Source of the DNA: an uncultured Actinomycetes bacterium
GTDB taxonomy: Bacteria > Actinomycetota > Actinomycetes > Streptosporangiales > Streptosporangiaceae
Assembly (NCBI GenBank): GCA_963814645.1
Contig: CAWFDX010000002.1
Coordinates: 368,480 to 432,479 of the forward strand
Direction of reading: 5' to 3'
Length of the DNA stretch: 64,000 bases
Shown piece after piece: positions 1 through 64,000 of the stretch. The translations under genes and the position numbers were made by a program. The notes beneath the pieces are model-generated. The model was not told the DNA's origin, searched no databases, and saw only the letters and a list, made by a program, of their open reading frames with translations. Numbering within the stretch: the stretch's first letter is position 1; every line of letters begins with the position of its first letter.

Positions 1-165
1 GGCATTACAGTTTCACCGCATCCAACTGAACGGCCTGCCGCTGGCAGGTCTTTAAGGTTCTTCCAGCGTCCGCCGCTGGCGCAATGTCCCGTTCGCCTTT
101 GAACGACCCAAATCCGAACCCTCCGCCGGCAGTGGCCGGCGGACTTAGGCCATCGCGAGGTAGCA

Positions 166-441
166 GTGGTAGCCGGACACAATGAAGCAGGCCAGCGCCG
201 TCCCGCCCGGGTTGACCATAACCGGGGGAATGCTGCCCACTTTCCGCAGTCGCCCGATTTCGTCCAGTGGCGGAAGAGCTCGTACAGCGGGTACAACGGC
301 AATTGCGTCGAGGTGGCCGGCCTCGAAGCGGGCCGGATCGGTGTCCGGGACTCGAAGGCGGGCGCCGGGAGCCCTGTCCTCGAGTTCGCCCGGGCGGACT
401 GGGCGGCCTTCGTGGCCAGCGTCAAGGCTGGCCGGCACTAA
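166..441 (+). CDS. DUF397 domain-containing small protein
   Basis: Translation carries the DUF397 hallmark WRKSSYSG..GNCVEVA....VRDSK. GTG at 166 is the only in-frame start. It lies next to an XRE/DUF5753 regulator, as is usual for this family. Confidence 0.75.
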   Translation: MVAGHNEAGQRRPARVDHNRGNAAHFPQSPDFVQWRKSSYSGYNGNCVEVAGLEAGRIGVRDSKAGAGSPVLEFARADWAAFVASVKAGRH

Positions 442-452
442 GACGGGCCCTG

Positions 453-485
453 GCCAGCCCGGCTGCCAGCAGGGGCCGGGCTGGC
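453..485. terminator. Hairpin between convergent genes (possible bidirectional terminator)
   Basis: Perfect 11-bp inverted repeat gccagcccggc (453-463) / gccgggctggc (475-485) in the 43-bp gap. The right arm touches the XRE gene stop codon. There is no clear T-run. Confidence 0.35.
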
Positions 486-1357
486 TAGGCCCATAGCTCG
501 TCGGCCGTCTGGACGATCAAATCCCGGGATTCGGACGGGTCCAGAGATTTCTCCAGCAACCCCTCGAATGTCACCCGGTACCGGAACGTTTGCTCTTCGT
601 CTTCCAGGTTGACACTACCTGTCAGGTGCTCGACACTTACGATGTCTTTTAGTGGCACATCGTGCACTTGCGGGAACTGCATGTAAGAAAACGCCCCGGT
701 TGTGGTGGGATGCTCGCTGTCGAGCGACAACACCCTGATGTCCACATTTGGCATTTCGGAAACTTCGGTTACCCATAGCAATTGCTTACGCATGCCAGCG
801 TTATCGCCAAATCGCCGCCGCAGCACTGATTCGTCGATGACGAAGGACAGCTGCAGCGGCGGCTCCCTGGTGAGCAGTTGCTGGCGCACCCGGCGCAGCG
901 CGATCCGCCTTTCCGCATCGCTGGGAGGCAGCCGGAACATTGCCTGATAGCCGGCCATGACCGCCCGGGTATAGTCCTCGGTTTGCAGCAGCCCGGGCAC
1001 GACCAGCGGCTCCCAGTTCCAGATGGAGCGGGCCTCGTCCTCGGCGGACACGTATTCGGCGTAGTCGGTGGGCAGGCCGGCCACCACCGCCCGGAGCCGC
1101 CCGATCTTGCTCGACTCACTGGCCAGGGCCTGGAGCTCTTCCCGGTACGGACTCTCCACCTTGTACAGATCGAGGAGTTTGTCCAGGTCATCGCGCTTCA
1201 CGCCGATCCGGTTGAGTTCGATCCGGCTGATCTTGCTGCCACTCCAGTTCAGCGTGGCCGCCGCTTCATCGCCGGTCAGGCCAGCACGTTCCCGCAGTCG
1301 GCGCAGCTCGGCGGCGAGCCGACGGCGCCGGACGGTCTGACTGCCCTGATCAGGCAT
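485..1357 (-). CDS. XRE-family helix-turn-helix regulator with DUF5753-type C-terminal domain
   Basis: N-terminus RRLAAELRRLRERAGLTGDEAAATLNWSGSKISRIELNR is a classic XRE HTH. The long C-terminal domain and DUF397 neighbour match the actinomycete WhiJ-like family. Confidence 0.85.
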   Translation of the reverse strand: MPDQGSQTVRRRRLAAELRRLRERAGLTGDEAAATLNWSGSKISRIELNRIGVKRDDLDKLLDLYKVESPYREELQALASESSKIGRLRAVVAGLPTDYAEYVSAEDEARSIWNWEPLVVPGLLQTEDYTRAVMAGYQAMFRLPPSDAERRIALRRVRQQLLTREPPLQLSFVIDESVLRRRFGDNAGMRKQLLWVTEVSEMPNVDIRVLSLDSEHPTTTGAFSYMQFPQVHDVPLKDIVSVEHLTGSVNLEDEEQTFRYRVTFEGLLEKSLDPSESRDLIVQTADELWA

Positions 1358-1440
1358 GCGATCCCGTCCCCCTCCGGCGTGCGGTTAAAACGATGGCGGT
1401 CGGTGCCGGTGGCGTGTGCGTCATAGTCCAGAGTAATGCC

Positions 1441-1537
1441 TAGTGAGCAGAAACGTGAAGTTTGCGTGACCAATAGTAGTGCAATCTGCACTGCATCTTG
1501 TCCCCCTCTGAATGGTGCCGTTGAATTAAATAGTGCA
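1441..1537. promoter_or_regulatory. Operator-like repeats upstream of the XRE gene
   Basis: Palindrome AGTGCA-atc-TGCACT at 1478-1492, plus further TAGTG(A)CA copies at 1441-1449 and 1531-1537. They sit in a visibly AT-richer stretch 80-180 bp upstream of the start at 1357. Confidence 0.25.
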
Positions 1538-1724
1538 GGAGGCCTGCTCCCGCTGAGCGGAGGAGGGCGCGCCGCGATGATCGGCAGGCGGATTTACCCG
1601 GACGGTCTCCTGCCCTGTGCCCGCGCCTGCCAGCCCCGCGGCCCATCGGCCGGATGGACGGCGTACCAGGTCAGCGGCTAGTAAGCCTGGACCCAGGAGC
1701 CAATCTTCACCCTTAGACAACTCA

Positions 1725-2873
1725 AATCTCAGGAGTTACTAAGGAGTTCGAAAGTAGCTCAACTTTGATCTTGTGATCTGGCAGAATTATGCCATGCGGG
1801 ATAACGATGGCCGGAAACTCGATCATAAGACTCTTGAGGCGCTGCGGATCCGGGCAGTGGATCAGGTCGGGGAAGGTGCTCATCCCGAGGATGTGGCCGC
1901 CGCGCTTGGCCTGCATCGCAAGACGGTGTATGGCTGGCTGGCCAAATACCGTGAGGGCGGGAAGGATGCACTGAAGGCCCAGCCGGTACCGGGCCGGCCG
2001 CCGAAGCTTAATGGCCAGCAGTTGTCCCGGCTGTATGCCCTGATCGCCGGGCAGGACCCGCGGCAGATGCAGTTCGAGTTCGCGTTGTGGACCCGGGAGA
2101 TGGTCCGCGAGGTGATCCGCCGCGAATTCGGCGTCGCATTGAGCGTTGTCAGCGTCGGCCGGCTGCTGCGCAAGCTCGGAATGTCACCGCAACGGCCCCT
2201 GCACCGCGCTTACCAGCAGAACCCTGAGGCGGTCGGCCGGTGGAAGCGCGAGGAGTATCCCGCCATCCAGGCGCAGGCCGTGGCGGAGGGAGCCACGGTC
2301 TGGTTCGCTGATGAGGCCGGGATCCGCTCGGACTACCATGCGGGCACCACCTGGTCGCCCGTGGGCCAGACCCCGGAGGTGAAGAACACCGGGGCACGCT
2401 ATTCGGTGAACATGATCTCCGTGGTGTCCGCGAAAGGCGCGCTGCGGTTCGCCGTCTATGAGGGCAACACGAACGCCGCCATCTTCATCGACTTCTGTAA
2501 GCGGCTGCTGCATGATGCGCGCGGGCCGGTCTATCTCATCGTTGACGGGCATCCCGCCCACCGCGCCACTGCCACGAAGGAATTCGCCGCTTCTACGGAA
2601 GGCCGCCTGAAGCTGTTCTTCCTGCCTGGCTACTCACCCGAGCTGAATCCCGATGAATGGGTCTGGAAGAACGTCAAGCATGACCGGATCGGCAAGACCG
2701 GCGTGACCAGCAGGCAGGACCTCAAAGCCAAGGCCATCGGCGCCTTGCGGCGGCTCCAGAAACGACCCGGACTGGTCCGGGCATTCTTCGCCGACCCGCA
2801 CCTGCGCTACATCGCCGCATAACCCGCAATCGGTCGACCTACTTACGCGCCCCTTAGTAACGGCATGAGATAT
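1725..2873 (+). mobile_element. IS630-family insertion sequence (about 1.15 kb, single transposase ORF)
   Basis: Imperfect terminal inverted repeats: left ctcaggaGTTACTAAGGagttcgaAAGTAG (1728-1757) versus the reverse complement of 2838-2869, ctcatgccGTTACTAAGGggcgcgtAAGTAG. They enclose one transposase ORF. Exact ends and the TA duplication could not be fixed by eye. Confidence 0.8.
1773..2822 (+). CDS. IS630-family transposase (HTH plus DDE domain)
   Basis: N-terminal HTH/winged-helix region (LGLHRKTVYGWLAKYREGG, PGRPPKL) is followed by a DDE-type region (VWFADEAG..., IVDGHPAHR..., LPGYSPELNPDEWVW). The ORF is uninterrupted. An alternative ATG lies at 1794. Confidence 0.9.
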   Translation: MIWQNYAMRDNDGRKLDHKTLEALRIRAVDQVGEGAHPEDVAAALGLHRKTVYGWLAKYREGGKDALKAQPVPGRPPKLNGQQLSRLYALIAGQDPRQMQFEFALWTREMVREVIRREFGVALSVVSVGRLLRKLGMSPQRPLHRAYQQNPEAVGRWKREEYPAIQAQAVAEGATVWFADEAGIRSDYHAGTTWSPVGQTPEVKNTGARYSVNMISVVSAKGALRFAVYEGNTNAAIFIDFCKRLLHDARGPVYLIVDGHPAHRATATKEFAASTEGRLKLFFLPGYSPELNPDEWVWKNVKHDRIGKTGVTSRQDLKAKAIGALRRLQKRPGLVRAFFADPHLRYIAA

Positions 2874-3151
2874 CCGACGAGACCGGCTAGGTGAGCCGAT
2901 GACCGTACTGCTCGCCGTGGTCTGGTTTCTGGCCGGGACGATGGCCGGCTGGGGCGTCAGCACGCTGCGCGCCGCCGCCGTCACCATGTCCCGCGCCCGG
3001 GAGCAGATGCGCCGGGAGATCCGCTGCTGGCAGGCGGAGACCGAGCGCTACCAGCAAGATCGACAACTGCGCCTGACCGCCGGAGCGGCGGAGCGCTCTC
3101 CTTCCGGCCAGTGGGCCCAGCCGGAGGGGAGCGCCGACCGGCGCCAAGGGC

Positions 3152-4648
3152 TTACTGGTGCACGGCGGCCAGCAAGGCGGCGTAGGACCGGACCAGAGTC
3201 GCGTGCTCCAGGGCGAGCAGCGGGATGTCCGGCCGGCAGCCCTCGGCCACCCAGCGGTCGGACAGATCCATGGCCTGCACGCGGTACGCGGCGGCCGGCC
3301 GGACCGCACTGGGCGGGGCCTGGTACAGGAACGCGTACTGCCGTGTCACCGCGTCCACCAGAGCGCCAGCCGGACCCAGGCCATGCTGGTGCTCCCGGTG
3401 CACCCGCCACCACTCCACTTCGAGCCGGGCCGCCTCGGCGATGTCCTCGGGCAGTCCGTAGACCGACCGGACCAGGCCATAGAACCGCTGCATGCAGCGC
3501 CGTGCGGCGTCCGGATCGTTGTCCGCGGGCGCCCACAGCTGGATGGCCCGCAGCGCCAGCCAGGCAGCGTGCAGGGTGCGCGGCCAGCTCATCCCGAAAC
3601 CGGCCCGGACCAGGCCCACCGAAGCGCGCAGCACCCCGGCCCAGTCCCGCCGGTAGTACCCCACCCAGGCCCGGAACTCCAGGTCGGCCACCCAGGCTGG
3701 GTCGAATGACCGCGGCCCACACGGCGCCCGGCCGCGGGCGGGTGGGCGCACCGGGCTGGTCAGGGCCGCGCTGGCCAAGGCTGTGCTGCTGACGACCGTG
3801 CCGCCAACAACCGTGCCGCCGACAACCGTGCCGCCAACGACGGCGTTGGCCAGGGCCGTGCTGCCCAGCACCGCGTTGCCCAGCAGCCTGCCGCCGGGGA
3901 TCCGGTGGCCCCGCGAGACCAGCCGGACGCCGAAGCCATGCAGGGCCAGCCGGAGCAGCACCTGGCCCGGCCGGACCAGTTCGGCGACCCGGGCGGCGCT
4001 CAGCGCCTCGAGATCACCCAGCCGCTCCGCGTAGGCGTCGGCACCGAGCGACCGGGCCGCGTTCAATTCAATGGTGTTGTCCCAGACCTTGGCCCGCGCC
4101 TCGCGCAGGAAGCGCCGGCTGGCGGCCTGGTTGAGCGGGCCGAGCGCGGCGTCCACCGCGGACCGCGGCGTGGCGCCGGCCAGTTCGGCGTCCTCGGCGC
4201 CGACCCGCTGGCTGAGCACCTCGTCGATGCACTGATGGTCGGCCCGCCGACGGCCAAGCAGCGCTGAATCGGCGAACTCGGGGCCGCTGATCACCGCGAG
4301 CAGCGCCTGCGGCAGGTCGTAGTTGATGTGCGCGTTCATGCCGAGCAGCACATGCCGCAGCGCAGGCGCGTCCGGCCGCTCCCGTCCGGTGCGGAACGCG
4401 ACCGCCCACGGGCCGGGCACGGGGCCGCCCGCCGAGTCGGCCCGCAGCGCGTCAAGATACAGATCGGCGAACGCGACGTCCCACTGCTCCACCCAGTCCG
4501 GGTCGCTGAACAGCCCGGCCTGCAGCGCGTCCCGGACCGCCCGGGTAGTGCGCAGATAGGTGGCGTGGAAGAAGCGCCGCGGGTCACTGGCCGCCTGCAT
4601 CGGGCCGAGCAGCGCCTCCATCCGCCCGATGAGTGCATCGATGCTCAC
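3152..4648 (-). CDS. DUF5995-like protein fused to a second conserved domain through a repeat-encoded linker
   Basis: N-terminal half (FFHATYLRTT..., LLGMNAHINYDLPQAL, ADHQCIDEVL) looks like DUF5995. A GGTVV x3 linker follows, then a distinct C-terminal domain (AWVGYYRRDW...EVEWWRVHREH). GC3 is high throughout. Confidence 0.7.
   Translation of the reverse strand: MSIDALIGRMEALLGPMQAASDPRRFFHATYLRTTRAVRDALQAGLFSDPDWVEQWDVAFADLYLDALRADSAGGPVPGPWAVAFRTGRERPDAPALRHVLLGMNAHINYDLPQALLAVISGPEFADSALLGRRRADHQCIDEVLSQRVGAEDAELAGATPRSAVDAALGPLNQAASRRFLREARAKVWDNTIELNAARSLGADAYAERLGDLEALSAARVAELVRPGQVLLRLALHGFGVRLVSRGHRIPGGRLLGNAVLGSTALANAVVGGTVVGGTVVGGTVVSSTALASAALTSPVRPPARGRAPCGPRSFDPAWVADLEFRAWVGYYRRDWAGVLRASVGLVRAGFGMSWPRTLHAAWLALRAIQLWAPADNDPDAARRCMQRFYGLVRSVYGLPEDIAEAARLEVEWWRVHREHQHGLGPAGALVDAVTRQYAFLYQAPPSAVRPAAAYRVQAMDLSDRWVAEGCRPDIPLLALEHATLVRSYAALLAAVHQ
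3795..3839. repeat. 15-bp tandem repeat x3 (accgtgccgccRaca) inside the 3152-4648 CDS
   Basis: Three consecutive near-identical 15-mers at 3795-3809, 3810-3824 and 3825-3839. They encode GGTVVGGTVVGGTVV on the minus strand. Confidence 0.85.
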
Positions 4649-4903
4649 GTACTGCCTCCCCGCTGCCCTGCCGTTGCTGCGGCCAGTCCGCTGACTGTTA
4701 CCTCATTACACACGGGTCTGAGCGGCCGAAACATCCACGCGGAATGATCTCGCCAACTTGGTTTCGTGCTGCACAGCCCCGCTCGCCCCGCTTCACCCCC
4801 CTGCTAGCGGTAAAGGAGATCATGTCGTAACAGGCGATTCTTGTGCAGTCGTCGCTGGTGCGTTACGTTCTGGCCACCTGATCACGGCGCGGGAAGGATC
4901 AGC

Positions 4904-6382
4904 ATGAGCGGTACCGAATCCCTTCCGTTTGGCGAGAGCAAGAGCCCCCTGGTCGAGGAGGCCGGCCAGGAACTCCGGCTGCGCCGCGGCGCGCTGGGCA
5001 TCTTCGACATCTCCGCGGCCACGATGGCCAACATCGGGCCCGCGATGTCCTTCTACTTCGGCTTCGGCTTCCTGGCCATCACGGCCGGCGTCGCCTCCCC
5101 GCTGACCATCGTGGCGGCCGGCATCGCGATCGCGCTGCTCGGTAACACGCTGGCTCAGTTCTCCCGGGCCCAGCCGTCCACCGGCGGCTTCATCACGTTC
5201 GTCGGCAAGACGTTCGGCGGCACCAGCGCGGTGACCACGGCGCTGCTCTGCGGGGTGGGCTACATCATCGCGATGTCCTCGGTCATCGCGATCTCCGGCG
5301 GCTTCCTGTCCATCACCCTGCAGCGCTACGGGAACGTGAACATCCCGTGGGGCATCTTCACCGTGGTCCTGACCGCGCTGGCCGTGCTGATGATGATCCG
5401 CGGTGTGGCCATCTCCACCAAGATCGCCGGCTTCTTCTTCGCGTTCGAGATGCTGGTGCTGATCGTCGTGTCGGTGGCGGCCCTGATCAAGAACGGCGGC
5501 CACCTGTCCGGCATCCCGTTCGAGCCGAGCCACATCACCAACGGCTTCTCCGGGCTGGCGGCGGGCTTCCCGCTGGCCATCTACCTGTTCATCGGCTGGG
5601 AGAACTCGGCCGCACTGGCCGAGGAAACCGACAACCCGCGGCGCAACGTGCCGCGCGCCGTGTTCACCTCGGTGGCCATCATGTCCATCAGCTACATCGT
5701 GTTCGCCTACGCCACCGTCAGCGGGTTCGGCTACAACGTGAGCAAGCTCGGTGCGGCGCCGATCCCGTTCATCTCGGTGGCCGACAGCACCATTGGCGTA
5801 CTGGCGTTCTTCGCCTACCTGGCCGGGATGACCTCCACCCTGGGCGCGTTGATCGCGGGTACCAACTCGCAGGCCCGGCTGGTGTTCAACGCGGGCCGGG
5901 AGGGCCTGCTGCCGCGCTTCATCGGGCACGTCAACCCGGCCCGGCGCACCCCGATGAACGCCATCTTCACGTTCGTGACCATCTCCGCCCTCATCATCGG
6001 CATCTGGGCGCTGCTGCACGCCATCGGCGGCAGCACCGGCTCGCTCGACCCGATCGCGTTCTTCGCCGAGTCGTCCACCATGGGCACCATCCTGGTGCTG
6101 GTCGTCTACCTGCTGGCCAACCTGGCCCTGCCGTTCTACTACCGCAGGTTCCGGCCGGAGGAGTTCAACGTGCTCAAGCACGCGGTGCTGCCGGTGCTCG
6201 GCGCGCTGGCCATCATCGTGCCGCTGTACTACCTGGCCAAGCCGGGCCAGCCGACCCCGTACGACTGGTTCCCGTACGCGGCGCTGATCGTGGTCGTGGT
6301 GGCCGCGGTCTATGCCTTCTTCCTCAACCGGCGCGATCCCGAACTGGCCGGCCGGGTCGGCTCCCTGGTCGCCGACGAGTAA
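4904..6382 (+). CDS. APC-superfamily amino acid/polyamine permease
   Basis: About 12 hydrophobic segments and an APC-like N-terminus (LGIFDISAATMANIGPAMSFYF). ATG at 4904 is preceded by gggaagga. The annotated ORF opens earlier, at 4841. Confidence 0.85.
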   Translation: MSGTESLPFGESKSPLVEEAGQELRLRRGALGIFDISAATMANIGPAMSFYFGFGFLAITAGVASPLTIVAAGIAIALLGNTLAQFSRAQPSTGGFITFVGKTFGGTSAVTTALLCGVGYIIAMSSVIAISGGFLSITLQRYGNVNIPWGIFTVVLTALAVLMMIRGVAISTKIAGFFFAFEMLVLIVVSVAALIKNGGHLSGIPFEPSHITNGFSGLAAGFPLAIYLFIGWENSAALAEETDNPRRNVPRAVFTSVAIMSISYIVFAYATVSGFGYNVSKLGAAPIPFISVADSTIGVLAFFAYLAGMTSTLGALIAGTNSQARLVFNAGREGLLPRFIGHVNPARRTPMNAIFTFVTISALIIGIWALLHAIGGSTGSLDPIAFFAESSTMGTILVLVVYLLANLALPFYYRRFRPEEFNVLKHAVLPVLGALAIIVPLYYLAKPGQPTPYDWFPYAALIVVVVAAVYAFFLNRRDPELAGRVGSLVADE

Positions 6383-6738
6383 CCGGGCGGGTCAGCCCGC
6401 AGCGGGGCCGCCGCGTACCTGCCCTCGTGGGCCAGCACCGGGCGGCGGTCCCCGGCCAGTTCCGGGTGCCGGTCCTCCAGCGCCCGGCGCTGTTCTGCGG
6501 TGCGCCGCAACTCGGTGACGTACTCCCGGTTGCCTTCGTAGGTGCCCCGCCAGGTCTGCGGCATGGCCTCGGCGGGCGGAGGCAGCGACGCGGCCGCCGA
6601 ACCGCCGATGCCGAACCGGGCCGGCACCTTGCGCACCCGCCCGCCACACTGCGGGCACGGCGGCAACGGCGCCTGCAGCGACTGGATGACCTCGAAGTCC
6701 GGATGCCCCTGCGCGCAGCGCAACTGGTAAATAGGCAC
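6310..6738 (-). CDS. FmdB-like zinc-ribbon protein with extended C-terminus
   Basis: GTG start at 6738 lies 2 nt after the upstream ADH stop. N-terminus VPIYQLRCAQGHPDFEV...CPQCGGRVRKV resembles FmdB-family regulators, but the first knuckle is C-x3-H rather than CxxC. The 3' end overlaps the convergent permease by 73 nt. Confidence 0.55.
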   Translation of the reverse strand: MPIYQLRCAQGHPDFEVIQSLQAPLPPCPQCGGRVRKVPARFGIGGSAAASLPPPAEAMPQTWRGTYEGNREYVTELRRTAEQRRALEDRHPELAGDRRPVLAHEGRYAAAPLRADPPGYSSATREPTRPASSGSRRLRKKA

Positions 6739-6740
6739 CG

Positions 6741-8030
6741 CTACCACAGCTCCATGGACGCCTGGAAGATGCCGCCCAGGTCGTCCTCGGTCACCGGTTT
6801 CGGGCAGGTGGCCAGCAGCCGCTGCTGCTTGGTCGTCCCCTCGACCAGGTCCGGGATGTCGGCTGGGGTGAAGCCCACTGCGGCCACCCCGTTCGGGATG
6901 CTGATGTCCCGCATCAGCGCGGTGAGCACCGACGGCAGGAAGTCGGCGTCCCGCCCCGGCCGGTCCGCGCCTGGGGCGAGCAGTTCGGCCGCCCGGATAT
7001 GCCGCTCCGGGCTGGCGTCGAAGGTGAACCGGAACGCTTCCGGCGCGGTCAGCGCGACCGACATGCCGTGCGGAACCATCGGCTCGGCGTCCGGGTAGTC
7101 CTTGGGCCGGAAGTCCCGGACCCGGCCGGCGATCGGGTACGCGTTGGCATGCGGGATGTGCACCCCGGCGTTGCCGAACCCCATGCCCGCGAACGTGGCC
7201 GCCATCGCCATGTCCGCGCGGGCCTGGGCGTCGTCGCCGTGCCGCACGGCGGCCCGGAACGAGGTGGCCAGCAGCCGCATGGCCCGCTCTGACCACATGT
7301 CCGAGACCGGGTTCGAGCCGCAGTACGGCACCCGCTGCTCCGGCCGTTTCCGGTCGTAGCTGGTGTACCAGCGCGCGGTGTAGCTCTCCAGCGCGTGGCA
7401 CAGGATGTCCATCCCGGCCGACGCGGTCACCCCGGCGGGCTGGGTCAGCGTGAGCAGCGGGTCCACCACGGCTAGGGTGGGCCGCAGCCGGGCGTGGCTG
7501 ATGCCCGTCTTGACCTTGAGGGCGAGCACGTCGAGCACGCACACCGTGGTGCTCTCCGCGCCGGTCCCGGTGGTGGTGGGCACCGCAACCAGTGGCTTGA
7601 GCGGATTGGCCGGCGCCCGGCCGCCGCCCACCGGCGGGTTGATGTAATCCATCAGCCCGCCCGGGTTGGTGGTGAGCAGGTTGACCGCCTTGGCCGTGTC
7701 GATGCTGGACCCGCCGCCGACCGCGACGAACGCGTCCCACGGCCCGCTGGCCCGGGCCTGCTCGATGGCCGCGGTCATGCTCTCATCCGTCGGCTCCACG
7801 TGCACCCCGTCGAAGACCACACCCTCGATACCGAACGCCCCCAACTGGTCCGCGACCCGCGCGGGGGTCCCGGTCGCCGCGACGCCGGGGTCAGTAACGA
7901 CCAGCGCGCGGCGCACGCCGTACTGGCTGAGATCGAAGCCGATTTCCCCGGCCGCGCCCGGGCCGAACTTGAGCTGCGGCGCGCCGTAGGTGAAGACGGA
8001 CTCGGCGGTGGCGGGAACGGTGCTGGTCAT
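6741..8030 (-). CDS. Iron-containing alcohol dehydrogenase (hydroxyacid-oxoacid transhydrogenase-like)
   Basis: Fe-ADH motifs are present (VAVGGGSSIDTAKA, metal-binding His-rich region GVHIPHANAYP). Length of about 429 aa and N-terminus TYGAPQLKFGPGAAGEIG are typical of the ADHFE1-like subgroup. An aaggagg RBS precedes the ATG. Confidence 0.9.
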   Translation of the reverse strand: MTSTVPATAESVFTYGAPQLKFGPGAAGEIGFDLSQYGVRRALVVTDPGVAATGTPARVADQLGAFGIEGVVFDGVHVEPTDESMTAAIEQARASGPWDAFVAVGGGSSIDTAKAVNLLTTNPGGLMDYINPPVGGGRAPANPLKPLVAVPTTTGTGAESTTVCVLDVLALKVKTGISHARLRPTLAVVDPLLTLTQPAGVTASAGMDILCHALESYTARWYTSYDRKRPEQRVPYCGSNPVSDMWSERAMRLLATSFRAAVRHGDDAQARADMAMAATFAGMGFGNAGVHIPHANAYPIAGRVRDFRPKDYPDAEPMVPHGMSVALTAPEAFRFTFDASPERHIRAAELLAPGADRPGRDADFLPSVLTALMRDISIPNGVAAVGFTPADIPDLVEGTTKQQRLLATCPKPVTEDDLGGIFQASMELW

Positions 8031-8039
8031 CGGGCCTCC

Positions 8040-8852
8040 TTAGGTGTAGAAGCCGTCCGGCGCCCGGCGCATTGACCAGAGCTGGTCGGCGTCGTGCCCG
8101 AAGACCACGGTCGCGTCGGACTGCTCGGCGATGCCGCGCAGCTTCTCCACCGAGGCGTACCACGCGGCCAGGTCGTTGACGATGGCCGCCGGGGTGGCGG
8201 GCGGCCCGTAGGAGTCCCCCATGTACACCGCGTCGGAGGTGAAGATCATCGTCCCGGTGTCCGGCAGATCCACCTTCATGGCCATCGTGCCGGGGGTGTG
8301 CCCGGGCGCCTCGATCAGGGTGACCCCGGGCAGGAACTCGGTGTCGCCGGACACGGTCTGGAAGTCCAGCCCGTCGTAGTCCGCCTTGAGGTGGGCGCCG
8401 TTGAACGCGCCCTGGTAGCCGAATGCCCAGTCCTTCTCCTTGTCGTTGACGACCAGCGCCGGGCCGGCCCCGGCGAACGTGCGCAGGTTCCCGGCATGAT
8501 CGAAATGCAGGTGTGACATCACTACGTAGTCGAGCTGGCCAGGCGAGATGCCGAGCTGGGACAGCCGGGAGTCCAGGTACTGGTCCTCGTCGACCTGGTC
8601 GTAGGGGAAGAACTCGTGCAGGCCGGTGGGCACCCAGCGGGTCTCCCAGTCGCGCGGGCAGCTGGTGTCCCAGAGCATGGTGCCCTCCGGGGTCTCCACC
8701 AGCACCGCGTGCGTGGTGCACGGGTACCACTCGACCGGCTTGTCCCGCTGGCTGCGCGGCCGGATGCTGCGGCCTGGCTTCAGTAGCAGCCAGGTCAGAT
8801 CGCAGCTCATCGAGCCGCAGTCGAGCACGTGCAGCTTCGTTGCTGTGGCCAT
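8040..8852 (-). CDS. MBL-fold lactonase (N-acyl-homoserine-lactonase family)
   Basis: HxHxDH motif (SHLHFDHAGN). N-terminus KLHVLDCGSM and an approximately 270-aa size are typical of AiiB/AttM-type lactonases. An aggag RBS is present. Confidence 0.8.
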   Translation of the reverse strand: MATATKLHVLDCGSMSCDLTWLLLKPGRSIRPRSQRDKPVEWYPCTTHAVLVETPEGTMLWDTSCPRDWETRWVPTGLHEFFPYDQVDEDQYLDSRLSQLGISPGQLDYVVMSHLHFDHAGNLRTFAGAGPALVVNDKEKDWAFGYQGAFNGAHLKADYDGLDFQTVSGDTEFLPGVTLIEAPGHTPGTMAMKVDLPDTGTMIFTSDAVYMGDSYGPPATPAAIVNDLAAWYASVEKLRGIAEQSDATVVFGHDADQLWSMRRAPDGFYT

Positions 8853-9115
8853 GGTGTGCTCCTGGCGTCGGGAGGGATGGGGTCACTGGGTACCCTGCCC
8901 CGGCCGCCCATGGCTATGCCTGCTGTCTGCCATGCCGTAGCAATAAGGAAGTAAAGCCGGGTTTTACTGTGGCTGGCCGAATCCTGGTTGTGCTAATCAG
9001 GGCTACCCCAAATCACCCTGCGGATGGGGTAGAGAAAACCAGCCGAAGAAAGGAGGCATTCTTCGGTCTCCGCACCATACCCTGCGGGTTATAGCGCAGG
9101 TGGGGGAGTCCGACT

Positions 9116-9901
9116 ATGGAGCAGGCGATCCATGATCGCCAGGCTGCGGGGAATGGCCTGGCCGCGCGGGGCATGCCGATGGTGCTGATGTATCACTCGG
9201 TGCAGCCGTACACCGACGATCCGTATCTGGTGACGGTGGGGCCACCCCGCTTCGCGCAGCAGATGCGGTGGCTGGGCCGCCGCGGGCTGCGCGGGGTGTC
9301 GATAGCCGAGCTGCTCGCCGCGCGGGCGGCGGGCGCCGGCAAGGGGCTGGTCGGGCTGACCTTCGACGATGGTTACGCCGATTTCGCCGAGTACGCGCTG
9401 CCGGTGCTGCGGCGCTATGGCTTCAGTGCGACCGTGTTCGTGATCGCTGGCCGGCTGGGCGGGGACAACGTCTGGGACCCGGCCGGCCCGCGCAAACCGT
9501 TGCTGGACGCGGCCCAGGTCAGGCGGCTGGCTGCGGGTGGCGTGGAGATCGGCTCGCACGGGATGCAGCACGTCTCACTGCCCACGGCACACGGCGCGCT
9601 GGCCGCGGAGACCGGGGGCAGTCGGCGCATCCTGCAGGACATCACCGGCCAGCCGGCCAGCGGGTTCTGCTACCCGTACGGCCATCTGGACGCCGGGGTG
9701 GTCACCGCGGTCCGCGCCGCGGGTTACGACTACGGCTGCGCGATCTGGCCGTCGGAGTACGCCGGGCGGCACGCGCTGCCCCGGACCTACATCGGTGACG
9801 CCGACACCTCGCCCCGGCTCTGGGGCAAGGCGGTGCGGCACTGGCTGGCCTGGGCCCACCGCGGCCCGCACGGCGCGCGATCGCGGCCGCGGCCGGCCTG
9901 A
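9116..9901 (+). CDS. Polysaccharide deacetylase family protein
   Basis: NodB-type motifs LTFDDGY and HGMQH are present. RBS gggggag lies upstream. An alternative start is at 9173. Confidence 0.85.
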   Translation: MEQAIHDRQAAGNGLAARGMPMVLMYHSVQPYTDDPYLVTVGPPRFAQQMRWLGRRGLRGVSIAELLAARAAGAGKGLVGLTFDDGYADFAEYALPVLRRYGFSATVFVIAGRLGGDNVWDPAGPRKPLLDAAQVRRLAAGGVEIGSHGMQHVSLPTAHGALAAETGGSRRILQDITGQPASGFCYPYGHLDAGVVTAVRAAGYDYGCAIWPSEYAGRHALPRTYIGDADTSPRLWGKAVRHWLAWAHRGPHGARSRPRPA

Positions 9902-10040
9902 ATATCCCGCACTCTGCGTAGGGCCCCTACCCCTGTTGAGTGACCCGGAGGAGTAAGTCGGCTGGCACACTCGGAATTCGAGAACGAACTCGCTAGGCGC
10001 ATCGGGGGATTTCGCCTAGCCCGAGGCGCAAGGGGGCATA

Positions 10041-11417
10041 GTGGCCGAGCACCGGCTTTCGCTAGCGGTCAACGGGCGGGAAAGCCTGCTCCACCAGAAG
10101 CTGATCACTTACCGTGCCGCGGACCGCGCGGGAGCCGGCCAGGAAAATGCCCGCCAGGGGAGCGCGGGCTCGGTCGCTATTGTCGGGCTGGGGTACGTCG
10201 GGCTGCCCACCGCGGTGGCGCTGCATGGCGCGGCCCGGCGGATCGTCGGTATTGACTTCAATGAGCAGCGGCTGCGGGACATCCTGGCCCGCCGCGCCGA
10301 TCTCGGCGGCCCGGACCGGGAGCGGCTGGCCGCGGCGCTGGCCGAGGGCAGCCTGGAACTGACCACCGACCCGGCCGTGGCCAAGGCGGCCGACAGCGTC
10401 ATCATCTGCGTGCCGACCCCGGTGGACGGCCAGCAGTCCCCGGACCTGTCCGCGCTGCGCGCGGCCTGCGGCACCGTGGTGCAGCACACCCGGCCCGGCC
10501 AGCTCATCGTGCTCACCTCGACCAGCTACGTAGGCACCACCCGGGAGCTGCTGACCGAGCCGCTGGCCGCCCGCGGGCTGGTGGCCGGGGCCGACGTGCA
10601 CGTGGCATTCAGCCCGGAGCGGATCGACCCGGGCAACCCGGATCACGTGCAGCGGGAGACGCCGCGGGTGCTCGGCGGCGCCACGCCGGGCTGCACCAGC
10701 CGGGCCGCCGAGCTGATCGGCCGGCTGACCGACGCGGTGTACCTGGTCAGCTCGACCGACGCCGCGGAGGCCACCAAGCTGTACGAGAACATCTTCCGCG
10801 CCGTGTCGCTGGCGCTGGCCAACGAGTTCGCCGACGCGTGCGGCGCGCTCAGCCTGGACCCGATCGAGGTAACCCTGGCCGCCAGCACCAAGCCGTACGG
10901 CTTCCTGGGCGCGTTCCCCGGTCCCGGCGTGGGCGGGCACTGCATCCCGTGCGACCCGCACTACCTGCTCTGGCAGCTGAATGCGGCCGACCAGAGCGCC
11001 CCGCTGATCGAGCAGGCGATGAAGTCGATCGCGCTGCGCCCGGAACGGGTGATCCAGCGGGCCGCCGAGGTGCTGGCGGCGGACGGGCGCCCGCTGGCTG
11101 GCGCCCGGGTCATCGTGCTCGGCGCGAGCTACAAGGCCGGCGTCCGGGACCTGCGCGAATCACCGGCCCTGGCCATCATGGCCGGGCTGCTCCGGGAGGG
11201 CGCCTCGGTCGGTTATTACGACCCGCTGCTGCCGGTCATCGAGCTGCCCGGCGGCCAGGTGCTGGCCAGCGAGGCGGCGCCGGCCGGGGCCGACTGGGAC
11301 CTGGCGGTGGCGCACACGCTGCACCCTCGGACGGACTACTCCTGGGCATACAGCTGCCCGCGCGTGCTGGACGGCACATATCAGTTCTTTGGTCCGGCCC
11401 ACCGTGCGGTGGTGTGA
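10041..11417 (+). CDS. Nucleotide-sugar (UDP-glucose/GDP-mannose family) dehydrogenase
   Basis: Rossmann motif VAIVGLGYVGLP and catalytic-Cys region GVGGHCIPCDP are present. The C-terminal UDP-binding domain shows VLGASYKAGVRDLRESPA. Confidence 0.85.
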   Translation: MAEHRLSLAVNGRESLLHQKLITYRAADRAGAGQENARQGSAGSVAIVGLGYVGLPTAVALHGAARRIVGIDFNEQRLRDILARRADLGGPDRERLAAALAEGSLELTTDPAVAKAADSVIICVPTPVDGQQSPDLSALRAACGTVVQHTRPGQLIVLTSTSYVGTTRELLTEPLAARGLVAGADVHVAFSPERIDPGNPDHVQRETPRVLGGATPGCTSRAAELIGRLTDAVYLVSSTDAAEATKLYENIFRAVSLALANEFADACGALSLDPIEVTLAASTKPYGFLGAFPGPGVGGHCIPCDPHYLLWQLNAADQSAPLIEQAMKSIALRPERVIQRAAEVLAADGRPLAGARVIVLGASYKAGVRDLRESPALAIMAGLLREGASVGYYDPLLPVIELPGGQVLASEAAPAGADWDLAVAHTLHPRTDYSWAYSCPRVLDGTYQFFGPAHRAVV

Positions 11418-11424
11418 GGCAGCC

Positions 11425-12777
11425 ATGCTCGAGGAGCTGCGCGCGGCCGACGTCACCACCCCGGCGGTGGTGCTCAAGCTGGACCCGAACGTGCTGCACC
11501 ACGGCGGGCTCGGGGTGATCCGCAGCCTGGGCCGGCTCGGCGTGCCGGTGTACGGGGTGCACGAGGGCCGGTGGGCGCCCGCGGCCAGCTCCCGTTACCT
11601 GGCCGGCCGGGTGTTCTGGCAGCCGCCGCCGGACGACGTGGACCGGATCACCGCCGGGCTGCTCGGCCTGGCCGGCCGGATCGGCCGCCCCGCGGTGCTC
11701 CTGCCCACCGACGATGCGGGCGCGATCTTCCTGGCCGAGCACGGCGGGCCGCTGCGGGACAGGTTCCTGTTCGCCGACCCGCCCGCGGAGCTGCCCCGCC
11801 AGGTGGCGGGCAAGTACTCACTGTTCCAGCTGTGCCGGGACCTGGGCGTGCCCAGCCCGCGGGCCACGATGGCCTGGTCGGCCGGGGAGGCCGCGGACTT
11901 CGCGGCCACGGCGGGCTTCCCGGTCATCGGCAAGCTGACCACCCCGTGGCGGGCGGCCGGGTGCCACGACGGGCCGCCGCTGCGCAGCACCACGATCATC
12001 CGCGACCGGGCCGAGCTGGCCGAGGCCTGGCTGCGCTGCACCGAGGCCGGGCTCGGCCTGATGCTCCAGGAGTACCTGCCCGGCGGCCCCGGCCAGGACT
12101 GGTTCTTCCACGGCTACTGCGACACGGCGGGGCGCTGCCAGCCCGCGTTCACCGGGGTCAAGGACCGGTCCTACCCGGCGTATGCCGGGCTGACCAGCCT
12201 GGGCCACGCGGCGCCCAACACCGAGCTGCGCGACCAGCTCACCGGGCTGCTCGCCGCGCTCGGCTTCCGCGGCATCGTCAACCTCGACCTGCGGTTCGAC
12301 CCGCGGGACGGGCGGTACAAGCTGCTCGACTTCAACCCGCGGCTGGGCGCGCAGTTCCGGCTGTTCGAGGACACCGCGGGGGTGGACGTGGCCCGGGCCG
12401 CCTACCTCGACCTGACCGGCCAGCCGATGGCCGGGCGGGCCATGGTGGCGGGCCGCCGGTTCCTGGTGGAGAACTACGACCCGCTGGGCGCGGCCGGCTA
12501 CTGGCGGGCCGGCCAGCTGCGGCTGACCTCGTGGGCGGCCTCGCTGCGCCGGGTGGACGAGCTGGCCTGGTTCGCCCGGGATGACCTGCGGCCATTCGGC
12601 CTGATGTGCCTGCGAATGGGCTGGCGGGCGGTCAGCCGGCCATGGACCCGGGGCTCGCCCGCGCAGCCACGCGCCGCGGGCGAGCCTCGCTATCGGCCCG
12701 GTCGCGGCCCGGCCCCAGCCGCCGCGCATGAGCACCGACCTGACGGCAGGTTTCTTCACGTGGGGGGTAAGGCATGA
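11425..12777 (+). CDS. ATP-grasp domain protein (carboxylate-amine ligase type)
   Basis: Pre-ATP-grasp N-terminus (VVLKLDPNVLHHGGLGVIRSLGRLGVPVYGV) and ATP-grasp core (GFPVIGKL..., MLQEYLPG, NLDLRFDPRDGRYKLLDFNPR). ATG at 11425 is chosen within ORF 11389. Confidence 0.8.
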   Translation: MLEELRAADVTTPAVVLKLDPNVLHHGGLGVIRSLGRLGVPVYGVHEGRWAPAASSRYLAGRVFWQPPPDDVDRITAGLLGLAGRIGRPAVLLPTDDAGAIFLAEHGGPLRDRFLFADPPAELPRQVAGKYSLFQLCRDLGVPSPRATMAWSAGEAADFAATAGFPVIGKLTTPWRAAGCHDGPPLRSTTIIRDRAELAEAWLRCTEAGLGLMLQEYLPGGPGQDWFFHGYCDTAGRCQPAFTGVKDRSYPAYAGLTSLGHAAPNTELRDQLTGLLAALGFRGIVNLDLRFDPRDGRYKLLDFNPRLGAQFRLFEDTAGVDVARAAYLDLTGQPMAGRAMVAGRRFLVENYDPLGAAGYWRAGQLRLTSWAASLRRVDELAWFARDDLRPFGLMCLRMGWRAVSRPWTRGSPAQPRAAGEPRYRPGRGPAPAAAHEHRPDGRFLHVGGKA

Positions 12778-14006
12778 CCGGTAGCACAGACGTAGCCATC
12801 GTGGGGGCGGGGCCGTATGGGCTGTCCGTCGCGGCACACCTGCGCCGCTCCGGGCTGAGTGTCCGGCAGTTCGGGCTGCCGATGCACCTGTGGCGGGCGA
12901 ACATGCCACGCGGCATGTACCTCAAGTCGCAGGGCTTCGCGTCCAACCTGTCCGACCCGGACGCCGCGTTCACGCTGAGCGCGTTCTGCCGGTCATCCGG
13001 CCGCCCGTATGCCGACTACGGCCTGCCGGTGCCGCTGGACACGTTCGTCGCCTACGGCGCGTGGTTCCAGCAGGCGGCCGGGCTGGAGGTGACCGAGGTC
13101 ATGGTCACCAGCCTGGCCGCCGCGGCGGGCGGCTACCAGCTCAGCCTGGCCGACGGGGGCACGGTGACCGCCCGCCAGGTGGTGCTGGCCATCGGCGTGG
13201 AGCACTTCGCCTACCTGCCCGCCGAGCTGGCCGGGCTGCCCGCCGCGGCGTGCACGCACAGCTCGGCGCACAACGACCTGGCCACGTTCCGCGGCCAGCG
13301 GGTGCTGGTCGTCGGGGCCGGCCAGTCGGCGCTGGAATCGGCCGCGCTGCTGCACGAGAGCGGAGCCGACGTGCGGATGGTGATGCGCAAGCAGCAGGTG
13401 GTGTGGAATGGCGCCCCGCTGGCCCTGGACCGGCCGCTGCTGCAGCGGCTGCGGGAACCGGAGGCCGGGCTCGGCTCCGGCTGGGGCACCTGGTTCTACT
13501 CCCGGCAGCCAGCCATGTTCCGGCACCTGCCCGAGTCCACCCGGATCTACCGGGCCCGGACCGCGCTCGGCCCGGCCGGGGCCAGCTGGCTGCGCGGCCG
13601 GGTGGAGGGTGAGTTCCCGATCCTGGCCGGCCACTCGCTGGCCGGGGCGGCTAGCGGGCCGGACGGGGTCCGGCTGGCCGTCACCGACAGCGCCGGGCAG
13701 CGCACCGAGCTGGCCGCCGACCACATCATCGCGGCCACCGGCTACCGGCCGGACCTGAGCCGGCTGTCCGTCCTCGGCCCCGAGCTGCGGGCCGGGCTGC
13801 GCACGGTGGCCCGCACCCCGGCGCTGGACCGCGACTACCAGACCAGCGCGCCCGGGCTGTACGTGGTCGGCCCGGGTGTCGCGCCGACGTTCGGACCGGT
13901 GATGCGGTTCGTGTATGGCACGGATCACGCGGCGCGGACCGTGGCGCGGCGGGTCTCCGCCGCGGCCGGCCAGCGCGCCGACCTGACAGTGGGGGCGCCG
14001 CAGTGA
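12774..14006 (+). CDS. Two-dinucleotide-site flavoprotein (class B monooxygenase / K_oxygenase-like)
   Basis: GAGPYG (FAD) at the N-terminus and a second VVGAGQSA (NADPH) site. ATGA overlap with the ATP-grasp stop. Confidence 0.7.
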   Translation: MTGSTDVAIVGAGPYGLSVAAHLRRSGLSVRQFGLPMHLWRANMPRGMYLKSQGFASNLSDPDAAFTLSAFCRSSGRPYADYGLPVPLDTFVAYGAWFQQAAGLEVTEVMVTSLAAAAGGYQLSLADGGTVTARQVVLAIGVEHFAYLPAELAGLPAAACTHSSAHNDLATFRGQRVLVVGAGQSALESAALLHESGADVRMVMRKQQVVWNGAPLALDRPLLQRLREPEAGLGSGWGTWFYSRQPAMFRHLPESTRIYRARTALGPAGASWLRGRVEGEFPILAGHSLAGAASGPDGVRLAVTDSAGQRTELAADHIIAATGYRPDLSRLSVLGPELRAGLRTVARTPALDRDYQTSAPGLYVVGPGVAPTFGPVMRFVYGTDHAARTVARRVSAAAGQRADLTVGAPQ

Positions 14007-15472
14007 GCAGGACACCGCAGCTGGCCGGGCGCCGGCCGGCCAGGACCACCCCGGCGGACGGCCCGGACATGGGCCAGCCGGGCCCGGACGGCCCGGCCCC
14101 GGGCCCCGACCAGGGCCGCCCGGGGCCGGGCCGCCCGGAGATGAACCACGGAGCGGGACGGGATGGCGGCGCGCGGTTGGCCGCGGCCGGCCTGCCGCTG
14201 GCCGACCTGCTGACGCTGGCCGCCGTAGCTGGCGGCGGGCTGCTGCTCAGCGGGCTGCCCGGCTGGCTGCTGGCCGGCTACGCGGCGGGTGTGTTCGCCG
14301 GGCTGTATGTGCTGGGACTGCACCGGCTGCGGATCTGCCTGCGGGTGGCCGACCAGGCCGGCCGCATTACGGTCGCGGCGGCCCTGCCCGGGTTGCTGGT
14401 ACTGCCCTGGGCGGCCGATCCGGTCCAGCTGCTCCAGCTGATCGCGGTCACCGCGGTGGCGCTGATCGCGGTCCGCACGGCCGGCGCCGCCGCGCTGCGC
14501 GCGGCACACCGCCGTGGCCGGCTGACCGAGCGGGCCGTGCTGGCCGGAGCGGGCCCGGCCAGCGAGCAACTGGCCCGGCTGCTGCGTGAGCATCCCGAGC
14601 TGGGGCTGCGGGCCACCAGCTGCGCCTCGGTGGCGGACCTGGCCGGGCTGGCCGGGCGGCACCGGGCCAGCCGGGTCATCGTGGCCGGCCTGGACGGCGA
14701 CCAGCCCGCCGCGGCCGCGGCGCTGCGCGCCTGCCGTCAGCTCGGCGCGGACGTGTGCGTGCTGCCCCGGCTCAGCGAGCTGGGCATGGCCGTGCCGGCC
14801 GGCTGCCTGGACGAGGTGTGGGGGGTGCCGCTGATCCCGTTGCGGCGGGCCGGCCGGCTCAGCCCCGGCCGGGTGGCCAAGCGGGCGGTGGATGTCGGGG
14901 CCGCGCTGGCCGCGCTGGCCATCACCGGGCCGGTGCTCGCGGCGGCCGCAGTGGTGGTGCGTCTCCGGCTGCCCCGCCCGGTGCTGTTCCGCCAGGTCCG
15001 CGTCGTGGGCGGCGGAAAGCTGGCCGAGATCGTCAAGCTGCGCACGCTGGGCCAGCACGGCGACCCGGACACCGCCTGGCGGGTGCCCGACGAGAAGTGC
15101 GGCCCGCTGGGCCGGTTCCTCCGCATTACCCACGTCGACGAGCTGCCGCAACTGGTCAGTGTGCTGCGCGGGGACATGTCCCTGGTCGGCCCGCGCCCGG
15201 AGCGGCCGCACTACACCCGCCAGTTCAGCCAGGACATCCCGGGTTACGCGGCCCGGCAGCGGATGCCGGCCGGGATGACCGGCTGGGCCCAGGTGCACGG
15301 GCTGAACGGCGACACCTCGATCACCGACCGGGCCCGGTTCGACAACGCCTACATCGAGTACTGGTCGTTCTGGCTCGATCTGGTGATCCTGGCCCGCACC
15401 GTGACCAGCGTGACGGCGGAAGCAGCAGGCGAGCTGCGTGACCGGAGTTCCCACCGAGGAGGCCGAGTATGA
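14003..15472 (+). CDS. Polyprenyl glycosylphosphotransferase (bacterial sugar transferase, priming enzyme)
   Basis: C-terminal catalytic domain DELPQLVSVLRGDMSLVGPRPERP...GMTGWAQV follows N-terminal TM segments. GTGA overlap with the upstream stop. Confidence 0.85.
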   Translation: MSRTPQLAGRRPARTTPADGPDMGQPGPDGPAPGPDQGRPGPGRPEMNHGAGRDGGARLAAAGLPLADLLTLAAVAGGGLLLSGLPGWLLAGYAAGVFAGLYVLGLHRLRICLRVADQAGRITVAAALPGLLVLPWAADPVQLLQLIAVTAVALIAVRTAGAAALRAAHRRGRLTERAVLAGAGPASEQLARLLREHPELGLRATSCASVADLAGLAGRHRASRVIVAGLDGDQPAAAAALRACRQLGADVCVLPRLSELGMAVPAGCLDEVWGVPLIPLRRAGRLSPGRVAKRAVDVGAALAALAITGPVLAAAAVVVRLRLPRPVLFRQVRVVGGGKLAEIVKLRTLGQHGDPDTAWRVPDEKCGPLGRFLRITHVDELPQLVSVLRGDMSLVGPRPERPHYTRQFSQDIPGYAARQRMPAGMTGWAQVHGLNGDTSITDRARFDNAYIEYWSFWLDLVILARTVTSVTAEAAGELRDRSSHRGGRV

Positions 15473-16614
15473 AGGTCCTGCATGTGATCACCGGCCTGGG
15501 GGTCGGCGGCGCGGAACACCAGCTCCGGTCGATCCTGCAGCACACCCGGCACGAGTCCGACGTGGTGACCCTGTACAACCCGGGGCCGGTCGCGGACATG
15601 ATCCGGGCCGATGGCGGGTCGGTGCGGGACCTCGGGATGACCAGCAACACGCAGATCTCCGCGCTGTTCCGGCTGCGCCGGCTGATCCGGGCCGGCCGCT
15701 ACGACGTGGTGCACGCCCACCTGTACCGGTCCCAGATCTACGGGCGGCCCGCGGCCTGGCTGGCCGCCACCCCGGTGATCCTGAGCACCGAGCACTCGAT
15801 CGGCGAGACGCACCTGGAGCGCAGGCCGATGACACCGGGTGTCCGGGCGCTGTACCTGGGCACCGAGTTCCTGTCCGACATCACGATCGCGGTGTCCCCG
15901 GCGGTCCGCGAGCGGCTGCTCAAGTGGGGGGTCCGGGACCGCCGGATGACCGTCATCGCGAACGGCGTGGACATGCAACGGGTCGCGTTCGACGAGCACG
16001 CCAGGGACCGGGTCCGGGCCGAGTTCGGCATCGGCGCGGACGTCTACCTGATCGGGGTGCTCGGCCGTCTCGACCCGAACAAGCAGTTCGACATGGTCAT
16101 CGAGGCGTCGGCGCCGCTGCTCGGCGACGACGTCAAGCTGCTCATCGTGGGCAAGGGCAACGAGCGGGACCACCTGGAGCAGGTCGCCCGCGACCGCGGC
16201 GTGGCCGGTCAGGTGATCTTCGCCGGGGAGCGGCACGACGTCGCCGACATGCTGTCCGCGATGGACCTGTTCGTGGCGTCCTCCAAGCAGGAGACGTTCG
16301 GCCTGTCCGTGCTGGAAGGGCTGGCCAACGGGCTGCCCGTGCTGTACACCGCCTGCCCGGCCCTGGACGGCCTGGCGGTGACCCGGGCCGGCCAGGTGCC
16401 GCAGGCCGCGGCCGGGATACGCGACGCCATGGCGGCCGAACTGGCGGCCGGCCAGCGGCCGCGGATCGCCGAGCCGGCGGTGGAGAAGGAGTACAGCATC
16501 GAGGCCGTCACCGCGCGGATTGACGACCTGTACGAGCACCTGGCCGCCCGCCGCCGGTGGCGGACCGTGCTCCGGGCCATGGGGCCGCGGGCGGGGGCGG
16601 GGGGATCGCGATGA
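15469..16614 (+). CDS. Glycosyltransferase family 4
   Basis: MKVLHVITGLGVGGAEH N-terminus and a GT-B C-terminal E-x7-E-like region (SKQETFGLSVLEGLANGLPV). ATGA overlap upstream. Confidence 0.85.
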   Translation: MKVLHVITGLGVGGAEHQLRSILQHTRHESDVVTLYNPGPVADMIRADGGSVRDLGMTSNTQISALFRLRRLIRAGRYDVVHAHLYRSQIYGRPAAWLAATPVILSTEHSIGETHLERRPMTPGVRALYLGTEFLSDITIAVSPAVRERLLKWGVRDRRMTVIANGVDMQRVAFDEHARDRVRAEFGIGADVYLIGVLGRLDPNKQFDMVIEASAPLLGDDVKLLIVGKGNERDHLEQVARDRGVAGQVIFAGERHDVADMLSAMDLFVASSKQETFGLSVLEGLANGLPVLYTACPALDGLAVTRAGQVPQAAAGIRDAMAAELAAGQRPRIAEPAVEKEYSIEAVTARIDDLYEHLAARRRWRTVLRAMGPRAGAGGSR

Positions 16615-17588
16615 GGTGCTTCATCACCGGCGCGGCCGGCTTCATCGGCTCGCATCTGGCCGAGGAACTGGTGGCCGCCGGGCACGACGTGACCGGGCTC
16701 GACGACCTGAGCACCGGGCGGCTGGACAACCTGCGCCCGGTGGCCGGCCATCCCCGCTTCCGCCTCGTCGAAGGGTCGATCCTGGACGCGGCCACGGTCA
16801 CTAACCTGGCCAGCGGGGCGGACTGGGTGTTCCACCTGGCCGCCGCGGTGGGCGCGTTCGTCATCCGGGACCGGGCGCTGGACAGCCTGCGGACCAACAT
16901 CCACGGCACGGAGCACGTGGTGACCGCCGCGCAGGCCAGCGGGGCCCGGCTGCTGGTCGCATCCACCAGCGAGATCTACGGGAAGAACACCAAGATCGGG
17001 CTGCGCGAGGACGACGACCGGGTGATCGGCTCGCCGCTCAAGTCGCGGTGGAGCTACGCCGAGGCCAAGGCCATCGACGAGAGCCTGGTCAACTGTTACG
17101 TCCGGGAGCGTGGCCTGCGCGCGGTGATCGTCCGGTTCTTCAACACGGTCGGACCGCGGCAGACCGGCCGCTACGGGATGGTCATCCCGCGCTTCGTCCG
17201 GCAGGCCCTGGCCGGCCAGCCGCTGACCGTGTTCGGCACTGGCCAGCAGGTGCGCTGCTTCTGCGACGTGCGGGACGTGGTGTCCGCGCTGCCCCGGCTG
17301 ATCGCTGCCGACCGGGCCTGCGGCCGGGCGGTGAACGTGGGCAGCACCGAGCAGGTCAGCATCGAGGACCTGGCCCGCCGGGTGATCAGGCTGACCAGGT
17401 CGGCCAGCGGCATAACCCGGGCCTCCTACCTGGCGGCGTACGGCGCGGGCTACGAGGACCTGGAGCGCCGGGTGCCAGACTGCACCCTCGCCGCCGACCT
17501 GGTCGGGTTCGCCGCGACCCGGAACCTGGACGAGATCATCCAGGCGGTCGCGGCCGAGCAGTCATCCGCCCGGCAGGCGGCGGCGTAA
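16611..17588 (+). CDS. NAD-dependent epimerase/dehydratase (SDR family)
   Basis: GAAGFIGSH glycine-rich loop and Y-x3-K (YAEAK). ATG at 16611 overlaps the upstream TGA. Confidence 0.9.
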   Translation: MRCFITGAAGFIGSHLAEELVAAGHDVTGLDDLSTGRLDNLRPVAGHPRFRLVEGSILDAATVTNLASGADWVFHLAAAVGAFVIRDRALDSLRTNIHGTEHVVTAAQASGARLLVASTSEIYGKNTKIGLREDDDRVIGSPLKSRWSYAEAKAIDESLVNCYVRERGLRAVIVRFFNTVGPRQTGRYGMVIPRFVRQALAGQPLTVFGTGQQVRCFCDVRDVVSALPRLIAADRACGRAVNVGSTEQVSIEDLARRVIRLTRSASGITRASYLAAYGAGYEDLERRVPDCTLAADLVGFAATRNLDEIIQAVAAEQSSARQAAA

Positions 17589-17620
17589 TCAGGACGACAT
17601 CGGGCATGAGGGCTTAAAAC

Positions 17621-18724
17621 ATGCCGATCACGACAGGGACGGCAGACACGGGGATGGCGGGGGCAGCAAAAACGGCGTACGGCACTGACGGCCGCGCGCC
17701 AGACACGCTGCCCGGCCGGTCCCGCCATGCTGGGTCCCGCCATCCCATGGCCGGGCCCGCGTGGCTGGCCGCCGTGCTGGCCCACCGGGACGCGGTGACC
17801 GAGGTGTCGCCGTGGATGTACGGCCTGGCCGCGAACGGCCAGATCGAGACGCAGTACCCCACCGGGCAGGCGGCCGCGGTGGCCCGGGACATCGAGCGGC
17901 TGCGTGCGGCCGGCCTGCGGCTGGTGCCGTCCATCGCGAACATCACCGATGGCAAGTGGGCCTACCAGCCGGCAGGCCGGATGCTGCATTCACCAGCCCT
18001 GATGGCCCGGCAGGTAGCCGCCATCGTGGCCCTGGTGCAACGCCATGACTACGCCGGCGTTGATATTGATTATGAGAACCTGCACGCCGGGGACCGCCAG
18101 GCGTTCAGCACGTTCATCCGCGATCTGGCCGCCGCGCTGCACGCGCACGGCAAGCTGCTCTCGGTCGCGGTGTTCGCCAAAACCAGCAACGCGGGCACCG
18201 ACCCGCGCAACGTGGCCCAGGACTACGCGGCCATCGGCCGGGTCGCCGACCAGGTGCGGCTGATGGGCTACGACTACCACTGGGCCACCTCACCGCCAGG
18301 TCCGATCGCCCCGGTCGGCTGGATCCGGGCGGTGCTGCGCTACGCCAAGACGCAGATCCCGGCTAGCAAGATCATCCTTGGCATCCCGCTGTACGGCTAC
18401 GCCTGGTCCGGCGGGCACGGCACCGCGATCAGCTGGCTGCAGGCGCTCCGGCTGTCCCGGGAGTACCACGCGCCGCCGCGGTACAACGTGACCAGCCAGG
18501 CGCCGTGGTTCAGCTATACCGACCGGGCCGGCCACAAGCACACCGTGTGGTTCGAGAACGAGGCCAGCTCGCGGGCCAAGTTCGACCTGGCCCAGGGGGC
18601 CGGCATCGCCGGGGTCTACCTGTGGATGTATGGCTATGAGGACGCCGGCACCTGGCCGGCGCTGAGCCAGGTGCTGCCCACCTCCGGGCCGCACGCGCTG
18701 AGCACGGCGAAGGCGGTGCCGTGA
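17621..18724 (+). CDS. Glycoside hydrolase family 18-like protein
   Basis: GH18 catalytic signature D-x-D-x-E (YAGVDIDYEN) and MGYDYH are present. No N-terminal signal peptide or TM segment is visible. Confidence 0.7.
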   Translation: MPITTGTADTGMAGAAKTAYGTDGRAPDTLPGRSRHAGSRHPMAGPAWLAAVLAHRDAVTEVSPWMYGLAANGQIETQYPTGQAAAVARDIERLRAAGLRLVPSIANITDGKWAYQPAGRMLHSPALMARQVAAIVALVQRHDYAGVDIDYENLHAGDRQAFSTFIRDLAAALHAHGKLLSVAVFAKTSNAGTDPRNVAQDYAAIGRVADQVRLMGYDYHWATSPPGPIAPVGWIRAVLRYAKTQIPASKIILGIPLYGYAWSGGHGTAISWLQALRLSREYHAPPRYNVTSQAPWFSYTDRAGHKHTVWFENEASSRAKFDLAQGAGIAGVYLWMYGYEDAGTWPALSQVLPTSGPHALSTAKAVP

Positions 18725-19953
18725 TGCCGTGGTGGGCGCTGGCCGTGCTGATGCTCGGGGCCAACTTCGCGCTGTGGGGGGCGATTGGCCTGATCCGGCT
18801 GGGAGAGTCGGCGGTGGCCCGGTGGTCCGCGGCCCGCGCGCTGCGGGCCGCTCCGGCGCCGGCCCAGCTGACCGCGGCCAGTCCCGGAACGAAGGGCAAA
18901 CCTGGCGACCGGACGCCAGCCCGCCGGGCTAGACCTGCCCCGTCGCTGACCACCAGCGACGTGGCTGTGCTGATCCCGGCGCACAACGAGGCGCTGGTCA
19001 TCGCGGACAGCCTGGCCGCGATCATGGCCCTGGTGCCAGCCCGGAACGTGCACGTGGTGTCGGACGGGTCCACCGACGACACGGTGGCCATCGCCCGCCG
19101 GTCCGGCGCCCTGGTGATCTCCACCCAGGAGAACGTCGGCAAGGCCGGCGCGCTCGAGGAGGCCGTCGCCAGGTTCGGCCTGATCGACCGGTTCCCGGTG
19201 GTCATGCTGCTGGACGCGGACACCCGGGTGCTGCCGCACCTGGAGATGAACCCGCCCGGGCTGGTCATCGAGGACTTCAACATGACGTTCGAGGTGTACC
19301 AGAAGCGGCTGGGCAAGGTCGGCTTCACGCTGCGCGCGGTGGCGGTCACCCAGGACCCGGACAACCTGCACGACTACATCCGGCAGACCAAGCGGTGGGC
19401 GATCGGGCTGTGGCAGACCGTGAAGCGGCACCCGCCGCGGGCCAACCTCTTCACCGCCATGCTGGTCCTGCTGCTGCTCGAACTGATCACCTCCAGCGTG
19501 CTGTTCTTCCTGCTCTCGCTGGCGCTGCTGGTGCTGCTGGTCCCGGATCTGGCCGGCCAGGCGCTGTCCTGGCCCGCGTTCGGCGAGCTGCACTTGGCCG
19601 TGTCCACCCACCTCACGCTGACCGCGGTGCTGTTCGGCGTGGTGCTCACGGACTTCCTGATCACCTGCGCGGTGGCCGTGCTGGAGCGCCAGCCCCGGCT
19701 GCTGCTGCTCGCTGTCTTTTTCCCATTCATGCGCATGCTGGACGCCGCCATCTCGCTGTACTCGGTCTCGGCGGCCTGGTTGTCGGTGTCCAGCGGCCGC
19801 TGGAAGAGCCCTGCCCGCCGCCCGGTGGGCCGGGCCACCGCGGCAGCGCTCCCCGCCGCCGGCGTGCCGGCCAGCGGCGCCTACCACGCTGGGACCAGAA
19901 ATGAGCCGGGCACGCCGGCTCGGGTGGCGGAGGCTAGTCATGTATCTGGGTGA
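18721..19953 (+). CDS. Membrane-embedded glycosyltransferase family 2 (synthase-type)
   Basis: GT2 motifs VLIPAHNE, SDGSTDDT and LLDADT. One N-terminal and several C-terminal TM segments. The start (GTG 18721 / ATG 18724) overlaps the GH18-like stop. Confidence 0.8.
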   Translation: MMPWWALAVLMLGANFALWGAIGLIRLGESAVARWSAARALRAAPAPAQLTAASPGTKGKPGDRTPARRARPAPSLTTSDVAVLIPAHNEALVIADSLAAIMALVPARNVHVVSDGSTDDTVAIARRSGALVISTQENVGKAGALEEAVARFGLIDRFPVVMLLDADTRVLPHLEMNPPGLVIEDFNMTFEVYQKRLGKVGFTLRAVAVTQDPDNLHDYIRQTKRWAIGLWQTVKRHPPRANLFTAMLVLLLLELITSSVLFFLLSLALLVLLVPDLAGQALSWPAFGELHLAVSTHLTLTAVLFGVVLTDFLITCAVAVLERQPRLLLLAVFFPFMRMLDAAISLYSVSAAWLSVSSGRWKSPARRPVGRATAAALPAAGVPASGAYHAGTRNEPGTPARVAEASHVSG

Positions 19954-20662
19954 GGATGGGCCAGTGGCCACGGTGCACAGCGAGCTCATGGACCCGGTGC
20001 GGATCTTGCTCGTTGATGATCATCTGATGGTCACCGAAGCCCTGGCCTCGCGGCTGTCCGCCGCCATGGACCTGTGGGTGGCCGGCCGGTGCACCACCGC
20101 CGATCCGAACCTGCTGGACATCGTGCGCGGACTGCGCCCGGATGTCATCACGATCGAGGTGGAGCCGCTCGGCCCGGCCGCGGGCCAGGTCCTGCAGGGG
20201 CTGGTCGCGGCCCGCCCGGAGGCCAAGGTGGTCGTGCTCAGCGCGGACCACAACATCGGGCACGCGGTCGAGGCGGCCCGGGCCGGGGTAGCCGCCTGGG
20301 TGGCCAAGGAGCAGGGCGCCGCCGAGCTGGAGACTGTAGTCCGCGGAGTGTGCCAGGGCTACTCGTGGTTCCCGCCGGACATGCTCGGCGCGATCCTGCG
20401 CGAACTGCGCGCCGACGTGAGCCGGGCCCGCGAGCACGACGACCTGCTGGACGTGCTCAGCCCGCGGGAGCGGGACGTGCTGCTGTCCATGATGGACGGC
20501 AAACGAGGCCGGCAGATCGCCCAGGACCTGCTCATATCCACCGATACGGTGCGCACCCACACGCGGAACATCTTCGCCAAGCTGGACGTGCACAGCCGCC
20601 TGGAGGCGGTCCGGGTCGCCCGGGCGGCCGGCCTGCGGCGGCCTGAGGAGCAGGCCGAATGA
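19940..20662 (+). CDS. NarL/LuxR-family response regulator, atypical receiver (Glu at phospho-acceptor position)
   Basis: Receiver (ILLVDDH..., VVVLSADH, AWVAK) plus LuxR HTH (LSPRERDVL...IAQDLLISTDTVRTHTRNIFAKL). The start is either ATG 19940 or ATG 19988. The stop overlaps the next gene (ATGA). Confidence 0.8.
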   Translation: MYLGEDGPVATVHSELMDPVRILLVDDHLMVTEALASRLSAAMDLWVAGRCTTADPNLLDIVRGLRPDVITIEVEPLGPAAGQVLQGLVAARPEAKVVVLSADHNIGHAVEAARAGVAAWVAKEQGAAELETVVRGVCQGYSWFPPDMLGAILRELRADVSRAREHDDLLDVLSPRERDVLLSMMDGKRGRQIAQDLLISTDTVRTHTRNIFAKLDVHSRLEAVRVARAAGLRRPEEQAE

Positions 20663-21816
20663 ACAACGGCCGGCCGGTCCGGGTCGCCACGGTGATCACC
20701 AGGCTGGACGGCGGCGCGGGCCGGCACGCGCTGCGCGGCGTGCGGGCCATGGACCCGGCCGGCTATGCCATGACGATCATCACCGGCTGCGGCGAGCTGG
20801 TGGCCGAGGCCGAAGCGGCCGGCCTGGAGGTCATCGTGGAGCCGTCGCTGCGCGCGCCCATCGCGCCCGGCAGCGACCTGCGCGCGCTGGCCCGGCTGAC
20901 CGCGCTGCTGCGCCGCCGCGACTTCGACGTGGTGCACACGCACTGCGCCAAGGCGGGCGCGATCGGCCGGCTGGCCGCGCACCGGGCCCGGGTGCCCCGC
21001 CTGGTGCACACCTACCACGGCTTCCCGTTCCACGAGTTCCAGGGCGCCGTCCGCCGCCGCGCCTACATTGAGACCGAACGCCGGCTGGGCCGGGTAACCG
21101 ACGTCGCGCTGTGCGTCGGCACCGGGGTGGCGGTCGAGGCGGTCCGCCGCCGGCTGATCGCCCCGGAACGGGTGCGCACGATCGGGGTGGTCGCCGACGG
21201 CGCCGACCAGGCCACCGCGCGGCCGCCACCGGCCCCGGCCCGGCGCCGCCAGGCCCGGGCCGAACTGGGCCTGCCCGCGGACGCCACCGTGGTCGGCGCG
21301 GTCGGCCGGCTGACCTACCAGAAGGCACCGGAGGACTTCCTGGCCGCGCTGCGCGCCCTCGGCCGGCCCGGGGTGACCGGGGTCTGGGTCGGCGACGGGG
21401 AACTGGCCAGGCCGATGGCGGCCCGGGCGGCCGCCCGGCCGGGGAACAAGCTGGTGCTGGCCGGGCAGCGCAGCAACGTGCCCGACCTGCTGCCCGCGTT
21501 CGACGTGTTCGCGCTGCCCAGCCGCTACGAGGGGCTGCCCACCGCGGTGGTCGAGGCGATGGTGTGCGGCATCCCGGTGGTAGCGACCGCGGTCAACGCG
21601 GTCGGCGATGTGGTCATACCCGGCGAAACCGGGCTGCTTGTCCCGCCCGGCCGCCCGGAACTGCTGGCCGAGGCGGTCGGGTTCCTGCTCGACTCGCCCG
21701 ACGCGGCGGCCCGGATGGCGGCCACCGCGCGGGCCCGGCTCGGCACCCGGTTCGGCGAGCAGGCGCTGCGCGGTGCCCTGGTAGCGGCCTACTCCGGTGG
21801 GTATGCCGTTGCCTAG
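20659..21816 (+). CDS. Glycosyltransferase family 4
   Basis: VATVITRLDGGAG N-terminus and C-terminal PSRYEGLPTAVVEAMVCGIPVVAT (E-x7-E). Confidence 0.85.
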   Translation: MNNGRPVRVATVITRLDGGAGRHALRGVRAMDPAGYAMTIITGCGELVAEAEAAGLEVIVEPSLRAPIAPGSDLRALARLTALLRRRDFDVVHTHCAKAGAIGRLAAHRARVPRLVHTYHGFPFHEFQGAVRRRAYIETERRLGRVTDVALCVGTGVAVEAVRRRLIAPERVRTIGVVADGADQATARPPPAPARRRQARAELGLPADATVVGAVGRLTYQKAPEDFLAALRALGRPGVTGVWVGDGELARPMAARAAARPGNKLVLAGQRSNVPDLLPAFDVFALPSRYEGLPTAVVEAMVCGIPVVATAVNAVGDVVIPGETGLLVPPGRPELLAEAVGFLLDSPDAAARMAATARARLGTRFGEQALRGALVAAYSGGYAVA

Positions 21817-21877
21817 GCTGGACATGATTAACTGGTGGTAATGCGGCACGCCGTAACGAATTCGCATCGGACGGTGA

Positions 21878-21934
21878 CAAATCGGGGGTGGGAGGTCGCG
21901 GGGTGACGGGCCCGTGACCTGCCAAATCGGGGGT
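21878..21934 (+). promoter_or_regulatory. Direct 12-bp repeat caaatcgggggt x2 upstream of the kinase/regulator pair
   Basis: Identical 12-mers at 21878-21889 and 21923-21934, 45 bp apart centre to centre. Both lie in the 125-bp gap before 21942. Confidence 0.25.
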
Positions 21935-21941
21935 AAGCACT

Positions 21942-22649
21942 GTGGAACCGTCGTTGGACCGGCGACGGGGCCGTGGGCGCAGGCGGTCTGACGGTCAGGA
22001 CGCGCTTGCCGTGCGGGGCCTGTTGCATGACCTTGGACATCAGATGACCACACTGTCCTACCTGGTCGAAGCGGTACGCGGGGATGTAGACCTGCCGGAG
22101 GACGCGGGTTTCCGGCTGGAACTGCTCTCCCTGGAGATGACCCGGCTGCTGGACGTCATCGCACACGAGATTCCCGGCCGGGAGGACGCGGCCGCGGTCG
22201 GCGAGATCAGTCTGCGCGCGCTGGCCGGCCAGGTGACCCAGCTGGCCCGGGTCGCGCACGAGGCCGCCGTAACGCTGCGGCCCGGCCCGGAAGTCAAGGT
22301 CAGGGCCAGCCCAGTGCTGCTGTGGCGGGTCCTGACCAACGTGGTGGACAACGCGGCCCGCGCCGCCGGGCAGGCCGGCCGGGTGGAACTCACGGTAGGT
22401 ATGCTGGCGGGACCGCCACCACAGGCCTTCCTCCAGGTGCAGGACAACGGTCCCGGCTTCGGTCATGGGCCTCCTGGAGCCGCCTCGCTCGGCCTGGGCG
22501 TGGTGACTAGGCTGCTCGAATCCTGTAGCGGCAGCATGGAGGTCGAGGCGCCGGCAGGCGGGGGCGTGCTGGTGCGGATCGTGATACCGGCTGAGCCGAT
22601 CCTGCCCGCCGCCCCGGACCGGCCGCCGGGTAATCAGGTGAGCACATGA
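21942..22649 (+). CDS. Small cytoplasmic histidine kinase without recognisable sensor domain
   Basis: H-box LLHDLGHQMTTL, N-box LTNVVDNAARAA and G-boxes DNGPGFG / LGLGVV. No TM segments. GTG start. Confidence 0.7.
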   Translation: MEPSLDRRRGRGRRRSDGQDALAVRGLLHDLGHQMTTLSYLVEAVRGDVDLPEDAGFRLELLSLEMTRLLDVIAHEIPGREDAAAVGEISLRALAGQVTQLARVAHEAAVTLRPGPEVKVRASPVLLWRVLTNVVDNAARAAGQAGRVELTVGMLAGPPPQAFLQVQDNGPGFGHGPPGAASLGLGVVTRLLESCSGSMEVEAPAGGGVLVRIVIPAEPILPAAPDRPPGNQVST

Positions 22650-23326
22650 CCGGACTAGTCATCGGGGATGACCACAGCGTATTCCTGGACGCCATGTCGG
22701 CCGTACTGATCCAGCGCGGCTACCAGGTCACGGTGGCGCGCAGCGTGCGGGACACGATCGAGTCGGTGCGCCGCAAGCAGCCCGACGTGTGCCTGATCGA
22801 CCGGCACTTCGCCGGGGACAGCGGGATCACCGCGATCGGCCCGATGCTCGCGGCCAGCGGCCGGACCAAGATCCTGGTGCTCAGCGCCGACCCGGACACC
22901 GAGGGCATCCGGCAGGCGCTGCAGGCCGGGGCGTCCGGCTACCTGCACAAGACCCGGGGCGTGGCCGCACTGACCCGGGCCATCGACCGGGTGCAGCGCG
23001 GCGAGGTCGTGGTGGACGTGCCGAAACCGCAGCCAGCCCGGGAGCGGGCCCGGTCCGACGATGCGCGCCGGCTGGCCGCCTTCCTCACCGCCCGGGAGCG
23101 GGAATGCCTCAACCTGCTGGTCGAGGGGCTGGACACGTCCGGCATCGCGACCAAACTGGGCGTGTCCGCGGCCACCGTACGCACCCACGTCCAGTCGGTG
23201 CTGACCAAACTGGGCGTGCACTCCCGGCTGGAGGCCGCCTCCTACGCGGTCCGCTTTGGGCTGCTCGATGACGTGCCCGGGCTGATCTCCCAGGAGGACG
23301 CCGGGTTACCCCCGGGACTGGGATAA
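22646..23326 (+). CDS. NarL/LuxR-family response regulator (canonical receiver)
   Basis: GDDH, PDVCLIDRHF (Asp present), LVLSAD and YLHK, plus LuxR HTH (LTARERECL...ATVRTHVQSVLTKL). ATGA overlap with the kinase stop. Confidence 0.85.
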   Translation: MTGLVIGDDHSVFLDAMSAVLIQRGYQVTVARSVRDTIESVRRKQPDVCLIDRHFAGDSGITAIGPMLAASGRTKILVLSADPDTEGIRQALQAGASGYLHKTRGVAALTRAIDRVQRGEVVVDVPKPQPARERARSDDARRLAAFLTARERECLNLLVEGLDTSGIATKLGVSAATVRTHVQSVLTKLGVHSRLEAASYAVRFGLLDDVPGLISQEDAGLPPGLG

Positions 23327-23355
23327 CCAGCCAGAAGACGGCCGGGCTGGCTGGT
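23326..23355 (+). terminator. Hairpin immediately after the response-regulator stop
   Basis: accagccag (23326-23334) pairs with ctggctggt (23347-23355) around a 12-nt loop. No T-run follows. Confidence 0.35.
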
Positions 23356-23602
23356 GCAGCCTGAGCGGGGACGGTGCGCCAGGCCGGCTGTCCCACCGGT
23401 GCTGGCCCACCACGTGCCAGCGTCACCCGCGCTACCGGTACCCGTGCGGACGGCCCGGCACCCCCCTTTGCCTGGCCATCCCCGGGACCTCCGGTCCTGG
23501 CGCCCGCCCCCCTCGGGGACTTCGCCCGCTCCCGGCCGTCTTCTGAGTCATCAGGCTAGGCCGGAGCGGGCCGCTGTCACTCGGCCACCGGGGTGAGCCG
23601 GG

Positions 23603-24781
23603 CTACCTCATCGGCATGGTTTCCGGCCGCCCGGCGGGCCGCAGCAGGGTGCCGCGCCATCCGCCGCGCACCGTGCGCACGCTCACCAGCAGCCAGGCGG
23701 CGACCAGGCCCAGGTACAGCGCCACCGCGGCCCAGCGGAACGCGTCCGCCCCGGTGTGCCCGGCCAGCGCGATGGTGCCGGTCACGCACGTGCCCGCCGG
23801 GAACGTGAATGACCACCAGGTCAGGCTGAACGGAAGCCGCTGCCGGGCGGCCCGGATAGTCAGCGCGGTGGCCAGCGCCGCCCACAGCGCGGCGAAGCCC
23901 CACACCGGGACGCCGTAGACCACGCCGAACACCGCGAACGCGGCGGCGTACGGGTGCGGCAGGGCCAGTCCGGCGACGCCGCCGAGCAGGTTGGCTGCGG
24001 TGATCGACTGGCCGAGCGGGCCGAGCACGATCCACAGCGTGGGCACCAGGGCGGCCGGGCCGACCGAGTGCTGGACCAGCCGCTGCCAGATCTGCGGGAT
24101 CAGCACCAGGCTGGCGATCAGGCTCAGCCCGAACATCGCGTAACAGGCCAGCAGCATGGTCAGCCGGGCCTGCCCGGCGGGCAGGTGCGGCACCAGCAGC
24201 GCGCCGGTGGCCGCACTGACCATGGGCGGCACCACCGGCATCAGCCAGCCGCCGAACGCCGCGTCCGGGGCGGCGGGCCGCCTGGTGATCATCAGGTACG
24301 GCACGGCCACGCTGCTGGCCAGGCCGGTCAGCGTGCCCAGTGGCCAGAGCACCGCGTCGATGGCCAGCGCGGTGTGCGCGCCGATGAGGGCCGGGCCAAG
24401 CAGCAGCGCGCCCGCCCCGACGGTGAGCATGGCCATCGGCGGCGCGCCGTAGAACTGCACCATGACCGGGTCGCGGGCATGGCCCAGGGCGGCCTGCCGG
24501 TGCCGGGTCCAGTGGATCACCTCGGCCACCGCCAGCACGGCCAGCCAGAGCGCGGCCAGCAGCCAGACCGCGGTGCCGAACACGCGCAGCCCGGGCCAGT
24601 GCACTGGGAGCGTCGCGGCGGCGGTGGCCACGATGCCGGTGCCCATCACCGAGGCGAACCAGTTCGGTCCCAGGCTGGCGAACGCGTCGGCCGGGCGGTC
24701 CAGGTCGCGCAGTGGGCCGCGCCGGGCCGTGGTCAGGGTGGCCAACGGCGCCGCGGGCCGGGCGGGGATGTCGATGCTCAC
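23603..24781 (-). CDS. TDT-family transporter (TehA/Mae1 C4-dicarboxylate/tellurite-resistance type)
   Basis: About 10 TM segments and N-terminal NWFASVMGTGIVA. GTG start at 24781 (or 24784) is chosen inside the much longer ORF 23603-25528. Confidence 0.8.
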   Translation of the reverse strand: MSIDIPARPAAPLATLTTARRGPLRDLDRPADAFASLGPNWFASVMGTGIVATAAATLPVHWPGLRVFGTAVWLLAALWLAVLAVAEVIHWTRHRQAALGHARDPVMVQFYGAPPMAMLTVGAGALLLGPALIGAHTALAIDAVLWPLGTLTGLASSVAVPYLMITRRPAAPDAAFGGWLMPVVPPMVSAATGALLVPHLPAGQARLTMLLACYAMFGLSLIASLVLIPQIWQRLVQHSVGPAALVPTLWIVLGPLGQSITAANLLGGVAGLALPHPYAAAFAVFGVVYGVPVWGFAALWAALATALTIRAARQRLPFSLTWWSFTFPAGTCVTGTIALAGHTGADAFRWAAVALYLGLVAAWLLVSVRTVRGGWRGTLLRPAGRPETMPMR

Positions 24782-24838
24782 CACTCCAGCCTCCGGCCGG
24801 GCGGCCGCCCCGGGTAGCCGGCTTGTCCCTGCCAACCC

Positions 24839-24850
24839 ACAACTAGTTGT
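24839..24850. promoter_or_regulatory. Perfect 12-bp palindrome ACAACTAGTTGT in the divergent LysR/TDT promoter region
   Basis: Read directly. It lies 16 bp upstream of the LysR start and 58 bp upstream of the transporter start. This is a candidate LTTR box. Confidence 0.3.
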
Positions 24851-24865
24851 TGTGGCCGGTCTATC

Positions 24866-25828
24866 GTGGGCAGGGTGCCGCTGAGCCCGCATGTACCGGA
24901 TCTGACCACCCTGGAGCTGTTCGCCGCGGTGGCCCGGTACGGCAGCATCGGGGCCGCGGCCCGGCACGCCGGGATCAGCCAGCAGGCCGCGTCGGCCCGG
25001 CTCCGGGCGATGGAGGCGCAGGTCGGCGCCGTGCTGCTGGACCGTGACCCGCGGGGGTCCCGGCTCACCCCGGCCGGACGGCTGGTGGTGGACTGGGCCG
25101 CCCCGCTGCTCACGCTGGCCGGCGAGCTGGACACCGGCATCGCCAGCCTGCGCCGGGCCCGGGACGCCCAGCTCCGGGTGGCGTCCAGCCTGACCGTGGC
25201 CGAGCACCTGCTGCCCAGCTGGCTGGTGGCGCTGCGCGGCCAGTACGAGCAGGCCGGCCGGGCCCCGGCCGAGGTGACCCTGGTCGCGGCGAACAGCGAG
25301 GCGGTGGCCGCCCTGGTCAGCGAGCGGGACGCGGACCTCGGTTTCGTCGAGGGGCCGGCCCCGCCGCGTGGGCTGCGATCCCGGGTGGTCGCCACCGACC
25401 GGCTGGCCGTGGTGGTCCGCCCGGACCACCCGTGGGCGCGCCGGAGGTCGCCGGTCCGCCCGGCCGAGCTGGCCGCCACCCCGCTGGTGGAACGGGAGGA
25501 AGGCTCCGGCACCCGGCAGGCGCTGCACGCGGCGCTGACCGGCCGTCTCGGTCCGGGCAGCGAGCTGGCCGCACCCGCGCTGCGGCTGACCACCACCACC
25601 GCGATCCGGCAGGCAGTACGGGCCGGGGCCGGGCCCGCGGTGCTCAGCCTGCTCGCGGTGCGGGAGGCGGTCGCGGCCGGCCTGCTGGCCGTGGTCGGCA
25701 CGGGGGATCTGGACCTGACCCGCCGGCTGCGCGCGGTGTGGGCCGGGCCCGCGCAGCCGCCGGCCGGCCCGGCCCGGGACCTGGTCGAGGTGGCCGCCCG
25801 GCTGGGCACGCCGCCCGACCCCAGCTGA
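24866..25828 (+). CDS. LysR-family transcriptional regulator
   Basis: N-terminal HTH LELFAAVARYGSIGAAARHAGISQQAASARLRAMEAQVG with a LysR substrate-binding C-terminus. Divergent from the transporter. Confidence 0.85.
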   Translation: MGRVPLSPHVPDLTTLELFAAVARYGSIGAAARHAGISQQAASARLRAMEAQVGAVLLDRDPRGSRLTPAGRLVVDWAAPLLTLAGELDTGIASLRRARDAQLRVASSLTVAEHLLPSWLVALRGQYEQAGRAPAEVTLVAANSEAVAALVSERDADLGFVEGPAPPRGLRSRVVATDRLAVVVRPDHPWARRRSPVRPAELAATPLVEREEGSGTRQALHAALTGRLGPGSELAAPALRLTTTTAIRQAVRAGAGPAVLSLLAVREAVAAGLLAVVGTGDLDLTRRLRAVWAGPAQPPAGPARDLVEVAARLGTPPDPS

Positions 25829-25898
25829 CCAGCCGCGGGTGCCTCGTCACCGGCCTGCGGGCCGTGATTCACTGCTTGGTAGTAGGGGGTGCGTGACG

Positions 25899-26759
25899 AT
25901 GAGCCAGCACAATGGCGCGGCCAAGGTCAAGGCGAGCAAGGACGGCAAGGCCAAGAGCAAGGTCAGGCGGGTGCCGAAGAAGCCCTACGAGGACGAGCTG
26001 TACCGGCTGCAGGCGGAACTGGTCAAGGTCCAGGAGTGGGTGCGCGCCGAGGGCGCCCGGATCGTGATCATTTTCGAGGGCCGCGATGCGGCCGGCAAGG
26101 GCAGCACGATCAAGCGGGTCACCCAGTACCTGAACCCGCGGGTCGCCAGCATCGCCGCGCTGCCCGCGCCGACCGAGCGGGAACAGACCCAGTGGTACTT
26201 CCAGCGCTACGTGGACCACCTGCCGTCCGGCGGCCACATCGTGCTGTTCGACCGGAGCTGGTACAACCGGGCCGGGGTCGAGCACGTGATGGGGTTCTGC
26301 ACGAAGGAGGAGTACGCCCGGTTCCTGCACCAGTGCCCGATCTTCGAGCGGCTGCTGGTGGAGGACGGCATCCTGCTCCGCAAGTACTGGTTCTCGGTCA
26401 GCGACGAGGAGCAGCAGTTGCGGTTCCGGTCCCGGCTGGAAGACCCGATGCGGCGGTGGAAGCTGTCCCCGATGGACCTGGAGTCGGTGACCCGCTGGGA
26501 GGACTACAGCCGGGCCAAGGACGAGATGCTGCTGCACACGGACGTGCCGGAGGCACCGTGGTATGTGGTGGAAAGCGACGACAAGCGGCGGGCCCGGATC
26601 AACATGATCGCTCACCTGCTGTCCACCATCCCGTATCGCGACGTGCGGCGGCAGCGGCTGGAACTGCCGCCGCGGCCGCCGGCCAAGGGTTACATCCGGG
26701 TGCCCAGGGACATACAGACCTACGTCCCGGACCACGCGGCGGCGCTGCGCGGATCGTAA
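25899..26759 (+). CDS. ppk2: Polyphosphate kinase 2
   Basis: PPK2 hallmarks VIIFEGRDAAGKGSTIKRV (Walker A), FDRSWYNRAGVE and RWKLSPMD. ATG at 25899 is chosen within ORF 25839. Confidence 0.9.
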   Translation: MSQHNGAAKVKASKDGKAKSKVRRVPKKPYEDELYRLQAELVKVQEWVRAEGARIVIIFEGRDAAGKGSTIKRVTQYLNPRVASIAALPAPTEREQTQWYFQRYVDHLPSGGHIVLFDRSWYNRAGVEHVMGFCTKEEYARFLHQCPIFERLLVEDGILLRKYWFSVSDEEQQLRFRSRLEDPMRRWKLSPMDLESVTRWEDYSRAKDEMLLHTDVPEAPWYVVESDDKRRARINMIAHLLSTIPYRDVRRQRLELPPRPPAKGYIRVPRDIQTYVPDHAAALRGS

Positions 26760-26850
26760 GCTCCCGGCAAGCTCACCCAGCCAGGGGATGACTGGCCGGG
26801 GCGCGGCGGGCTAGCATCACTGTCTCTGGTTCCCCGGCTGGAGGGACCTC

Positions 26851-27393
26851 ATGGCAGAAACCACCGACGAGCCGAGCCGGCCCGAGCCGCGCCCGGTTGT
26901 CGCGGGCTCTATCTGGGCGCTGGAGCACGCTCAGGACATCGTCACGGTGACCGTGGGCGTCGTGCTGATCGTGCTGGCCGCCACGCTGGCCGTGTCCGGC
27001 GTGGTCGGTTTCATCACCGACGTGCAGCACGAGTCGGTGGCCAACGCGTCCATCGTCTTGCTGGACCGGGTGCTGCTGGTGCTGATCCTGGTCGAGATCG
27101 TGCACACCGTGGTGCTGTCGCTGCGCGCGCACCGGCTGGCCGCGCAGCCGTTCATCGTGGTCGGGCTGGTCGCAGTGATCCGGCGGATCCTGTTCCTGCT
27201 CAGCAACGAGCACACCATCCCCACCGCGGAACTCGCCCTGCTGCTCGCCATGGTGGTCGCATTCGTGATTGCTTACCTGCTAGTCAGCCACTTCGAGCAC
27301 CCCGAGGCCGAGACGCTACCGGCGGCGGCCCCGGATCGGGAGGATCCAGGGCAGGCCGGGAACACCAGCCCCACTGATAGGGTTGAGGCATAA
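26851..27393 (+). CDS. psiE: Phosphate-starvation-inducible PsiE-family membrane protein
   Basis: Four TM segments with the PsiE-like core LLVLILVEIVHTV...FIVVGLVAVIRRIL. Confidence 0.75.
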   Translation: MAETTDEPSRPEPRPVVAGSIWALEHAQDIVTVTVGVVLIVLAATLAVSGVVGFITDVQHESVANASIVLLDRVLLVLILVEIVHTVVLSLRAHRLAAQPFIVVGLVAVIRRILFLLSNEHTIPTAELALLLAMVVAFVIAYLLVSHFEHPEAETLPAAAPDREDPGQAGNTSPTDRVEA

Positions 27394-27702
27394 GGCGGCC
27401 GATTGAGCCGTCACTCCCGCGGGCGAGCTGCCCGCGCGGTCGCGTGTGTGAGCAGTCTTTCTTCCAGGTGGGCACGGACTTTGCCGCTGCCCCGGATGCG
27501 TTCTCGGCGGCGCGGCCCACGAAGCTTGGATGGAGATTCCTTGCCACACAGTCATGCCCGGCAGCGCCCCGCCCGGTCCACCCGGCCGCGGCCGCCGGCC
27601 CGGCCACCGCGGGTGCGGACGGCCCAGGGCCAGCGGCCCGCCCCGGGCCAGCGGTCAGGCCAGGACCGGCGCTCTGAGCTAGACCGGGCGCTGGCCGCGG
27701 CC

Positions 27703-29073
27703 ATGGCCGCACCCGCGCCGGAGCCGGTCACGTTCGGTGCGCTGGGGCTGCCCGCGCCGCTGGTCAGCGCGCTGGCCCGGAGCGGCATCGAGCAGCCGTT
27801 CGCGATCCAGGCCCGGGCGCTGCCGGACGCGCTGGCCGGCCGGGATGTGCTCGGCCGGGCGCAGACCGGGTCCGGCAAGACGCTCGCGTTCGGCCTGGCC
27901 ATGCTGACCCGGCTGGCCACCCCGGCGGGCCGGACTGCGCCCCGGCAGCGGACCGCGCCCCGCGCGCTCATCCTGGTGCCGACCAGGGAACTGGCCCGGC
28001 AGGTGACCGACGTGCTGCGGCCGCTCGGCAACCCGGTCGGGGTCAGCGTCACCGCGGTGTACGGCGGCGCGCCGATCGGCCGCCAGATCGACCGGCTGCA
28101 GCGCGGTGTGGACGTAGTGGTGGCCACGCCCGGGCGGCTGATCGACCTGATGGAGCGGCACGTGTGCACCCTCGGCGCGATCGAGATCACCGTGCTGGAC
28201 GAGGCTGACCACATGGCCGACCTGGGCTTCCTGCCTGCGGTGACCCAGATCCTGGACGCCACCCCGGCCGGCGGGCAGCGGATGCTGTTCTCCGCCACCC
28301 TGGACCGGGACGTGGAGCGGCTGGTCACCCGGTACCTGACCAGCCCGGCGCTGCACGCGGTAGCGCCGGCCAGCGAGCCCGGCGCGGTCGCCGACCACCA
28401 GGTGTTCGTGCTGCCCGCCCAGGACAAGCTGGCCATCGCGGCCGAGATCGCGGCCCGGCCGGGCCGCACCCTGTTCTTCGTCCGCACCAAGCACGGCGCG
28501 GCCCGGCTGGCCAAGCAGCTCACCCGGGCCGGGGCCGACGCGGCCGCGATCCACGGCAACCTGAACCAGAACCAGCGGCAGCGCGCGCTGGACGGGTTCG
28601 CCGCCGGGCAGCCCCGGGTGCTGGTGGCCACCGACGTGGCCGCCCGCGGGCTGGACATCGAGGACGTGGACCTGGTGGTGCACTTCGACCCGCCCAACGA
28701 CCACAAGGACTACCTGCACCGCTCCGGGCGCACCGCGCGGGCCGGGGCACCCGGCACGGTAGTGGCATTCGTCGATCCGGCCCAGGTCAAGGACGTGGCC
28801 CGGCTGCATGACGCGGCCGGCATTACCCCGGTCCGGCACCGGGTCCAGCCCGGGCACCAGGCCGTCCGGGACGTCGCCGAGTCCGGTACGCCGATCCCGG
28901 CCCAGCCCACGGTCGCGCTGGCGGCCGCACCCGGTACCGGGTCTTCGTCCCGCACCAGGCCTGCTCCCCGGACGGAGGCGTCCCGGCGTGCCGGGACGGC
29001 GGGTCGCGGCGGGCAGCGCCTCCGCCGGCGGCGGGGACAGCGGCCCCGGACGCCGCTGCGAGAGGCTAGCTGA
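27703..29073 (+). CDS. DEAD-box ATP-dependent RNA helicase
   Basis: Q-motif FGALGL...FAIQ, AQTGSGKT, DEAD, SAT, HRSGRTARAG and a basic Arg-rich tail. The ORF opens at 27403, but GC3 is low before about 27560. ATG 27703 is preferred and GTG 27613 is possible. Confidence 0.85.
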   Translation: MAAPAPEPVTFGALGLPAPLVSALARSGIEQPFAIQARALPDALAGRDVLGRAQTGSGKTLAFGLAMLTRLATPAGRTAPRQRTAPRALILVPTRELARQVTDVLRPLGNPVGVSVTAVYGGAPIGRQIDRLQRGVDVVVATPGRLIDLMERHVCTLGAIEITVLDEADHMADLGFLPAVTQILDATPAGGQRMLFSATLDRDVERLVTRYLTSPALHAVAPASEPGAVADHQVFVLPAQDKLAIAAEIAARPGRTLFFVRTKHGAARLAKQLTRAGADAAAIHGNLNQNQRQRALDGFAAGQPRVLVATDVAARGLDIEDVDLVVHFDPPNDHKDYLHRSGRTARAGAPGTVVAFVDPAQVKDVARLHDAAGITPVRHRVQPGHQAVRDVAESGTPIPAQPTVALAAAPGTGSSSRTRPAPRTEASRRAGTAGRGGQRLRRRRGQRPRTPLREAS

Positions 29074-29110
29074 CCGGCCCGGTACTGGCGTTCGGCAAAG
29101 GAAAGCATTT

Positions 29111-29154
29111 GCGGTGTACATCGCTGCCCGCATAGGGGCAGTGATGTACACCGC
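29111..29154 (+). terminator. 44-bp near-perfect palindrome downstream of the helicase
   Basis: Arms gcggtgtacatcGctgccc and ggggcagTgatgtacaccgc are 19 nt long with one mismatch, around loop gcata. It lies 38 nt after the stop. No T-run follows. Confidence 0.4.
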
Positions 29155-29327
29155 TGATCTGTCTGCGACGGACCTGGAAGGCCGGCGGGACCGGGGTTTA
29201 CCGACGGTTACCAGGTGATGGCTGGGGTAGGTGTTTCTTGCCCGCGCGGGCCCCGCGTGCGACGATCCTTGGATAGCGACCGTGCAGCCCCTCCTAGGGA
29301 GCGCCCGTTGGTTCTGCCCCGAACGCG

Positions 29328-30084
29328 GTGACCGCAGCACCGGCCCAGGATGCTCGCTTGCGCGGTGAGCAGGTGGCCCGTGACGTCTTCGATGGCCTGC
29401 CCGCCCACTACGACCGGCTCGCCTACCTGCTGTCATTCGGCCAGGACCGGCGCTGGCGGCGGGCCGTGGTGGACCGGATCGCGACCGGCCAGCCCGGGCT
29501 GGTGCTGGACGTGGCCACCGGGCCGGCCGGGATCGCGCTGGCCATCGCCGGCCGGACCGGCGCGAACGTGGCCGGGGTGGACCTCAACGAGCCGATGCTG
29601 CGAGCCCGGCCTGGCCCGGGCCCGGCGGCCCGGCCAGCGCGGCCGGGTCCGGGTGGCCGTGGGCACGGCCGACCGGCTGCCGTTCCCGGACGCCACCTTC
29701 GACGCCCTCAGCTTCTCCTACCTGCTCCGCTACGTGGACAACCCGGCCGCCACCGTGGCCGAGATGGCCCGCGTGGTGCGCCCCGGCGGCACCGTGGCCA
29801 GCCTGGAGTTCATGATGCCGCCGCAGCCGGGCTGGCGGGCGGCCTGGTGGCTGTACACCCGGCTGGCGCTGCCGCTGGGCGGGCTGCTGACCGGCGGGCC
29901 GGCCTGGTACCGGGTCGGCCGCTTCCTCGGGCCGAGCATCTCTACCCACTACCGGCGGTACTCCCTGGACGACCACATCGCGGCCTGGCAGGCGGCCGGG
30001 CTGACCGACGTGGGCACCGGCCTGATGAGCCTGGGCGGCGGGCTGATCATGTGGGGCCGCAAGGCCGCGGGACCTGGTTCGTGA
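29328..30084 (+). pseudogene. UbiE/MenG-like class I SAM methyltransferase interrupted by a +1 frameshift near 29604-29612
   Basis: The N-terminal half (FDGLPAHYDRLAYLLSFGQDRRWRR...LDVATGPAGIALA...VDLNEPMLRA) is in the frame of ORF 29328. The C-terminal half (RVRVAVGTADRLPFPDATFDALSFSYLLRYV...VVRPGGTVASLEF...LGGGLIMWGRK) is in the frame of ORF 29350, offset +1. Confidence 0.7.
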
Positions 30085-30815
30085 GCGCGCGGACGGACAA
30101 GGCCAGCAAGACCGCGTTCTACGACATGGGCCGCGGGACCGGCGGGTTCCGGGACTGGCTCACCCTGCTGCACCCGCCGTACACCGTGTGGCACCTGTCC
30201 TACGTGGCCATCGGGGCCGCGCTGGTGCCGCACCCGGTGCTGTGGCGGCTGGGCGGCACGCTGCTGGCGTTCTTCCTCGCCGTCGGCATCGGCGCGCACG
30301 CGTTCGATGAGCTGAACGGCCGGCCGCTGGGCACCGGCATCAACGGCAAGCTGCTCGCCGGGGTGGCGGTGGTCTCGGTCGTGGCGGCCATGGTGCTCGG
30401 CCTGGTCTACGGCGGCTGGCGGATGGTCCCATTCGTGATCGTCGGCGCGATCCTGGTCATCGGGTACAACCTGGAGCTGCTCGGCGGGCTGATGCACAGC
30501 GACGTCTGGTTCGGCCTGGCCTGGGGCTCGTTCCCGCTCATCGTCGGCGCGTACGCGCAGCACTGGACGGTGCCGCCGGCCGCGCTGATCGGCGCGGTGT
30601 TCGCGTTCTTCCTGTCCATGGGGCAGCGCGCGCTGAGTACCCCGGCGCGGGCGTTGCGCCGCCGGGTCAGCGCGGTGACGGTGCGGGTCACCTGGCGCGA
30701 CGGCAGCGAGCAGGAACTGGGCCGGGCCGACCTGCTGGCCCCGCTGGAGCGGGCGCTGCGCTACTTCACCTGGGCCACTGGCACGCTGGCTGTGGCCGTG
30801 GTGGTGGCCCGGTGA
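30081..30815 (+). CDS. Integral membrane protein of unknown function
   Basis: GTG start overlaps the methyltransferase stop (GTGA). About 6-7 hydrophobic segments and high GC3. It sits between the methyltransferase and the geranylgeranyl reductase. Confidence 0.65.
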   Translation: MSARTDKASKTAFYDMGRGTGGFRDWLTLLHPPYTVWHLSYVAIGAALVPHPVLWRLGGTLLAFFLAVGIGAHAFDELNGRPLGTGINGKLLAGVAVVSVVAAMVLGLVYGGWRMVPFVIVGAILVIGYNLELLGGLMHSDVWFGLAWGSFPLIVGAYAQHWTVPPAALIGAVFAFFLSMGQRALSTPARALRRRVSAVTVRVTWRDGSEQELGRADLLAPLERALRYFTWATGTLAVAVVVAR

Positions 30816-32176
30816 CGGCGGGCGAGCCGCCGCCCGCCGGGCGGTTCGACGTGGTGGTGGCGGGCGCCGGGCCGGCCGGCAGCATCGCCGCGCTGGTGCT
30901 GGCCCGCGCCGGGGCCCGGGTGGCGCTGGTGGACAAGGCCACCTTCCCGCGCGACAAGGCGTGCGGCGACCTGGTCGGGCCGCGCGGGGTTGGGCTGCTT
31001 TCTGACCTGGCGGTAGCGGTCCCGGATGCCGGGCAGGGCGCTGACCTGCTGGCGGTGGGCCCGTCCGGGCACCGGTCCCGGCTGCCTGCGTTTCCCGGCC
31101 GCCATTACCCGGGGCACGGCGTGGTGGTGCCGCGGATCGGGCTGGACGACGCGTTGCGGGCGGCCGCGCTGCAGGCCGGCGCGGAGCCGGTGCGGGGCCG
31201 GGTCAGCGGGGTGGACCGGGACGGCGGCGGCCCGGCCTCGGACAGCCGGGTACGGGCGCTGCTGACCAATGACGGCCAGCGGCTGGAGGCGGACTGGTTC
31301 ATCGCCGCGGACGGGGCGCTCAGCCCGGTCGCCCGGCTGGCCGGCCTGCTCGACCCGGACGCGGCGCTGTGGGGCTTCGCGATCCGTGCCTACGTCCCGG
31401 CCGAGGTGCCGCTGCCGCTGCTGGTCCTGCTGGACGCGGCTCCGTGGCGGATCTACCCCGGGTACGGCTGGCTGTTCCCGGGGGAGGCCGGGCAGGCCAA
31501 CGTCGGCATCGGCATCGGGATGGGCACCCGGCGCCGGGCCGCCAGCCTGCGCGCCGACCTGGCCCGGTTCTGTGCGCAGCTGCGCCGCACCGGGGACCTG
31601 ACCCCGGGCGCGGAGCACGGCGAGGTGACCGGCGGCTGGCTGCGGATGGGCGGCACCGGCACCCCGCCCGCCGCCGGTAACGTGCTGCTGGCCGGGGACG
31701 CGGCCGGGCTGATCAACCCGCTGCAAGGCGAGGGCATCGGGCCGGCCATGGTCAGCGCCCGGCTGGCCGCCGAGTGCCTGCTGGGCCCGGCGTCGGCCGG
31801 AGCGGCGGCCGCCTACAGCGAGGCGGTGGCGGACACGTTCGGCCGGTACCTGCCGGGGGCCGCCGCGCTGCAGGCGGCCCTGCTGCGCCGGCCGCGGCTG
31901 GCCTCCGGCGCGGTGCGGCTGCTGACCGCACCCGGGGTGAGCCGGGTGGTCGCCGGGACCTGGTCGCTGTACTGGAACGGGCTGGTGGACGGGGCCAGCC
32001 CGCGGCCGGCCGCGTGGGCCGGCGCGGCGGTACAGCAAGTGGCCTCGCGGCTGGGCAGGCGCTGGCCCGCGGCCCGCCAGCTGGCCGCGGCACCCGGCGA
32101 GCCGGCCGCCGCAGAGCTGGGCGAGGCGGAGCCGGGCGAGGCGCCCGCCGCGCCGGAATTCACCCCGCGGGGGTGA
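30812..32176 (+). CDS. Geranylgeranyl reductase family flavoprotein (MenJ-like)
   Basis: FDVVVAGAGPAGSIAALVLARAG, FPRDKACGD and a later LAGDAAGLINPLQGEGI motif. GTGA overlap upstream. Confidence 0.85.
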   Translation: MTAGEPPPAGRFDVVVAGAGPAGSIAALVLARAGARVALVDKATFPRDKACGDLVGPRGVGLLSDLAVAVPDAGQGADLLAVGPSGHRSRLPAFPGRHYPGHGVVVPRIGLDDALRAAALQAGAEPVRGRVSGVDRDGGGPASDSRVRALLTNDGQRLEADWFIAADGALSPVARLAGLLDPDAALWGFAIRAYVPAEVPLPLLVLLDAAPWRIYPGYGWLFPGEAGQANVGIGIGMGTRRRAASLRADLARFCAQLRRTGDLTPGAEHGEVTGGWLRMGGTGTPPAAGNVLLAGDAAGLINPLQGEGIGPAMVSARLAAECLLGPASAGAAAAYSEAVADTFGRYLPGAAALQAALLRRPRLASGAVRLLTAPGVSRVVAGTWSLYWNGLVDGASPRPAAWAGAAVQQVASRLGRRWPAARQLAAAPGEPAAAELGEAEPGEAPAAPEFTPRG

Positions 32177-32234
32177 CGCGCGGCGGTGCGGAGCTGATTG
32201 GCTCGTAACCAGGTGGCCGAGGGGGGAGTGGGCC

Positions 32235-33120
32235 TTGGCCACGGCCGTCGTGCGGGGCGGGGCCGCGGGCGGCGCCCGCGGCCAGGCCGGGACGCAGCCG
32301 GGCCGCGCGCCACTGGTGCTCACCGCGCTGATCCTGGTCGCCGCCGTCGCCAACCTGAACCTGACCGTGGCCAACGTCGTGCTGCCCGACATCGGCCGGG
32401 GCCTACCCGACGACGCTGGCCCTGATCACCGCGCTATGGTCGGGCCCGCCCCGGACCCGGGCCATCGCGCTGTGGTCCGGCATCGGCGGCGCCATCACCG
32501 CGCTCGGCCCGATGCTGGCCGGCCTAGCGCTGCAGCACTTCTGGTGGGGCTCGGCGTTCCTGCTCACTCTCCCGCTCGCGGTGGTGGCCCTGGTCATGGC
32601 CGTCCGCTGGGTCCCCGCGCACGTCAACGAGAGCACCGGCCGGGTGGACCACCTGGGCGGCGTGCTGTCCATGATCTTCGTCGCGGCGCTGGTCATCACG
32701 ATCAACTTCGCGCCGGTACCGGGCGCGGCCGGGCTGGCCCTGGTCACCGGCCTGCTCGCGCTGGCCGCCGGGGCCGGGTTCGTGCTCCGGCAGCGCCGCG
32801 CCCGGCCCCCGCTCTACGACCGGCACGTGGCCGGGCGGCGGACCTTCTGGGTGGCCGCGGTCGGCGGCATCATCGTGTTCGGCTCGCTGATGGGGGCGAT
32901 CTTCGTCGGGCAGCAGTACCTGCAGGACGTGCTGGGCTACTCGGCGCTCGGTAGCAAGATCACCGCCGCGGCGAAGAGTGCGTTCCTGTCCGGGGACCAG
33001 TGGGCCTACACGGCTGCCATCGTGGCCGTGCTGCTCGGTGCCGGGCTGGTGTTCTTCCTGTTCCCGCGGCGGGTGGGCGAGGAGCGGCTGCTGGCCCGCT
33101 ACCGCGCTGAGGACGGTCAG
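32235..33120 (+). pseudogene. Decayed DHA2-type MFS transporter (two internal deletions, one out of frame)
   Basis: TM1 fragment (LILVAAVANLNLTVANVVLPDIGRG) jumps, with a frame change at about 32398-32403, to AYPTTLALITALWSGP.... Later ...QQYLQDVLGYSALG joins directly to the family's extreme C-terminus SKITAAAKSAFLSGDQWAYTAAIVAVLLGAGLVFFLFPRR...RYRAEDG. The open frame then runs on to 33363, antisense to the next gene. Confidence 0.6.
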
Positions 33121-34385
33121 CTCTGCGCGGCGGAGTTGTCCGGCTTGGGGCCGGCCAGCCGCGTGGTCAGCGGCTGCTCGGTGACCGACGACGGGCTGAC
33201 GAACGTGCTGCCGGACGGCCCGGCCTGCACCGCCATGCCCAGCGCGCTGCCCTTGAGCAGCTGCTGCCAGGACAGGAACCACACGGTGAACCCGTCGTCC
33301 CACTTGCCCGCGGCCGGGCTGCCGATGATCGTCACCGGGTCGCCCGGGGTGGCCAGGTTGTAGTACATGGCCGCGTGCTCGGGGGACAGGTTCACGCAGC
33401 CGTGGCTGACGTTGGTGTACCCCTGCTCACCCACCGACCACGGCGCGGAGTGCAGGTAGTCGCCGCTGTAGGTGAACCGGACCGCGTCGTTGACCAGTTC
33501 GTTGTAGCCGTTGCCGACCATCCGGACCGGGTTGCCTTTTTCCAGCGTGATGTAGGTGCCGTCCACCGTGTCCAGGCCGGGCCGGCCGGTGCTGATCGGC
33601 CAGTGCCCCCACAGCTTGCCCTTGTAGTAGACGTTCAGGTAGTGCGTCTTGGTGCTGGCCACCACGATCAGCGACGGCCCGATGTCGAACGTCTGGGTCA
33701 GGTCGGCGGTGAAGTAGACGCCCGGTGAGGCTTCCAGTCCGGCCAGGTGCCCGTCGAACGAGACCGTGGTACCAGCGGGCCAGTAGTTCATCGGGCGGAA
33801 GTACAGCGTCTGGTTGCCGTCCCAGTACCGCGACCCGGTCACCGGCTTGGAGCTGGTCACCTGCAGCGAGCGCTCCACCGCGGCCCGGTTGGTGACCGGC
33901 GAGCTGAACGTCAGCCGGATCGGGATGCCGACGCCGTAGCTCTGCTTGTACCCCTCGAAGATCATCGCGGTGGTGGTGGCGGCCGGGGTCAGCGTGCGGA
34001 AGCTGCTGACCGAGGTGACCGTCTTGCCGGCCGAGTTCATCGCGGTGGCGTGCACGGTGTAGCTCCGCGACGGCTGCAGCGCCCAGTCACTCCGCCATAC
34101 CGTCTTCGCGCTGTTCAGCGAGCCGCTCACCGCGTCGTGCCCGGCGGTCACCGTGACGCTCTGGATCTTGCCTTCGCTGGCCTTGACCACGACGCCCTTG
34201 GCTGGGTTGGCCCGCCGCGACCCGTTGGCCGGGGTGACGGACAGCGCGGCACTGGCCGCCGTGACGGCGTGCGCGGACGCCTTGCCAGACGGCTGCCCGG
34301 CGGACCCGGTAGCGGACGATGAGCCGCTCGAGCAGGCGGCGACGACCAGGCACGCCCCAGCCGACAGGGCGGCGAGCACGGTCAT
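33117..34385 (-). CDS. L,D-transpeptidase lipoprotein (YkuD domain, LdtMt2-like)
   Basis: Lipobox LVVAAC after MTVLAALSAGA. Ig-like repeats are followed by the YkuD catalytic motif HSAPWSV...SHGCVNLS. ATG at 34385 is chosen within ORF 34463. Confidence 0.85.
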   Translation of the reverse strand: MTVLAALSAGACLVVAACSSGSSSATGSAGQPSGKASAHAVTAASAALSVTPANGSRRANPAKGVVVKASEGKIQSVTVTAGHDAVSGSLNSAKTVWRSDWALQPSRSYTVHATAMNSAGKTVTSVSSFRTLTPAATTTAMIFEGYKQSYGVGIPIRLTFSSPVTNRAAVERSLQVTSSKPVTGSRYWDGNQTLYFRPMNYWPAGTTVSFDGHLAGLEASPGVYFTADLTQTFDIGPSLIVVASTKTHYLNVYYKGKLWGHWPISTGRPGLDTVDGTYITLEKGNPVRMVGNGYNELVNDAVRFTYSGDYLHSAPWSVGEQGYTNVSHGCVNLSPEHAAMYYNLATPGDPVTIIGSPAAGKWDDGFTVWFLSWQQLLKGSALGMAVQAGPSGSTFVSPSSVTEQPLTTRLAGPKPDNSAAQS

Positions 34386-34569
34386 CCGGCATCTGCGTGT
34401 AGTGCCGCCCTGGCCGCCTGACCCCACCCCACGCTGGCCGCGCGTGTTGTCGCTTTCCCGCACCCTGGATCCTCCTAAGCCGCTGCCTGCTGGTGCACCT
34501 CGCCTGCCGGGACGCGCTGGGCCCGCTCATGGAGAGCGGTGAGCGGGCCGCCCGGGGGGTGCGGTCCGC

Positions 34570-36240
34570 TCAGGAAGTGCGCGGGACGTCGTCGTCCGCC
34601 GCTTCCGGCCCGGTGCCGACGCCGCCGCCATCACCGGAACCGGGACTGGAACCGGCTGGCGCGCCCAATACTGAGACGTATCCGGCAGGCCGGAAGTTGC
34701 CCTCCAAAGGTACCCGTCCCCGGCGATGGCGGAGGAAAACAATGAGCCAGCCAACGGCGGTGCCCACGACCACGGCGGTGGCCGCCCAGGGCAGGTAGTC
34801 GCCCAGCCGGTCGTAGGGGGTCCGCACGCTGGCCGAAGGCAGCCCGATGCGCAGCACGATCACCCCGCGGTGCGCCGAGGTCATCACGGCCAGCAGCCGT
34901 CCCCGTGTGTCGAAGGCCACAGTGTCCCCGGTCAGCGCGGCCTGCACCACCGGCCGGCCGGTTTCCGCGGCGCGTACCGCGCTGAGCGAGGCATGCTGGG
35001 CCGGCGCCCAGCTGTCCTGGAACGTCGAGTCCGAGGTCTGGTAGACGATCAGCTGGGCGCCCAGGTCGGCATCCACCCGGGACATGTCCGGGAACGCCGA
35101 CTCGAAGCAGATCAGCACGCCGATCGGCAGCGGCCGCCCGGCCCGGTCCACCGCGTGGATCAGGTGCGCGCCGTCGCCCGGGATCATGTTGCTCGGCGCC
35201 GCCTTGCTGATGCTGGTCAGCCAGCCGAGCGCGCCGCGGAACGGGATGTACTCGCCGAACGGGACCAGCCGCGTCTTCACATACGACCCCAGCACGCCGT
35301 GCGGGCCGATCAGCAGCGCCACCTTGGACTCGCCGCCGCTAGGCAGCGCCGAGTCCTGGTTGACCAGGATCTCCGCGCCGGTCCTGGCGGCCAGCGCCTC
35401 GATCCGGTGGAGCAGGCCGGTGTCGGCGCGCTCGATGTCGTAGCCGACGCTGCTCTCCCCCCAGACGATCAGGTCAGGGCGGGCCGCGCCCAGCCCCTCG
35501 GACAGCCGCAGGCTGGCGTTCACCCGGCTGGCCCGGCTGGGCTGGCTGCCCTGCTGCACCAGGGCCACCGTGACGTGCCGGACGGCAGTCGCGGCGGGGG
35601 TCAGCGCGAACACCACCGGCCCGGCGGCCAGCGCCACCGCCACCCCGGCCGCGCCGGCCAGCCGCACCAGGTTCCGCCGTGCGAGCAGCAGGATCACGAT
35701 GCCGGTGTTGGCCGCCACCAGCGCGAAGCTGATCAGCCAGACCCCGCCCACCGAGGCCAGCGCGAGCACCACTGGGTGCTGCCACTGGCTGGTGCCGAGC
35801 ACCGCCCACGGGCCGCCGAAGCCCTGCCAGGACCGGGCCCACTCGGTGAACAGCCAGTAGCTGGGCAGCACGGCCAGCGCGGCGCTGGCCCGGCCCGGGG
35901 TGAGCGGGGCGCGGAGCAGCCGCCAGGTCGCATACCCGAACCCGGTCCACAGCGCGCCGAACACGATGCCCACCAGCAGCAGGCCGGGGCCGATGTTCGG
36001 GGCCAGCCAGTACAGCGCGGCCAGCAGGAAGCCGGCCCCGAGCCACCAGGCGCGGACCGCCGCCTCCCAGCCGGTGGCCGCGCCCCGGATGATCAGCAGC
36101 CCGGGCACCAGCCCACACCAGCCGAGAAGCTCCAGGTTCAGCGCGGGGAAGGCGAGGATGGGCAGCGCGCCAGCGGCCAGCGCCGCGTACCGGTAAGGCT
36201 GGGCGAGGGCGCGCCACAGTCGATGGCGCCTGGTGGCCAT
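34570..36240 (-). CDS. lnt: Apolipoprotein N-acyltransferase (paralogue 2)
   Basis: Multi-TM N-terminus plus a CN-hydrolase domain with E (IVWGESS), K (YVKTRLVPFGEYIP) and C (LICFESAF). Confidence 0.85.
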   Translation of the reverse strand: MATRRHRLWRALAQPYRYAALAAGALPILAFPALNLELLGWCGLVPGLLIIRGAATGWEAAVRAWWLGAGFLLAALYWLAPNIGPGLLLVGIVFGALWTGFGYATWRLLRAPLTPGRASAALAVLPSYWLFTEWARSWQGFGGPWAVLGTSQWQHPVVLALASVGGVWLISFALVAANTGIVILLLARRNLVRLAGAAGVAVALAAGPVVFALTPAATAVRHVTVALVQQGSQPSRASRVNASLRLSEGLGAARPDLIVWGESSVGYDIERADTGLLHRIEALAARTGAEILVNQDSALPSGGESKVALLIGPHGVLGSYVKTRLVPFGEYIPFRGALGWLTSISKAAPSNMIPGDGAHLIHAVDRAGRPLPIGVLICFESAFPDMSRVDADLGAQLIVYQTSDSTFQDSWAPAQHASLSAVRAAETGRPVVQAALTGDTVAFDTRGRLLAVMTSAHRGVIVLRIGLPSASVRTPYDRLGDYLPWAATAVVVGTAVGWLIVFLRHRRGRVPLEGNFRPAGYVSVLGAPAGSSPGSGDGGGVGTGPEAADDDVPRTS

Positions 36241-36243
36241 GCC

Positions 36244-37989
36244 TCAATTGTGGGCCGTGCCGCCACCGGCCGGTGCCGCGGACTCGCCAGCCGGGGCTGC
36301 GGACTCGCCGCCAGCTAGTGCCGTGGACCGCTGGCCCGCGCGCCGGTCCCGCACGGTCAGCCCGGTGGCCAGGGCCAGCGCGGCGATGGCCAGCCCAGTG
36401 AGCACCGCTTCCGGCCAGCCACCCAGCCGGTCGGCCAGGGTCAGCCCGGTGCGCAGCGGCACCCGTGCCTCCAGTTCGGCCCGCTGCCACAGCCCGCTGC
36501 GGGCCAGCACCGCCCCAGCCGGGCTGACGATCGCGCTCTCCCCGGTGGTGGACGCGTACACCACCGCGCGGTTCGATGTGATCGCCTGGATCCGGGCCAT
36601 GGCCACCTGCTGGGTCGACTCGCCGGACTGGCCGTCCACCTCGAACGTCGCGTCGTTGGACTGCACCGCGAGCAGGTTGGCGCCCGCCGTCACCTCGGAG
36701 CGGACCAGACCGTCGAACCCCACCTCGTAGCAGATCACGTCGCCCAGCCTGATCGCGCCGAGGCCGCGGTGGAACACCACCGCCTTGTCGCCGGCGGTGA
36801 AGTTGACCGGCTGCAGGTTGACCAGCGAGGTGATGTGCTTGAGCAGGCTGCGGAACGGGATGGACTCGCCGAACGGCACCAGCTTCCGCTTCACGTAGGT
36901 GGCGACCGGGCCGTGGCCGGGCAGCCACAGCTGGCCGGTGTTCCGCAGCGGGTTCTCCAGCAGCGCGCCGACCAGCACCGGCCGGTCGATGGTGCGCACC
37001 GCGGACGCGATCGTGGCGTAGATCGGCGGATACAGCGAGGGATCCAGGTCGGTCGAGTTCTCCGGCCAGATGACCAGGTCCGGGGCGGGGCGGGCGCCCG
37101 CGGCGACCTGCGCGGCCAGCGCCTCGGTGGCGGCCGCGTGGTTCTGCGTGACGGTGGTCGCGCGGAGCAGGTCCGGGATGCTCCTGGCGTGCGGCACGTC
37201 GCCCTGGATGGCCGCGACCACGGCGCTCCGCTCACCCGGGGCCGCCTGGTCAACCGGCAGCAGCGCACCGCCCAGAGCCAGCGCGAACGCCCCGGCCACG
37301 GCCAGTCCGGCCGGGATGAGGCCCCGCGGCCGGGCCCGCCGGGCGAGGACGGCCAGCACCGCCCAGGCCAGCGTCGCGCCGGCCAGCGCGACCAGGAAGG
37401 ACAGCAGCGGCGGCCCGCCGATGGCGGCCCAGTGCGCGGTGGGCGACCCGGACTGGCTCATCGCCAGCCGGCCCCACGGGAACGCGTACGGCCAGCGGGC
37501 CCGCATCGCCTCCGCCGCTACCCACCAGCAGGCCACCGCGACCGGCCAGCCGGGCAGCCGGAGCAGCAGCCGCTGGCCGATGCAGAGCAGCCCGAAGATG
37601 ACCGCCTCGGCGATGGCCAGCGCGGCCCACGCGTACCAGGCCACGTTGATCAGCCAGGACAGCAGCGGTACGAAGAACGCGACGCCGAAGACCAGCCCGA
37701 TGCCGAACGAGGCCCGAAACCGCTGCCGGTACAGGGTGAGCGCCAGCACGGCCGGCCCGGCGAAGGCCAGCGGCCACACCCCGACCGGCGGGAACGCCCC
37801 GGCCAGGGCCAGCCCGCCCGCCGCCGCGGCGGGCAGCGCCCAGCGCAGCGGCAGTGCGCCCGGCGGCCCCGCGGGCTGCCGGGCCGCCGCGGCGGCCGGC
37901 TGGCCCGCGGGGGCCATCCGGGCACTCCCCTCCGGGACGAGCTGCATAGGCCCGAGCGTAGCCGGATCCCCCAGCTCCCAGCAGCACAC
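36244..37989 (-). CDS. lnt: Apolipoprotein N-acyltransferase (paralogue 1)
   Basis: Multi-TM N-terminus plus a CN-hydrolase triad: E (IVWPENS), K (YVKRKLVPFGESIP) and C (VICYEVGF). The true start is uncertain (internal ATGs at MQLVPEG or MAPAGQ). The stop lies 3 nt before the start of paralogue 2. Confidence 0.8.
   Translation of the reverse strand: MCCWELGDPATLGPMQLVPEGSARMAPAGQPAAAAARQPAGPPGALPLRWALPAAAAGGLALAGAFPPVGVWPLAFAGPAVLALTLYRQRFRASFGIGLVFGVAFFVPLLSWLINVAWYAWAALAIAEAVIFGLLCIGQRLLLRLPGWPVAVACWWVAAEAMRARWPYAFPWGRLAMSQSGSPTAHWAAIGGPPLLSFLVALAGATLAWAVLAVLARRARPRGLIPAGLAVAGAFALALGGALLPVDQAAPGERSAVVAAIQGDVPHARSIPDLLRATTVTQNHAAATEALAAQVAAGARPAPDLVIWPENSTDLDPSLYPPIYATIASAVRTIDRPVLVGALLENPLRNTGQLWLPGHGPVATYVKRKLVPFGESIPFRSLLKHITSLVNLQPVNFTAGDKAVVFHRGLGAIRLGDVICYEVGFDGLVRSEVTAGANLLAVQSNDATFEVDGQSGESTQQVAMARIQAITSNRAVVYASTTGESAIVSPAGAVLARSGLWQRAELEARVPLRTGLTLADRLGGWPEAVLTGLAIAALALATGLTVRDRRAGQRSTALAGGESAAPAGESAAPAGGGTAHN
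36274..36317. repeat. 21-bp tandem duplication encoding GESAAPA x2 at the C-terminus of lnt paralogue 1
   Basis: gcggactcgcc...gcc is repeated back to back. The translation reads AGGESAAPAGESAAPAGG. Confidence 0.6.
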
Positions 37990-38004
37990 CTTTCTTACCG
38001 AACG

Positions 38005-38167
38005 CCAGTGCCCGGCTGATCTGCCCCGCCCCGCCAGTGTTTGCGGTGCCCGGTGGCCGGCCTGATCTGCCCCGGCTGGCCGGTGTTGCGGTGCCTGGTG
38101 GCCGGCCTGATCTGCCCCGCCTCACCAGTGTTTGCGGTGCCCGGTGGCCGGGCTGGTCCGCCCCACC
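38005..38167. repeat. Intergenic 45-46-bp tandem repeat, about 3.5 copies
   Basis: Units ccagtgtttgcggtgcccggtggccggcctgatctgccccgg start at 38034, 38080 and 38125, with a partial copy at 38005-38030. They lie between the divergent lnt and eamA-type genes. Confidence 0.75.
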
Positions 38168-38263
38168 CGCATGAGTCGGCCCCGGTAGCGCGGCTCCTCT
38201 ACCCAGCCTGCCGAGGTTGGCGCTTCCCGGTAGCCTGCGGGGGACGGATGGGGAGGTACGGGG

Positions 38264-39247
38264 TTGAGCCGCCGCGGCTGGGTGCTGTTCACGGCGATGA
38301 GCCTGATCTGGGGTGTGCCGTACCTGCTCATCAAGGTCGTGGATGACGCCGGGGTCCCGGTGCCCGTGCTGGTGCTGACCCGGGTGGCGGGCGGCGCGGT
38401 CATCCTGCTGCCGATCGCGCTGCGCCGCGGCGAACTCGGCGTGCTCCGCCCGCACTGGCGCTGGCTGGCCATCTTCGCCTGCGTGGAGATCATCCTGCCC
38501 TGGCTGTTCCTCTCCCAGGCCGAGCGCAGGCTGTCCAGCTCGATGGGCGGGCTGCTTATCGCGTCGGTGCCGATCATCGGGGTGGTGCTGGCCCGGCTCA
38601 CCGGCGGCACCGAGCGGCTGACCCCGCTGCGCTGGGCCGGGCTGCTCGGCGGGCTGGCGGGCGTGGCGCTGCTGGCCGGCCCGGGCGCACTGGGCGGCAA
38701 CCTGGGCTCGGTCGTGCTGGTCCTGCTCACCGCGGTGGGCTATGCCACCGGCCCGCTGATCGCCAGCCGCAAGCTGGCCGGCCTGCCCGGGCTCGGCATG
38801 ACCGCCGTCTGCCTCGGCTTCGCCGCCGTGGTCTACGCCCCCGCCGCGGCGCTGACCTGGCCGTCTACCGTCCCGTCAGCCAAGGTCCTGGCCAGCCTGG
38901 CCGGGCTGGCGGTGATCTGCACGGCGCTCGCCTTCGTGCTGTTCTTCCAGTTGATCGCCGAGGTCGGCCCGGCCCGGGCCACCGTGATCACCTACGTCAA
39001 CCCGGCCGTGGCGGTCGCGCTCGGCGTCGGTGTCCTCGGCGAGCCGCTGACCCCGGAGATCATCGCCGCGTTCGGGCTCATCCTGGCCGGGTCGGTGCTG
39101 GCCACCCAGTCCGGCCGGACCGCCGCGCGGCCTGGCGACGCGCGGCCCGATACCCCGCTGGCCGATAGCTCGCTGCCCGCTGACCCGGTGGCTCCCGGGG
39201 AGGCGGACGAGCCGGGCACCTCGTCCCCGGCCGCCGCCCGCCCGTGA
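38264..39247 (+). CDS. DMT-superfamily (EamA-like) transporter
   Basis: Ten hydrophobic segments. N-terminus WVLFTAMSLIWGVPYLLIK and a duplicated EamA architecture. Confidence 0.85.
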   Translation: MSRRGWVLFTAMSLIWGVPYLLIKVVDDAGVPVPVLVLTRVAGGAVILLPIALRRGELGVLRPHWRWLAIFACVEIILPWLFLSQAERRLSSSMGGLLIASVPIIGVVLARLTGGTERLTPLRWAGLLGGLAGVALLAGPGALGGNLGSVVLVLLTAVGYATGPLIASRKLAGLPGLGMTAVCLGFAAVVYAPAAALTWPSTVPSAKVLASLAGLAVICTALAFVLFFQLIAEVGPARATVITYVNPAVAVALGVGVLGEPLTPEIIAAFGLILAGSVLATQSGRTAARPGDARPDTPLADSSLPADPVAPGEADEPGTSSPAAARP

Positions 39248-39287
39248 CCGTCACCGGCCGCCGCCCGCCCCCGAGGAGCCCTGGCTC

Positions 39288-40526
39288 ATGACCCCCGGGG
39301 AGCAGCTGGCCGCGCTGCTGTCCCAGCCCGGTGCCGACCTGCTGGCCCGGCTGGGCCAGCAGTCACTGTCCCCAGCCGGGGCGCTGCGGCTGGGCACCGA
39401 TCTGCGCGCGGACTACCCGGCCGAACTCGTCGCCGCCGCACTGGCCCAGCATGAGCTGCGGATCGCGGCCCAGGCCAAGTTCAGCCGGGCCATGCGGATG
39501 TTCTTCACCCGGGACGGCCTGGAGCAGGCGTCCGGCGAAGTGGTGGCCCAGCACCGCCGCGGCCGCTACCCGGCGGGCGGGCAGCTGGGCGACCTGTGCT
39601 GCGGCATCGGCGGTGACCTGATCGCGCTGGCCGATGGGCACCAGGCCCGCGCGGTGGACGCCGACCCGGTGCACCTGCGGATGGCCGAGGCCAACGCGGC
39701 GGTCTATGGCGTGGCCGGCCAGGTCCGGTTCGAGCATCGCGACGTCCGGGACACCGACCTGAGCGGCGTGACGGGGGCGTTCATCGACCCGGCCCGGCGG
39801 ACCGGCCGGGGCCGGCTCCGGCCCGGCGACAGCGAGCCGCCGCTGGCTTGGTGCCTGGACCTGGCCAGCCAGGTCAGCCAGCTCGGCATCAAGGCCGCGC
39901 CGGGGATCCCGCGGGAGCTGGTGCCGCCGGGCTGGGAGACGGAGTTCATCGCGGTCGGCCGCGAGCTGAAGGAAGCCGCGCTGTGGTCGCCCGCGCTGGC
40001 CCGGTCGGCGACCCGGGCGACGATCCTGCCCGGCGGCCATACCCTCACCCCGAAGCCCGGCCCGCCCGTCCCGGTGGCCCCGCCCGGCCCGTACCTGCTC
40101 GACCCGAACCCGGCCGTCACCCGGGCCGGCCTGGTGGCCGAGCTGGCCCGGGCGGCCGGCGGCTGGCAGATCGACGAGCAGATCGCGTTCCTGTGCACCG
40201 GCCAGCCGGTGCGCACCCCGTTCGCCCGCACTCTCCAGGTGCTCGATTCCGGCCGGTGGCATCAGCGCGAGCTGTCCGCCCGGCTGCGCGCACTGGGCAT
40301 TGGCTCGGTGGACATCCGCCGCCGCGGCCTGGCCGGCGACGTGGCCCAGATCCGGCGGCAGCTCAAGCTGTCCGGCCCGCACCGGGCCACCCTGATCATG
40401 ACCCGTGCCGAGGACCGTCCCTGGGCCCTGATCTGCCAGGACCTCCCGCTCGCCCCGGCAGCTGCTGACGCACCCCTCCCGGCCGCCGGCCGCATCGATC
40501 CTCCCCACCGCCAACCGCATCGATGA
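39288..40526 (+). CDS. Class I SAM-dependent methyltransferase with THUMP-like C-terminal domain
   Basis: SAM motif I LGDLCCGIGGDLIALA and FIDPARR. The conserved C-terminal region (EQIAFLCTGQ...LRALGIGSVDIRRRG) is typical of this family. Confidence 0.75.
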   Translation: MTPGEQLAALLSQPGADLLARLGQQSLSPAGALRLGTDLRADYPAELVAAALAQHELRIAAQAKFSRAMRMFFTRDGLEQASGEVVAQHRRGRYPAGGQLGDLCCGIGGDLIALADGHQARAVDADPVHLRMAEANAAVYGVAGQVRFEHRDVRDTDLSGVTGAFIDPARRTGRGRLRPGDSEPPLAWCLDLASQVSQLGIKAAPGIPRELVPPGWETEFIAVGRELKEAALWSPALARSATRATILPGGHTLTPKPGPPVPVAPPGPYLLDPNPAVTRAGLVAELARAAGGWQIDEQIAFLCTGQPVRTPFARTLQVLDSGRWHQRELSARLRALGIGSVDIRRRGLAGDVAQIRRQLKLSGPHRATLIMTRAEDRPWALICQDLPLAPAAADAPLPAAGRIDPPHRQPHR

Positions 40527-40720
40527 AACACCCAGATGGTCCTGGCCACATGAATGAATCAGTCATGCGGTCCTTGGGCTGCCTCCGGGGCGGTGGCTGA
40601 AAGGTTGGTGCGGTTGGGCGGTCGGGGTTGGGCCGCCCGGCGGCGGGGGTTGGGCCCGCCGGACGGCGGGGGAGGCCGTGCGGGCCTGCGATACCGGCTG
40701 TGCCCACTAGACTCGCGCAG

Positions 40721-41971
40721 GTGATTGACCTCAAAGCCGCGCGCCAGGAACCGGACCGGTACCGCACCGCACTGGCCCGGCGTGGCGCGGCCGATGACTT
40801 CGACGCCCTGCTCGCCGCCGACCAGCGGTGGCGCGAGCTGACCGAGCGGGCCGAGACGCTCCGCGCGGCCCAGAAGCGCTCCTCCAAGGGCGCGCCGCCC
40901 AGCCCGGAAGAGATCGCCGAGCTGCGCCAGCTGCGCAAGGAACTGGACGCGGCCGAGGCCGAGCAGGCCGAGGCCGACCAGGTCCGGCAGGCGCTGCTGG
41001 CCCAGATCCCGAACCTGCCCGACCCGACCGCCGCGGACGGCATGTCCGAGGAGGACTCGGTCGCCATCCGCACCTGGGGCGAGCAGCCGTCGCTGCGCTT
41101 CCCGGTCAAGGACGCCGCCGACCTGGGCTCGGCCCGCGGCTGGATCGACATGGCCCGGGGCGCCCGGCTGTCCGGGTCCCGGTTCGCCTACCGGATCGGC
41201 GACGTGGCCGTCACCGAGCAGGCGCTGTACCGGTTCGTGCTGGACCGGCTGGCCAGCAAGGGGTTCCTCACCGTGCTGCCGCCGGTGCTGGTCGGCGAGC
41301 GGGCCATGTACGGCACCGGCTTCCTGCCCACCGAGGAATCCAACCTGTACCACCTGGAACGCGACGACCTGTACCTGACCGGCACGTCGGAGGTGGCGCT
41401 GGCCGGCATCCACACCGATGAGCGGCTGGAGGAGAGCGAACTGCCGGCCAAGTACGCCGCGTTCAGCACCAACTTCCGCCGCGAGGCCGGGGCGGCGGGC
41501 AAGGACACCAAGGGCATGTTCCGGGTGCATCAGTTCGACAAGGTCGAGATGTACGTCTACTGCGTGCCCGAGCAGTCGGCTGAGTTCCACGAGCAGCTGC
41601 TGGCCCACGAAGAGGAGATCGTCCAGGCGCTGGGCCTGCCCTACCGGGTAATGAACATCGCGGTCGGGGACCTGGGCGCGCCCGCCGCGAAGAAGTACGA
41701 CATCGAGGCCTGGTTCCCGGCGCAGCAGCGGTACCGGGAGATCACCTCCTGCTCGAACACCACCGATTACCAGGCCCGGCGGCTGAACATCCGGTTCCGC
41801 CGGGACGGCAGGCTGGAGTTTGCGCACACCCTGAACGGGACCGGGGCCACCGCCCGGTCACTGCTGTCCATCATGGAGAACTTCCAGGACGAGCGGGGCA
41901 CCGTGGCCGTGCCCGAGGTGCTGCAGCGCTACGGCGCGCCCGCCACCATCGGCACCCCGCCCGAGGACTAA
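40721..41971 (+). CDS. serS: Serine--tRNA ligase
   Basis: VIDLKAARQEPDRYR N-terminal coiled-coil arm with class II motifs (FRREAGAAGKDTKGMFRVHQFDKVE, GTGATARS). GTG at 40721 is chosen within ORF 40628. Confidence 0.9.
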   Translation: MIDLKAARQEPDRYRTALARRGAADDFDALLAADQRWRELTERAETLRAAQKRSSKGAPPSPEEIAELRQLRKELDAAEAEQAEADQVRQALLAQIPNLPDPTAADGMSEEDSVAIRTWGEQPSLRFPVKDAADLGSARGWIDMARGARLSGSRFAYRIGDVAVTEQALYRFVLDRLASKGFLTVLPPVLVGERAMYGTGFLPTEESNLYHLERDDLYLTGTSEVALAGIHTDERLEESELPAKYAAFSTNFRREAGAAGKDTKGMFRVHQFDKVEMYVYCVPEQSAEFHEQLLAHEEEIVQALGLPYRVMNIAVGDLGAPAAKKYDIEAWFPAQQRYREITSCSNTTDYQARRLNIRFRRDGRLEFAHTLNGTGATARSLLSIMENFQDERGTVAVPEVLQRYGAPATIGTPPED

Positions 41972-42365
41972 CCCAGCGCGCCCCTGATGCGGTAAGCGGA
42001 TCCGCCGGGCGCGCGTGGCCGGGGGGCGCGGTGCGGGTTGCCCGGCCAAGCGTGCCCGGGTACCCAGAATCACCGGAAATTCACCTCTTGATCGCGATTG
42101 CGACATGGGCTACGTTCATCGCAAACACGAACAGATCATGATCCAACAGAATCCAACGTGAGAGCGTTAACAAGGATCTGCCGCACCCCAGCGGACCGCC
42201 TGGAAAGCGGTACGAAACGGTGGATCCCGCACCAGAAAGCCAGGGCTCCGGAGTAGGCGAAGACAAACGATTTCGAGGGCTCGCGGCCACGTATGGCCGC
42301 GCCCCGTAACAGGCAGGTAACTGCCAGGTGATCATGACTGGTCTGGACGAAAGGGGCGTGATCGA

Positions 42366-43712
42366 GTGAGTAAGAAAAAGTTCAGCCTGGTAAGAGTGTG
42401 TGCGGTCGCCTCAGCAGCCGCTTTAGTCCTAGCCGCGTGCAGCAGCGGGGGCTCCTCCACCAGTCAGAAGGGGGCGCATCAGAAAGTCACCCTCACCTGG
42501 TGGACGTGGACCGCTAACCCGAAGGACGTCATCTCGAATTTCGAGAAGAAATACCCCTGGATCACCATCAAGCCGCCGCCGTCCTATGGTTCCGGCGGCA
42601 CGTTCTACGCCAAGCTCACTACCGCCCTGGCGGCCGGTAACGGCCCGGACGTGACTCAGGTCGAGCTGGACCATCTGCCGCAGTTCACCCAGGCGCACGA
42701 CCTGGTGAACATCGCCCAGTATGACGCCAAGTACAAGAGCGATTACCCGTCCTGGGTGTGGAGTCAGGTCACCCAGGGCAGCAACCTGTACGCGATGCCC
42801 GAGGACATCGGCCCAATGGGCCTGATGTACCAGCCCAGCGTGCTGAAGAAGTACAACCTGCCGGTGCCGACCACCTGGGCGACCTACGCCTCGGACGCGG
42901 TCGCGCTGCACAAAAAGGACCCGTCTCAGTACCTGACCTACTTCCCGGTCAACGACGGGGACTACCTGGAGGCGCTGTTCTGGCAGGCCGGCGCCCGGCC
43001 GTACCAGTTGCTGCCCAACGGCACCTGGAAGATCGACGTAGACGGGCCGATCGAGCAGCAGGTGCTGAACTACTGGGGCAAGCTGGTCGATGAGAAGGCC
43101 ATCGCGGTGGACAACGACTTCACCGCGGACTGGGGCCACCACATCGCCAACGACGAATACGTCTCCTACGTGGGCGCCGCCTGGGGGCCCACCTACGAGG
43201 TGGACACCTACCTGACCAAGTCGCACCCGCAGACCTACACGGTCGGTGCGCTGCCGCAGTGGACCGCGGGCGCGCACGCCGACGCCAACTGGGGCGGCTC
43301 GACCAACGCCGTCACCAAGGACGCGCCGGGCAACCTGGTCGCGGACGCGGCGCTGTTCGCGGCCTACATCAACACCTCGCCGAGCGGCCTGACCGTGGAC
43401 GAGAAGCCCGCGACCACCAGCGGCGGTGGGCGCGGCCTGTTCCCGGCCGACGTCAACCGCTCGTCGGTGTCTGCGTTCAACGCACCCGTGCCCGACTTCA
43501 CCGGCAACGTCAACCAGGAGTTCTCCAGCCTGTCCGCGAACGTGCCGACGAACTTCGAGTGGAGTCCGTGGGACACCGAGTTCGGCACGTACGTGACCTC
43601 GCAGTTGCCGGCGGCTGCGGCCGGCAAGGAGAGCTGGACCAAGGCGCTCCAGGTCACCGAGCAGCAGATGCTGAACTACGCCAAGACGGCCGGCTACCAG
43701 GTCGAGGGATAA
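42366..43712 (+). CDS. Sugar ABC transporter substrate-binding lipoprotein
   Basis: Signal peptide plus lipobox (LVLAACSSGG). Family-1 solute-binding protein size and composition. Confidence 0.9.
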   Translation: MSKKKFSLVRVCAVASAAALVLAACSSGGSSTSQKGAHQKVTLTWWTWTANPKDVISNFEKKYPWITIKPPPSYGSGGTFYAKLTTALAAGNGPDVTQVELDHLPQFTQAHDLVNIAQYDAKYKSDYPSWVWSQVTQGSNLYAMPEDIGPMGLMYQPSVLKKYNLPVPTTWATYASDAVALHKKDPSQYLTYFPVNDGDYLEALFWQAGARPYQLLPNGTWKIDVDGPIEQQVLNYWGKLVDEKAIAVDNDFTADWGHHIANDEYVSYVGAAWGPTYEVDTYLTKSHPQTYTVGALPQWTAGAHADANWGGSTNAVTKDAPGNLVADAALFAAYINTSPSGLTVDEKPATTSGGGRGLFPADVNRSSVSAFNAPVPDFTGNVNQEFSSLSANVPTNFEWSPWDTEFGTYVTSQLPAAAAGKESWTKALQVTEQQMLNYAKTAGYQVEG

Positions 43713-43720
43713 CCGCAGCC

Positions 43721-43757
43721 AGTGGCCTGCCGGGCGAAACATGCCCGGCAGGCCACT
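43721..43757 (+). terminator. Perfect 15-bp stem hairpin after the binding-protein gene (intra-operon attenuator/stabiliser)
   Basis: agtggcctgccgggc (43721-43735), loop gaaacat, then gcccggcaggccact (43743-43757). It lies 9 nt after the stop. Confidence 0.5.
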
Positions 43758-43785
43758 CCGGCACTCCATGGAAGGGGGATGAGCG

Positions 43786-44760
43786 GTGACCGTAGCCGGA
43801 AAGCCGGACGTCAGCCGGGCAGCCCAGCCGGCCGGGGTGGCCCGCCCGGGCCGCCCCGGCCGGCCGAGCCGGGCCGCCGCGGCGCAGCGCCGGGCCGGGG
43901 CTGGGATGACCGCCCCGTTCCTGGCCCTGTTCGCGGTGTTCTTCGTCGCGCCGCTGGTCTACTCGATCTGGCTCAGCCTGAAGGCCGGCGGCACCGGCCA
44001 GTTCGCCGGCCTGCTCAACTACCGCTCGGTCATCAGCAACAGCGAGTACTGGGGCGGCGTCCAGCGGATGATCTACTTCGGGGTCATCCAGGTGACCGCG
44101 ATGATCGGGCTGGCCATCGCGCTGGCCCTGTTCCTGGACAGCGCGTACTGCAAGGGCCGGAAGTTCTTCGCCCTGGTGTACTTCCTGCCCTACGCCGTGC
44201 CCGGCGTGATCGCCGCGATCATGTGGGCGTTCCTGCTCGAACCCGATCTCAACGGCGCGCTGAACATTCCGCACAAGCTCGGCCTGGCCAGCGGCCCAGT
44301 CGATCCACTGGACTACCGGCTGGCGCTCTACGCGATCATGCTGATCGTCACCTGGGAGTTCGCCGGGTACAACATGACGATCCTGCTGACCAGCCTGACC
44401 AGCGTGCAACGGCAGGTCATTGAGGCAGCCCGGATCGACGGCTGCTCGGAACTGGCGATCGCGCTGCGGGTCAAGTTCCCGCTGATCCGCCGGACCGTGC
44501 TGTTCACCGTGATCCTGTCCATCATCGGCACCCTGCAGCTGTTCAACGAGCCGGTCCTGCTCAACTACATCGCGGAGACCAGCAACAGCCTGACCCCGAA
44601 CCAGATCATCTACAACACCGCGTACCAGTTCGGCAACGAGTCGCTGGCCGCGGCCCAGTCGATCGTGCTGGCCGTGATCACGATCGTGGCCACCGTGACG
44701 TTCTACGGCATCATCCGGCGGCGCAGTGACCCGCTGGCCGGGACGAGGAGGTACTCCTGA
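43786..44760 (+). CDS. Carbohydrate ABC transporter permease
   Basis: Six TM segments and an EAA-like loop (EAARIDGCSELAIALRVKFPL). GTG start. Confidence 0.85.
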   Translation: MTVAGKPDVSRAAQPAGVARPGRPGRPSRAAAAQRRAGAGMTAPFLALFAVFFVAPLVYSIWLSLKAGGTGQFAGLLNYRSVISNSEYWGGVQRMIYFGVIQVTAMIGLAIALALFLDSAYCKGRKFFALVYFLPYAVPGVIAAIMWAFLLEPDLNGALNIPHKLGLASGPVDPLDYRLALYAIMLIVTWEFAGYNMTILLTSLTSVQRQVIEAARIDGCSELAIALRVKFPLIRRTVLFTVILSIIGTLQLFNEPVLLNYIAETSNSLTPNQIIYNTAYQFGNESLAAAQSIVLAVITIVATVTFYGIIRRRSDPLAGTRRYS

Positions 44761-45662
44761 TGAGCGCCGCCCAGACGCTCCGTCCACAGCGGGCGGGCCG
44801 CCCGCTGCTGGCCCGCCGGATCAAGATCACCGTGGGCACCGCGCTGCTCCTGCTGGCCGCCGTGTACGTGCTGGTCCCGGTGTACTGGCTGCTGATCGCG
44901 TCGACCAAGAGCAGCGGCCAGCTGTTCAGCACCCCGACGTTCCTGCCGCCCAGCCACCTGTCGCTGGGCAGCAATCTCAGTTCGCTGCTGAACTACGGCG
45001 GCGGCGAGTACAAGGACTGGTTCGTCAACTCAATCGTGTACGCGACCGTCACCGCGGCGCTGGCCACCGGGGTAGCCACGCTGTGCGGGTATGGCCTGGC
45101 CAAGTACCGGTTCCGCATGCGGCGGACGGTGTTCGGCCTGGTCGTCGGCTCGCTGATGGTGCCGGCCACCGCGCTGGTGGTGCCGATCTTCATGCTGGAG
45201 ACCTACCTGCACCTGAACAACACCTATCAGGGCGTCATCCTGCCGCTGGCCGTCTACCCGTTCGGCGTGTACTTCATGGCCATTTACTCGCTGGACGCGG
45301 TGCCGGACACGCTGCTCGACGCGTCGCGCATCGACGGCGCGGGTGAGCTGAACATCTTCTGGCGGGTGGCCCGGCCGATCCTGATGCCCGGCATGGTCAC
45401 CCTGTTCCTGCTGTCGTTCATCGGCACCTGGAACAACTTCTTCCTGCCGCTGGTGCTGCTCGGCGACACCAGCAAGTTCCCGCTGACCGTCGGGCTGTCC
45501 GGCTGGGCCAGCGACCTGCACCAGGCCGGCACCGGGCAGCCGCTCTACCCGGAGGTGCTGCTCGGCTCGCTGATCTCGGTGCTGCCGATGCTCATCCTGT
45601 TCCCGTTCCTGCAGAAGTACGTGGCCCGCGGGCTGACGTTCGGCGCGATCGCGGGCGACTGA
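44760..45662 (+). CDS. Carbohydrate ABC transporter permease
   Basis: Six TM segments and an EAA loop (DASRIDGAGELNIFWRVARPI). The start overlaps the upstream stop. Confidence 0.9.
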   Translation: MSAAQTLRPQRAGRPLLARRIKITVGTALLLLAAVYVLVPVYWLLIASTKSSGQLFSTPTFLPPSHLSLGSNLSSLLNYGGGEYKDWFVNSIVYATVTAALATGVATLCGYGLAKYRFRMRRTVFGLVVGSLMVPATALVVPIFMLETYLHLNNTYQGVILPLAVYPFGVYFMAIYSLDAVPDTLLDASRIDGAGELNIFWRVARPILMPGMVTLFLLSFIGTWNNFFLPLVLLGDTSKFPLTVGLSGWASDLHQAGTGQPLYPEVLLGSLISVLPMLILFPFLQKYVARGLTFGAIAGD

Positions 45663-45696
45663 ACCCCAACCACTGAGTACGAGGAGGCACGACCGG

Positions 45697-47703
45697 ATGG
45701 CGTCATCCTGGGCGCGGGGCAGCTGGCCGCCGCCGCACATCCTCTACGGCGGAGACTACAACCCGGAGCAGTGGCCGCCCGAGGTGTGGCGCGAGGACGT
45801 CAAGCTGATGACCGAGGCCGGGGTGAACCTGGCCACGGTCGGGGTGTTCTCTTGGGCCTGGCTGGAACCGGCGCCCGGCGAGTTCGACTTCGGCTGGCTG
45901 CGCGAGGTGCTCGACCTGCTGCACGGCGGCGGCATCGACGTGGCGCTGGCCACGCCGACCGCGAGCCCGCCGCCCTGGCTGTCGGCCCGTCACCCGGAGA
46001 TGCTGCCGGTCACCGCGGCTGGCGTGCGCTACTCGCACGGCAGCCGGCAGCACTTCTGCGTGCACAGCCCGGCCTACCGGCGGCACGCGCTGCGCATTAC
46101 CGAGCGGCTGGCCCGCGAGCTGGGCGACCACCCGGCGGTCCGGCTGTGGCACCTGCACAACGAGTACGCCTGCCACATCCCCGCCTGTTACTGCGATATC
46201 TCGGCGGCCGCGTTCCGTGACTGGTTGCGCCGCCGCTACGGCAGCACGGACGCGCTGAACGAGGCCTGGGGCGCCGCGTTCTGGAGCCAGCGGTACCAGG
46301 ACTTCGCCGAGGTGCTGCCGCCCCGGGTCACCCCGACGCACCCGAACCCGGCCCAGCAGCTCGACTACCAGCGCTTCATGAACGACTCCTACCTGGCGGA
46401 ATTCACCGAGGAACGCGATCTGGTCCGGGCTATCACCCCCGGCCTGCCGGTCACCACCAACTTCATGGGCTTGTTCAAGCCGCTGGACTATTTCGAGTGG
46501 GCCGCCGCCGAGGACGTGTGCAGCACGGACAACTACCCGGACCCGGCCGACCCGGCCAGCCCGATGCTCACCGCCATGCATTACGACCTGATCCGCTCGG
46601 TCAAGAAGGGCACCCCGTGGCTGGTGATGGAGCAGACCACGCTGCGGGTCAACTGGCGCCCGGTCAACTCGGCCAAGCCGCCCGGCGAGATGCGCAAGGT
46701 CTGCTACCAGGCGCTGGCCCGGGACGCGGCCGGCCTGCTGTTCTTCCAGTGGCGCGCGGCGCGGGCGGGCGCGGAAAAGTTCCACAGCGCGATGCTGCCG
46801 CACGCCGGTACCGGCTCCCCCATCTGGCCCGAGGTGACCAGGCTGGGCGCCGAACTGCCACCCCTTTCTGAATTGAACGCCAGCCGCGTGGCCAGTGCCG
46901 TGGCCATCGCGTTCTCCTGGCCTAACTGGTGGGCCCTGGAGCTGGGCTCGAAGCCGTCGGCCGAGATCCAGATGCTGAGCCAGCTCCGCTGGATGTACCG
47001 CCCGGTGTGGGAGGCCGCCGTCACCGCGGACTTCGTCCGGCCCGATGCGAACCTGTCCGGCTACCCGCTGCTCCTGGTGCCCAGCCTGTACCTGCTGACC
47101 GAGGCCGAGGCAAGCTACATATGTAGCTTTGTGCGGTCCGGCGGGACGGCGGTCATCTCGTTCTGGTCCGGGATCGTGAACGAGTCCGAGCAGGTCTACC
47201 TGGGCAGCTACGGCGGCCCGCTGGGTGAGCTCTTCGGCGGCGCGGTGCTCGACGTGGCCCCGCTGCAGCCCGCTGAGACGGTCGAACTGGCCTGGGCGGA
47301 CGGGCGGCGCGGCACCGCCACGCACTGGCAGGACATCATCGAGCCGGCCGGCGGCGCGGTGCTGGCCCGGTACGCGTCCGGGCCGTGGGCCGGCCGCCCG
47401 GCCGTGCTGGACCACCGCTACGGCCAGGGCCGGGTCATCTACCTGGGCACCCGGCTGGACCGCGCGGATATGCGCGAGCTGATCGGCCCGCTGCTGGGCG
47501 GGCAGCCGTCCCTGCCCAGCGGCATCGAGCGGGTGGTCCGCACGGCCGGCCCAGTCAGCTACGAATTCCTGCTCAACCACTCCGGCGCCCCGGTGCAAGT
47601 GTCGGCTGCGCCCGGCGGAACCGACCTGCTCACCGGCACCCCAGTCGCCGGGCAACTCGACCTACCTCCGGCCGGTGTCGCCATCGTCCGCCGGGAATCG
47701 TGA
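45697..47703 (+). CDS. Beta-galactosidase, glycoside hydrolase family 42
   Basis: YGGDYNPEQWPPEVW, the WHLHNEY acid/base region and an approximately 670-aa three-domain length. Confidence 0.9.
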   Translation: MASSWARGSWPPPHILYGGDYNPEQWPPEVWREDVKLMTEAGVNLATVGVFSWAWLEPAPGEFDFGWLREVLDLLHGGGIDVALATPTASPPPWLSARHPEMLPVTAAGVRYSHGSRQHFCVHSPAYRRHALRITERLARELGDHPAVRLWHLHNEYACHIPACYCDISAAAFRDWLRRRYGSTDALNEAWGAAFWSQRYQDFAEVLPPRVTPTHPNPAQQLDYQRFMNDSYLAEFTEERDLVRAITPGLPVTTNFMGLFKPLDYFEWAAAEDVCSTDNYPDPADPASPMLTAMHYDLIRSVKKGTPWLVMEQTTLRVNWRPVNSAKPPGEMRKVCYQALARDAAGLLFFQWRAARAGAEKFHSAMLPHAGTGSPIWPEVTRLGAELPPLSELNASRVASAVAIAFSWPNWWALELGSKPSAEIQMLSQLRWMYRPVWEAAVTADFVRPDANLSGYPLLLVPSLYLLTEAEASYICSFVRSGGTAVISFWSGIVNESEQVYLGSYGGPLGELFGGAVLDVAPLQPAETVELAWADGRRGTATHWQDIIEPAGGAVLARYASGPWAGRPAVLDHRYGQGRVIYLGTRLDRADMRELIGPLLGGQPSLPSGIERVVRTAGPVSYEFLLNHSGAPVQVSAAPGGTDLLTGTPVAGQLDLPPAGVAIVRRES

Positions 47704-47746
47704 TCAACCGATTAGTGCTGCCAGGGCAACAGCAATCGGTTGATCA
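47701..47746. terminator. Bidirectional hairpin whose arms contain both convergent stop codons
   Basis: Perfect 13-bp inverted repeat TGAtcaaccgatt (47701-47713) / aatcggttgaTCA (47734-47746), with an inner gctg/cagc stem. Confidence 0.55.
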
Positions 47747-49390
47747 CGAACTGGGGGTGGAGCCGAGGGCGGCGGTGAGGACGGTGAGCAGGGTGGTGCC
47801 GTTGGGGGAGCCGAGGCCGGTGCACGCGTCCCAGCCCGGTCCGGCCGGGTAGGCGCCGTTGTTGCCGCTGGTGATGTCCTGGAACCCGGCGGCGGCGGTG
47901 CCCGCCGTAACGCCCGCGTACAGCAGCGGCTGGAGCAGGCCAAACGGCTTGCCGGTGGACTGGGTCATGCGGCAGATCAGCGCCGCCCACAGCGGGGCAA
48001 CCGCGCTGGTCCCGCCGACCACTATCGACTGCCCGTCCACCAGCACCTGGTAGCCGGTCTGCGGGTCGGCGCAGCCGGCCACGTCGGGCACGCCGCGGCC
48101 GGGCGCGGTGCCGGCCGGCGAGCCGGCCCGGGCCGGCACCCCGGCCGACGCCTGCCAGGACGGCAGCGGGAACGTGTCGCTCACCCCGCCGCCGGTGGCG
48201 CCGTGACCGGCCCCGTCGTTCCATACCGTCTCTGAGCTGATCACCCCAGCGGCCCCGTGCAGGGCGGTCCCGCCGCAGGCCAGCGCGTGCGGGCTGGACG
48301 CCGGGAAGTCGGTGTGCGGCTGGCCGTCGGATACCGCGTCGCTGCTGCCGTTGTCCCCGGCCGCGACGCACACCGTGATGCCCAGCGCGGCCGCATCGGC
48401 CATCGCCTCGTCCAGCGCGGTCCGGCCCTGCGCGGTCCACGCGTCCTCGGACTGGCCCCAGCTGATGCTGATCGCGGTCGGCGTCGGGCTGGCGTGCACC
48501 GCGGTGGTCACCGCGTCCACGAAGCCCTGGTCGGTGTTGGGCGCGAAGTACACCACCTGGGCCGCGCCCGGCGCGACCGAGCCGGCCACCTCGATGTCCA
48601 GCAGGACCTCGCCATCCGCCCCGTTCGGGTCCTGGCCGGCCGCGTTGACCGCGCCGTCTACGCTGGCCGCGGTGACCGAGGGCACCGGCAGGTCCAGCCC
48701 GCCGAAGTAGGAGTCCAGGTCGCTGCTGCCGAACCCGCCGCCCAGCTCGATGATGGCCAGCGTGTGCCCGGTCCCGTCGGTGCCGGCCGGGAACTTGTAC
48801 AGCACAGCCACCTGCGGCGGCGTATAAGATACCGGGGCCGCGGCCGGCGCCGCCGCCCCCGTCCCGGCCGCCTCGGCCGTGGCGCTGGGCGCCCGGCGGA
48901 AGTGCGGTTGGGCCTGCGGCCGGTCGTCCAGGCCGAGCACGGCCAGCACGATCCCGTTCAGCTCGGCCGGGATGCGCAGCTCACCCTGGCGGTACCGGTG
49001 CTCGGTCAGCTGATCCGAGCCCGGCGCCGTGCTGCGCACCAGGCTCAGCTGGGCGCCGAACGTTTCACTCAGCGCGGCCAGCGAGCCCTCGACCTTGACC
49101 TGCCGGGCACCCGGGTCGGCCTCGGTGACCTGCAGGCCATGCGGGGCCAGCACGATGCGCAGGAAGTCGATGTCGGCCGGGTCGGTGCCGTGCTGCTCGG
49201 CCAGCTGGTCGCGGGTCACCGTCTCGGGTGTGTCGACCAGGTCCCGGGGCAGTGGGGACCGGCGCCGGGTCACCAGGGTGACCACGATCCGCTGCGATTC
49301 GTCCACCGGCCCGGCCTGCTCGGCCGCGGGCACTGGCCCGCGCTCGCTGCCCGGCAGCGGGACAAAGGAATCGGCCCCGGAATCGGTCAT
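47744..49390 (-). CDS. S53-family (sedolisin/kumamolisin-like) serine peptidase with pro-domain
   Basis: N-terminal pro-kumamolisin-like activation domain. The catalytic Ser is in GGTSAVAPLWAAL, and upstream acidic residues lie in LLDIEVAG. No obvious signal peptide. Confidence 0.8.
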   Translation of the reverse strand: MTDSGADSFVPLPGSERGPVPAAEQAGPVDESQRIVVTLVTRRRSPLPRDLVDTPETVTRDQLAEQHGTDPADIDFLRIVLAPHGLQVTEADPGARQVKVEGSLAALSETFGAQLSLVRSTAPGSDQLTEHRYRQGELRIPAELNGIVLAVLGLDDRPQAQPHFRRAPSATAEAAGTGAAAPAAAPVSYTPPQVAVLYKFPAGTDGTGHTLAIIELGGGFGSSDLDSYFGGLDLPVPSVTAASVDGAVNAAGQDPNGADGEVLLDIEVAGSVAPGAAQVVYFAPNTDQGFVDAVTTAVHASPTPTAISISWGQSEDAWTAQGRTALDEAMADAAALGITVCVAAGDNGSSDAVSDGQPHTDFPASSPHALACGGTALHGAAGVISSETVWNDGAGHGATGGGVSDTFPLPSWQASAGVPARAGSPAGTAPGRGVPDVAGCADPQTGYQVLVDGQSIVVGGTSAVAPLWAALICRMTQSTGKPFGLLQPLLYAGVTAGTAAAGFQDITSGNNGAYPAGPGWDACTGLGSPNGTTLLTVLTAALGSTPSS

Positions 49391-49482
49391 GCTCTCGCTC
49401 CCTGTCTGCGCAAACGGTCCCCTGGACCTTGCCAGTATGTCGGGTTCGGGGTTTGCCCGGAGGTGGTCGGCGATTTGCCCGG

Positions 49483-49530
49483 AAAATGCCTGTGGCGGGG
49501 ACGGCTGCCTCCCGCCGTCCCCGCCACAGG
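49483..49530 (-). terminator. Intrinsic terminator of the 49546-49956 gene
   Basis: Perfect 17-bp stem (49489-49505 / 49514-49530) with an 8-nt loop. On the minus strand it is followed by cattttcc. Confidence 0.6.
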
Positions 49531-49545
49531 CCAGTGAAGAACTGC

Positions 49546-49956
49546 TTAGGCGGCGACCCGCCCGTTCGCCAGGTCACTGCCGCGGGTGTCGCCGGTCACC
49601 TCCAGCCGGTGCACCACGTTTTCGGTGCTGACCTCGTGTGCGGCCAGATCGGCCAGGGCCAGCACGCCCAGGGCGATCGCATCGGCCAGCACCAGCCAGG
49701 TCAGTGCCGGGCCGGTGAAGATGAGCGCGGCGATCAGCGACCACAGCGCGGCCAGGCCGACCAGGCCGTGCCCGATGCGCTGGCCCGCCCGGCGGGCGGT
49801 GCCCAGGCTGGCCCCGGCCAGCAGCAGCAGGCCGGCTGAGACGCCGAACGCCAGCCAGCCGGCCACCGGGGCCGAGAATGCCATTGCCGAGACAGCCAGG
49901 AACGCCGCGCCGAGGACGAACAGATTATCCAGCGCGAACCGCAGACTGAGCTTCAT
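49546..49956 (-). CDS. Small four-TM membrane protein, unknown function
   Basis: Strong RBS (aaggaggtactcgtcATG on the minus strand), four hydrophobic helices and its own terminator. Confidence 0.7.
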   Translation of the reverse strand: MKLSLRFALDNLFVLGAAFLAVSAMAFSAPVAGWLAFGVSAGLLLLAGASLGTARRAGQRIGHGLVGLAALWSLIAALIFTGPALTWLVLADAIALGVLALADLAAHEVSTENVVHRLEVTGDTRGSDLANGRVAA

Positions 49957-50132
49957 GACGAGTACCTCCTTGACGCCGGTTATGGCGGCGCCAGCCGTTT
50001 AGCTACGGCGGGCCAGAACGGACGCCGATCGGGCGGCCATTCCGTCTCGTCGGGCCGCGGCCTTTCCCGCGGACCCACTCAGGGCAACCGGAATGGTCCT
50101 CCGGATATGCCCCGGCGCGAATGTCTGCTGGA

Positions 50133-50810
50133 TCACATCGACGGGGCTTCGCCGCGCAGCTCGCGCGGCTTCTTCTTCCGCGGCGGGCGGCGCTGCACGT
50201 TCACCCCGCCCATCAGGGCGAAGCCCACCACCTTGAGCCGCGGCGCGCCGGGCAGGCCGGGCCCGGTTGCCCGGTGATCGAAACCGCCCATGAATGCGAA
50301 ACCGGACACGTCTACCGAGATCTCCTCGTCCACGATGATGTCGATGCCGCCCATTAGCGCGAACGTCTGGATGGTCACCTCGTGCCCGCTGAACCGGGCC
50401 TCCCGCAGGTCGAGGCTGACGGCGCCCATAATGGCCACCGCGGTGTAGCTGGGCGGCACTACCCAGCCGCCGGACCGGTGCGCCTCGCTCATTACCGCGA
50501 CCGAGATGGCCGACCCGGGGGTGCCGCCGATCCGGGACTCCGGGAACCGGGGGGCCGCGGAATCGACCGGTGGCAGCGGCGCGGTCACTATGGCGGGCGG
50601 CTGCGGCCCGGCCTCGGGCAGATCCTCGGTGACCGCGGCCAGTTCGCCGTAGGTCCTGGCCGCGTAGGCGGCGGTGAGCCGGTCGTCCAGCTCCTCGAGC
50701 GTGATCCGCCCGTCACCGGCCGCACGGCGCAGCACCTCGGCGGCGTGTTCCCGTTCTGCGTCGGATACCCGGAGGTTCCGGCGGTCAGCCGGCCCGTCGG
50801 GGATGGTCAT
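50133..50810 (-). CDS. DUF1707 (SHOCT-like) protein with LiaF-like C-terminal domain
   Basis: N-terminus LRVSDAEREHAAEVLRRAAGDGRITLEELDDRL is the DUF1707 signature. The C-terminal MGG-repeat beta region (FALMGGIDII..., FAFMGGFD, FALMGGVNV) follows. Confidence 0.8.
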   Translation of the reverse strand: MTIPDGPADRRNLRVSDAEREHAAEVLRRAAGDGRITLEELDDRLTAAYAARTYGELAAVTEDLPEAGPQPPAIVTAPLPPVDSAAPRFPESRIGGTPGSAISVAVMSEAHRSGGWVVPPSYTAVAIMGAVSLDLREARFSGHEVTIQTFALMGGIDIIVDEEISVDVSGFAFMGGFDHRATGPGLPGAPRLKVVGFALMGGVNVQRRPPRKKKPRELRGEAPSM

Positions 50811-50822
50811 CTAGCCGCCGCC

Positions 50823-51089
50823 CTACTCGCTGGGCAGCGAGATCTCGAGGGCGGTGATCCCGCGCAGGTCCAGCCAGGCCCGGTCCGACGTGTGGACCAG
50901 GCGGAGCAGCACCTGGCCGCAGGTCTGGCAGCGGGCCACCGCGCCCGGGCCGTCCATGAAGACGTGGGCCTGGGCCATCGCGGCCCGGGTCCCGCACGAG
51001 GCGCACTGGCCCATCGCACTGGTCAGGTCCACGGCGAACACCTCGCCGAGCGGCCCGGCCAGCGCGTTGCCGTCCAGGTAGGTCTGCAC
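50823..51089 (-). CDS. DUF6510-like zinc-ribbon protein
   Basis: 88 aa with LDGNALAGPLGEVF and two CxxC pairs (CASCG ... CQTCG). The start lies 2 nt after the reductase stop. Confidence 0.7.
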   Translation of the reverse strand: MQTYLDGNALAGPLGEVFAVDLTSAMGQCASCGTRAAMAQAHVFMDGPGAVARCQTCGQVLLRLVHTSDRAWLDLRGITALEISLPSE

Positions 51090-51091
51090 GG

Positions 51092-51841
51092 TTAGCCTCC
51101 GGAAGGTCCGAATCGTTCCGTCTTGATCGCACCGGGCCGGTGACCGGCCTGGATGAGCAGGTTAGCGGCCGCCTCCACGAACCCGGTCGGGCCGCACACG
51201 AACACCGCGGGCGGCGCCCCGGTCTCATCGCCCCGGGGCAGCTCGGCGGCGCTGAGCCGGCCGGGCGGCCGCGGCCACCCAGTTGGCACTGAGCGGGTGT
51301 ACAGATAATCGATGCCCAGGCCATCAGCCTGGCGCTGGCGTTCGGCTAGCTCGGCGGTATACAGGGCGTCGGCGGGAGAGCGGACTGAATAGAGCAGCTG
51401 GAACGGAGCGTGGCCGTCCGCCGCGGCGCGGCTGCGGATCATGGACATCAGCGGGACGATGCCGCTGCCGCCCGCCACCAGCAGTACCGGGCCGGGGCTG
51501 GCCGGGTCCCAGACGAACCAGCCGCCGATCGGGCCGCGCAGCTCGAACGGGTAGCCGGCCTGCAGCGTCTCGGTCAGGTAAGGGGAGACCTCGCCGTCGG
51601 GCAGCCGCTGGACGGTCAGCTCCACCCGGCCGGGTTCGGGCGCCGAGGCGATGGAGTAGGACCGCTCGACCGAGTAGCCGTCCTCGGCGGTGAGCCGCAC
51701 GTCCACGTGCTGCCCGGGCAGGTGCCCGGCCCAATTGGGCAGGTCGATCCCGATGCTGACCGCGACCGCGGTCTCCTTGCGGATATCGCTGACTGTGCCG
51801 TCCTGCCAGCTCAGTCGCCCCAGTACCGCTGTTCCCGCCAT
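51092..51841 (-). CDS. FNR-type FAD/NAD(P)H oxidoreductase (ferredoxin-reductase-like)
   Basis: FAD-binding RSYSIAS and NAD-binding LVAGGSGIVPLMSM. About 250 aa. The start overlaps the upstream gene by 31 nt, so the start is somewhat uncertain. Confidence 0.85.
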   Translation of the reverse strand: MAGTAVLGRLSWQDGTVSDIRKETAVAVSIGIDLPNWAGHLPGQHVDVRLTAEDGYSVERSYSIASAPEPGRVELTVQRLPDGEVSPYLTETLQAGYPFELRGPIGGWFVWDPASPGPVLLVAGGSGIVPLMSMIRSRAAADGHAPFQLLYSVRSPADALYTAELAERQRQADGLGIDYLYTRSVPTGWPRPPGRLSAAELPRGDETGAPPAVFVCGPTGFVEAAANLLIQAGHRPGAIKTERFGPSGG

Positions 51842-52407
51842 GGGTCTCCGTAGTTGTTATAGCCGAGGCTCTCCCAGAATCCTGGCTGGTCCTTGTCCCT
51901 CAAGTCGATGCCTTGCACCCATTTGGCGGATTTCCAGAAGTACAGGTGCGGGACCAGCAGCCGGGCCGGGCCGCCGTGCTCGGCGGTCAGCGGCTTGCCC
52001 TCGTACTCGAACGCTATCCAGGCCTGCCCGTCGCGCACATCGGCCAGCGGCAGGTTGGTGGTGTACCCGCCGTAGCTGTGCGCCAGCAGGTACTGCGCGC
52101 TGGTCTCCGCCTCGGCCAGCAGGGTATCCAGCGACACCCCGCGCCAGTGCGTGGTCAGCTTGGACCACTTCGTCACGCAGTGGATGTCAACCGTGATGTC
52201 CTCGTCCGGCAGGGCGCGGAACTCGGTCCAGTTCCACTCCCGGACCTGGCCGGTCTCGGTCTTTAGCCGGAACTGCCAGGATCCGGTGTCCACCCGGGGG
52301 GTGGGCCCGGCGGACAGCACCGGGAAGTCGGTGACCAGGTACTGGCCCGGCGGAAGCTTCTGGTCCCCACGGCGCCGGCCGTGGAAACCGGGTGACACGA
52401 TGCCCAT
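51811..52407 (-). CDS. Soluble molybdopterin-dependent oxidoreductase (sulfite-oxidase/YedY-MsrP fold, catalytic domain only)
   Basis: LPPGQYLVTDFPVL, the Mo-ligand-type Cys in IHCVTKWS, EHGGPARLLVPHLYFWKSAKWV. No Tat or Sec signal. Confidence 0.85.
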   Translation of the reverse strand: MGIVSPGFHGRRRGDQKLPPGQYLVTDFPVLSAGPTPRVDTGSWQFRLKTETGQVREWNWTEFRALPDEDITVDIHCVTKWSKLTTHWRGVSLDTLLAEAETSAQYLLAHSYGGYTTNLPLADVRDGQAWIAFEYEGKPLTAEHGGPARLLVPHLYFWKSAKWVQGIDLRDKDQPGFWESLGYNNYGDPWREQRYWGD

Positions 52408-52482
52408 CCGCCTAGCTTGTCACGGGCGGCCGGAAGTGGATCTCCGGCCACCCCCGGTCATGCCGCCGCGGCCCGGTCCGGG

Positions 52483-52833
52483 TCAGTGCAGGTGGCGCGT
52501 CCAGTCGGCGGGGACCCGGCCGGCCGGGCCCGGGGTTGGCTGGTCCAGCGGGTGATGCTCGGGCGGGGCCAGCGGCGGGCCGTCGTAGAACGACTCGTCC
52601 TGATAGCTCCAGAACCAGTCCTCGCCTGGCTCGAAGCTGCGGATCAGCGGGTGGCCGGCCGTGCTGGCGTGCGCGCTGGCGTGCTGCGACGGCGAACTGT
52701 CGCAGCAGCCGATGTGCCCGCACTCGGCGCACCGCCGCAGGTGGAACCACCAGCCACCGGCTTCCGTGCACTCGACGCATCCGGTGCCGCTGGGCTTGGC
52801 GTCCGGGTTGACGCCCGGGGCCACGTCGGCCAT
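52483..52833 (-). CDS. UBP-type zinc-finger domain protein
   Basis: CVECTEAGGWWFHLRRCAECGHIGCCDSSPSQHASAH matches the zf-UBP Cys/His pattern. The start codon directly abuts the kinase stop. Confidence 0.8.
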   Translation of the reverse strand: MADVAPGVNPDAKPSGTGCVECTEAGGWWFHLRRCAECGHIGCCDSSPSQHASAHASTAGHPLIRSFEPGEDWFWSYQDESFYDGPPLAPPEHHPLDQPTPGPAGRVPADWTRHLH

Positions 52834-54321
52834 TCAGTCCTCCTCTGGTGCGGTCACCGGCAGCCGGACCTGGAACCGGGTGTTCCCGGGCTCCGACTCC
52901 ACCCGCAGGTCGCCGTGGTGCCGGTTGACCACGATCCGCCACGAGATGTCCAGCCCGAGACCGGTGCCCTCACCGACGGGCTTGGTGGTGAAGAACGGCT
53001 CGAAGATACGGTCCTTGATCTCCGGCGGCACGCCCGGCCCAGTATCGCTGATCTCCACCAGCACCCAGTCGTTGTCCCGGGCGGTGCGCACGGTCAGCGT
53101 GCCGTGCCCGTCCATCGCGCTGACCGCGTTGTCGATCAGGTTGGTCCAGACCTGGTTCAGCTCGGCCGGGTAGGCCGGGATCGGCGGCAGGCTGCGGTCG
53201 AAGTCCTTGACCACTGTGATCCCGTCGCCGATCTTGGCGCTCAGCATCATGAGCGTGCTCTTCAGCAGCTCGTGCACGTCCACCACCTGGAACGGGGCCC
53301 GGTCCAGCTGGGAGTATTGCTTAGCCGCGCTGACCAGGTTGGACACCCGCTTGGTCGAGTCCTCGATCTCGTTCATCAGCAGCTCGGTCTCGACCGTGTA
53401 GTTCAGCCAGCGGAGGGCGCCCTCCAGGGTGCCGTCATCGACTATCGCCGCCACCTGGTCCAGCCAGCCCGCGTCCAGCCCGCCCTGCACGAACGTGGGC
53501 GCCAGCTCCCAGCCCCGGTCGCAGCCGTGATCCTGCAGCCAGTCGGCTACCGCGTCCTCCCGGTCGGACGCCTCCATCGGGGTCAGCTCGGGCGCCTTGG
53601 ACACCCGTTCCGCCGCCTCTTCCTGCAGCCGGACCAGGGTCTCCAGGCCGCTCTGGTCCCAGTTGCCCTGGGCGATCATGGCCAGCTTGTGCCGCATCCC
53701 GGCGATCCGGTCGCGCAGCGTGGAGGTGGCCCGCACCGCCGCGGCGGCCGGGTTGTTCAGCTCGTGGGTCAGACCGGCCGACAGCGAGCCCAGCGCGAGC
53801 AGCCGTTCCCGCTGGCCGACCTGCTGCTGGACGTTCTTGATGCCGAAGAACAGCCCCTCCAGCATGTGCACGGCCATCGGGAACCAGTCCCGCATCATGG
53901 CTGCGAACTTGTCCGCGTCCAGCACGTAGAACCGGCTCGGCTCGGTGACCCGCATCGAGTTGTCGTACACCTGCGGCACCCGGTCGCCCAGGTAGGCCCG
54001 GAACGCCCCGGTGTACACGCCGCGCCCGGAGCTGCGGTTCACCTCGACGTCGTCACCGCCGATCCGGCGGGACATCACCAGGGTGCCCTCGATCAGCACG
54101 TAGAAGCAGGTCGCCGGGTCACCCTCGCGGTAGACCTGGCCGGGGTCGAACAGCTCGACCCGGCCTTCCCGGCACAGCCATTCCAGCTGGTCGTCGGTCA
54201 GCTTCTCGAACAGGAACAGGGTGCGCAGCTCGGCCACGTCACACGGCAGGGTCTGCCGCCGGGTGGACTGGGAGGCCGGGGTCTGGTCTTCGGGTGACTG
54301 GGTGGCGGGCTCTGCGCTCAT
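52834..54321 (-). CDS. Cytoplasmic histidine kinase with N-terminal cyclic-nucleotide-binding-like domain
   Basis: CAP/cNMP-like beta-barrel region (LFEKLTDDQLEWL...FYVLIEGTLVM), H-box GLTHELNNP, N-box WTNLIDNAVSA and G-boxes DTGPGVP / GTGLGLDIS. No TM segments. Confidence 0.85.
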   Translation of the reverse strand: MSAEPATQSPEDQTPASQSTRRQTLPCDVAELRTLFLFEKLTDDQLEWLCREGRVELFDPGQVYREGDPATCFYVLIEGTLVMSRRIGGDDVEVNRSSGRGVYTGAFRAYLGDRVPQVYDNSMRVTEPSRFYVLDADKFAAMMRDWFPMAVHMLEGLFFGIKNVQQQVGQRERLLALGSLSAGLTHELNNPAAAAVRATSTLRDRIAGMRHKLAMIAQGNWDQSGLETLVRLQEEAAERVSKAPELTPMEASDREDAVADWLQDHGCDRGWELAPTFVQGGLDAGWLDQVAAIVDDGTLEGALRWLNYTVETELLMNEIEDSTKRVSNLVSAAKQYSQLDRAPFQVVDVHELLKSTLMMLSAKIGDGITVVKDFDRSLPPIPAYPAELNQVWTNLIDNAVSAMDGHGTLTVRTARDNDWVLVEISDTGPGVPPEIKDRIFEPFFTTKPVGEGTGLGLDISWRIVVNRHHGDLRVESEPGNTRFQVRLPVTAPEED

Positions 54322-56000
54322 AGTTTCTCCAGGTAGCGGTGCACCAGCATGACCGCCATGGCCCCCTCGCCGACGGCGGAGGCGACCCGTTTGGCGGATT
54401 CAGCGCGGGCGTCCCCGGCCACGAACACTCCGGGCACGCTGCTCTCCAGGTGGTAGGGCGCCCGGTCGAGCTGCCAGCCGGGCGGGTTCTGGCCCTCGAC
54501 GGACAGGTCCGGGCCGGCCACCACGAACCCGTGGTCATCCCGGACCACCACCCCGTCCAGCCATTCGGTGAGCGGAGCAGCCCCGATAAATACGAACAAC
54601 AGCCCGGCGTCAACTGTTTCCGTGCTGCCGTTGGCGGTGTTCCGCAGGGTGAGCTGCTCCAGGTGCCCGTCCCCGTCGGCCTGGATGATCTCGGTGCAGG
54701 TGCGCACCGTGATGTTGTCGATGCCCTCGATCTGCTGGATCAGGTAGTAGGACATGGACCGTTCCAGCGACGGCCCACGGACCAGCAGCGTGACCGACTT
54801 GGCGTGCTTGGACAGGTACACCGCGGCCTGGCCGGCCGAGTTGGCCCCGCCGACGATGTAGACGTCCTGGTCGATGCAGGCCGAGGCCTCGGTCAGCGCC
54901 GAGCCGTAGTACACGCCGCGGCCGGTCAGCTCCTCCAGGCCGGGCGCGCTGAGCTGCCGGTAGGTAACGCCGGTAGCCAGGATGATGCTGTGCGCGCCGA
55001 TCGTGCCGCCGTCGGCGAACCGGATGCCGCGCGCCGACCCCTTGACGTCCAGGCCGACCACCTCGCGGGTGGTGAGCAGTTCGGCGCCGAACTTCTGCGC
55101 CTGCATCCGGGCCCGGAGGGTGAGCTGGGCCCCGGACACCCCGTCCGGGAAGCCCAGGTAGTTCTCGATCCGTGAGCTCTGGCCGGCCTGGCCGCCGGTC
55201 GCGGTCCGCTCGACCAGCACGGTCTTCAGCCCTTCGGACGCGCCGTACACGGCCGCGCCGAGCCCGGCCGGGCCGCCGCCGATCACCACCAGGTCGTAGA
55301 AGTCTTCGGCCGGGGTGGTGCTCAGCCCGACCTTGCTAGCCAGCTCGGTGTCGCTCGGCGCGATCATCGTCTCGCCGTCCGGCGTGATGATCAGCGGCAG
55401 CGTCCGCCCGTCGGCCCCGGCCGCGGCGAGCAGCCGCTCGCCGTCCGGCTCGTCCGAGTTGAACCAGCGGTAGGCCACCTCGTTCCGGGCCAGGAACTCG
55501 CGCACCTCGCTGCACCGGGCCGACCAGCGGTGCCCGACCATCTTGGTCACGTGCACCGCCTGGTGGTTGCTGGCCCGCCAGGCGTCCAGCTGCTCGTCGA
55601 TCACCGGGTAGAGCTTCTCCTCCGGCGGATCCCAGGGCTTGAGCAGGTAGTAGTCGAGATCGACGACGTTGATCGCCTCGATGGCCGCGTTGGTGTCGGC
55701 GTAGGCGGTGAGCAGCACCCGGCGGGCGGCCGGGTAGAACCTCATCGCTTCCTCGAGGAACTCGACGCCGTTCATCTGCGGCATCCGGTAGTCGGCCAGC
55801 AGGATTGCCACCTCATCGCCGCGCAGGCGCAGCTCCTTCAGTGCGTCCAGCGCCGCGGCGCCGGATTCGGCTCGGACGATACGGTACTGGCCTCCGTATC
55901 GCTGCCGCAGGTCACGGGCTACCGCCCGGGACACTCCGGGGTCGTCGTCAACGGTCAGAATTGCGGTCAGGGCGGGGGTGTCCTGCGTCGGCGTGGTCAT
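54318..56000 (-). CDS. Fused response-regulator receiver / thioredoxin-fold linker / thioredoxin-reductase-like FAD oxidoreductase
   Basis: Receiver (LTVDDDP, ILLADYRMP, LLTAYAD, LLKPW), a middle Grx-like segment, then GGGPAGLGAAVY and GGANSAGQAAVYL dinucleotide sites and C-terminal VFVAGDAR. ATGA overlap with the kinase start. Confidence 0.9.
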   Translation of the reverse strand: MTTPTQDTPALTAILTVDDDPGVSRAVARDLRQRYGGQYRIVRAESGAAALDALKELRLRGDEVAILLADYRMPQMNGVEFLEEAMRFYPAARRVLLTAYADTNAAIEAINVVDLDYYLLKPWDPPEEKLYPVIDEQLDAWRASNHQAVHVTKMVGHRWSARCSEVREFLARNEVAYRWFNSDEPDGERLLAAAGADGRTLPLIITPDGETMIAPSDTELASKVGLSTTPAEDFYDLVVIGGGPAGLGAAVYGASEGLKTVLVERTATGGQAGQSSRIENYLGFPDGVSGAQLTLRARMQAQKFGAELLTTREVVGLDVKGSARGIRFADGGTIGAHSIILATGVTYRQLSAPGLEELTGRGVYYGSALTEASACIDQDVYIVGGANSAGQAAVYLSKHAKSVTLLVRGPSLERSMSYYLIQQIEGIDNITVRTCTEIIQADGDGHLEQLTLRNTANGSTETVDAGLLFVFIGAAPLTEWLDGVVVRDDHGFVVAGPDLSVEGQNPPGWQLDRAPYHLESSVPGVFVAGDARAESAKRVASAVGEGAMAVMLVHRYLEKL

Positions 56001-56077
56001 CCGCGCACCCTGGACGGCTCAGTTTTGCGTGTTGGCCACCTCATACGCCCATCGTAAGAAACCGCGCAAGCCGGAGC

Positions 56078-56620
56078 TCAGCGGCCTTGGACCGGGTCTT
56101 CGTGGTCGTCGATGTCGTCCCGGCCCCGGCGGGACAGTGGCAGCGCGAACCACAGCGCGGCGAACACGCAGAGCAGGCCGCCGCTAATCACATCCGCGCG
56201 TAGTCCCGGGGCCACGAAACTGGTCACCAGCAGCACCGCTGAGCACACCGCCAGCCCCACCGTGATCAGCCCGGCGATGGCCAGCACGTTGGTCACCCGG
56301 ACCAGGCTCTCCTTCTCGTGCCGCCGGAACAGCAGCCGGTGATAGGCGACCGGCGCGACCAGCAGCGCGGTGGACAGGGCGGCCAGCACCACGGTGACGA
56401 GGTAGATGGCGCGCTCGGTGTGATCCAGCTTGGTGAACCGGTTGTCGAACGGGATCGTCAGCAGGAAGCCGAACATGACCTGGATGCCGATGCCGACCAC
56501 GCGGAGTTCGTTGAGCAGCTCTATGACATTGCGGTCGGCCCGCTCGGCCATGGTCTCCCCGGGCCGGTCCGGTTCGGCCCGGGCCTCGTCGGCGGCTTCC
56601 CGGGAGCTGTCCGTGCTCAT
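56078..56620 (-). CDS. DUF6328-like membrane protein
   Basis: ERADRNVIELLNELRVVGIGIQVMFGFLLTIPF followed by further TM helices, which is typical for the family. Confidence 0.7.
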   Translation of the reverse strand: MSTDSSREAADEARAEPDRPGETMAERADRNVIELLNELRVVGIGIQVMFGFLLTIPFDNRFTKLDHTERAIYLVTVVLAALSTALLVAPVAYHRLLFRRHEKESLVRVTNVLAIAGLITVGLAVCSAVLLVTSFVAPGLRADVISGGLLCVFAALWFALPLSRRGRDDIDDHEDPVQGR

Positions 56621-56754
56621 CCTGCCCGGGGCCCTGCGCTAGCCATGTCCCCGAGTTACCCGCCGGCCGCACGGCAAAACGACCGCGCTGGCCGGCGGGC
56701 TGAGCGGCCCGGTGGCTGCTTGACGGGGGTTGCGGGGTGTGATCTTCTGTCTTG

Positions 56755-56912
56755 CGTTCCGCCGACGGCAGGGCAGGAAGCCGGTGCGAGTCCGGCGCGG
56801 TCCCGCCACTGTGACCGGGGAGCGAGTCCCGTGACGGCCACGACCGCGAGAGCGGTGGGAAGGCCGGGAGGAGCTTCGATCCGGGAGCCAGGAGACTGCG
56901 GCTGTCGGTCCA
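56755..56912 (+). promoter_or_regulatory. Cobalamin (AdoCbl) riboswitch
   Basis: Core aggaagccggtgcgagtccggcgcggtcccGCCACTGtgaccgggg carries the B12 box at 56805-56811. Downstream are gggaaggccggg and ccgggagccaggagac. P1 candidates are ccgacggcag (56761-56770) and ctgcggctgtcgg (56897-56909). It lies directly upstream of cbiB. Confidence 0.85.
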
Positions 56913-56952
56913 ACGCCTGCGGGGCGTGGTTACCCCGGGGAGGGCTCAGCTG

Positions 56953-57909
56953 ATGATGGTGCCGTCGCGGCCAGGATCCGCGCGGGCGGCCGGGCTGCTG
57001 GCTGGCGGGCTGCTGGACGCCGTGCTGGGCGACCCACGGCGCGGGCACCCGGTGGCGATCTTCGGCGCCGCGGCTACCCGGGCCGAAAATCTGCTCTGGT
57101 CCGACAGCCGGGGCCGGGGCGCGGCCATGGTGGCCGCGTGCGTGGCCCCGGTAGCGCTGGCTGGCCTGGGCGCGCAGCGGGTGACCCGGGGGCGCCCGGC
57201 GCTCACCGTGGCCGCCACCGCGCTGGCCAGCTGGACGGTGCTGGGCGGGGCCAGCCTGGGCGGCTCGGCGCTGCCCCTCGGCCGCGCGCTGGCCGCCGGT
57301 GACCTGGCTGCGGCCCGGCGGATGCTGCCCGCCTTGTGCGGCCGCGACCCGGACCAGCTCGATGCGGCCGGCCTGGCCCGGGCGGTCGTGGAGTCGGTGG
57401 CCGAGAACACCTCCGACGCGGTGGTCGCCCCGCTGCTGTGGGGCGCGGTGGCCGGGCTGCCCGGCCTGCTCGGCTACCGCGCGGTGAACACCCTGGACGC
57501 GATGATCGGCCAGCGCAGCCCGCGCTACCAGCGGTTCGGCTGGGCGGCGGCCCGGCTGGACGACGCGGCCAACCTGATCCCGGCCCGGGTCACCGGCCTG
57601 CTCGCGGTCGCGCTGGCGCCTTCCGTCGGCGGCAGCTCCCGGCGCGCGCTGCGCACCCTGCTCCGCGACGGCCGGCGCCATCCCAGCCCGAACGCCGGCC
57701 AGTGCGAGGCGGCGTTCGCGGGCGCGCTGGGCGTCCAGCTGGGCGGCCGGAACAGCTATCAGGGCCGGGCCGAGCAGCGTGGCCTGCTGGGCGACGGCGT
57801 ACCACCGGCCGCCGCCGACATCGACCGGGCCGTCCGGCTGTCCCGGCTGGTCAGCGCGGCCGCGCTGGGCCTGGCGGCCATCGTGGCCTGGAGGAGGACA
57901 TACCGATGA
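56953..57909 (+). CDS. cbiB: Adenosylcobinamide-phosphate synthase CbiB/CobD
   Basis: LLDAVLGDPRRGHPV, AENTSDAVVAPL and NTLDAMIGQRSPRY...AARLDDAANLIPAR. ATG at 56953 is preceded by ggggaggg. The ORF opens at 56926. Confidence 0.9.
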   Translation: MMVPSRPGSARAAGLLAGGLLDAVLGDPRRGHPVAIFGAAATRAENLLWSDSRGRGAAMVAACVAPVALAGLGAQRVTRGRPALTVAATALASWTVLGGASLGGSALPLGRALAAGDLAAARRMLPALCGRDPDQLDAAGLARAVVESVAENTSDAVVAPLLWGAVAGLPGLLGYRAVNTLDAMIGQRSPRYQRFGWAAARLDDAANLIPARVTGLLAVALAPSVGGSSRRALRTLLRDGRRHPSPNAGQCEAAFAGALGVQLGGRNSYQGRAEQRGLLGDGVPPAAADIDRAVRLSRLVSAAALGLAAIVAWRRTYR

Positions 57910-59648
57910 GCGACGAGGCCAACTCGCTGCCGCAGGCGGACATTGATGCGCTGTACCGGGTCGTGGCCGAGCGCCGCGACGTGCGCAACGGATTCCGGCC
58001 GGATCCGGTGGACGACGCCACGCTGACCCGGGTGCTGGCCGCCGCGCACCAGGCGCCCAGCGTCGGGCTCAGCCAGCCCTGGGACTTCATCGTGCTGCGT
58101 GACCGGGAGATCCGGGCCCAGGTGCACGCGCTGGCCCGCCGCCAGCAGGACGTGTTCGCGGCCCAGCTGCCCGGCGCGCGGGCCCGGGCCTTCAGCCAGC
58201 TGAAGGTCGAGGCGATCCTGGACACCCCGGTCAACATCGTGGTCACCTGCGATGCCACCCGGGGCGGCCGCCACGTGCTGGGCCGGCACGCGCAGCCGCA
58301 GGTGGCCGCGTACTCGACGGCCTGCGCGGTGCAGAACCTGTGGCTCGCGGCCCGGGCCGAGGGGCTCGGCGTGGGCTGGGTCAGCTTCTTCGCCGAGCGC
58401 GAGCTGGCCGCGGTCCTCGGGCTGCCCGGGCACCTGGAGGTCGTCGCCTACCTGTGCGTGGGCCACGTCACCGAGTTCCCGCCCGCACCGGAGCTGGTGC
58501 TCAGCGGCTGGGCCCAGCGCCGGCCGCTGGCCTGGGCGGTGCACGACGGGCAGTGGGGCCGCCGCGGGCTGCCCGGCCAGCGGCCGGCCCGGCTACTGGC
58601 CGACACGGTGGCCGCCATCCAGCCGCTGGACGCCGCGGCGGTCGCCCAGGCCCGGGAGCGGCAGGAGGCGCTGACCAAGCCGAGCGGCTCGCTGGGCCAG
58701 CTGGAAGCGGTGTCGGTGCAGCTGGCTGGCGTGGCCGGGGAGTGCCCGCCGCCGCTGCCGGAACCGGCCGTGGTGGCCGTGTTCGCCGCCGACCATGGGG
58801 TGCACGCCCAGGGCGTCACGCCCTGGCCACAGGAGGTCACCGCGCAGATGGTGGCCAACTTCCTGGCCTCCGGCGCGGTGGTCAACGCGATCGCGGCCCA
58901 GGCCGGTGCCGAGGTGTGCGTGGTCAACGTGGGCGTCGCCGCCGACCTGCCGCCCGGTCCCGGGCTGCTGCCGCGGAAGATCCGGCCGGGCACCGCGGAC
59001 ATGACCACCGGGCCGGCGATGAGCCGGGCCGAGGCCGAGCAGGCCGTCGAGGTGGGCATCGAGACCGCCCGCGACCTGGTCGCGGCGGGCAACCGCTGCC
59101 TGCTGACCGGGGACATGGGCATCGCCAACACGACCGCGTCGGCCGCGCTGATCGCGGTGTTCACCGGGGCCGACCCGGAGCAGGTCACCGGGCGGGGCAC
59201 TGGGATCGACGACCAGACCTGGCAGCGCAAGGTCGGCGTGGTGCGCCGGGCGCTGGCCCGCCACGCCGCTGACCCGGCCGACCCGCTGGGCGTGCTGGCC
59301 GCGGTGGGCGGCCTGGAGCACGCCGCGCTGGCCGGCTTCATGCTCGGCGGCGCCGCACTGCGGGTGCCGGTGCTGCTGGACGGCGTCATCGCGTGCGCCG
59401 CCGCGCTGGCCGCCCGCGCGCTGGCCCCGGACGTCACGGGGTTCCTGATCGCCGGGCATCTGTCCAGCGAGCCCGGGGCCCGCCGGGCGCTGGACGCGCT
59501 CCGGCTGCGCCCGCTGCTCGACCTGGAGCTGCGGCTCGGCGAGGGGTCCGGGGCCGCGCTGGCGCTGCCGGTGGTCGGCGCGGCCGCCCGGGTGCTGCGC
59601 GACGTGGCCACGTTCGACAGCGCAGGCGTGTCCGGTGAAAAGGAATGA
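57906..59648 (+). CDS. bluB-cobT: Fusion of 5,6-dimethylbenzimidazole synthase (BluB) and nicotinate-nucleotide--DMB phosphoribosyltransferase (CobT)
   Basis: N-terminal nitroreductase-fold BluB region (VVAERRDVRNGFRPDPV..., APSVGLSQPWDFIV, GVGWVS). The CobT region follows (LTKPSGSLGQLE, VFAADHGV, GDMGIANTTASAAL, GEGSGAALA). ATGA overlap with cbiB. The upstream 190 codons of ORF 57336 were rejected. Confidence 0.85.
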   Translation: MSDEANSLPQADIDALYRVVAERRDVRNGFRPDPVDDATLTRVLAAAHQAPSVGLSQPWDFIVLRDREIRAQVHALARRQQDVFAAQLPGARARAFSQLKVEAILDTPVNIVVTCDATRGGRHVLGRHAQPQVAAYSTACAVQNLWLAARAEGLGVGWVSFFAERELAAVLGLPGHLEVVAYLCVGHVTEFPPAPELVLSGWAQRRPLAWAVHDGQWGRRGLPGQRPARLLADTVAAIQPLDAAAVAQARERQEALTKPSGSLGQLEAVSVQLAGVAGECPPPLPEPAVVAVFAADHGVHAQGVTPWPQEVTAQMVANFLASGAVVNAIAAQAGAEVCVVNVGVAADLPPGPGLLPRKIRPGTADMTTGPAMSRAEAEQAVEVGIETARDLVAAGNRCLLTGDMGIANTTASAALIAVFTGADPEQVTGRGTGIDDQTWQRKVGVVRRALARHAADPADPLGVLAAVGGLEHAALAGFMLGGAALRVPVLLDGVIACAAALAARALAPDVTGFLIAGHLSSEPGARRALDALRLRPLLDLELRLGEGSGAALALPVVGAAARVLRDVATFDSAGVSGEKE

Positions 59649-60253
59649 TCCGCTGGGCCTGGGTTAACCGGGCCGGGGTTAGCTGGCCGCGGCGCGGCCA
59701 GCGGCACCGGGTGCTGGTGCTCGGCGGCGCCCGCTCCGGCAAGTCGGTGACCGCGGAGCGCATGCTGGCCGCCCGGGACCGGGTGGACTACGTGGCCACC
59801 GGCGGCCGCCCGGACCCGGCCGACCCGGAGTGGGCCGGCCGGGTCCGCACACATCAGCAGCGCCGCCCGGCGCACTGGGTCACGCTGGAAACGCTGGACC
59901 TGGCCCAGGTGCTGGCCGGGCCGCAGCTGACCGCGCGGGACCGGGCCACCCCGGTGCTGGTGGACTGCCTGTCCACCTGGCTGGCCGGGGTCATGGACGA
60001 GTGCGGGCTGTGGGCCGGCCGCCCCGGCGCCGACGAGGACCTGGCCACCCGGGTGAACGGGCTGCTCGCCGCGTGGCGGGCCACCGCCCGGCCGGTGGTG
60101 GCGGTCAGCAACGAGGTCGGCTCGGGCGTGGTGCCGGGCACCGAGTCCGGCCGCCGTTACCGCGACGAGCTGGGCATGCTCAACACCCGGATCGCGGCCG
60201 ACTGCGAGCAGGTCTGGCTGTGCACCGCCGGGATCGCCCGGCGGCTGCGGTGA
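59645..60253 (+). CDS. cobU: Adenosylcobinamide kinase / adenosylcobinamide-phosphate guanylyltransferase
   Basis: P-loop GGARSGKS, VDCLSTWL and SNEVGSGVVP. ATGA overlap upstream. A shorter form starting nearer the P-loop is possible. Confidence 0.85.
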   Translation: MIRWAWVNRAGVSWPRRGQRHRVLVLGGARSGKSVTAERMLAARDRVDYVATGGRPDPADPEWAGRVRTHQQRRPAHWVTLETLDLAQVLAGPQLTARDRATPVLVDCLSTWLAGVMDECGLWAGRPGADEDLATRVNGLLAAWRATARPVVAVSNEVGSGVVPGTESGRRYRDELGMLNTRIAADCEQVWLCTAGIARRLR

Positions 60254-61050
60254 CCCGGGAGACGGTGATGACCCGGGCCCCGCGCACCTCCTCGTGGCGG
60301 GCCGCGCTGAGCCTGTTCACGGTCATCCCGGTCCGCGCGCCGGCCGAGCTCGATGCGGACGCGACGGCCCGGGCCATGTTCTGGCTGCCCGCGGTGGGCC
60401 AGCTGCTCGGCCTGGTGGCGGCGGCCGGGCTGGCCATCGCGGCGGCTGGCCGCCCGTCCGTGCCGCGGCAGTTGCTCGGCGCGGCCGTCGCCGTGGCGCT
60501 GCTGGCCGCGCTGACCGGCGGCCTGCACCTGGACGGGCTGGCCGACACGGCGGACGGGCTGGGCAGCCGCCGCCCGGCGGCCGACGCGCTGGCCATCATG
60601 CGCCGCCCGGACATCGGCCCGCTCGGGGTGGTCACGCTGGTGCTGGTGCTGCTGATCCAGGTGACCGCGCTGGCCGCGGTGCCGCGCGGCTGGCCTGCGG
60701 TGGCCGCCCTGGTGCTGGCCGCGGTGACTGGCCGGGTCGCCGCCGTGCTGGCCACCGGGGTGCCCGCCGCGCGGCCGGGTGGGCTGGGCGCGCTGGTGGC
60801 GGGCCGGACCGAGCAGGCCGGGCGGGTAGCGACCGGACTCGTCCTGCTGGCCGCGGTGGTGCCGGCCGGGCTCGCCGTGGGCGGCGTGCCGGCCATGCTG
60901 CGCGGGCTGGCCGGGGCGCTGGCCGGGCTGCTGGCCGGCGGCCTGCTGGCCCGGACCGCCCGGCGGCGGCTGGGCGGGATGACCGGTGACGTGTTCGGCG
61001 CGATCATCGAGCTGAGCACGGCGGTCGTCCTGCTGGCCCTGGTCTTTTAA
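60250..61050 (+). CDS. cobS: Adenosylcobinamide-GDP ribazoletransferase (cobalamin synthase)
   Basis: LSLFTVIPV, GGLHLDGLADTADG and GMTGDVFGA, with multiple TM segments. The GTG start overlaps the cobU stop. An alternative ATG lies at 60268. Confidence 0.85.
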   Translation: MTRETVMTRAPRTSSWRAALSLFTVIPVRAPAELDADATARAMFWLPAVGQLLGLVAAAGLAIAAAGRPSVPRQLLGAAVAVALLAALTGGLHLDGLADTADGLGSRRPAADALAIMRRPDIGPLGVVTLVLVLLIQVTALAAVPRGWPAVAALVLAAVTGRVAAVLATGVPAARPGGLGALVAGRTEQAGRVATGLVLLAAVVPAGLAVGGVPAMLRGLAGALAGLLAGGLLARTARRRLGGMTGDVFGAIIELSTAVVLLALVF

Positions 61051-61288
61051 TTATGATCCTGCACCTGAACGTATTTCGGTCTGGACATATATCGGGGGTG
61101 GCCCAGCTGGGCCTGTGCGGGCATAATGCGGGGCAATGGCGATTCCGGCAACCCGTCTCTCACCGGCTGCGGCGCGCAGCTCTTACCCGCATCGCCCGGG
61201 TCCCGCCGCGGTATCACAGTTGCCGGCCGTCTTCTACAAATCCCTGGCCACTGTCCCGTTCCCGTTCCCGTTGAAAGGACGACGCCTT

Positions 61289-62389
61289 ATGTTCAAGCGC
61301 CTGGTAGCTATGGCTGGCAGCCTGGTCATGGCCCTCGCGGGCCTGACCGTGACCGTGAGCTTAGCGCAGGCCGCCACCTCGGCCGGGACGTGCCGTCACG
61401 TCACCGGGCCGTTTCATATGCACAAAGACGAGATCACTGCCTCCACCGGGCAGCGCTATATCCCCTATGGGATCGTGGTCACCGGGCTGGGGAATCCTAA
61501 CTGGGCCGAGCATCAGCCCGGGGACGCCGCCGAGATAACCGCCTCGGCCAATTCGTGGTGCGCCAACACGGTCGAACTGGAGGTCTTTCAGTACGCCATG
61601 TTCAATGCGAACGGGAGCGTCAACTCGACCTTCCTCGGCCTGGTTGAGTCCGAAGTGAGCCAGGCGCTCGGACTGGGCCTGGTGGTGGCCATCACCGACC
61701 AGACCGAAGGCGGCCCACCGGACAGTGGAGGGCTACCGGAAGCGCAAACCAAGACGTTCTGGAATGTGCTGAACGGCATATACGGGCACAATACGGACGT
61801 AATCTTCGATCTGTACAACGAGCCCCGGCGGGTGGGCGCGGGCAACGAGACGTCAACCTGGAAGTACTGGCGGAACGGCGGTACGTACCAGGGCACGAAA
61901 TATATCGGGATGCAGACCCTGGCCAGTTACCTGCGCCGGATCGGGTCGCGCAACCTGTTCTGGATCGAGGGCCCGCATACCGGCGGTTCGCTGCAATACG
62001 TCAGGCAATACCAGGTGACCAAGGCCGGGCCGCTGGAGTACGGGGAAAATCATCCTGGCATGGTGAACTCGCCACACAACGCGGCGTACTGGAACACCCG
62101 GTTCGGCGACAGCGCCTCGGCGGTGCCGATAATCGAGACGGAGTGGACGAATTACGCGTCGACCCGATCCTGCTGGGTTAACGCGCCGAAGTCCGTACCG
62201 AGGTTCCTCGCGTATCTCGCGCAGCACCATATGGGCCTCATGGCCTGGACGCTGAGCCTGGGCGTGCTGGTGGAATCGGGCAACCTGGCCGACCCGACCA
62301 GGATCAAGAGTAATTGGGCTTGCAAGAATGGCCTCGACGAGGGCGCAGGTCATCAGTTCATGCAATTCTTCCGCCGGTACAATAGCTGA
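61289..62389 (+). CDS. Secreted glycoside hydrolase, GH5 (cellulase-family)-like
   Basis: Signal peptide MFKRLVAMAGSLVMALAGLTVTVSLAQAA. Acid/base-type motif IFDLYNEP and nucleophile-type motif IIETEW. GC is visibly lower than in neighbouring genes. Confidence 0.6.
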   Translation: MFKRLVAMAGSLVMALAGLTVTVSLAQAATSAGTCRHVTGPFHMHKDEITASTGQRYIPYGIVVTGLGNPNWAEHQPGDAAEITASANSWCANTVELEVFQYAMFNANGSVNSTFLGLVESEVSQALGLGLVVAITDQTEGGPPDSGGLPEAQTKTFWNVLNGIYGHNTDVIFDLYNEPRRVGAGNETSTWKYWRNGGTYQGTKYIGMQTLASYLRRIGSRNLFWIEGPHTGGSLQYVRQYQVTKAGPLEYGENHPGMVNSPHNAAYWNTRFGDSASAVPIIETEWTNYASTRSCWVNAPKSVPRFLAYLAQHHMGLMAWTLSLGVLVESGNLADPTRIKSNWACKNGLDEGAGHQFMQFFRRYNS

Positions 62390-62411
62390 CTGACGGTGCC
62401 GGGAGGAAAAC

Positions 62412-62978
62412 ATGAACGAGGCGCACCTGCGCATCTGCGCCAGCCCGGAATGGGCGGCCTACGTGGAGTCGGAACTGCTGCCGTGGGCGCTGCGGGAGGC
62501 CGACCTCGGCGACGAGGTGCTTGAAGTGGGGCCCGGGCCGGGGCTGACCACCGACGTGCTGCGCCGCCGGGTGCCCCGGCTCACCGCGGTGGGGATCGAC
62601 GAGCGGCTGGCCAGCGCGCTGGCCGAGCGGATGTCGGGCAGCAACGTCGAGGTGGTGCACGGCGACGGCACCCGGCTGCCGTTCGACCCGGGCCAGTTCA
62701 GCGCGGCCACCTTGTTCACCATGCTGCATCACGTCCCCTCGGCGGACCTGCAAGACAAACTGCTGGCCGAGGTGCGCCGGGTGGTCCGCCCGGGCGGGCT
62801 GGTGGTGGGCAGCGACTCGATGGCCACGCCAGCCCGCCGGGAACTGCACGAGGGGGACGACTACCTGCCCATCGATCCGGGCGGCCTGGCCGCCCGGCTG
62901 GCCGCCGCCGGGTTCACCGGCCCGGTCGTCGAGGTGCACGACGACCGGTTCCGCTTCCTGGCCACCGTGCCGGGCTAG
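62412..62978 (+). CDS. Class I SAM-dependent methyltransferase
   Basis: Motif I VLEVGPGPGLTT and post-I/II regions (VVHGDGTRLPF, VVRPGGLVV). RBS gggagg. Confidence 0.8.
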   Translation: MNEAHLRICASPEWAAYVESELLPWALREADLGDEVLEVGPGPGLTTDVLRRRVPRLTAVGIDERLASALAERMSGSNVEVVHGDGTRLPFDPGQFSAATLFTMLHHVPSADLQDKLLAEVRRVVRPGGLVVGSDSMATPARRELHEGDDYLPIDPGGLAARLAAAGFTGPVVEVHDDRFRFLATVPG

Positions 62979-63697
62979 ACGATATAGAGCGCGATCGCGG
63001 CGTACTGGCAGGCGGCGGCGGCGCAGACGAACACGTGGAACACCTCGTGATAGCCGAACACCGACGGGAACGGGTCCGGCCACCGGAAGTGGTACGAGAC
63101 GGCCCCGGTGAGGTAGAGCAGGCCGCCGCCCAGCATCAGCACGCCGGGCACCGCACCGGAGTGAATCCAGACCGCAGGTAGCGCCAGCGCGGCCACCCAG
63201 CCGAGCGCGATGAACGTGCCGCCGACCAGCCGCTCGGGGGCGTTCATCCAGGCCATGTGGATCACCGCCGCGATTCCGGTGAGCGTCCACAGCACGATCA
63301 GCCCGGCCACCCCGATGCCGCCGCCGGTGGCCACGACGAACGTGGGCGTGGCCGTCCCGGCGATCAGGAAGAAGATCATCGCATGGTCGAGCCGCTGCAG
63401 CCGCTGCCGCGAGGTGTCTGACCAGGTCCCGCAGTGGTACAGCGCGCTGACCCCGAATAGGGCGCTCACGCTGGCCGCGTACACCGCGATGCTGGCCACC
63501 CGGGCGTCACCGTGCGCCCGGGCCAGCAGCACGGTGCTGATGCCCAGCGAGGCGGTGAACCAGAGCAGGTGCAGCCAGCCGCGCATGACCGGCTTGGTGT
63601 AGTGCACACCGCGCCGCGCGTCGTAGAACCAGCCCGCGGCCGGGGGGTCTCCGGGCGGCGGCGGTGGCACTGCTGGCGTGGGCTCGATAACGGCCAC
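62975..63697 (-). CDS. Hemolysin III / PAQR-family membrane protein
   Basis: Seven TM segments with RGWLH, SALYH, LDHAMIF and HEVFHVFV motifs. Its stop codon overlaps the convergent stop (CTAG). Confidence 0.85.
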   Translation of the reverse strand: MAVIEPTPAVPPPPPGDPPAAGWFYDARRGVHYTKPVMRGWLHLLWFTASLGISTVLLARAHGDARVASIAVYAASVSALFGVSALYHCGTWSDTSRQRLQRLDHAMIFFLIAGTATPTFVVATGGGIGVAGLIVLWTLTGIAAVIHMAWMNAPERLVGGTFIALGWVAALALPAVWIHSGAVPGVLMLGGGLLYLTGAVSYHFRWPDPFPSVFGYHEVFHVFVCAAAACQYAAIALYIV

Positions 63698-63827
63698 CGG
63701 CGGCTCCCCTCCTGGGCGGGCCGGGCTGGTTCTGCTGCGCCGGCGTCTGGTTATCCAGTGTGACCGAAAATCCGCGTTATTGCTGCCCCGATGAGCTGGA
63801 TGTCCAGAAAACAGGAAAATAACGGAG

Positions 63828-64000
63828 GCTAGCTGGGGGTGGCGCTACCGGCCACCGGGACACCGCTGCCGCCCGGGCCGCCCAGGCTGCCCGCGAAGAA
63901 CGTCCGCGCCGACCCGAGCAGTTCGTCCAGCGGCGGCCACCACGGGCCATGCGGCAGCTCGCGCAGCGCCTGCCGGACCTGGCCCGCGGCTTGCCCGTCG
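63828..64000 (-). CDS. 3' end of an unidentified CDS running off the window
   Basis: My own translation of the minus strand gives ...ALRELPHGPWWPPLDELLGSARTFFAGSLGGPGGSGVPVAGSATPS*, with very high GC3 and TAG at 63828-63830. It is absent from the ORF track because it is truncated. Confidence 0.35.

Follow-up and report, generated by a model that had tools for sequence, protein, structure and literature searches.

A conserved ATP-grasp ligase and flavoprotein pair in an actinobacterial surface-sugar gene cluster probably modifies an amino sugar, not a sugar acid

The window analysed here, a 64,000-nucleotide stretch of DNA from a soil actinobacterium, carries a surface-sugar gene cluster in which three consecutive plus-strand ORFs (10041–11417, 11389/11425–12777 and 12774–14006; GC3 0.92–0.95) occupy positions 10041–14006, as a sequence-only reading had described. 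The first encodes a nucleotide-sugar 6-dehydrogenase of 458 aa belonging to the HexNAc-dehydrogenase clade (10041–11417), the second a COG3919-type ATP-grasp carboxylate-amine ligase of 450 aa (11425–12777; PF02786 and profile comparison), and the third a class-B-type two-dinucleotide flavoprotein of 410 aa with the N-hydroxylating-monooxygenase (NMO) fold (12774–14006). For the ligase the most probable start is ATG 11425, which is preceded by a GTGAGG ribosome-binding site and lies 8 nt past the dehydrogenase stop, so that the ligase gene abuts the dehydrogenase gene with no overlap. The two overlaps noted earlier are both in the sequence: the flavoprotein start overlaps the ligase stop in an ATGA (12774–12777), and the start of a polyprenyl-phosphate glycosyl-1-phosphate transferase, the priming transferase (14003–15472; PF02397, 166.7 bits; TIGR03025, 272 bits), overlaps the flavoprotein stop in a GTGA (14003–14006). 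All other genes of the cluster described here are also on the plus strand. Upstream lies a CE4 deacetylase of the NodB/PgaB/HfsH-like type (9116–9901, 261 aa; PF01522, 87.5 bits). Downstream of the priming transferase are a GT4 glycosyltransferase, GT4a (15469–16614), a UXS/ArnA-like extended SDR (16557–17588; probable start at ATG 16611, overlapping the GT4a stop), a GH18-like protein (17621–18724; PF00704, 108.5 bits) and a GT2 glycosyltransferase (18721–19953; PF00535, PF13641) that share an accessory sub-module with the dehydrogenase, a LuxR-type response regulator (19901–20662) and a second GT4 glycosyltransferase, GT4b (20659–21816). The regulator, inside the cluster, is its most conserved protein, 87–99% identical where the enzymes are 60–80% identical.

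The flavoprotein gene directly follows the ligase gene in 80/80 related loci, and the 4-bp stop/start overlap between them is retained in 58 of 78; the arrangement is therefore not due to chance. A second complete copy of the cassette is present in the same genome (68% and 66% identity), and in a 401-genome sample of the phylum both proteins were found in 10 genomes and were adjacent in 10/10. The two are also found as a fusion in the opposite order, flavoprotein-to-ligase, on two contigs (P0144), and in a further context (G074) a divergent ATP-grasp protein likewise comes after a flavoprotein at 42% identity. The trio as a whole recurs outside this genome, deacetylase–dehydrogenase–ligase–flavoprotein–priming transferase–GT4 being the gene order met most often (28 of 59 full loci). 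The dehydrogenase accompanies the pair in 43/59.

The family calls made earlier for all three proteins agreed with Pfam/NCBIfam, with a 91-sequence profile and with Foldseek. For the flavoprotein, Pyr_redox_3 (77 bits) and Lys_Orn_oxgnase (54.4 bits, cutoff 21.3) were matched, and its AF2 model was of high confidence (pLDDT 92.8). When the model was compared with solved structures (Foldseek, VIA-align), PvdA, KtzI, DesB, a putrescine NMO and DfoA ranked first (Z 32.8–34.9), with PvdA and KtzI at Z 34.9 over 366–369 residues. With PvdA, KtzI, DesB, DfoA and SidA (PF13434) it shares the three-domain fold over its whole length (rmsd 2.6–3.0 Å, 360–369 aligned residues) and a set of motifs, namely the FAD GxGxxG (GAGPYG, 11–16), the NADPH GxGQSA (GAGQSA, 181–186), an Arg after the second Rossmann strand (R205) and ATGY (AATGY, 320–324). 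By its modelled structure, the flavoprotein is thus of the lysine/ornithine N-hydroxylase type. It differs from the NMOs in that identity is only 15–21% and its Pfam match extends over no more than the first two thirds of the profile, from the N-terminus. A quite unlikely alternative is that it is no oxygenase, but an NAD(P)H-dependent reductase or dehydrogenase of the TrxR/YpdA/FNR type with another redox role for the ligase or the pathway. The best solved relatives of its profile are indeed a TrxR-type FNR, 3ab1 (E 1.5e-15), and 2zbw, its top NCBIfam match is YpdA (66.8 bits), and in the structural comparison YpdA (Z 31.9) falls only about 3 units under the NMOs, YpdA and a type II FMO aligning at Z 31–32 over 309–343 residues. 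Yet the extra domain of the flavoprotein aligns only with NMOs (366–369 aligned residues, against 309), no redox-active cysteine is conserved among its orthologues (some have other residues in place of C72 and C160), the position of the YpdA FAD-motif Cys is a Tyr (GAGPYG), and the clusters are without a ferredoxin, thiol or P450 partner.

The ligase matched one Pfam ATP-grasp model marginally (PF02786, 20.9 bits, cutoff 19.8), and its ATP-grasp fold was confirmed by the 91-sequence profile, which matched the biotin carboxylase (BC) domain of pyruvate carboxylase (E 6.5e-12) as well as 2pn1 and DdlB. Conserved residues are K130, K170, Q215-E216, R290 and the Mg/ATP motif D302-x-N304-P-R306. 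In source records it is named 'D-aspartate ligase' or 'carboxylate--amine ligase'. Structure prediction, proposed as a check on both proteins, was informative for the flavoprotein but not for the ligase, whose model was poor (pLDDT 55.8). The ligase sequence gives no reading of its substrates.

What, then, does the pair act on? It had been proposed that the trio may attach an amine or amino acid to a uronic acid. In that model the dehydrogenase would supply a UDP-uronic acid, the ligase would activate the C6 carboxylate of this acid, either while it is nucleotide-linked or within the growing glycan, and join it in an amide to an amine or amino acid, and the flavoprotein would N-hydroxylate or oxidise that amine. 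Since the dehydrogenase directly precedes the ligase in the window, and does so in the commonest architecture, the substrate here may yet be a uronate; the dehydrogenase–ligase–flavoprotein order is retained in both copies of this genome, and an NMO fold would suit the second step. The precedent invoked for the first also exists: Cj1438C, from the Campylobacter jejuni HS:2 capsule, is an ATP-grasp enzyme amidating glucuronate (PMC11800379). Like the ligase here, this C-terminal amidoligase of Cj1438 is encoded in a polysaccharide cluster, and it forms a sugar amide (PMC11800379). However, it belongs to another ATP-grasp family (TupA-like), for which the ligase had no Pfam match, is fused to a GT2 and takes the carboxylate of GlcA, whereas the ligase here has a flavoprotein as its coupled partner and is encoded in many clusters that lack any dehydrogenase.

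The distribution of the dehydrogenase points the same way. Its TIGR03026 match is strong (344.6 bits; cutoff 189.8) and its best solved relatives are the UDP-ManNAcA dehydrogenase 4r16 (E 2.8e-46) and Cap5O (3ojl), but it scores below equivalog cutoffs, and its substrate is therefore not fixed. The pair stands without an orthologous dehydrogenase in about a quarter of the full loci (16 of 56–59; the variant-C clusters), in every genus g3 cluster examined, where the nearest dehydrogenase paralogue is 140 kb off and 35% identical, and in the G006, G074 and L094 contexts. The dehydrogenase co-varies, nearly without exception, with the UXS-like SDR: among 56 loci, both were present in 39, the dehydrogenase only in 1, the SDR only in 0 and neither in 16. 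The GH18-like protein was present in 37/40 loci with the dehydrogenase, and the GT2 also co-varies with it. Against solved structures, the SDR (motifs STSEIYG and YAEAK) matched human UXS1 (4lk3, 164 bits) better than PelX (132) or ArnA/WbgU (about 100). It is likely, from these matches, a UDP-uronic acid decarboxylase, which would destroy the very carboxylate that the ligase would need; as PelX is the second-best match, it could be a C4 epimerase instead, and in this it would differ from known pairs of a 6-dehydrogenase with a UXS-type SDR. Such pairs, to which the predicted activity here is similar, are UDP-Glc dehydrogenase with UXS and, in Bacillus cereus, UDP-GlcNAc 6-dehydrogenase with UDP-N-acetylxylosamine synthase (UXNAcS) (PMC5078965). 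Because the dehydrogenase is so often missing, co-varies with the SDR, and neighbours a ligase that is not TupA-like, the link between the pair and a uronic acid is weak, and we consider amidation of the neighbour's uronic acid unlikely.

Partners of the pair were counted over 59 full loci. The most constant was GT4a (57/59), followed by the priming transferase (55/59) and the deacetylase (52/59), the last of which is a steadier companion of the pair than the dehydrogenase. In 5 further loci a deacetylase orthologue lies 2–8 kb past the fetched DNA, whereas two full loci (L050, L091) have none within reach; five cluster types of other kinds (genus g3, G006, L094/95, G074 and L134) also combine a PF01522 deacetylase with the pair or with relatives of it. 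The deacetylase gave partial NCBIfam matches to PgaB, HfsH and IcaB, and at its N-terminus neither a signal peptide nor a TM segment was read. The priming transferase partially matches HfsE, and the weak best matches of GT4a are HexNAc-transferring GT4s (stp2, GlcNAc-PG synthase, BshA and MshA). The genus g3 cluster carries a FemX-type GNAT (PF13480), and in P0152 the ligase is fused to this domain.

In our view, held with modest confidence, an amino sugar is a more probable target of the pair than a sugar acid. In the best reading, the priming transferase and the BshA/MshA-like GT4 would build a lipid-linked precursor bearing an N-acetyl amino sugar, from which the cytoplasmic CE4 deacetylase would strip the acetyl group to leave a free primary sugar amine. 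The ATP-grasp ligase would then turn a carboxylic acid, with an amino acid as the likeliest candidate, into an acyl phosphate and join it to this amine, and the NADPH/FAD flavoprotein may oxygenate a primary amine of the incoming substituent or of the sugar. In a separate branch, the dehydrogenase would act with the UXS-like SDR to convert a UDP-hexose or UDP-HexNAc via the uronic acid to a UDP-pentose, e.g. UDP-XylNAc or UDP-Xyl, which would be used by the part of the cluster that holds the GT2, the GH18-like protein and GT4b.

A similar logic of unmasking and re-acylating a glycan amine on a lipid-linked precursor is found in Caulobacter holdfast synthesis, with the cytosolic deacetylase HfsH and the putative FemX-like acyltransferase HfsK (PMC5362036), to which the PF13480 GNAT of the g3 version corresponds; here, however, the proposed acylating enzyme is an ATP-grasp ligase using a free acid and ATP, and an NMO-like flavoprotein is added. 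The mycothiol and bacillithiol pathways likewise pass from HexNAc transfer by a GT4 to de-N-acetylation, after which an ATP-dependent ligase couples an amino acid to the amine. They differ in that the deacetylase here is CE4 and not LmbE, the ligase is ATP-grasp and not aaRS-like or BshC, and the acceptor, given the priming transferase, is lipid-linked; there is also no conserved Cys that would suggest a thiol role.

To our knowledge, all characterised NMOs act on small soluble, free amines and none on glycans, which counts against the amino-sugar reading. It would favour a free small molecule, with the flavoprotein N-hydroxylating a common amino acid or amine (ornithine, lysine or a diamine) and the ligase ligating or cyclising it, e.g. 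to a hydroxamate, the product being put on the glycan by another enzyme or acting alone. The ligase/flavoprotein fusion would fit two consecutive steps on one small substrate, and bonds of the N-O-acyl or hydroxamate type can be made by ATP-grasp enzymes, as in the case of DcsG from the D-cycloserine pathway. We nevertheless hold this very unlikely, as the flavoprotein, unlike the NMOs, is always paired with an ATP-grasp ligase within glycan and not siderophore clusters, translationally coupled to the priming transferase, and no siderophore transporter, NIS synthetase or NRPS gene was present in the examined neighbourhoods. Nor was there a RiPP context, in agreement with the earlier dismissal of a RiPP role.

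Our preferred explanation as a whole, to which we give a probability of about 0.4, treats the ligase and flavoprotein as a single conserved cassette, coupled in translation, that tailors the product of a lipid-linked pathway for cell-surface glycan. In this pathway an amino sugar would be deacetylated and then re-acylated and N-oxygenated by the pair, and the adjoining dehydrogenase would belong to a different sub-module. The ligase–flavoprotein pair is widely conserved and has never been characterised.

The genes for the dehydrogenase, the ATP-grasp ligase and the flavoprotein lie in an eleven-gene plus-strand operon (9116-21816; GC3 0.90-0.96, in a window with GC of 0.63-0.77). The sequence-only reading had described three consecutive genes with ATGA and GTGA overlaps, and this arrangement was confirmed in the window sequence. 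The nucleotide-sugar 6-dehydrogenase gene (10041-11417, + strand, 458 aa) is followed by the ligase gene (11425-12777, + strand, 450 aa), which most likely starts at ATG 11425, 8 nt past the dehydrogenase stop. The flavoprotein gene (12774-14006, + strand, 410 aa) overlaps the ligase gene by ATGA, and the priming transferase gene (14003-15472, + strand) overlaps the flavoprotein gene by GTGA. Downstream of a GT4 glycosyltransferase gene (15469-16614), the gene for a short-chain dehydrogenase/reductase (SDR; 16557-17588) has its probable start at ATG 16611, in an ATGA overlap with the GT4 stop. A LuxR-type response regulator (19901-20662) is by far the most conserved protein of the cluster, 87-99% identical where the enzymes are 60-80% identical. 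An IS630-type transposase (1773-2822; DDE_3 and HTH domains) lies ~6 kb upstream of the cluster, where the local GC is lower (0.63).

Species-representative genomes were scanned for relatives of the ligase, and the best 80 of at least 554 stretches encoding one were taken with 10-kb flanks. These came from Streptosporangiaceae and Trebonia MAGs, Pseudonocardiaceae (among them Saccharopolyspora spinosa, S. thermophila and S. kobensis) and one Acidimicrobiales MAG. The cluster is present in full in three cultured strains, S. spinosa NRRL 18395 (L090), S. thermophila JCM 10664 (L081) and S. kobensis ATCC 20501 (L082). The flavoprotein gene directly followed the ligase gene in all 80 of these best-matching loci; of the 78 that could be scored, 58 retain the 4-bp overlap and 68 have a spacing between -10 and +30 nt. 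Many of the loci are from MAGs, some with frameshifts. The loci are not phylogenetically independent, and the counts therefore describe conservation and are not statistical tests. With orthologues 60-95% identical and the stop/start overlap kept, the cassette is under strong constraint. A further complete copy of the cluster lies elsewhere in the genome from which the window comes, on a different contig (ligase 68%, flavoprotein 66% identical). This copy (~786000-797300 of contig C1; 3199-14221, minus strand, in locus L011) encodes dehydrogenase, ATP-grasp ligase, flavoprotein, priming transferase, GT4, SDR, GH18, GT2 and GT4 proteins, is 64-73% identical to the window copy, and is without the response regulator between GT2 and GT4.

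An even sample of 401 genomes from the Actinomycetota showed the same association; the tally takes in one unpublished genome (G120), and none of the claims depends on that genome by itself. The ligase was found in 21 genomes (E<=1e-30), the flavoprotein in 18 (E<=1e-25) and both in 10; in all 10 the two genes were neighbours, one pair being divergent and one in reverse order. Genome G074, scored as ligase-negative, encodes a 42%-identical flavoprotein followed by a more divergent ATP-grasp gene. Single polypeptides with the flavoprotein followed by the ligase also occur (P0144, on two contigs, and P0136). From gene order and fusion, the ligase and the flavoprotein clearly act together. An 838-aa fusion of the opposite order, P0139, was not counted as real, because the two genes overlap by 4 bp and a single indel in a long-read assembly would be enough to create it. 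The flavoprotein frame runs into the priming transferase in four MAG loci (L025, L047, L051 and L075; ORFs of 871-930 aa), as real fusions or long-read frameshifts; these were likewise set aside, as one indel could produce them. P0306 (623 aa), a flavoprotein joined to a dehydrogenase N-domain, may be either a real fusion or a frameshift error. In locus L094 (3606-7180), the fusion P0144 comes immediately after an unfused ATP-grasp paralogue of 431 aa, making two ligase domains per flavoprotein; an SDR, a deacetylase, a GH16 protein and a lactonase-like beta-propeller protein are encoded next to them.

The assignment of gene 2 as an ATP-grasp ligase was upheld. Its Pfam match is marginal (PF02786 only, 20.9 bits against a cutoff of 19.8, at E<=0.001), and no NCBIfam model matched. 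It has >2,500 homologues, automatically named 'predicted ATP-grasp carboligase', 'D-aspartate ligase' or 'carboxylate--amine ligase', and an exhaustive search returned 6,450 representatives at E<=0.001. A profile built from 91 homologues (34-92% identity) matched solved ATP-grasp structures, namely the pyruvate carboxylase BC domain (E 6.5e-12), 2pn1 (4.6e-10) and DdlB (3e-8), and also cyanophycin synthetase, RimK and LysX. Conserved across the 91 sequences are K130, K170, Q215 (invariant), E216, R290 and the motif D302-x-N304-P-R306 (R306 invariant); these would be the ATP/Mg2+ residues of the superfamily, among them two Lys, the hinge QE, an Arg and the D/E-x-N motif. Because of the matches to solved enzymes and the conserved nucleotide and Mg residues, the protein is predicted to be a competent ligase of the ATP-grasp type, from an uncharacterised subfamily. 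An AlphaFold2 model from a shallow 20-sequence alignment had a mean pLDDT of only 55.8 and returned nothing but ATP-grasp enzymes in Foldseek, confirming the superfamily and nothing finer; no subfamily or substrate was therefore drawn from it. The automatic JGI name is D-aspartate ligase (Aslfm, EC 6.3.1.12), and the surroundings are a glycan cluster, not a murein cluster.

We asked whether the adjoining dehydrogenase supplies the ligase's substrate, as had been proposed from the sequence: a uronic acid amidated by the ligase, with the amine oxidised by the flavoprotein. That gene 1 encodes a nucleotide-sugar 6-dehydrogenase held up, with PF03721, PF00984 and PF03720 all present and a TIGR03026 score of 344.6 bits (cutoff 189.8). 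Its closest solved relatives are the UDP-ManNAcA dehydrogenase 4r16 (E 2.8e-46) and Cap5O, and its closest clade is the WecC equivalog for UDP-N-acetyl-D-mannosamine dehydrogenase (NF008286; 201.2 bits, under the cutoff of 459); it lies below every equivalog cutoff, so its sugar is not fixed. Across 56 loci, dehydrogenase and SDR were both present in 39, the dehydrogenase alone in 1, the SDR alone in 0 and neither in 16, and GH18 and GT2 shared this pattern of co-variation. Among solved structures, the SDR comes closest to human UXS1, a UDP-glucuronate decarboxylase (164 bits), followed by PelX (132) and ArnA or WbgU (about 100), and it carries the motifs VASTSEIYG and YAEAK. Thr-Ser-Glu marks UXS/ArnA-type decarboxylases, and Thr-Asp-Glu marks 4,6-dehydratases. 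By its closest relative, its T-S-E motif and its pairing with a 6-dehydrogenase, the SDR is predicted to be a member of the decarboxylase family. UDP-xylose is known to be made by a 6-dehydrogenase together with a UXS-type enzyme. In Bacillus cereus the same pairing yields UDP-N-acetylxylosamine (PMC5078965). The two window proteins, whose co-variation between loci is nearly perfect, suggest a UDP-pentose branch (XylNAc or Xyl), not a uronic acid in the polymer. If the UXS-type pairing applies here, the uronic acid would be a mere intermediate whose carboxylate is lost.

No orthologous dehydrogenase was found with the ligase-flavoprotein pair in those 16 full loci (of 56), nor in genomes G006 and G074, genus g3 or locus L094, and the dehydrogenase, where present, co-varies with the UXS-like SDR. 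The dehydrogenase is accordingly read as part of a sub-module other than that of the pair. The only characterised glucuronate amidoligase, Cj1438C, belongs to the TupA-like ATP-grasp family (PMC11800379). No TupA-like model was matched (Pfam, E<=0.001) by the window ligase or by its relatives, which match PF15632, PF02655 and PF02786 instead; these Pfam matches and the published family description place the window ligase outside that family, unlike Cj1438C (PMC11800379). A uronate amide, which the adjacency of the dehydrogenase had favoured, is unlikely, and that pathway guess is probably wrong.

Partners of the pair were counted in the 59 loci, drawn from the best 80, that had at least 7 kb on both sides. 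The most constant were the GT4 (57/59), the priming transferase (55/59) and the CE4 deacetylase (52/59), followed by the dehydrogenase (43/59), the SDR (42/59), GH18 (41/59) and GT2 (40/59). The order deacetylase, dehydrogenase, ligase, flavoprotein, priming transferase, GT4 was seen in 28 of the 59; 13 loci had ligase, flavoprotein, priming transferase, deacetylase, GT4 without a dehydrogenase, and 5 had ligase, flavoprotein, dehydrogenase, priming transferase, GT4. In the latter five the deacetylase seemed absent, yet each had a 62-65% identical orthologue 2-8 kb beyond the flanks. Genomes with only the dehydrogenase-free cluster type had no orthologous dehydrogenase genome-wide, only paralogues of 35-41% identity. 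In genus g3 (genomes of 7-10 Mb), where the ligase was found in 9 of 10 sampled genomes, the cluster runs priming transferase, Wzy_C, deacetylase, GT4, FemX-type GNAT (PF13480), GH26, ligase and flavoprotein, with an LCP protein further on, and the nearest dehydrogenase paralogue lies 140 kb from it. A PF01522 deacetylase was present and the dehydrogenase absent in further contexts of the pair or its relatives: G006, which also holds a DegT aminotransferase and a small priming transferase, the fusion P0144, G074 and locus L134. Short contigs with distant unfused ligase relatives (P0148, P0137, P0152) gave no usable context. The window deacetylase (9116-9901) showed no signal peptide and no TM helix, and has partial matches of PgaB, HfsH, IcaB and NodB type. 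With glycan enzymes all around and no peptide precursor ORF, a RiPP or graspetide role was rejected; the sequence-only reading had also argued against a RiPP.

In L046 (7004-19060) and 12 similar loci, a dehydrogenase-free cluster stands directly after rplM-rpsI-glmM and contains a PelF-like GT4 whose N-domain is DUF3492, along with a protein of 513 aa without a Pfam match. In L134 (3025-10824), a ligase relative and a SAM methyltransferase form one fusion protein, and its neighbours are a CE4 deacetylase, a sulfotransferase, ComA and ComB (phosphosulfolactate synthase and phosphatase) and an amine-oxidase flavoprotein; the locus may specify a sulfolactate-type acyl decoration.

Across 20-48 orthologues, the flavoprotein shows little or no variation in three motifs: GAGPYG (11-16, FAD), GAGQSA (181-186, NADPH; followed by Arg205) and AATGY (320-324). 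By sequence profile, the best solved matches were TrxR-type reductases, over the NADPH domain only. PF13434, the family of N-hydroxylating monooxygenases (NMOs), scored 54.4 bits (cutoff 21.3) over profile positions 4-225 of 339 only, and PF13738 and PF07992 scored higher; sequence profiles alone are insufficient to place the protein. An AlphaFold2 model from a 48-sequence alignment was confident (pLDDT 92.8, pTM 0.90): Foldseek placed NMOs at the top over the whole length (TMq 0.70-0.74), and the model has their three-domain architecture including the small substrate domain, with 360-369 residues aligned. In VIA-align the highest scores were with PvdA (Z 34.9, 366 residues, rmsd 2.6 A), KtzI (Z 34.9, 369 residues), DesB (Z 34.0, 364 residues), an FbsI-type putrescine N-hydroxylase (Z 33.2, 365 residues) and DfoA (Z 32.8, 364-368 residues), followed by YpdA and type II FMOs (Z 31-32, 309-343 residues) and thioredoxin reductases (Z about 26, about 300 residues). 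Because NMOs rank top in both comparisons, the earlier suggestion of the lysine/ornithine N-hydroxylase group gains the backing of a predicted fold, at 15-21% identity.

A non-oxygenase role, towards which the reductase profile matches point, is unlikely. A disulfide reductase (YpdA-, TrxR- or mycothione-reductase-like), which if true would make the cluster a thiol-cofactor-like pathway, was rejected: the alignment of orthologues contained no conserved cysteine, and in the FAD motif a Tyr takes the place of the Cys of YpdA. A ferredoxin-NADP reductase was also rejected, the clusters being without a ferredoxin, P450 or radical-SAM partner.

Taken together, the pair may re-decorate an amino sugar. 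The priming transferase and GT4, whose weak best matches are HexNAc-transferring enzymes (stp2, GlcNAc-PG synthase, BshA, MshA), would assemble a lipid-linked precursor carrying an N-acetyl amino sugar. The cytoplasmic CE4 enzyme would free the sugar's amine, the ligase would activate an acid (probably an amino acid) with ATP and acylate the amine with it, and the NMO-like flavoprotein would N-oxygenate an amine on either the substituent or the sugar. To this model as a whole we assign a probability of about 0.4. Caulobacter HfsH and HfsK provide a published precedent of unmask-then-acylate logic (PMC5362036). A further parallel is the order GT4, deacetylase, ligase of mycothiol and bacillithiol synthesis. 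A free small-molecule product of the pair is an improbable alternative.

A tentative and rather doubtful extension is that the cassette puts an N-oxygenated nitrogen on the surface glycan, which would make it a metal-binding polysaccharide with hydroxamate or hydroxylamine groups. The target of the NMO-like enzyme would be either the deacetylase-freed amine or, where an Orn/Lys-type residue is attached, the amine of its side chain, and the ATP-grasp enzyme would acylate that amine. We came across no account of this kind of decoration on a bacterial glycan and, in a literature of which our coverage was incomplete, no paper or characterised example of an ATP-grasp and NMO-like pair in polysaccharide clusters.

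Each protein is in a known superfamily, and amide-ligase tailoring and deacetylation/re-acylation of glycans are already known processes. The charge of bacterial surface glycans, their adhesion and their recognition by phages or the immune system depend on amide-type and N-acyl decorations; to our knowledge, the enzymes installing non-acetyl groups on such glycans are mostly unknown. The adjacency of the dehydrogenase does not mean that it supplies the ligase's substrate, and the cluster splits into two separately testable modules. Streptosporangiales-type MAGs from soil and peat carry the cassette in abundance, and among cultured bacteria it occurs in Saccharopolyspora, S. spinosa included. 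Its flavoprotein would be the first of N-hydroxylase fold assigned to glycan tailoring.

Follow-up and report, generated by a model that had tools for sequence, protein, structure and literature searches.

A receiver–flavoprotein and a histidine kinase encoded side by side on the minus strand of the window (the whole 64,000-nt stretch analysed) form an obligate pair, as loci from seven phyla show. The best reading of this pair is a two-component system with a predicted non-transcriptional flavoenzyme output. The original prediction placed the pair at the head of one array of seven minus-strand genes. The seven ORFs and all the domain calls are confirmed by the ORF list and Pfam, and Pfam detects no DNA-binding output domain in any of the seven proteins, as had been claimed. 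However, locus counts show a composite of three parts, not one conserved array. For the first two genes, and also for the Mo/FNR/DUF6510 genes, the arrangement far exceeds chance expectation; for the seven-gene block as a whole it does not.

Among 80 pair-anchored loci, the kinase gene lies directly downstream of the regulator gene and is co-directional with it in 79, which come from seven phyla and are the informative ones; the remaining locus ends at a contig edge. The two genes are adjacent in 79/79 informative loci, far more than fortuitous adjacency would give. The CAP-like domain is included in 72 of the kinase hits. Unbiased ORF clustering of the 80 loci reveals no conserved neighbour of the pair besides the zf-UBP gene, and the core unit conserved across phyla is the first two genes only. 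The zf-UBP gene accompanies the pair in 28/80 loci (about 35%) and the Mo module in 1/80.

The receiver–flavoprotein (54318-56000, 560 aa; Pfam Response_reg and Pyr_redox_2) begins with a receiver domain (aa 12-145, nt 55566-55967) of the 'KPW' type, nearest to HD-GYP/NosR-type regulators (NF053512, E = 2e-29; PDB 2rjn). The kinase (52834-54321, 495 aa; Pfam cNMP_binding and HATPase_c) is soluble, with no hydrophobic segment. It comprises a divergent CAP/cNMP-like domain (aa ~28-160), an H-box with His186 (AGLTHELNNP), an insertion of ~100 aa (aa ~205-310) that is conserved and interrupts the DHp hairpin, and a HATPase_c domain (aa 345-490). The cNMP_binding score of 29.8 bits is just above the Pfam cut-off of 27.5, and the phosphate-binding cassette is non-canonical, as had been suspected. 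In orthologue alignments, H186 and the N, G1, F, and G2 boxes of the kinase are invariant, and D18, D19, D70, T98, and K121 of the receiver are each found in 80/80 sequences. Together with the adjacency, the invariance of His186, Asp18/19, Asp70, Thr98, and Lys121 supports the proposal that the kinase and the fused receiver form a cognate phosphorelay. The two genes overlap by ATGA at 54318-54321, as originally read. Residues 1 to ~25 of the kinase are not conserved in the orthologue alignment, so an in-frame start further downstream, with a short gap replacing the overlap, is conceivable.

Two further domains follow the receiver. At aa ~150-226 (nt 55323-55553) lies a glutaredoxin-like fold free of cysteines, and aa 233-560 (nt 54321-55304) make up a TrxR-like FAD/NAD(P)H domain that lacks CxxC. 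In the AF2 model of the protein (pLDDT 90.7), aa 152-223 adopt a beta-alpha-beta-alpha-beta-beta-alpha fold. The best Foldseek matches are AhpF and TrxR: the TrxR part superposes on FR-state TrxRs with a TM of 0.94, and the full-length model matches AhpF. The FAD and NAD(P)H binding motifs are strictly conserved among the 80 orthologues, and R408, G362, and Y365 are each present in 80/80. Where TrxR has its Cys-x-x-Cys dithiol stands [S/A/G]-A-x-[T/S] (GSAL-T aligns with C-AVC of 4gcm), and the CxxC-equivalent position is never Cys in the 80 orthologues or in 38 diverse family members. Therefore, despite its FAD and NAD(P)H motifs, the flavoprotein is not a thioredoxin reductase. Disulfide reduction is excluded, with CxxC absent in every member examined and the Grx-like domain cysteine-free. 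The protein scores under the curated NCBIfam cut-offs for TrxR and AhpF (TIGR01292, 209 bits versus a cut-off of 343). The earlier 'flavoenzyme' call stands for the FAD/NAD(P)H fold, but it missed that this TrxR fold lacks the redox-active CxxC and overlooked the glutaredoxin-like domain. A single conserved Cys375 (76/80 orthologues) leaves room for unconventional thiol chemistry.

The flavoprotein shares with TrxB and AhpF the two-Rossmann FAD/NAD(P)H arrangement (E = 6e-44 to 4gcm; TM 0.94), and with AhpF a thioredoxin-fold domain N-terminal to the reductase. Unlike them, it has no CxxC in either the reductase or the Trx-fold domain, and it keeps only one Arg of the HRR NADPH motif. YumC/BsFNR and YpdA/Bdr are TrxR-fold enzymes that work without a dithiol, with ferredoxin, flavodoxin, or bacillithiol disulfide (single Cys) as acceptor. 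They share the CxxC-less fold and show that other acceptors are possible, but the similarity is far weaker (1e-13 to 1e-15 for 3ab1, 5xhu, and 2zbw; 1e-10 for Bdr 7a7b). The window flavoprotein presumably ends as TrxR does, lacking the FAD-stacking extension that TrxR-type FNRs carry at the C-terminus.

As in CheB, RpfG (REC-HD-GYP), PleD/WspR (REC-GGDEF), and REC-PP2C, a canonical receiver is joined to a catalytic domain that does not bind DNA, and the kinase is encoded next to it. What differs is the output, here of the flavin/NAD(P)H oxidoreductase fold, for which we found no characterised receiver-controlled member. The receiver–TrxR architecture is not 'undescribed', as first proposed: a response-regulator census (PMC5847659) mentions it, and so far it has merely been catalogued. 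Our literature search found no functional or biochemical study of any array member.

It is reasonably probable that the core pair works as a cytoplasmic two-component system with an enzyme, rather than a transcription factor, as its output. The kinase would sense a cytoplasmic small molecule other than cAMP/cGMP through its divergent CAP-like barrel, autophosphorylate on His186, and hand the phosphoryl group to Asp70. Once phosphorylated, the receiver, together with the pseudo-glutaredoxin domain, would shift its position against the flavoprotein, and this shift would control FO/FR rotation or the dimer state and thereby switch NAD(P)H-dependent electron transfer to a non-thioredoxin acceptor. 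TrxR works through FO/FR domain rotation, and the proposed interdomain mechanism is inferred purely from that precedent; the function of the flavoprotein output is likewise predicted.

Relatives of the flavoprotein bear on the direction of signalling. Database family members include cNMP–Grx-like–TrxR-like and SnoaL–REC–TrxR-like architectures. In the former paralogues, a fused cNMP-binding domain replaces the receiver before the same Grx-like and CxxC-less TrxR-like cassette (42-48% identity over residues 153-557), giving a one-component protein, whereas here the CAP-like domain is on the kinase. The acceptor Asp is lost in many distant members of the 38-member set, indicating that the flavoprotein can function without phosphorylation. 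Conversely, the TrxR-like domain could be a sensor whose FAD/NAD(P)H occupancy or redox state is read by the receiver or the kinase, the regulator being a redox-dependent phosphate sink or scaffold with output by contact, for example with the zf-UBP protein. Both the TrxR and the Grx-like parts have lost their redox-active cysteine motifs and cofactor motifs are kept, a pattern seen where enzymes have been turned into sensors; there are also pseudo-receiver versions, and the conserved insertion of the kinase could dock a partner. We consider this reading unlikely, however. In the one-component version, a classical N-terminal ligand-binding domain takes the receiver's place, which speaks for a flavoprotein acting downstream of the signal. 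The orthologue alignment also shows continued conservation of the nicotinamide-side motifs and of Glu371, which we take to be the equivalent of the TrxR acid-base Asp139.

The zf-UBP gene (52483-52833, minus strand, 116 aa; Pfam zf-UBP, 50 bits) directly abuts the kinase stop (TGAATG, 52834/52833), as claimed. It adjoins the pair in 28/80 loci, always adjacent, in four different placements and several orientations; 65% of the pair loci have no adjacent zf-UBP gene. All five zf-UBP-anchored contexts (5/5) adjoin the pair, with unrelated flanks. These counts bear out the predicted linkage, with the zf-UBP protein as the pair's accessory partner. In the two-component reading, this Cys/His metalloprotein would be the likeliest protein partner (acceptor, adaptor, or target). 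It belongs to a long actinobacterial subtype, its Cys/His ligands are invariant in alignments, and its AF2 model has a pLDDT of 86.5. The nearest structure is RPA1320 (PDB 2IDA, 49% identity), a structural-genomics entry without function, followed by the HDAC6/USP ZnF-UBP domains. The fold and zinc ligands are those of RPA1320 and HDAC6/USP5, but the third zinc site is absent in the long actinobacterial subtype. By manual alignment, Asp45 in the invariant CCDSS motif presumably takes the place of the HDAC6 Arg that contacts the C-terminal carboxylate of ubiquitin, and no ubiquitin system is known here.

The Mo enzyme (51811-52407, 198 aa; Pfam Oxidored_molyb, 128 bits), the FNR-like reductase (51092-51841, 249 aa; Pfam FAD_binding_6 and NAD_binding_1), and the DUF6510 protein (50823-51089, 88 aa; Pfam DUF6510, 121 bits), all on the minus strand, constitute a separate, tightly coupled module that is independent of the pair. 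The sequence shows the 31-nt overlap of the Mo and FNR genes and spacers of +2 and +12 nt, all as originally predicted, and the overlap is identical in 60/62 related loci. The reductase is present at 58/61 and DUF6510 at 43/50 Mo-anchored loci. The Mo enzyme is a short sulfite-oxidase-fold protein (Pfam and PDB matches to sulfite oxidase and YedY) with its Mo-ligand Cys77 in DIHCVTKW; NCBI names its relatives 'sulfite oxidase-like oxidoreductase'. It has no signal peptide or TM segment and is predicted to be cytoplasmic; the proteins of the pair and the zf-UBP protein are likewise soluble. Unlike periplasmic MsrP/YedY or SorA, it is a cytoplasmic protein of 198 aa with no dimerisation domain. 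As in eukaryotic assimilatory nitrate reductase and mARC/cytochrome b5/b5-reductase, a Mo domain of the sulfite-oxidase fold or a related one would be fed by a FAD_binding_6/NAD_binding_1 reductase. Here, however, Mo domain and reductase sit on different proteins whose genes are translationally coupled, and the haem b5 domain is missing, leaving DUF6510, a four-Cys zinc-ribbon protein, as the sole candidate mediator.

The original prediction that this trio belongs to one array with the pair fails, the adjacency being clade-limited. The Mo module is beside the pair in 1/80 pair-anchored loci and about 10/80 Mo-anchored loci; in a second pair-anchored locus (L050) the sole sign of it is a weak Mo match at 31%, and the module is absent in the other 78/80. 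In all cases with both, the Mo protein is at least 68% identical to that of the window. Therefore, they come from one clade, and the module adjoins the pair only in this Streptosporangiales-like clade, to which any possible link is confined. There, the pair would be placed in an operon-like block with a NAD(P)H -> FNR-like -> (DUF6510?) -> Mo module, with the zf-UBP protein as the physical hinge.

That the genes from the receiver–flavoprotein to DUF6510 form one pathway, in which the phosphorelay would control the activity of the cytoplasmic Mo reductase or its supply of electrons via the flavoprotein and the zf-UBP protein, is a tentative proposal, in line with the original prediction. The zf-UBP gene is directly upstream of the Mo gene in 13/80 Mo-anchored metagenome loci (12/62 loci with at least 500 nt upstream), and its stop overlaps the Mo start in five (L100, L103, L119, L122, and L124), one of which (L122) has the block within unrelated flanks. 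In addition, L001 and L094 have the swapped order, Mo-FNR-DUF6510 then regulator; in L095/L096 the zf-UBP gene accompanies the Mo module while the pair is missing, and in L167 it lies inside the module; and in L165 two Mo genes have a cNMP-type paralogue 2.5 kb away. Against this proposal stand the single association among pair-anchored loci from seven phyla, its restriction to one clade, and close Mo homologues without the pair (L083, 81% identity; L092, L098, L099, and L101).

The two parts are also separated in the window by a 75-nt gap (52408-52482, as claimed), whereas the spacer in relatives is 0-20 nt. No terminator or promoter consensus is called in it. The gap hairpin indeed lacks a U tract, but instead of the reported 7 bp it has a GC-rich 12-pair stem including G.U pairs (52424-52453, minus strand). 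Its folding energy is ordinary for its composition (z = -1.2 versus shuffles); the hairpin is a candidate for a weak or I-shaped terminator, or else for a processing site.

Alternatively, the signalling genes lie beside the Mo module by an accident of synteny, the pair (with or without zf-UBP) and the trio being separate units. This has nearly an even chance of being right: window-type relatives have the flanks in common as well (cob operon, DUF6328, sedolisin-like protease, and SerRS), most pair loci lack the module, and the trio is self-sufficient elsewhere. However, at least three arrangements and one different flank context keep both modules together, and zf-UBP and Mo are translationally coupled in some relatives.

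The last gene (50133-50810, minus strand, 225 aa; Pfam DUF1707 and a sub-threshold LiaF-like_C), which had been counted as an array member, is found at 0/80 pair-anchored loci and at 4/38 Mo-anchored loci with enough downstream sequence. DUF6328 is likewise at 0/80 pair-anchored loci. Both are local neighbours only and belong to no conserved unit; DUF1707 occurs at Mo-anchored loci only where the flanks are also syntenic.

The seven minus-strand ORFs (50133-56000) lie exactly where the original prediction placed them, and each carries the domain claimed for it, according to Pfam and NCBIfam. The sequence also bears out the junctions. The regulator (54318-56000, 560 aa), which joins a receiver, a Grx-like domain and a TrxR-like flavoprotein, overlaps the CAP-domain kinase (52834-54321, 495 aa) by ATGA (54318-54321), and the kinase TGA abuts the ATG of the zf-UBP gene (52483-52833) at 52834/52833. 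A 75-nt spacer (52408-52482) precedes the Mo enzyme gene (51811-52407), which overlaps the FNR-like reductase gene (51092-51841) by 31 nt; the DUF6510 (50823-51089) and DUF1707 genes follow after spacers of +2 and +12 nt. Since the N-terminal ~25 residues of the kinase are not conserved among orthologues, its exact start is uncertain, and with it the ATGA overlap. The predicted spacer hairpin without a U tract is present, but its stem comprises 12 pairs (52424-52453) rather than 7, and it is not unusually stable for DNA of 70% G+C. A promoter and terminator consensus scan gives nothing informative, Rfam detects no RNA element within the array, including no Moco riboswitch 5' of the Mo gene, and 0/8 proteins match any anti-phage defence component model of PADLOC. 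All seven array proteins are soluble, and Pfam assigns a DNA-binding domain to none of the products, as anticipated. Membrane segments occur only in the upstream flanking DUF6328 protein (56078-56620, minus strand), whose gene lies 77 nt upstream of that of the regulator, in the same orientation.

Regulator-anchored loci were compared. A scan of one genome per species yields at least 575 relatives, of which the best 80 loci were used; they represent Actinomycetota (many genera), Cyanobacteriota, Acidobacteriota, Chloroflexota, Gemmatimonadota, Planctomycetota, and one Caballeronia. Among these best 80 of at least 575 loci, the kinase gene lies directly downstream of the regulator gene on the same strand in 79, and 72 of the kinase matches include the CAP-like domain. 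The sole exception (L052) ends at a contig edge, hence the adjacency holds in 79/79 informative loci. Clustering of all ORFs from -6 to +8 kb across the 80 loci returns the regulator, the kinase, and zf-UBP as the only conserved families, the remaining large clusters all being antisense shadows of these three genes. DUF1707 and DUF6328 are each found in 0/80 of the pair-anchored loci (best 80 of at least 575). In the same best 80, Mo, FNR, and DUF6510 genes are all present in one locus only (L001), upstream of the regulator, and another (L050) has a weak 31% Mo match. The kinase and the receiver thus form an obligate pair, and their phosphorelay residues are intact. The neighborhood conservation expected for the array is therefore found for the regulator–kinase pair and not for the seven genes as a block. 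Overall, the original observation is confirmed and its interpretation is supported in part; what is notable is the two-gene core plus zf-UBP and not the seven-gene array as such. The comparative data reduce the experimental target from seven proteins to two or three.

The C-terminal 330 residues of the regulator adopt a TrxR fold (E = 6e-44 to PDB 4gcm). The FAD motifs GxGxxG, GG-Q, and GD and the NAD(P)H motif GxGxxA are all present, and residues G241, G243, G246, G269, G270, Q271, G384, N387, G529, and D530 are invariant in 38 family representatives (36-53% identity) found by searching 1.84 billion cluster representatives. In the alignment with 4gcm, however, G-S-A-L-T of the regulator takes the place of C-A-V-C of TrxR. 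The CxxC cysteines are absent from all 38 representatives and from 80/80 orthologues in a second alignment, built from genomes, in which the equivalent positions are [S/A/G]367 and [T/S]370 (80/80). A lone cysteine, Cys375, is retained in 76/80 orthologues, and Arg408 is the sole survivor of the HRR motif. The regulator is thus not a thioredoxin reductase, contrary to its JGI annotation, because the catalytic cysteines are never present and the TIGR01292 (thioredoxin-disulfide reductase) score, 209.3 bits, falls below the cut-off of 343.45. Database names for the family are generic, either 'FAD-dependent oxidoreductase' or 'thioredoxin reductase'; the latter is a misnomer, given the missing catalytic dithiol.

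The AlphaFold2 (AF2) model of the regulator (pLDDT 90.7, pTM 0.83) reveals a Grx/Trx-fold domain (residues ~150-226, beta-alpha-beta-alpha-beta-beta-alpha) between receiver and reductase, which the original prediction had overlooked. Its cis-proline, P202, occurs in every one of the 38 representatives and in 79/80 orthologues, and the domain has no Cys pair, with G-H-R-W-S(-A-R) at the usual CxxC site in the 80 orthologues. In Foldseek searches, AhpF ranks first for the full-length model, with which it shares the N-terminal Trx-like fold, and the reductase part superposes best on TrxRs in the FR state (TM 0.94). AhpF has a CxxC in its Trx domain and another in its reductase domain, whereas the regulator has neither, and the regulator scores 148 bits against the 503 of the AhpF model TIGR03140. 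With both dithiols missing and AhpF as the top structural match, the architecture resembles an AhpF-like protein that would have lost both dithiols and acquired a receiver. Matches to the TrxR-type ferredoxin-NADP+ reductase (YumC/BsFNR) are weak (E = 1e-13 to 1e-15), and the regulator chain stops at the TrxR C-terminus.

The Grx-like and CxxC-less TrxR-like cassette also occurs elsewhere, either fused to a cNMP-binding domain as a one-component version or in proteins where SnoaL_2 precedes the receiver (P0170, P0212, P0230, P0266, P0143, P0146, P0125, and L165 4789-6468, minus strand); in P0125, an additional cNMP domain lies C-terminal to the receiver-TrxR-like protein. The alternative fusion to a cNMP-binding domain or to preceding SnoaL-like domains marks the cassette as a putative regulated output element.

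The kinase has its H-box histidine, H186, in AGLTHELNNP, and NLIDNA, DTGPGV, FEPFFTTK, and GTGLGL as its N, G1, F, and G2 boxes; H186 and the four boxes are invariant or nearly so in alignments of 72 and 21 orthologues. The CAP-like N-terminal barrel barely passes the PF00027 cut-off (29.8 versus 27.5 bits) and is weakly similar to DNR and to a cNMP-binding protein. Its phosphate-binding cassette had been suspected to be non-canonical, and indeed GVYTGAFRAYLGDRVPQVYDNSMRV contains neither the Gly-Glu nor the Arg-Ser/Thr-Ala of F-G-E...R-[ST]-A; in this region only G101, G105, Y119, and R124 are conserved among orthologues. Because both cassette elements are missing, cAMP or cGMP is unlikely to be the ligand. 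Against the cNMP domains of the one-component paralogues, the CAP-like domain shows only weak similarity (best E = 1e-6), which gives no evidence of a common ligand. Between the two DHp helices, the kinase carries a conserved insertion of ~100 residues (aa ~205-310; 53392-53706, minus strand) with the motif SDxEDxLxxWLxxHG...WxLAP. The insertion has no match in Pfam or PDB, and PDB kinases align to residues 169-195 and from about 310 on only. It may serve in docking or sensing.

The pair is predicted to be a two-component system with enzymatic output, the output domain being, from its conserved residues, a cofactor-binding TrxR fold without a dithiol. A cytoplasmic ligand would bind the CAP-like domain of the kinase, and the phosphoryl group would pass from His186 to Asp70 of the receiver. 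Receiver phosphorylation would then gate NAD(P)H-dependent electron transfer; a plausible means is control of the extensive domain rotation on which TrxR-fold enzymes depend. Alternatively, the flavin domain may serve as a sensor. As regards the receiver, D18, D19, D70, T98, and K121 are each conserved in 80/80 orthologues, and it is thus canonical; in many distant receiver-type members of the family the acceptor Asp is lost, which makes them pseudo-receivers. Thioredoxin-type disulfides are excluded as the electron acceptor, and the zf-UBP protein is the best candidate partner of the flavoprotein.

The zf-UBP protein scores 50.1 bits against PF02148 (cut-off 22.7), and C19, C22, H31, C35, C38, H40, C43, C44, H51, H55, and H61 are invariant. 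Its AF2 model best matches the NMR structure of R. palustris RPA1320 (2IDA, 49% identity), a protein without assigned function, followed by HDAC6 and the USP ZnF-UBP domains. As to a pocket for a free C-terminal Gly-Gly, a manual alignment to HDAC6 puts Asp45 at what is probably the position of the carboxylate-binding Arg. A zf-UBP gene accompanies the pair in 28 of the best 80 of at least 575 loci, matches to a dedicated HMM included, and is always adjacent to it. Four placements occur: 3' of the kinase gene, between the pair genes, and upstream in either co-directional or divergent orientation. A profile built from pair-linked zf-UBP proteins finds thousands of relatives. In 5/5 distinct zf-UBP-anchored contexts, a sample biased to the pair-linked subfamily, the pair is adjacent, co-directional or convergent; since the surrounding genes are otherwise unrelated, the linkage does not depend on local synteny. 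The pair-linked proteins fall into two subtypes (alignments A2 and A5). The short one (~85-105 aa) has an additional N-terminal CxH and a WCY cysteine, and these form a third zinc site like that of eukaryotic domains. In the long actinobacterial one (~116 aa), these residues are missing and there is a conserved Pro-rich tail, GPxLAPPxxHPxDQPxPGPxGRVPxDW. An apparent kinase-zf-UBP fusion in L077 (588-codon open frame) was rejected, as this open frame is out-of-frame and Arg-rich, as is typical of high-GC DNA, and zf-UBP starts separately.

The Mo protein matches Oxidored_molyb with 127.8 bits, and its Mo ligand, C77, aligns with the Cys of chicken sulfite oxidase and is invariant in D[LI]HCVTKW. 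It differs from MsrP/YedY in score (NF003767, 47.8 versus 207 bits) and in having no hydrophobic signal region for periplasmic export. Among 80 metagenomic loci retrieved with the Mo protein as anchor, the FNR-like gene lies 3' of the Mo gene in 58/61 loci, the identical 31-nt overlap recurs in 60/62, DUF6510 comes next in 43/50, and DUF1707 follows in 4/38. Mo, FNR, and DUF6510 therefore constitute an autonomous module that is coupled in translation; formally, it is a split counterpart, lacking haem, of eukaryotic nitrate reductase or of the mARC system. The module also turns up in other redox settings. In L167 (5336-8672), zf-UBP is inserted between FNR and DUF6510, an NDH-2-like flavoprotein comes next, and the pair is missing. 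In L155 (525-5077), the module is flanked by a redoxin/thioredoxin-like protein on one side and by a DyP peroxidase-encapsulin pair on the other; a TrxR-like fragment upstream of it is not assignable to the regulator family, may be an ordinary TrxR beside the redoxin, and is left out of the evidence.

Signaling genes accompany the Mo module in about 10/80 Mo-anchored loci. All loci that join the two belong to one Streptosporangiales-like (Trebonia-like) clade, because their Mo proteins are at least 68% identical to that of the window throughout. Close Mo homologues also occur without the pair (L083, 81% identity; L092, L098, L099, L101). Within the clade, L122 retains the block between different flanks, L001 and L094 have pair and module in reversed order, the zf-UBP stop overlaps the Mo start in L100, L103, L119, L122, and L124, and L095/L096 keep zf-UBP-Mo-FNR-DUF6510 with the pair missing. 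Because of these new flanks, reversed orders, overlaps, and retention of zf-UBP alone, the association appears to exceed frozen synteny. In L165, a cNMP-type paralogue of the flavoprotein lies 2.5 kb from two Mo genes. From these arrangements and that of L167, zf-UBP behaves as a putative hinge between pair and module. The whole block may be one pathway with the Mo enzyme. We regard a link to the Mo module as tentative and specific to this clade, and rather doubtful than probable. The full chain, in which the kinase-gated CxxC-less flavoprotein would act through zf-UBP to feed or control a split, cytoplasmic, nitrate-reductase-like Mo enzyme with its FNR-like and DUF6510 partners, is unlikely. 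If true, it would place redox metabolism under two-component control at the post-translational level and give a prokaryotic zf-UBP domain its first function. L122-type relatives are best suited for probing the Mo-module link.

The claim that the system is undescribed needs qualification, since a census of response regulators mentions the receiver-TrxR architecture as 'Mycobacterium-like' (PMC5847659). Its functional side stands: a literature search found no functional, structural, or genetic study of the regulator, the kinase, the pair-linked zf-UBP, or the cNMP-type paralogue. As far as could be found, the absence of CxxC, the pseudo-glutaredoxin domain, the zf-UBP linkage, and the universal pairing with a CAP-domain kinase bearing a DHp insertion are apparently undescribed. 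The pair occurs in at least several hundred species (at least 575 confirmed matches) of seven phyla, and its hosts include Streptomyces, Nocardia, non-tuberculous mycobacteria, Micromonospora, and heterocystous cyanobacteria. A receiver-controlled flavoenzyme, if real, would widen two-component signaling to direct control of electron flow, and in this system both bacterial zf-UBP proteins and a divergent CAP-like domain become tractable for the first time.

Upstream, the array is bounded by a divergent cobalamin riboswitch (RF00174, 56738-56916, plus strand, 81.9 bits) and the cob operon it precedes, which encodes a CobD-like protein (56926-57909), a BluB-like nitroreductase-CobT fusion, CobU, and CobS, to about 61050 (plus strand). 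A minus-strand 341-aa ORF at 56656-57681 is therefore almost certainly spurious. The fusion ORF (57336-59648, plus strand) has Nitroreductase (BluB-like) and DBI_PRT (CobT) domains in one frame; its 770-aa call is too long at the 5' end, the fusion in the relative L081 being 578 aa, and in L082 the two domains are on separate genes. The DUF6328 gene is kept only in window-type syntenic relatives (L081, L091). Genes for a sedolisin-like protease and a GH42 beta-galactosidase form the downstream boundary of the array. At 61000-62500, G+C is lower (~0.63) than in the surroundings (0.70-0.78); the dip covers a GH5 cellulase-like gene (61136-62389, plus strand), which may be a recent acquisition.
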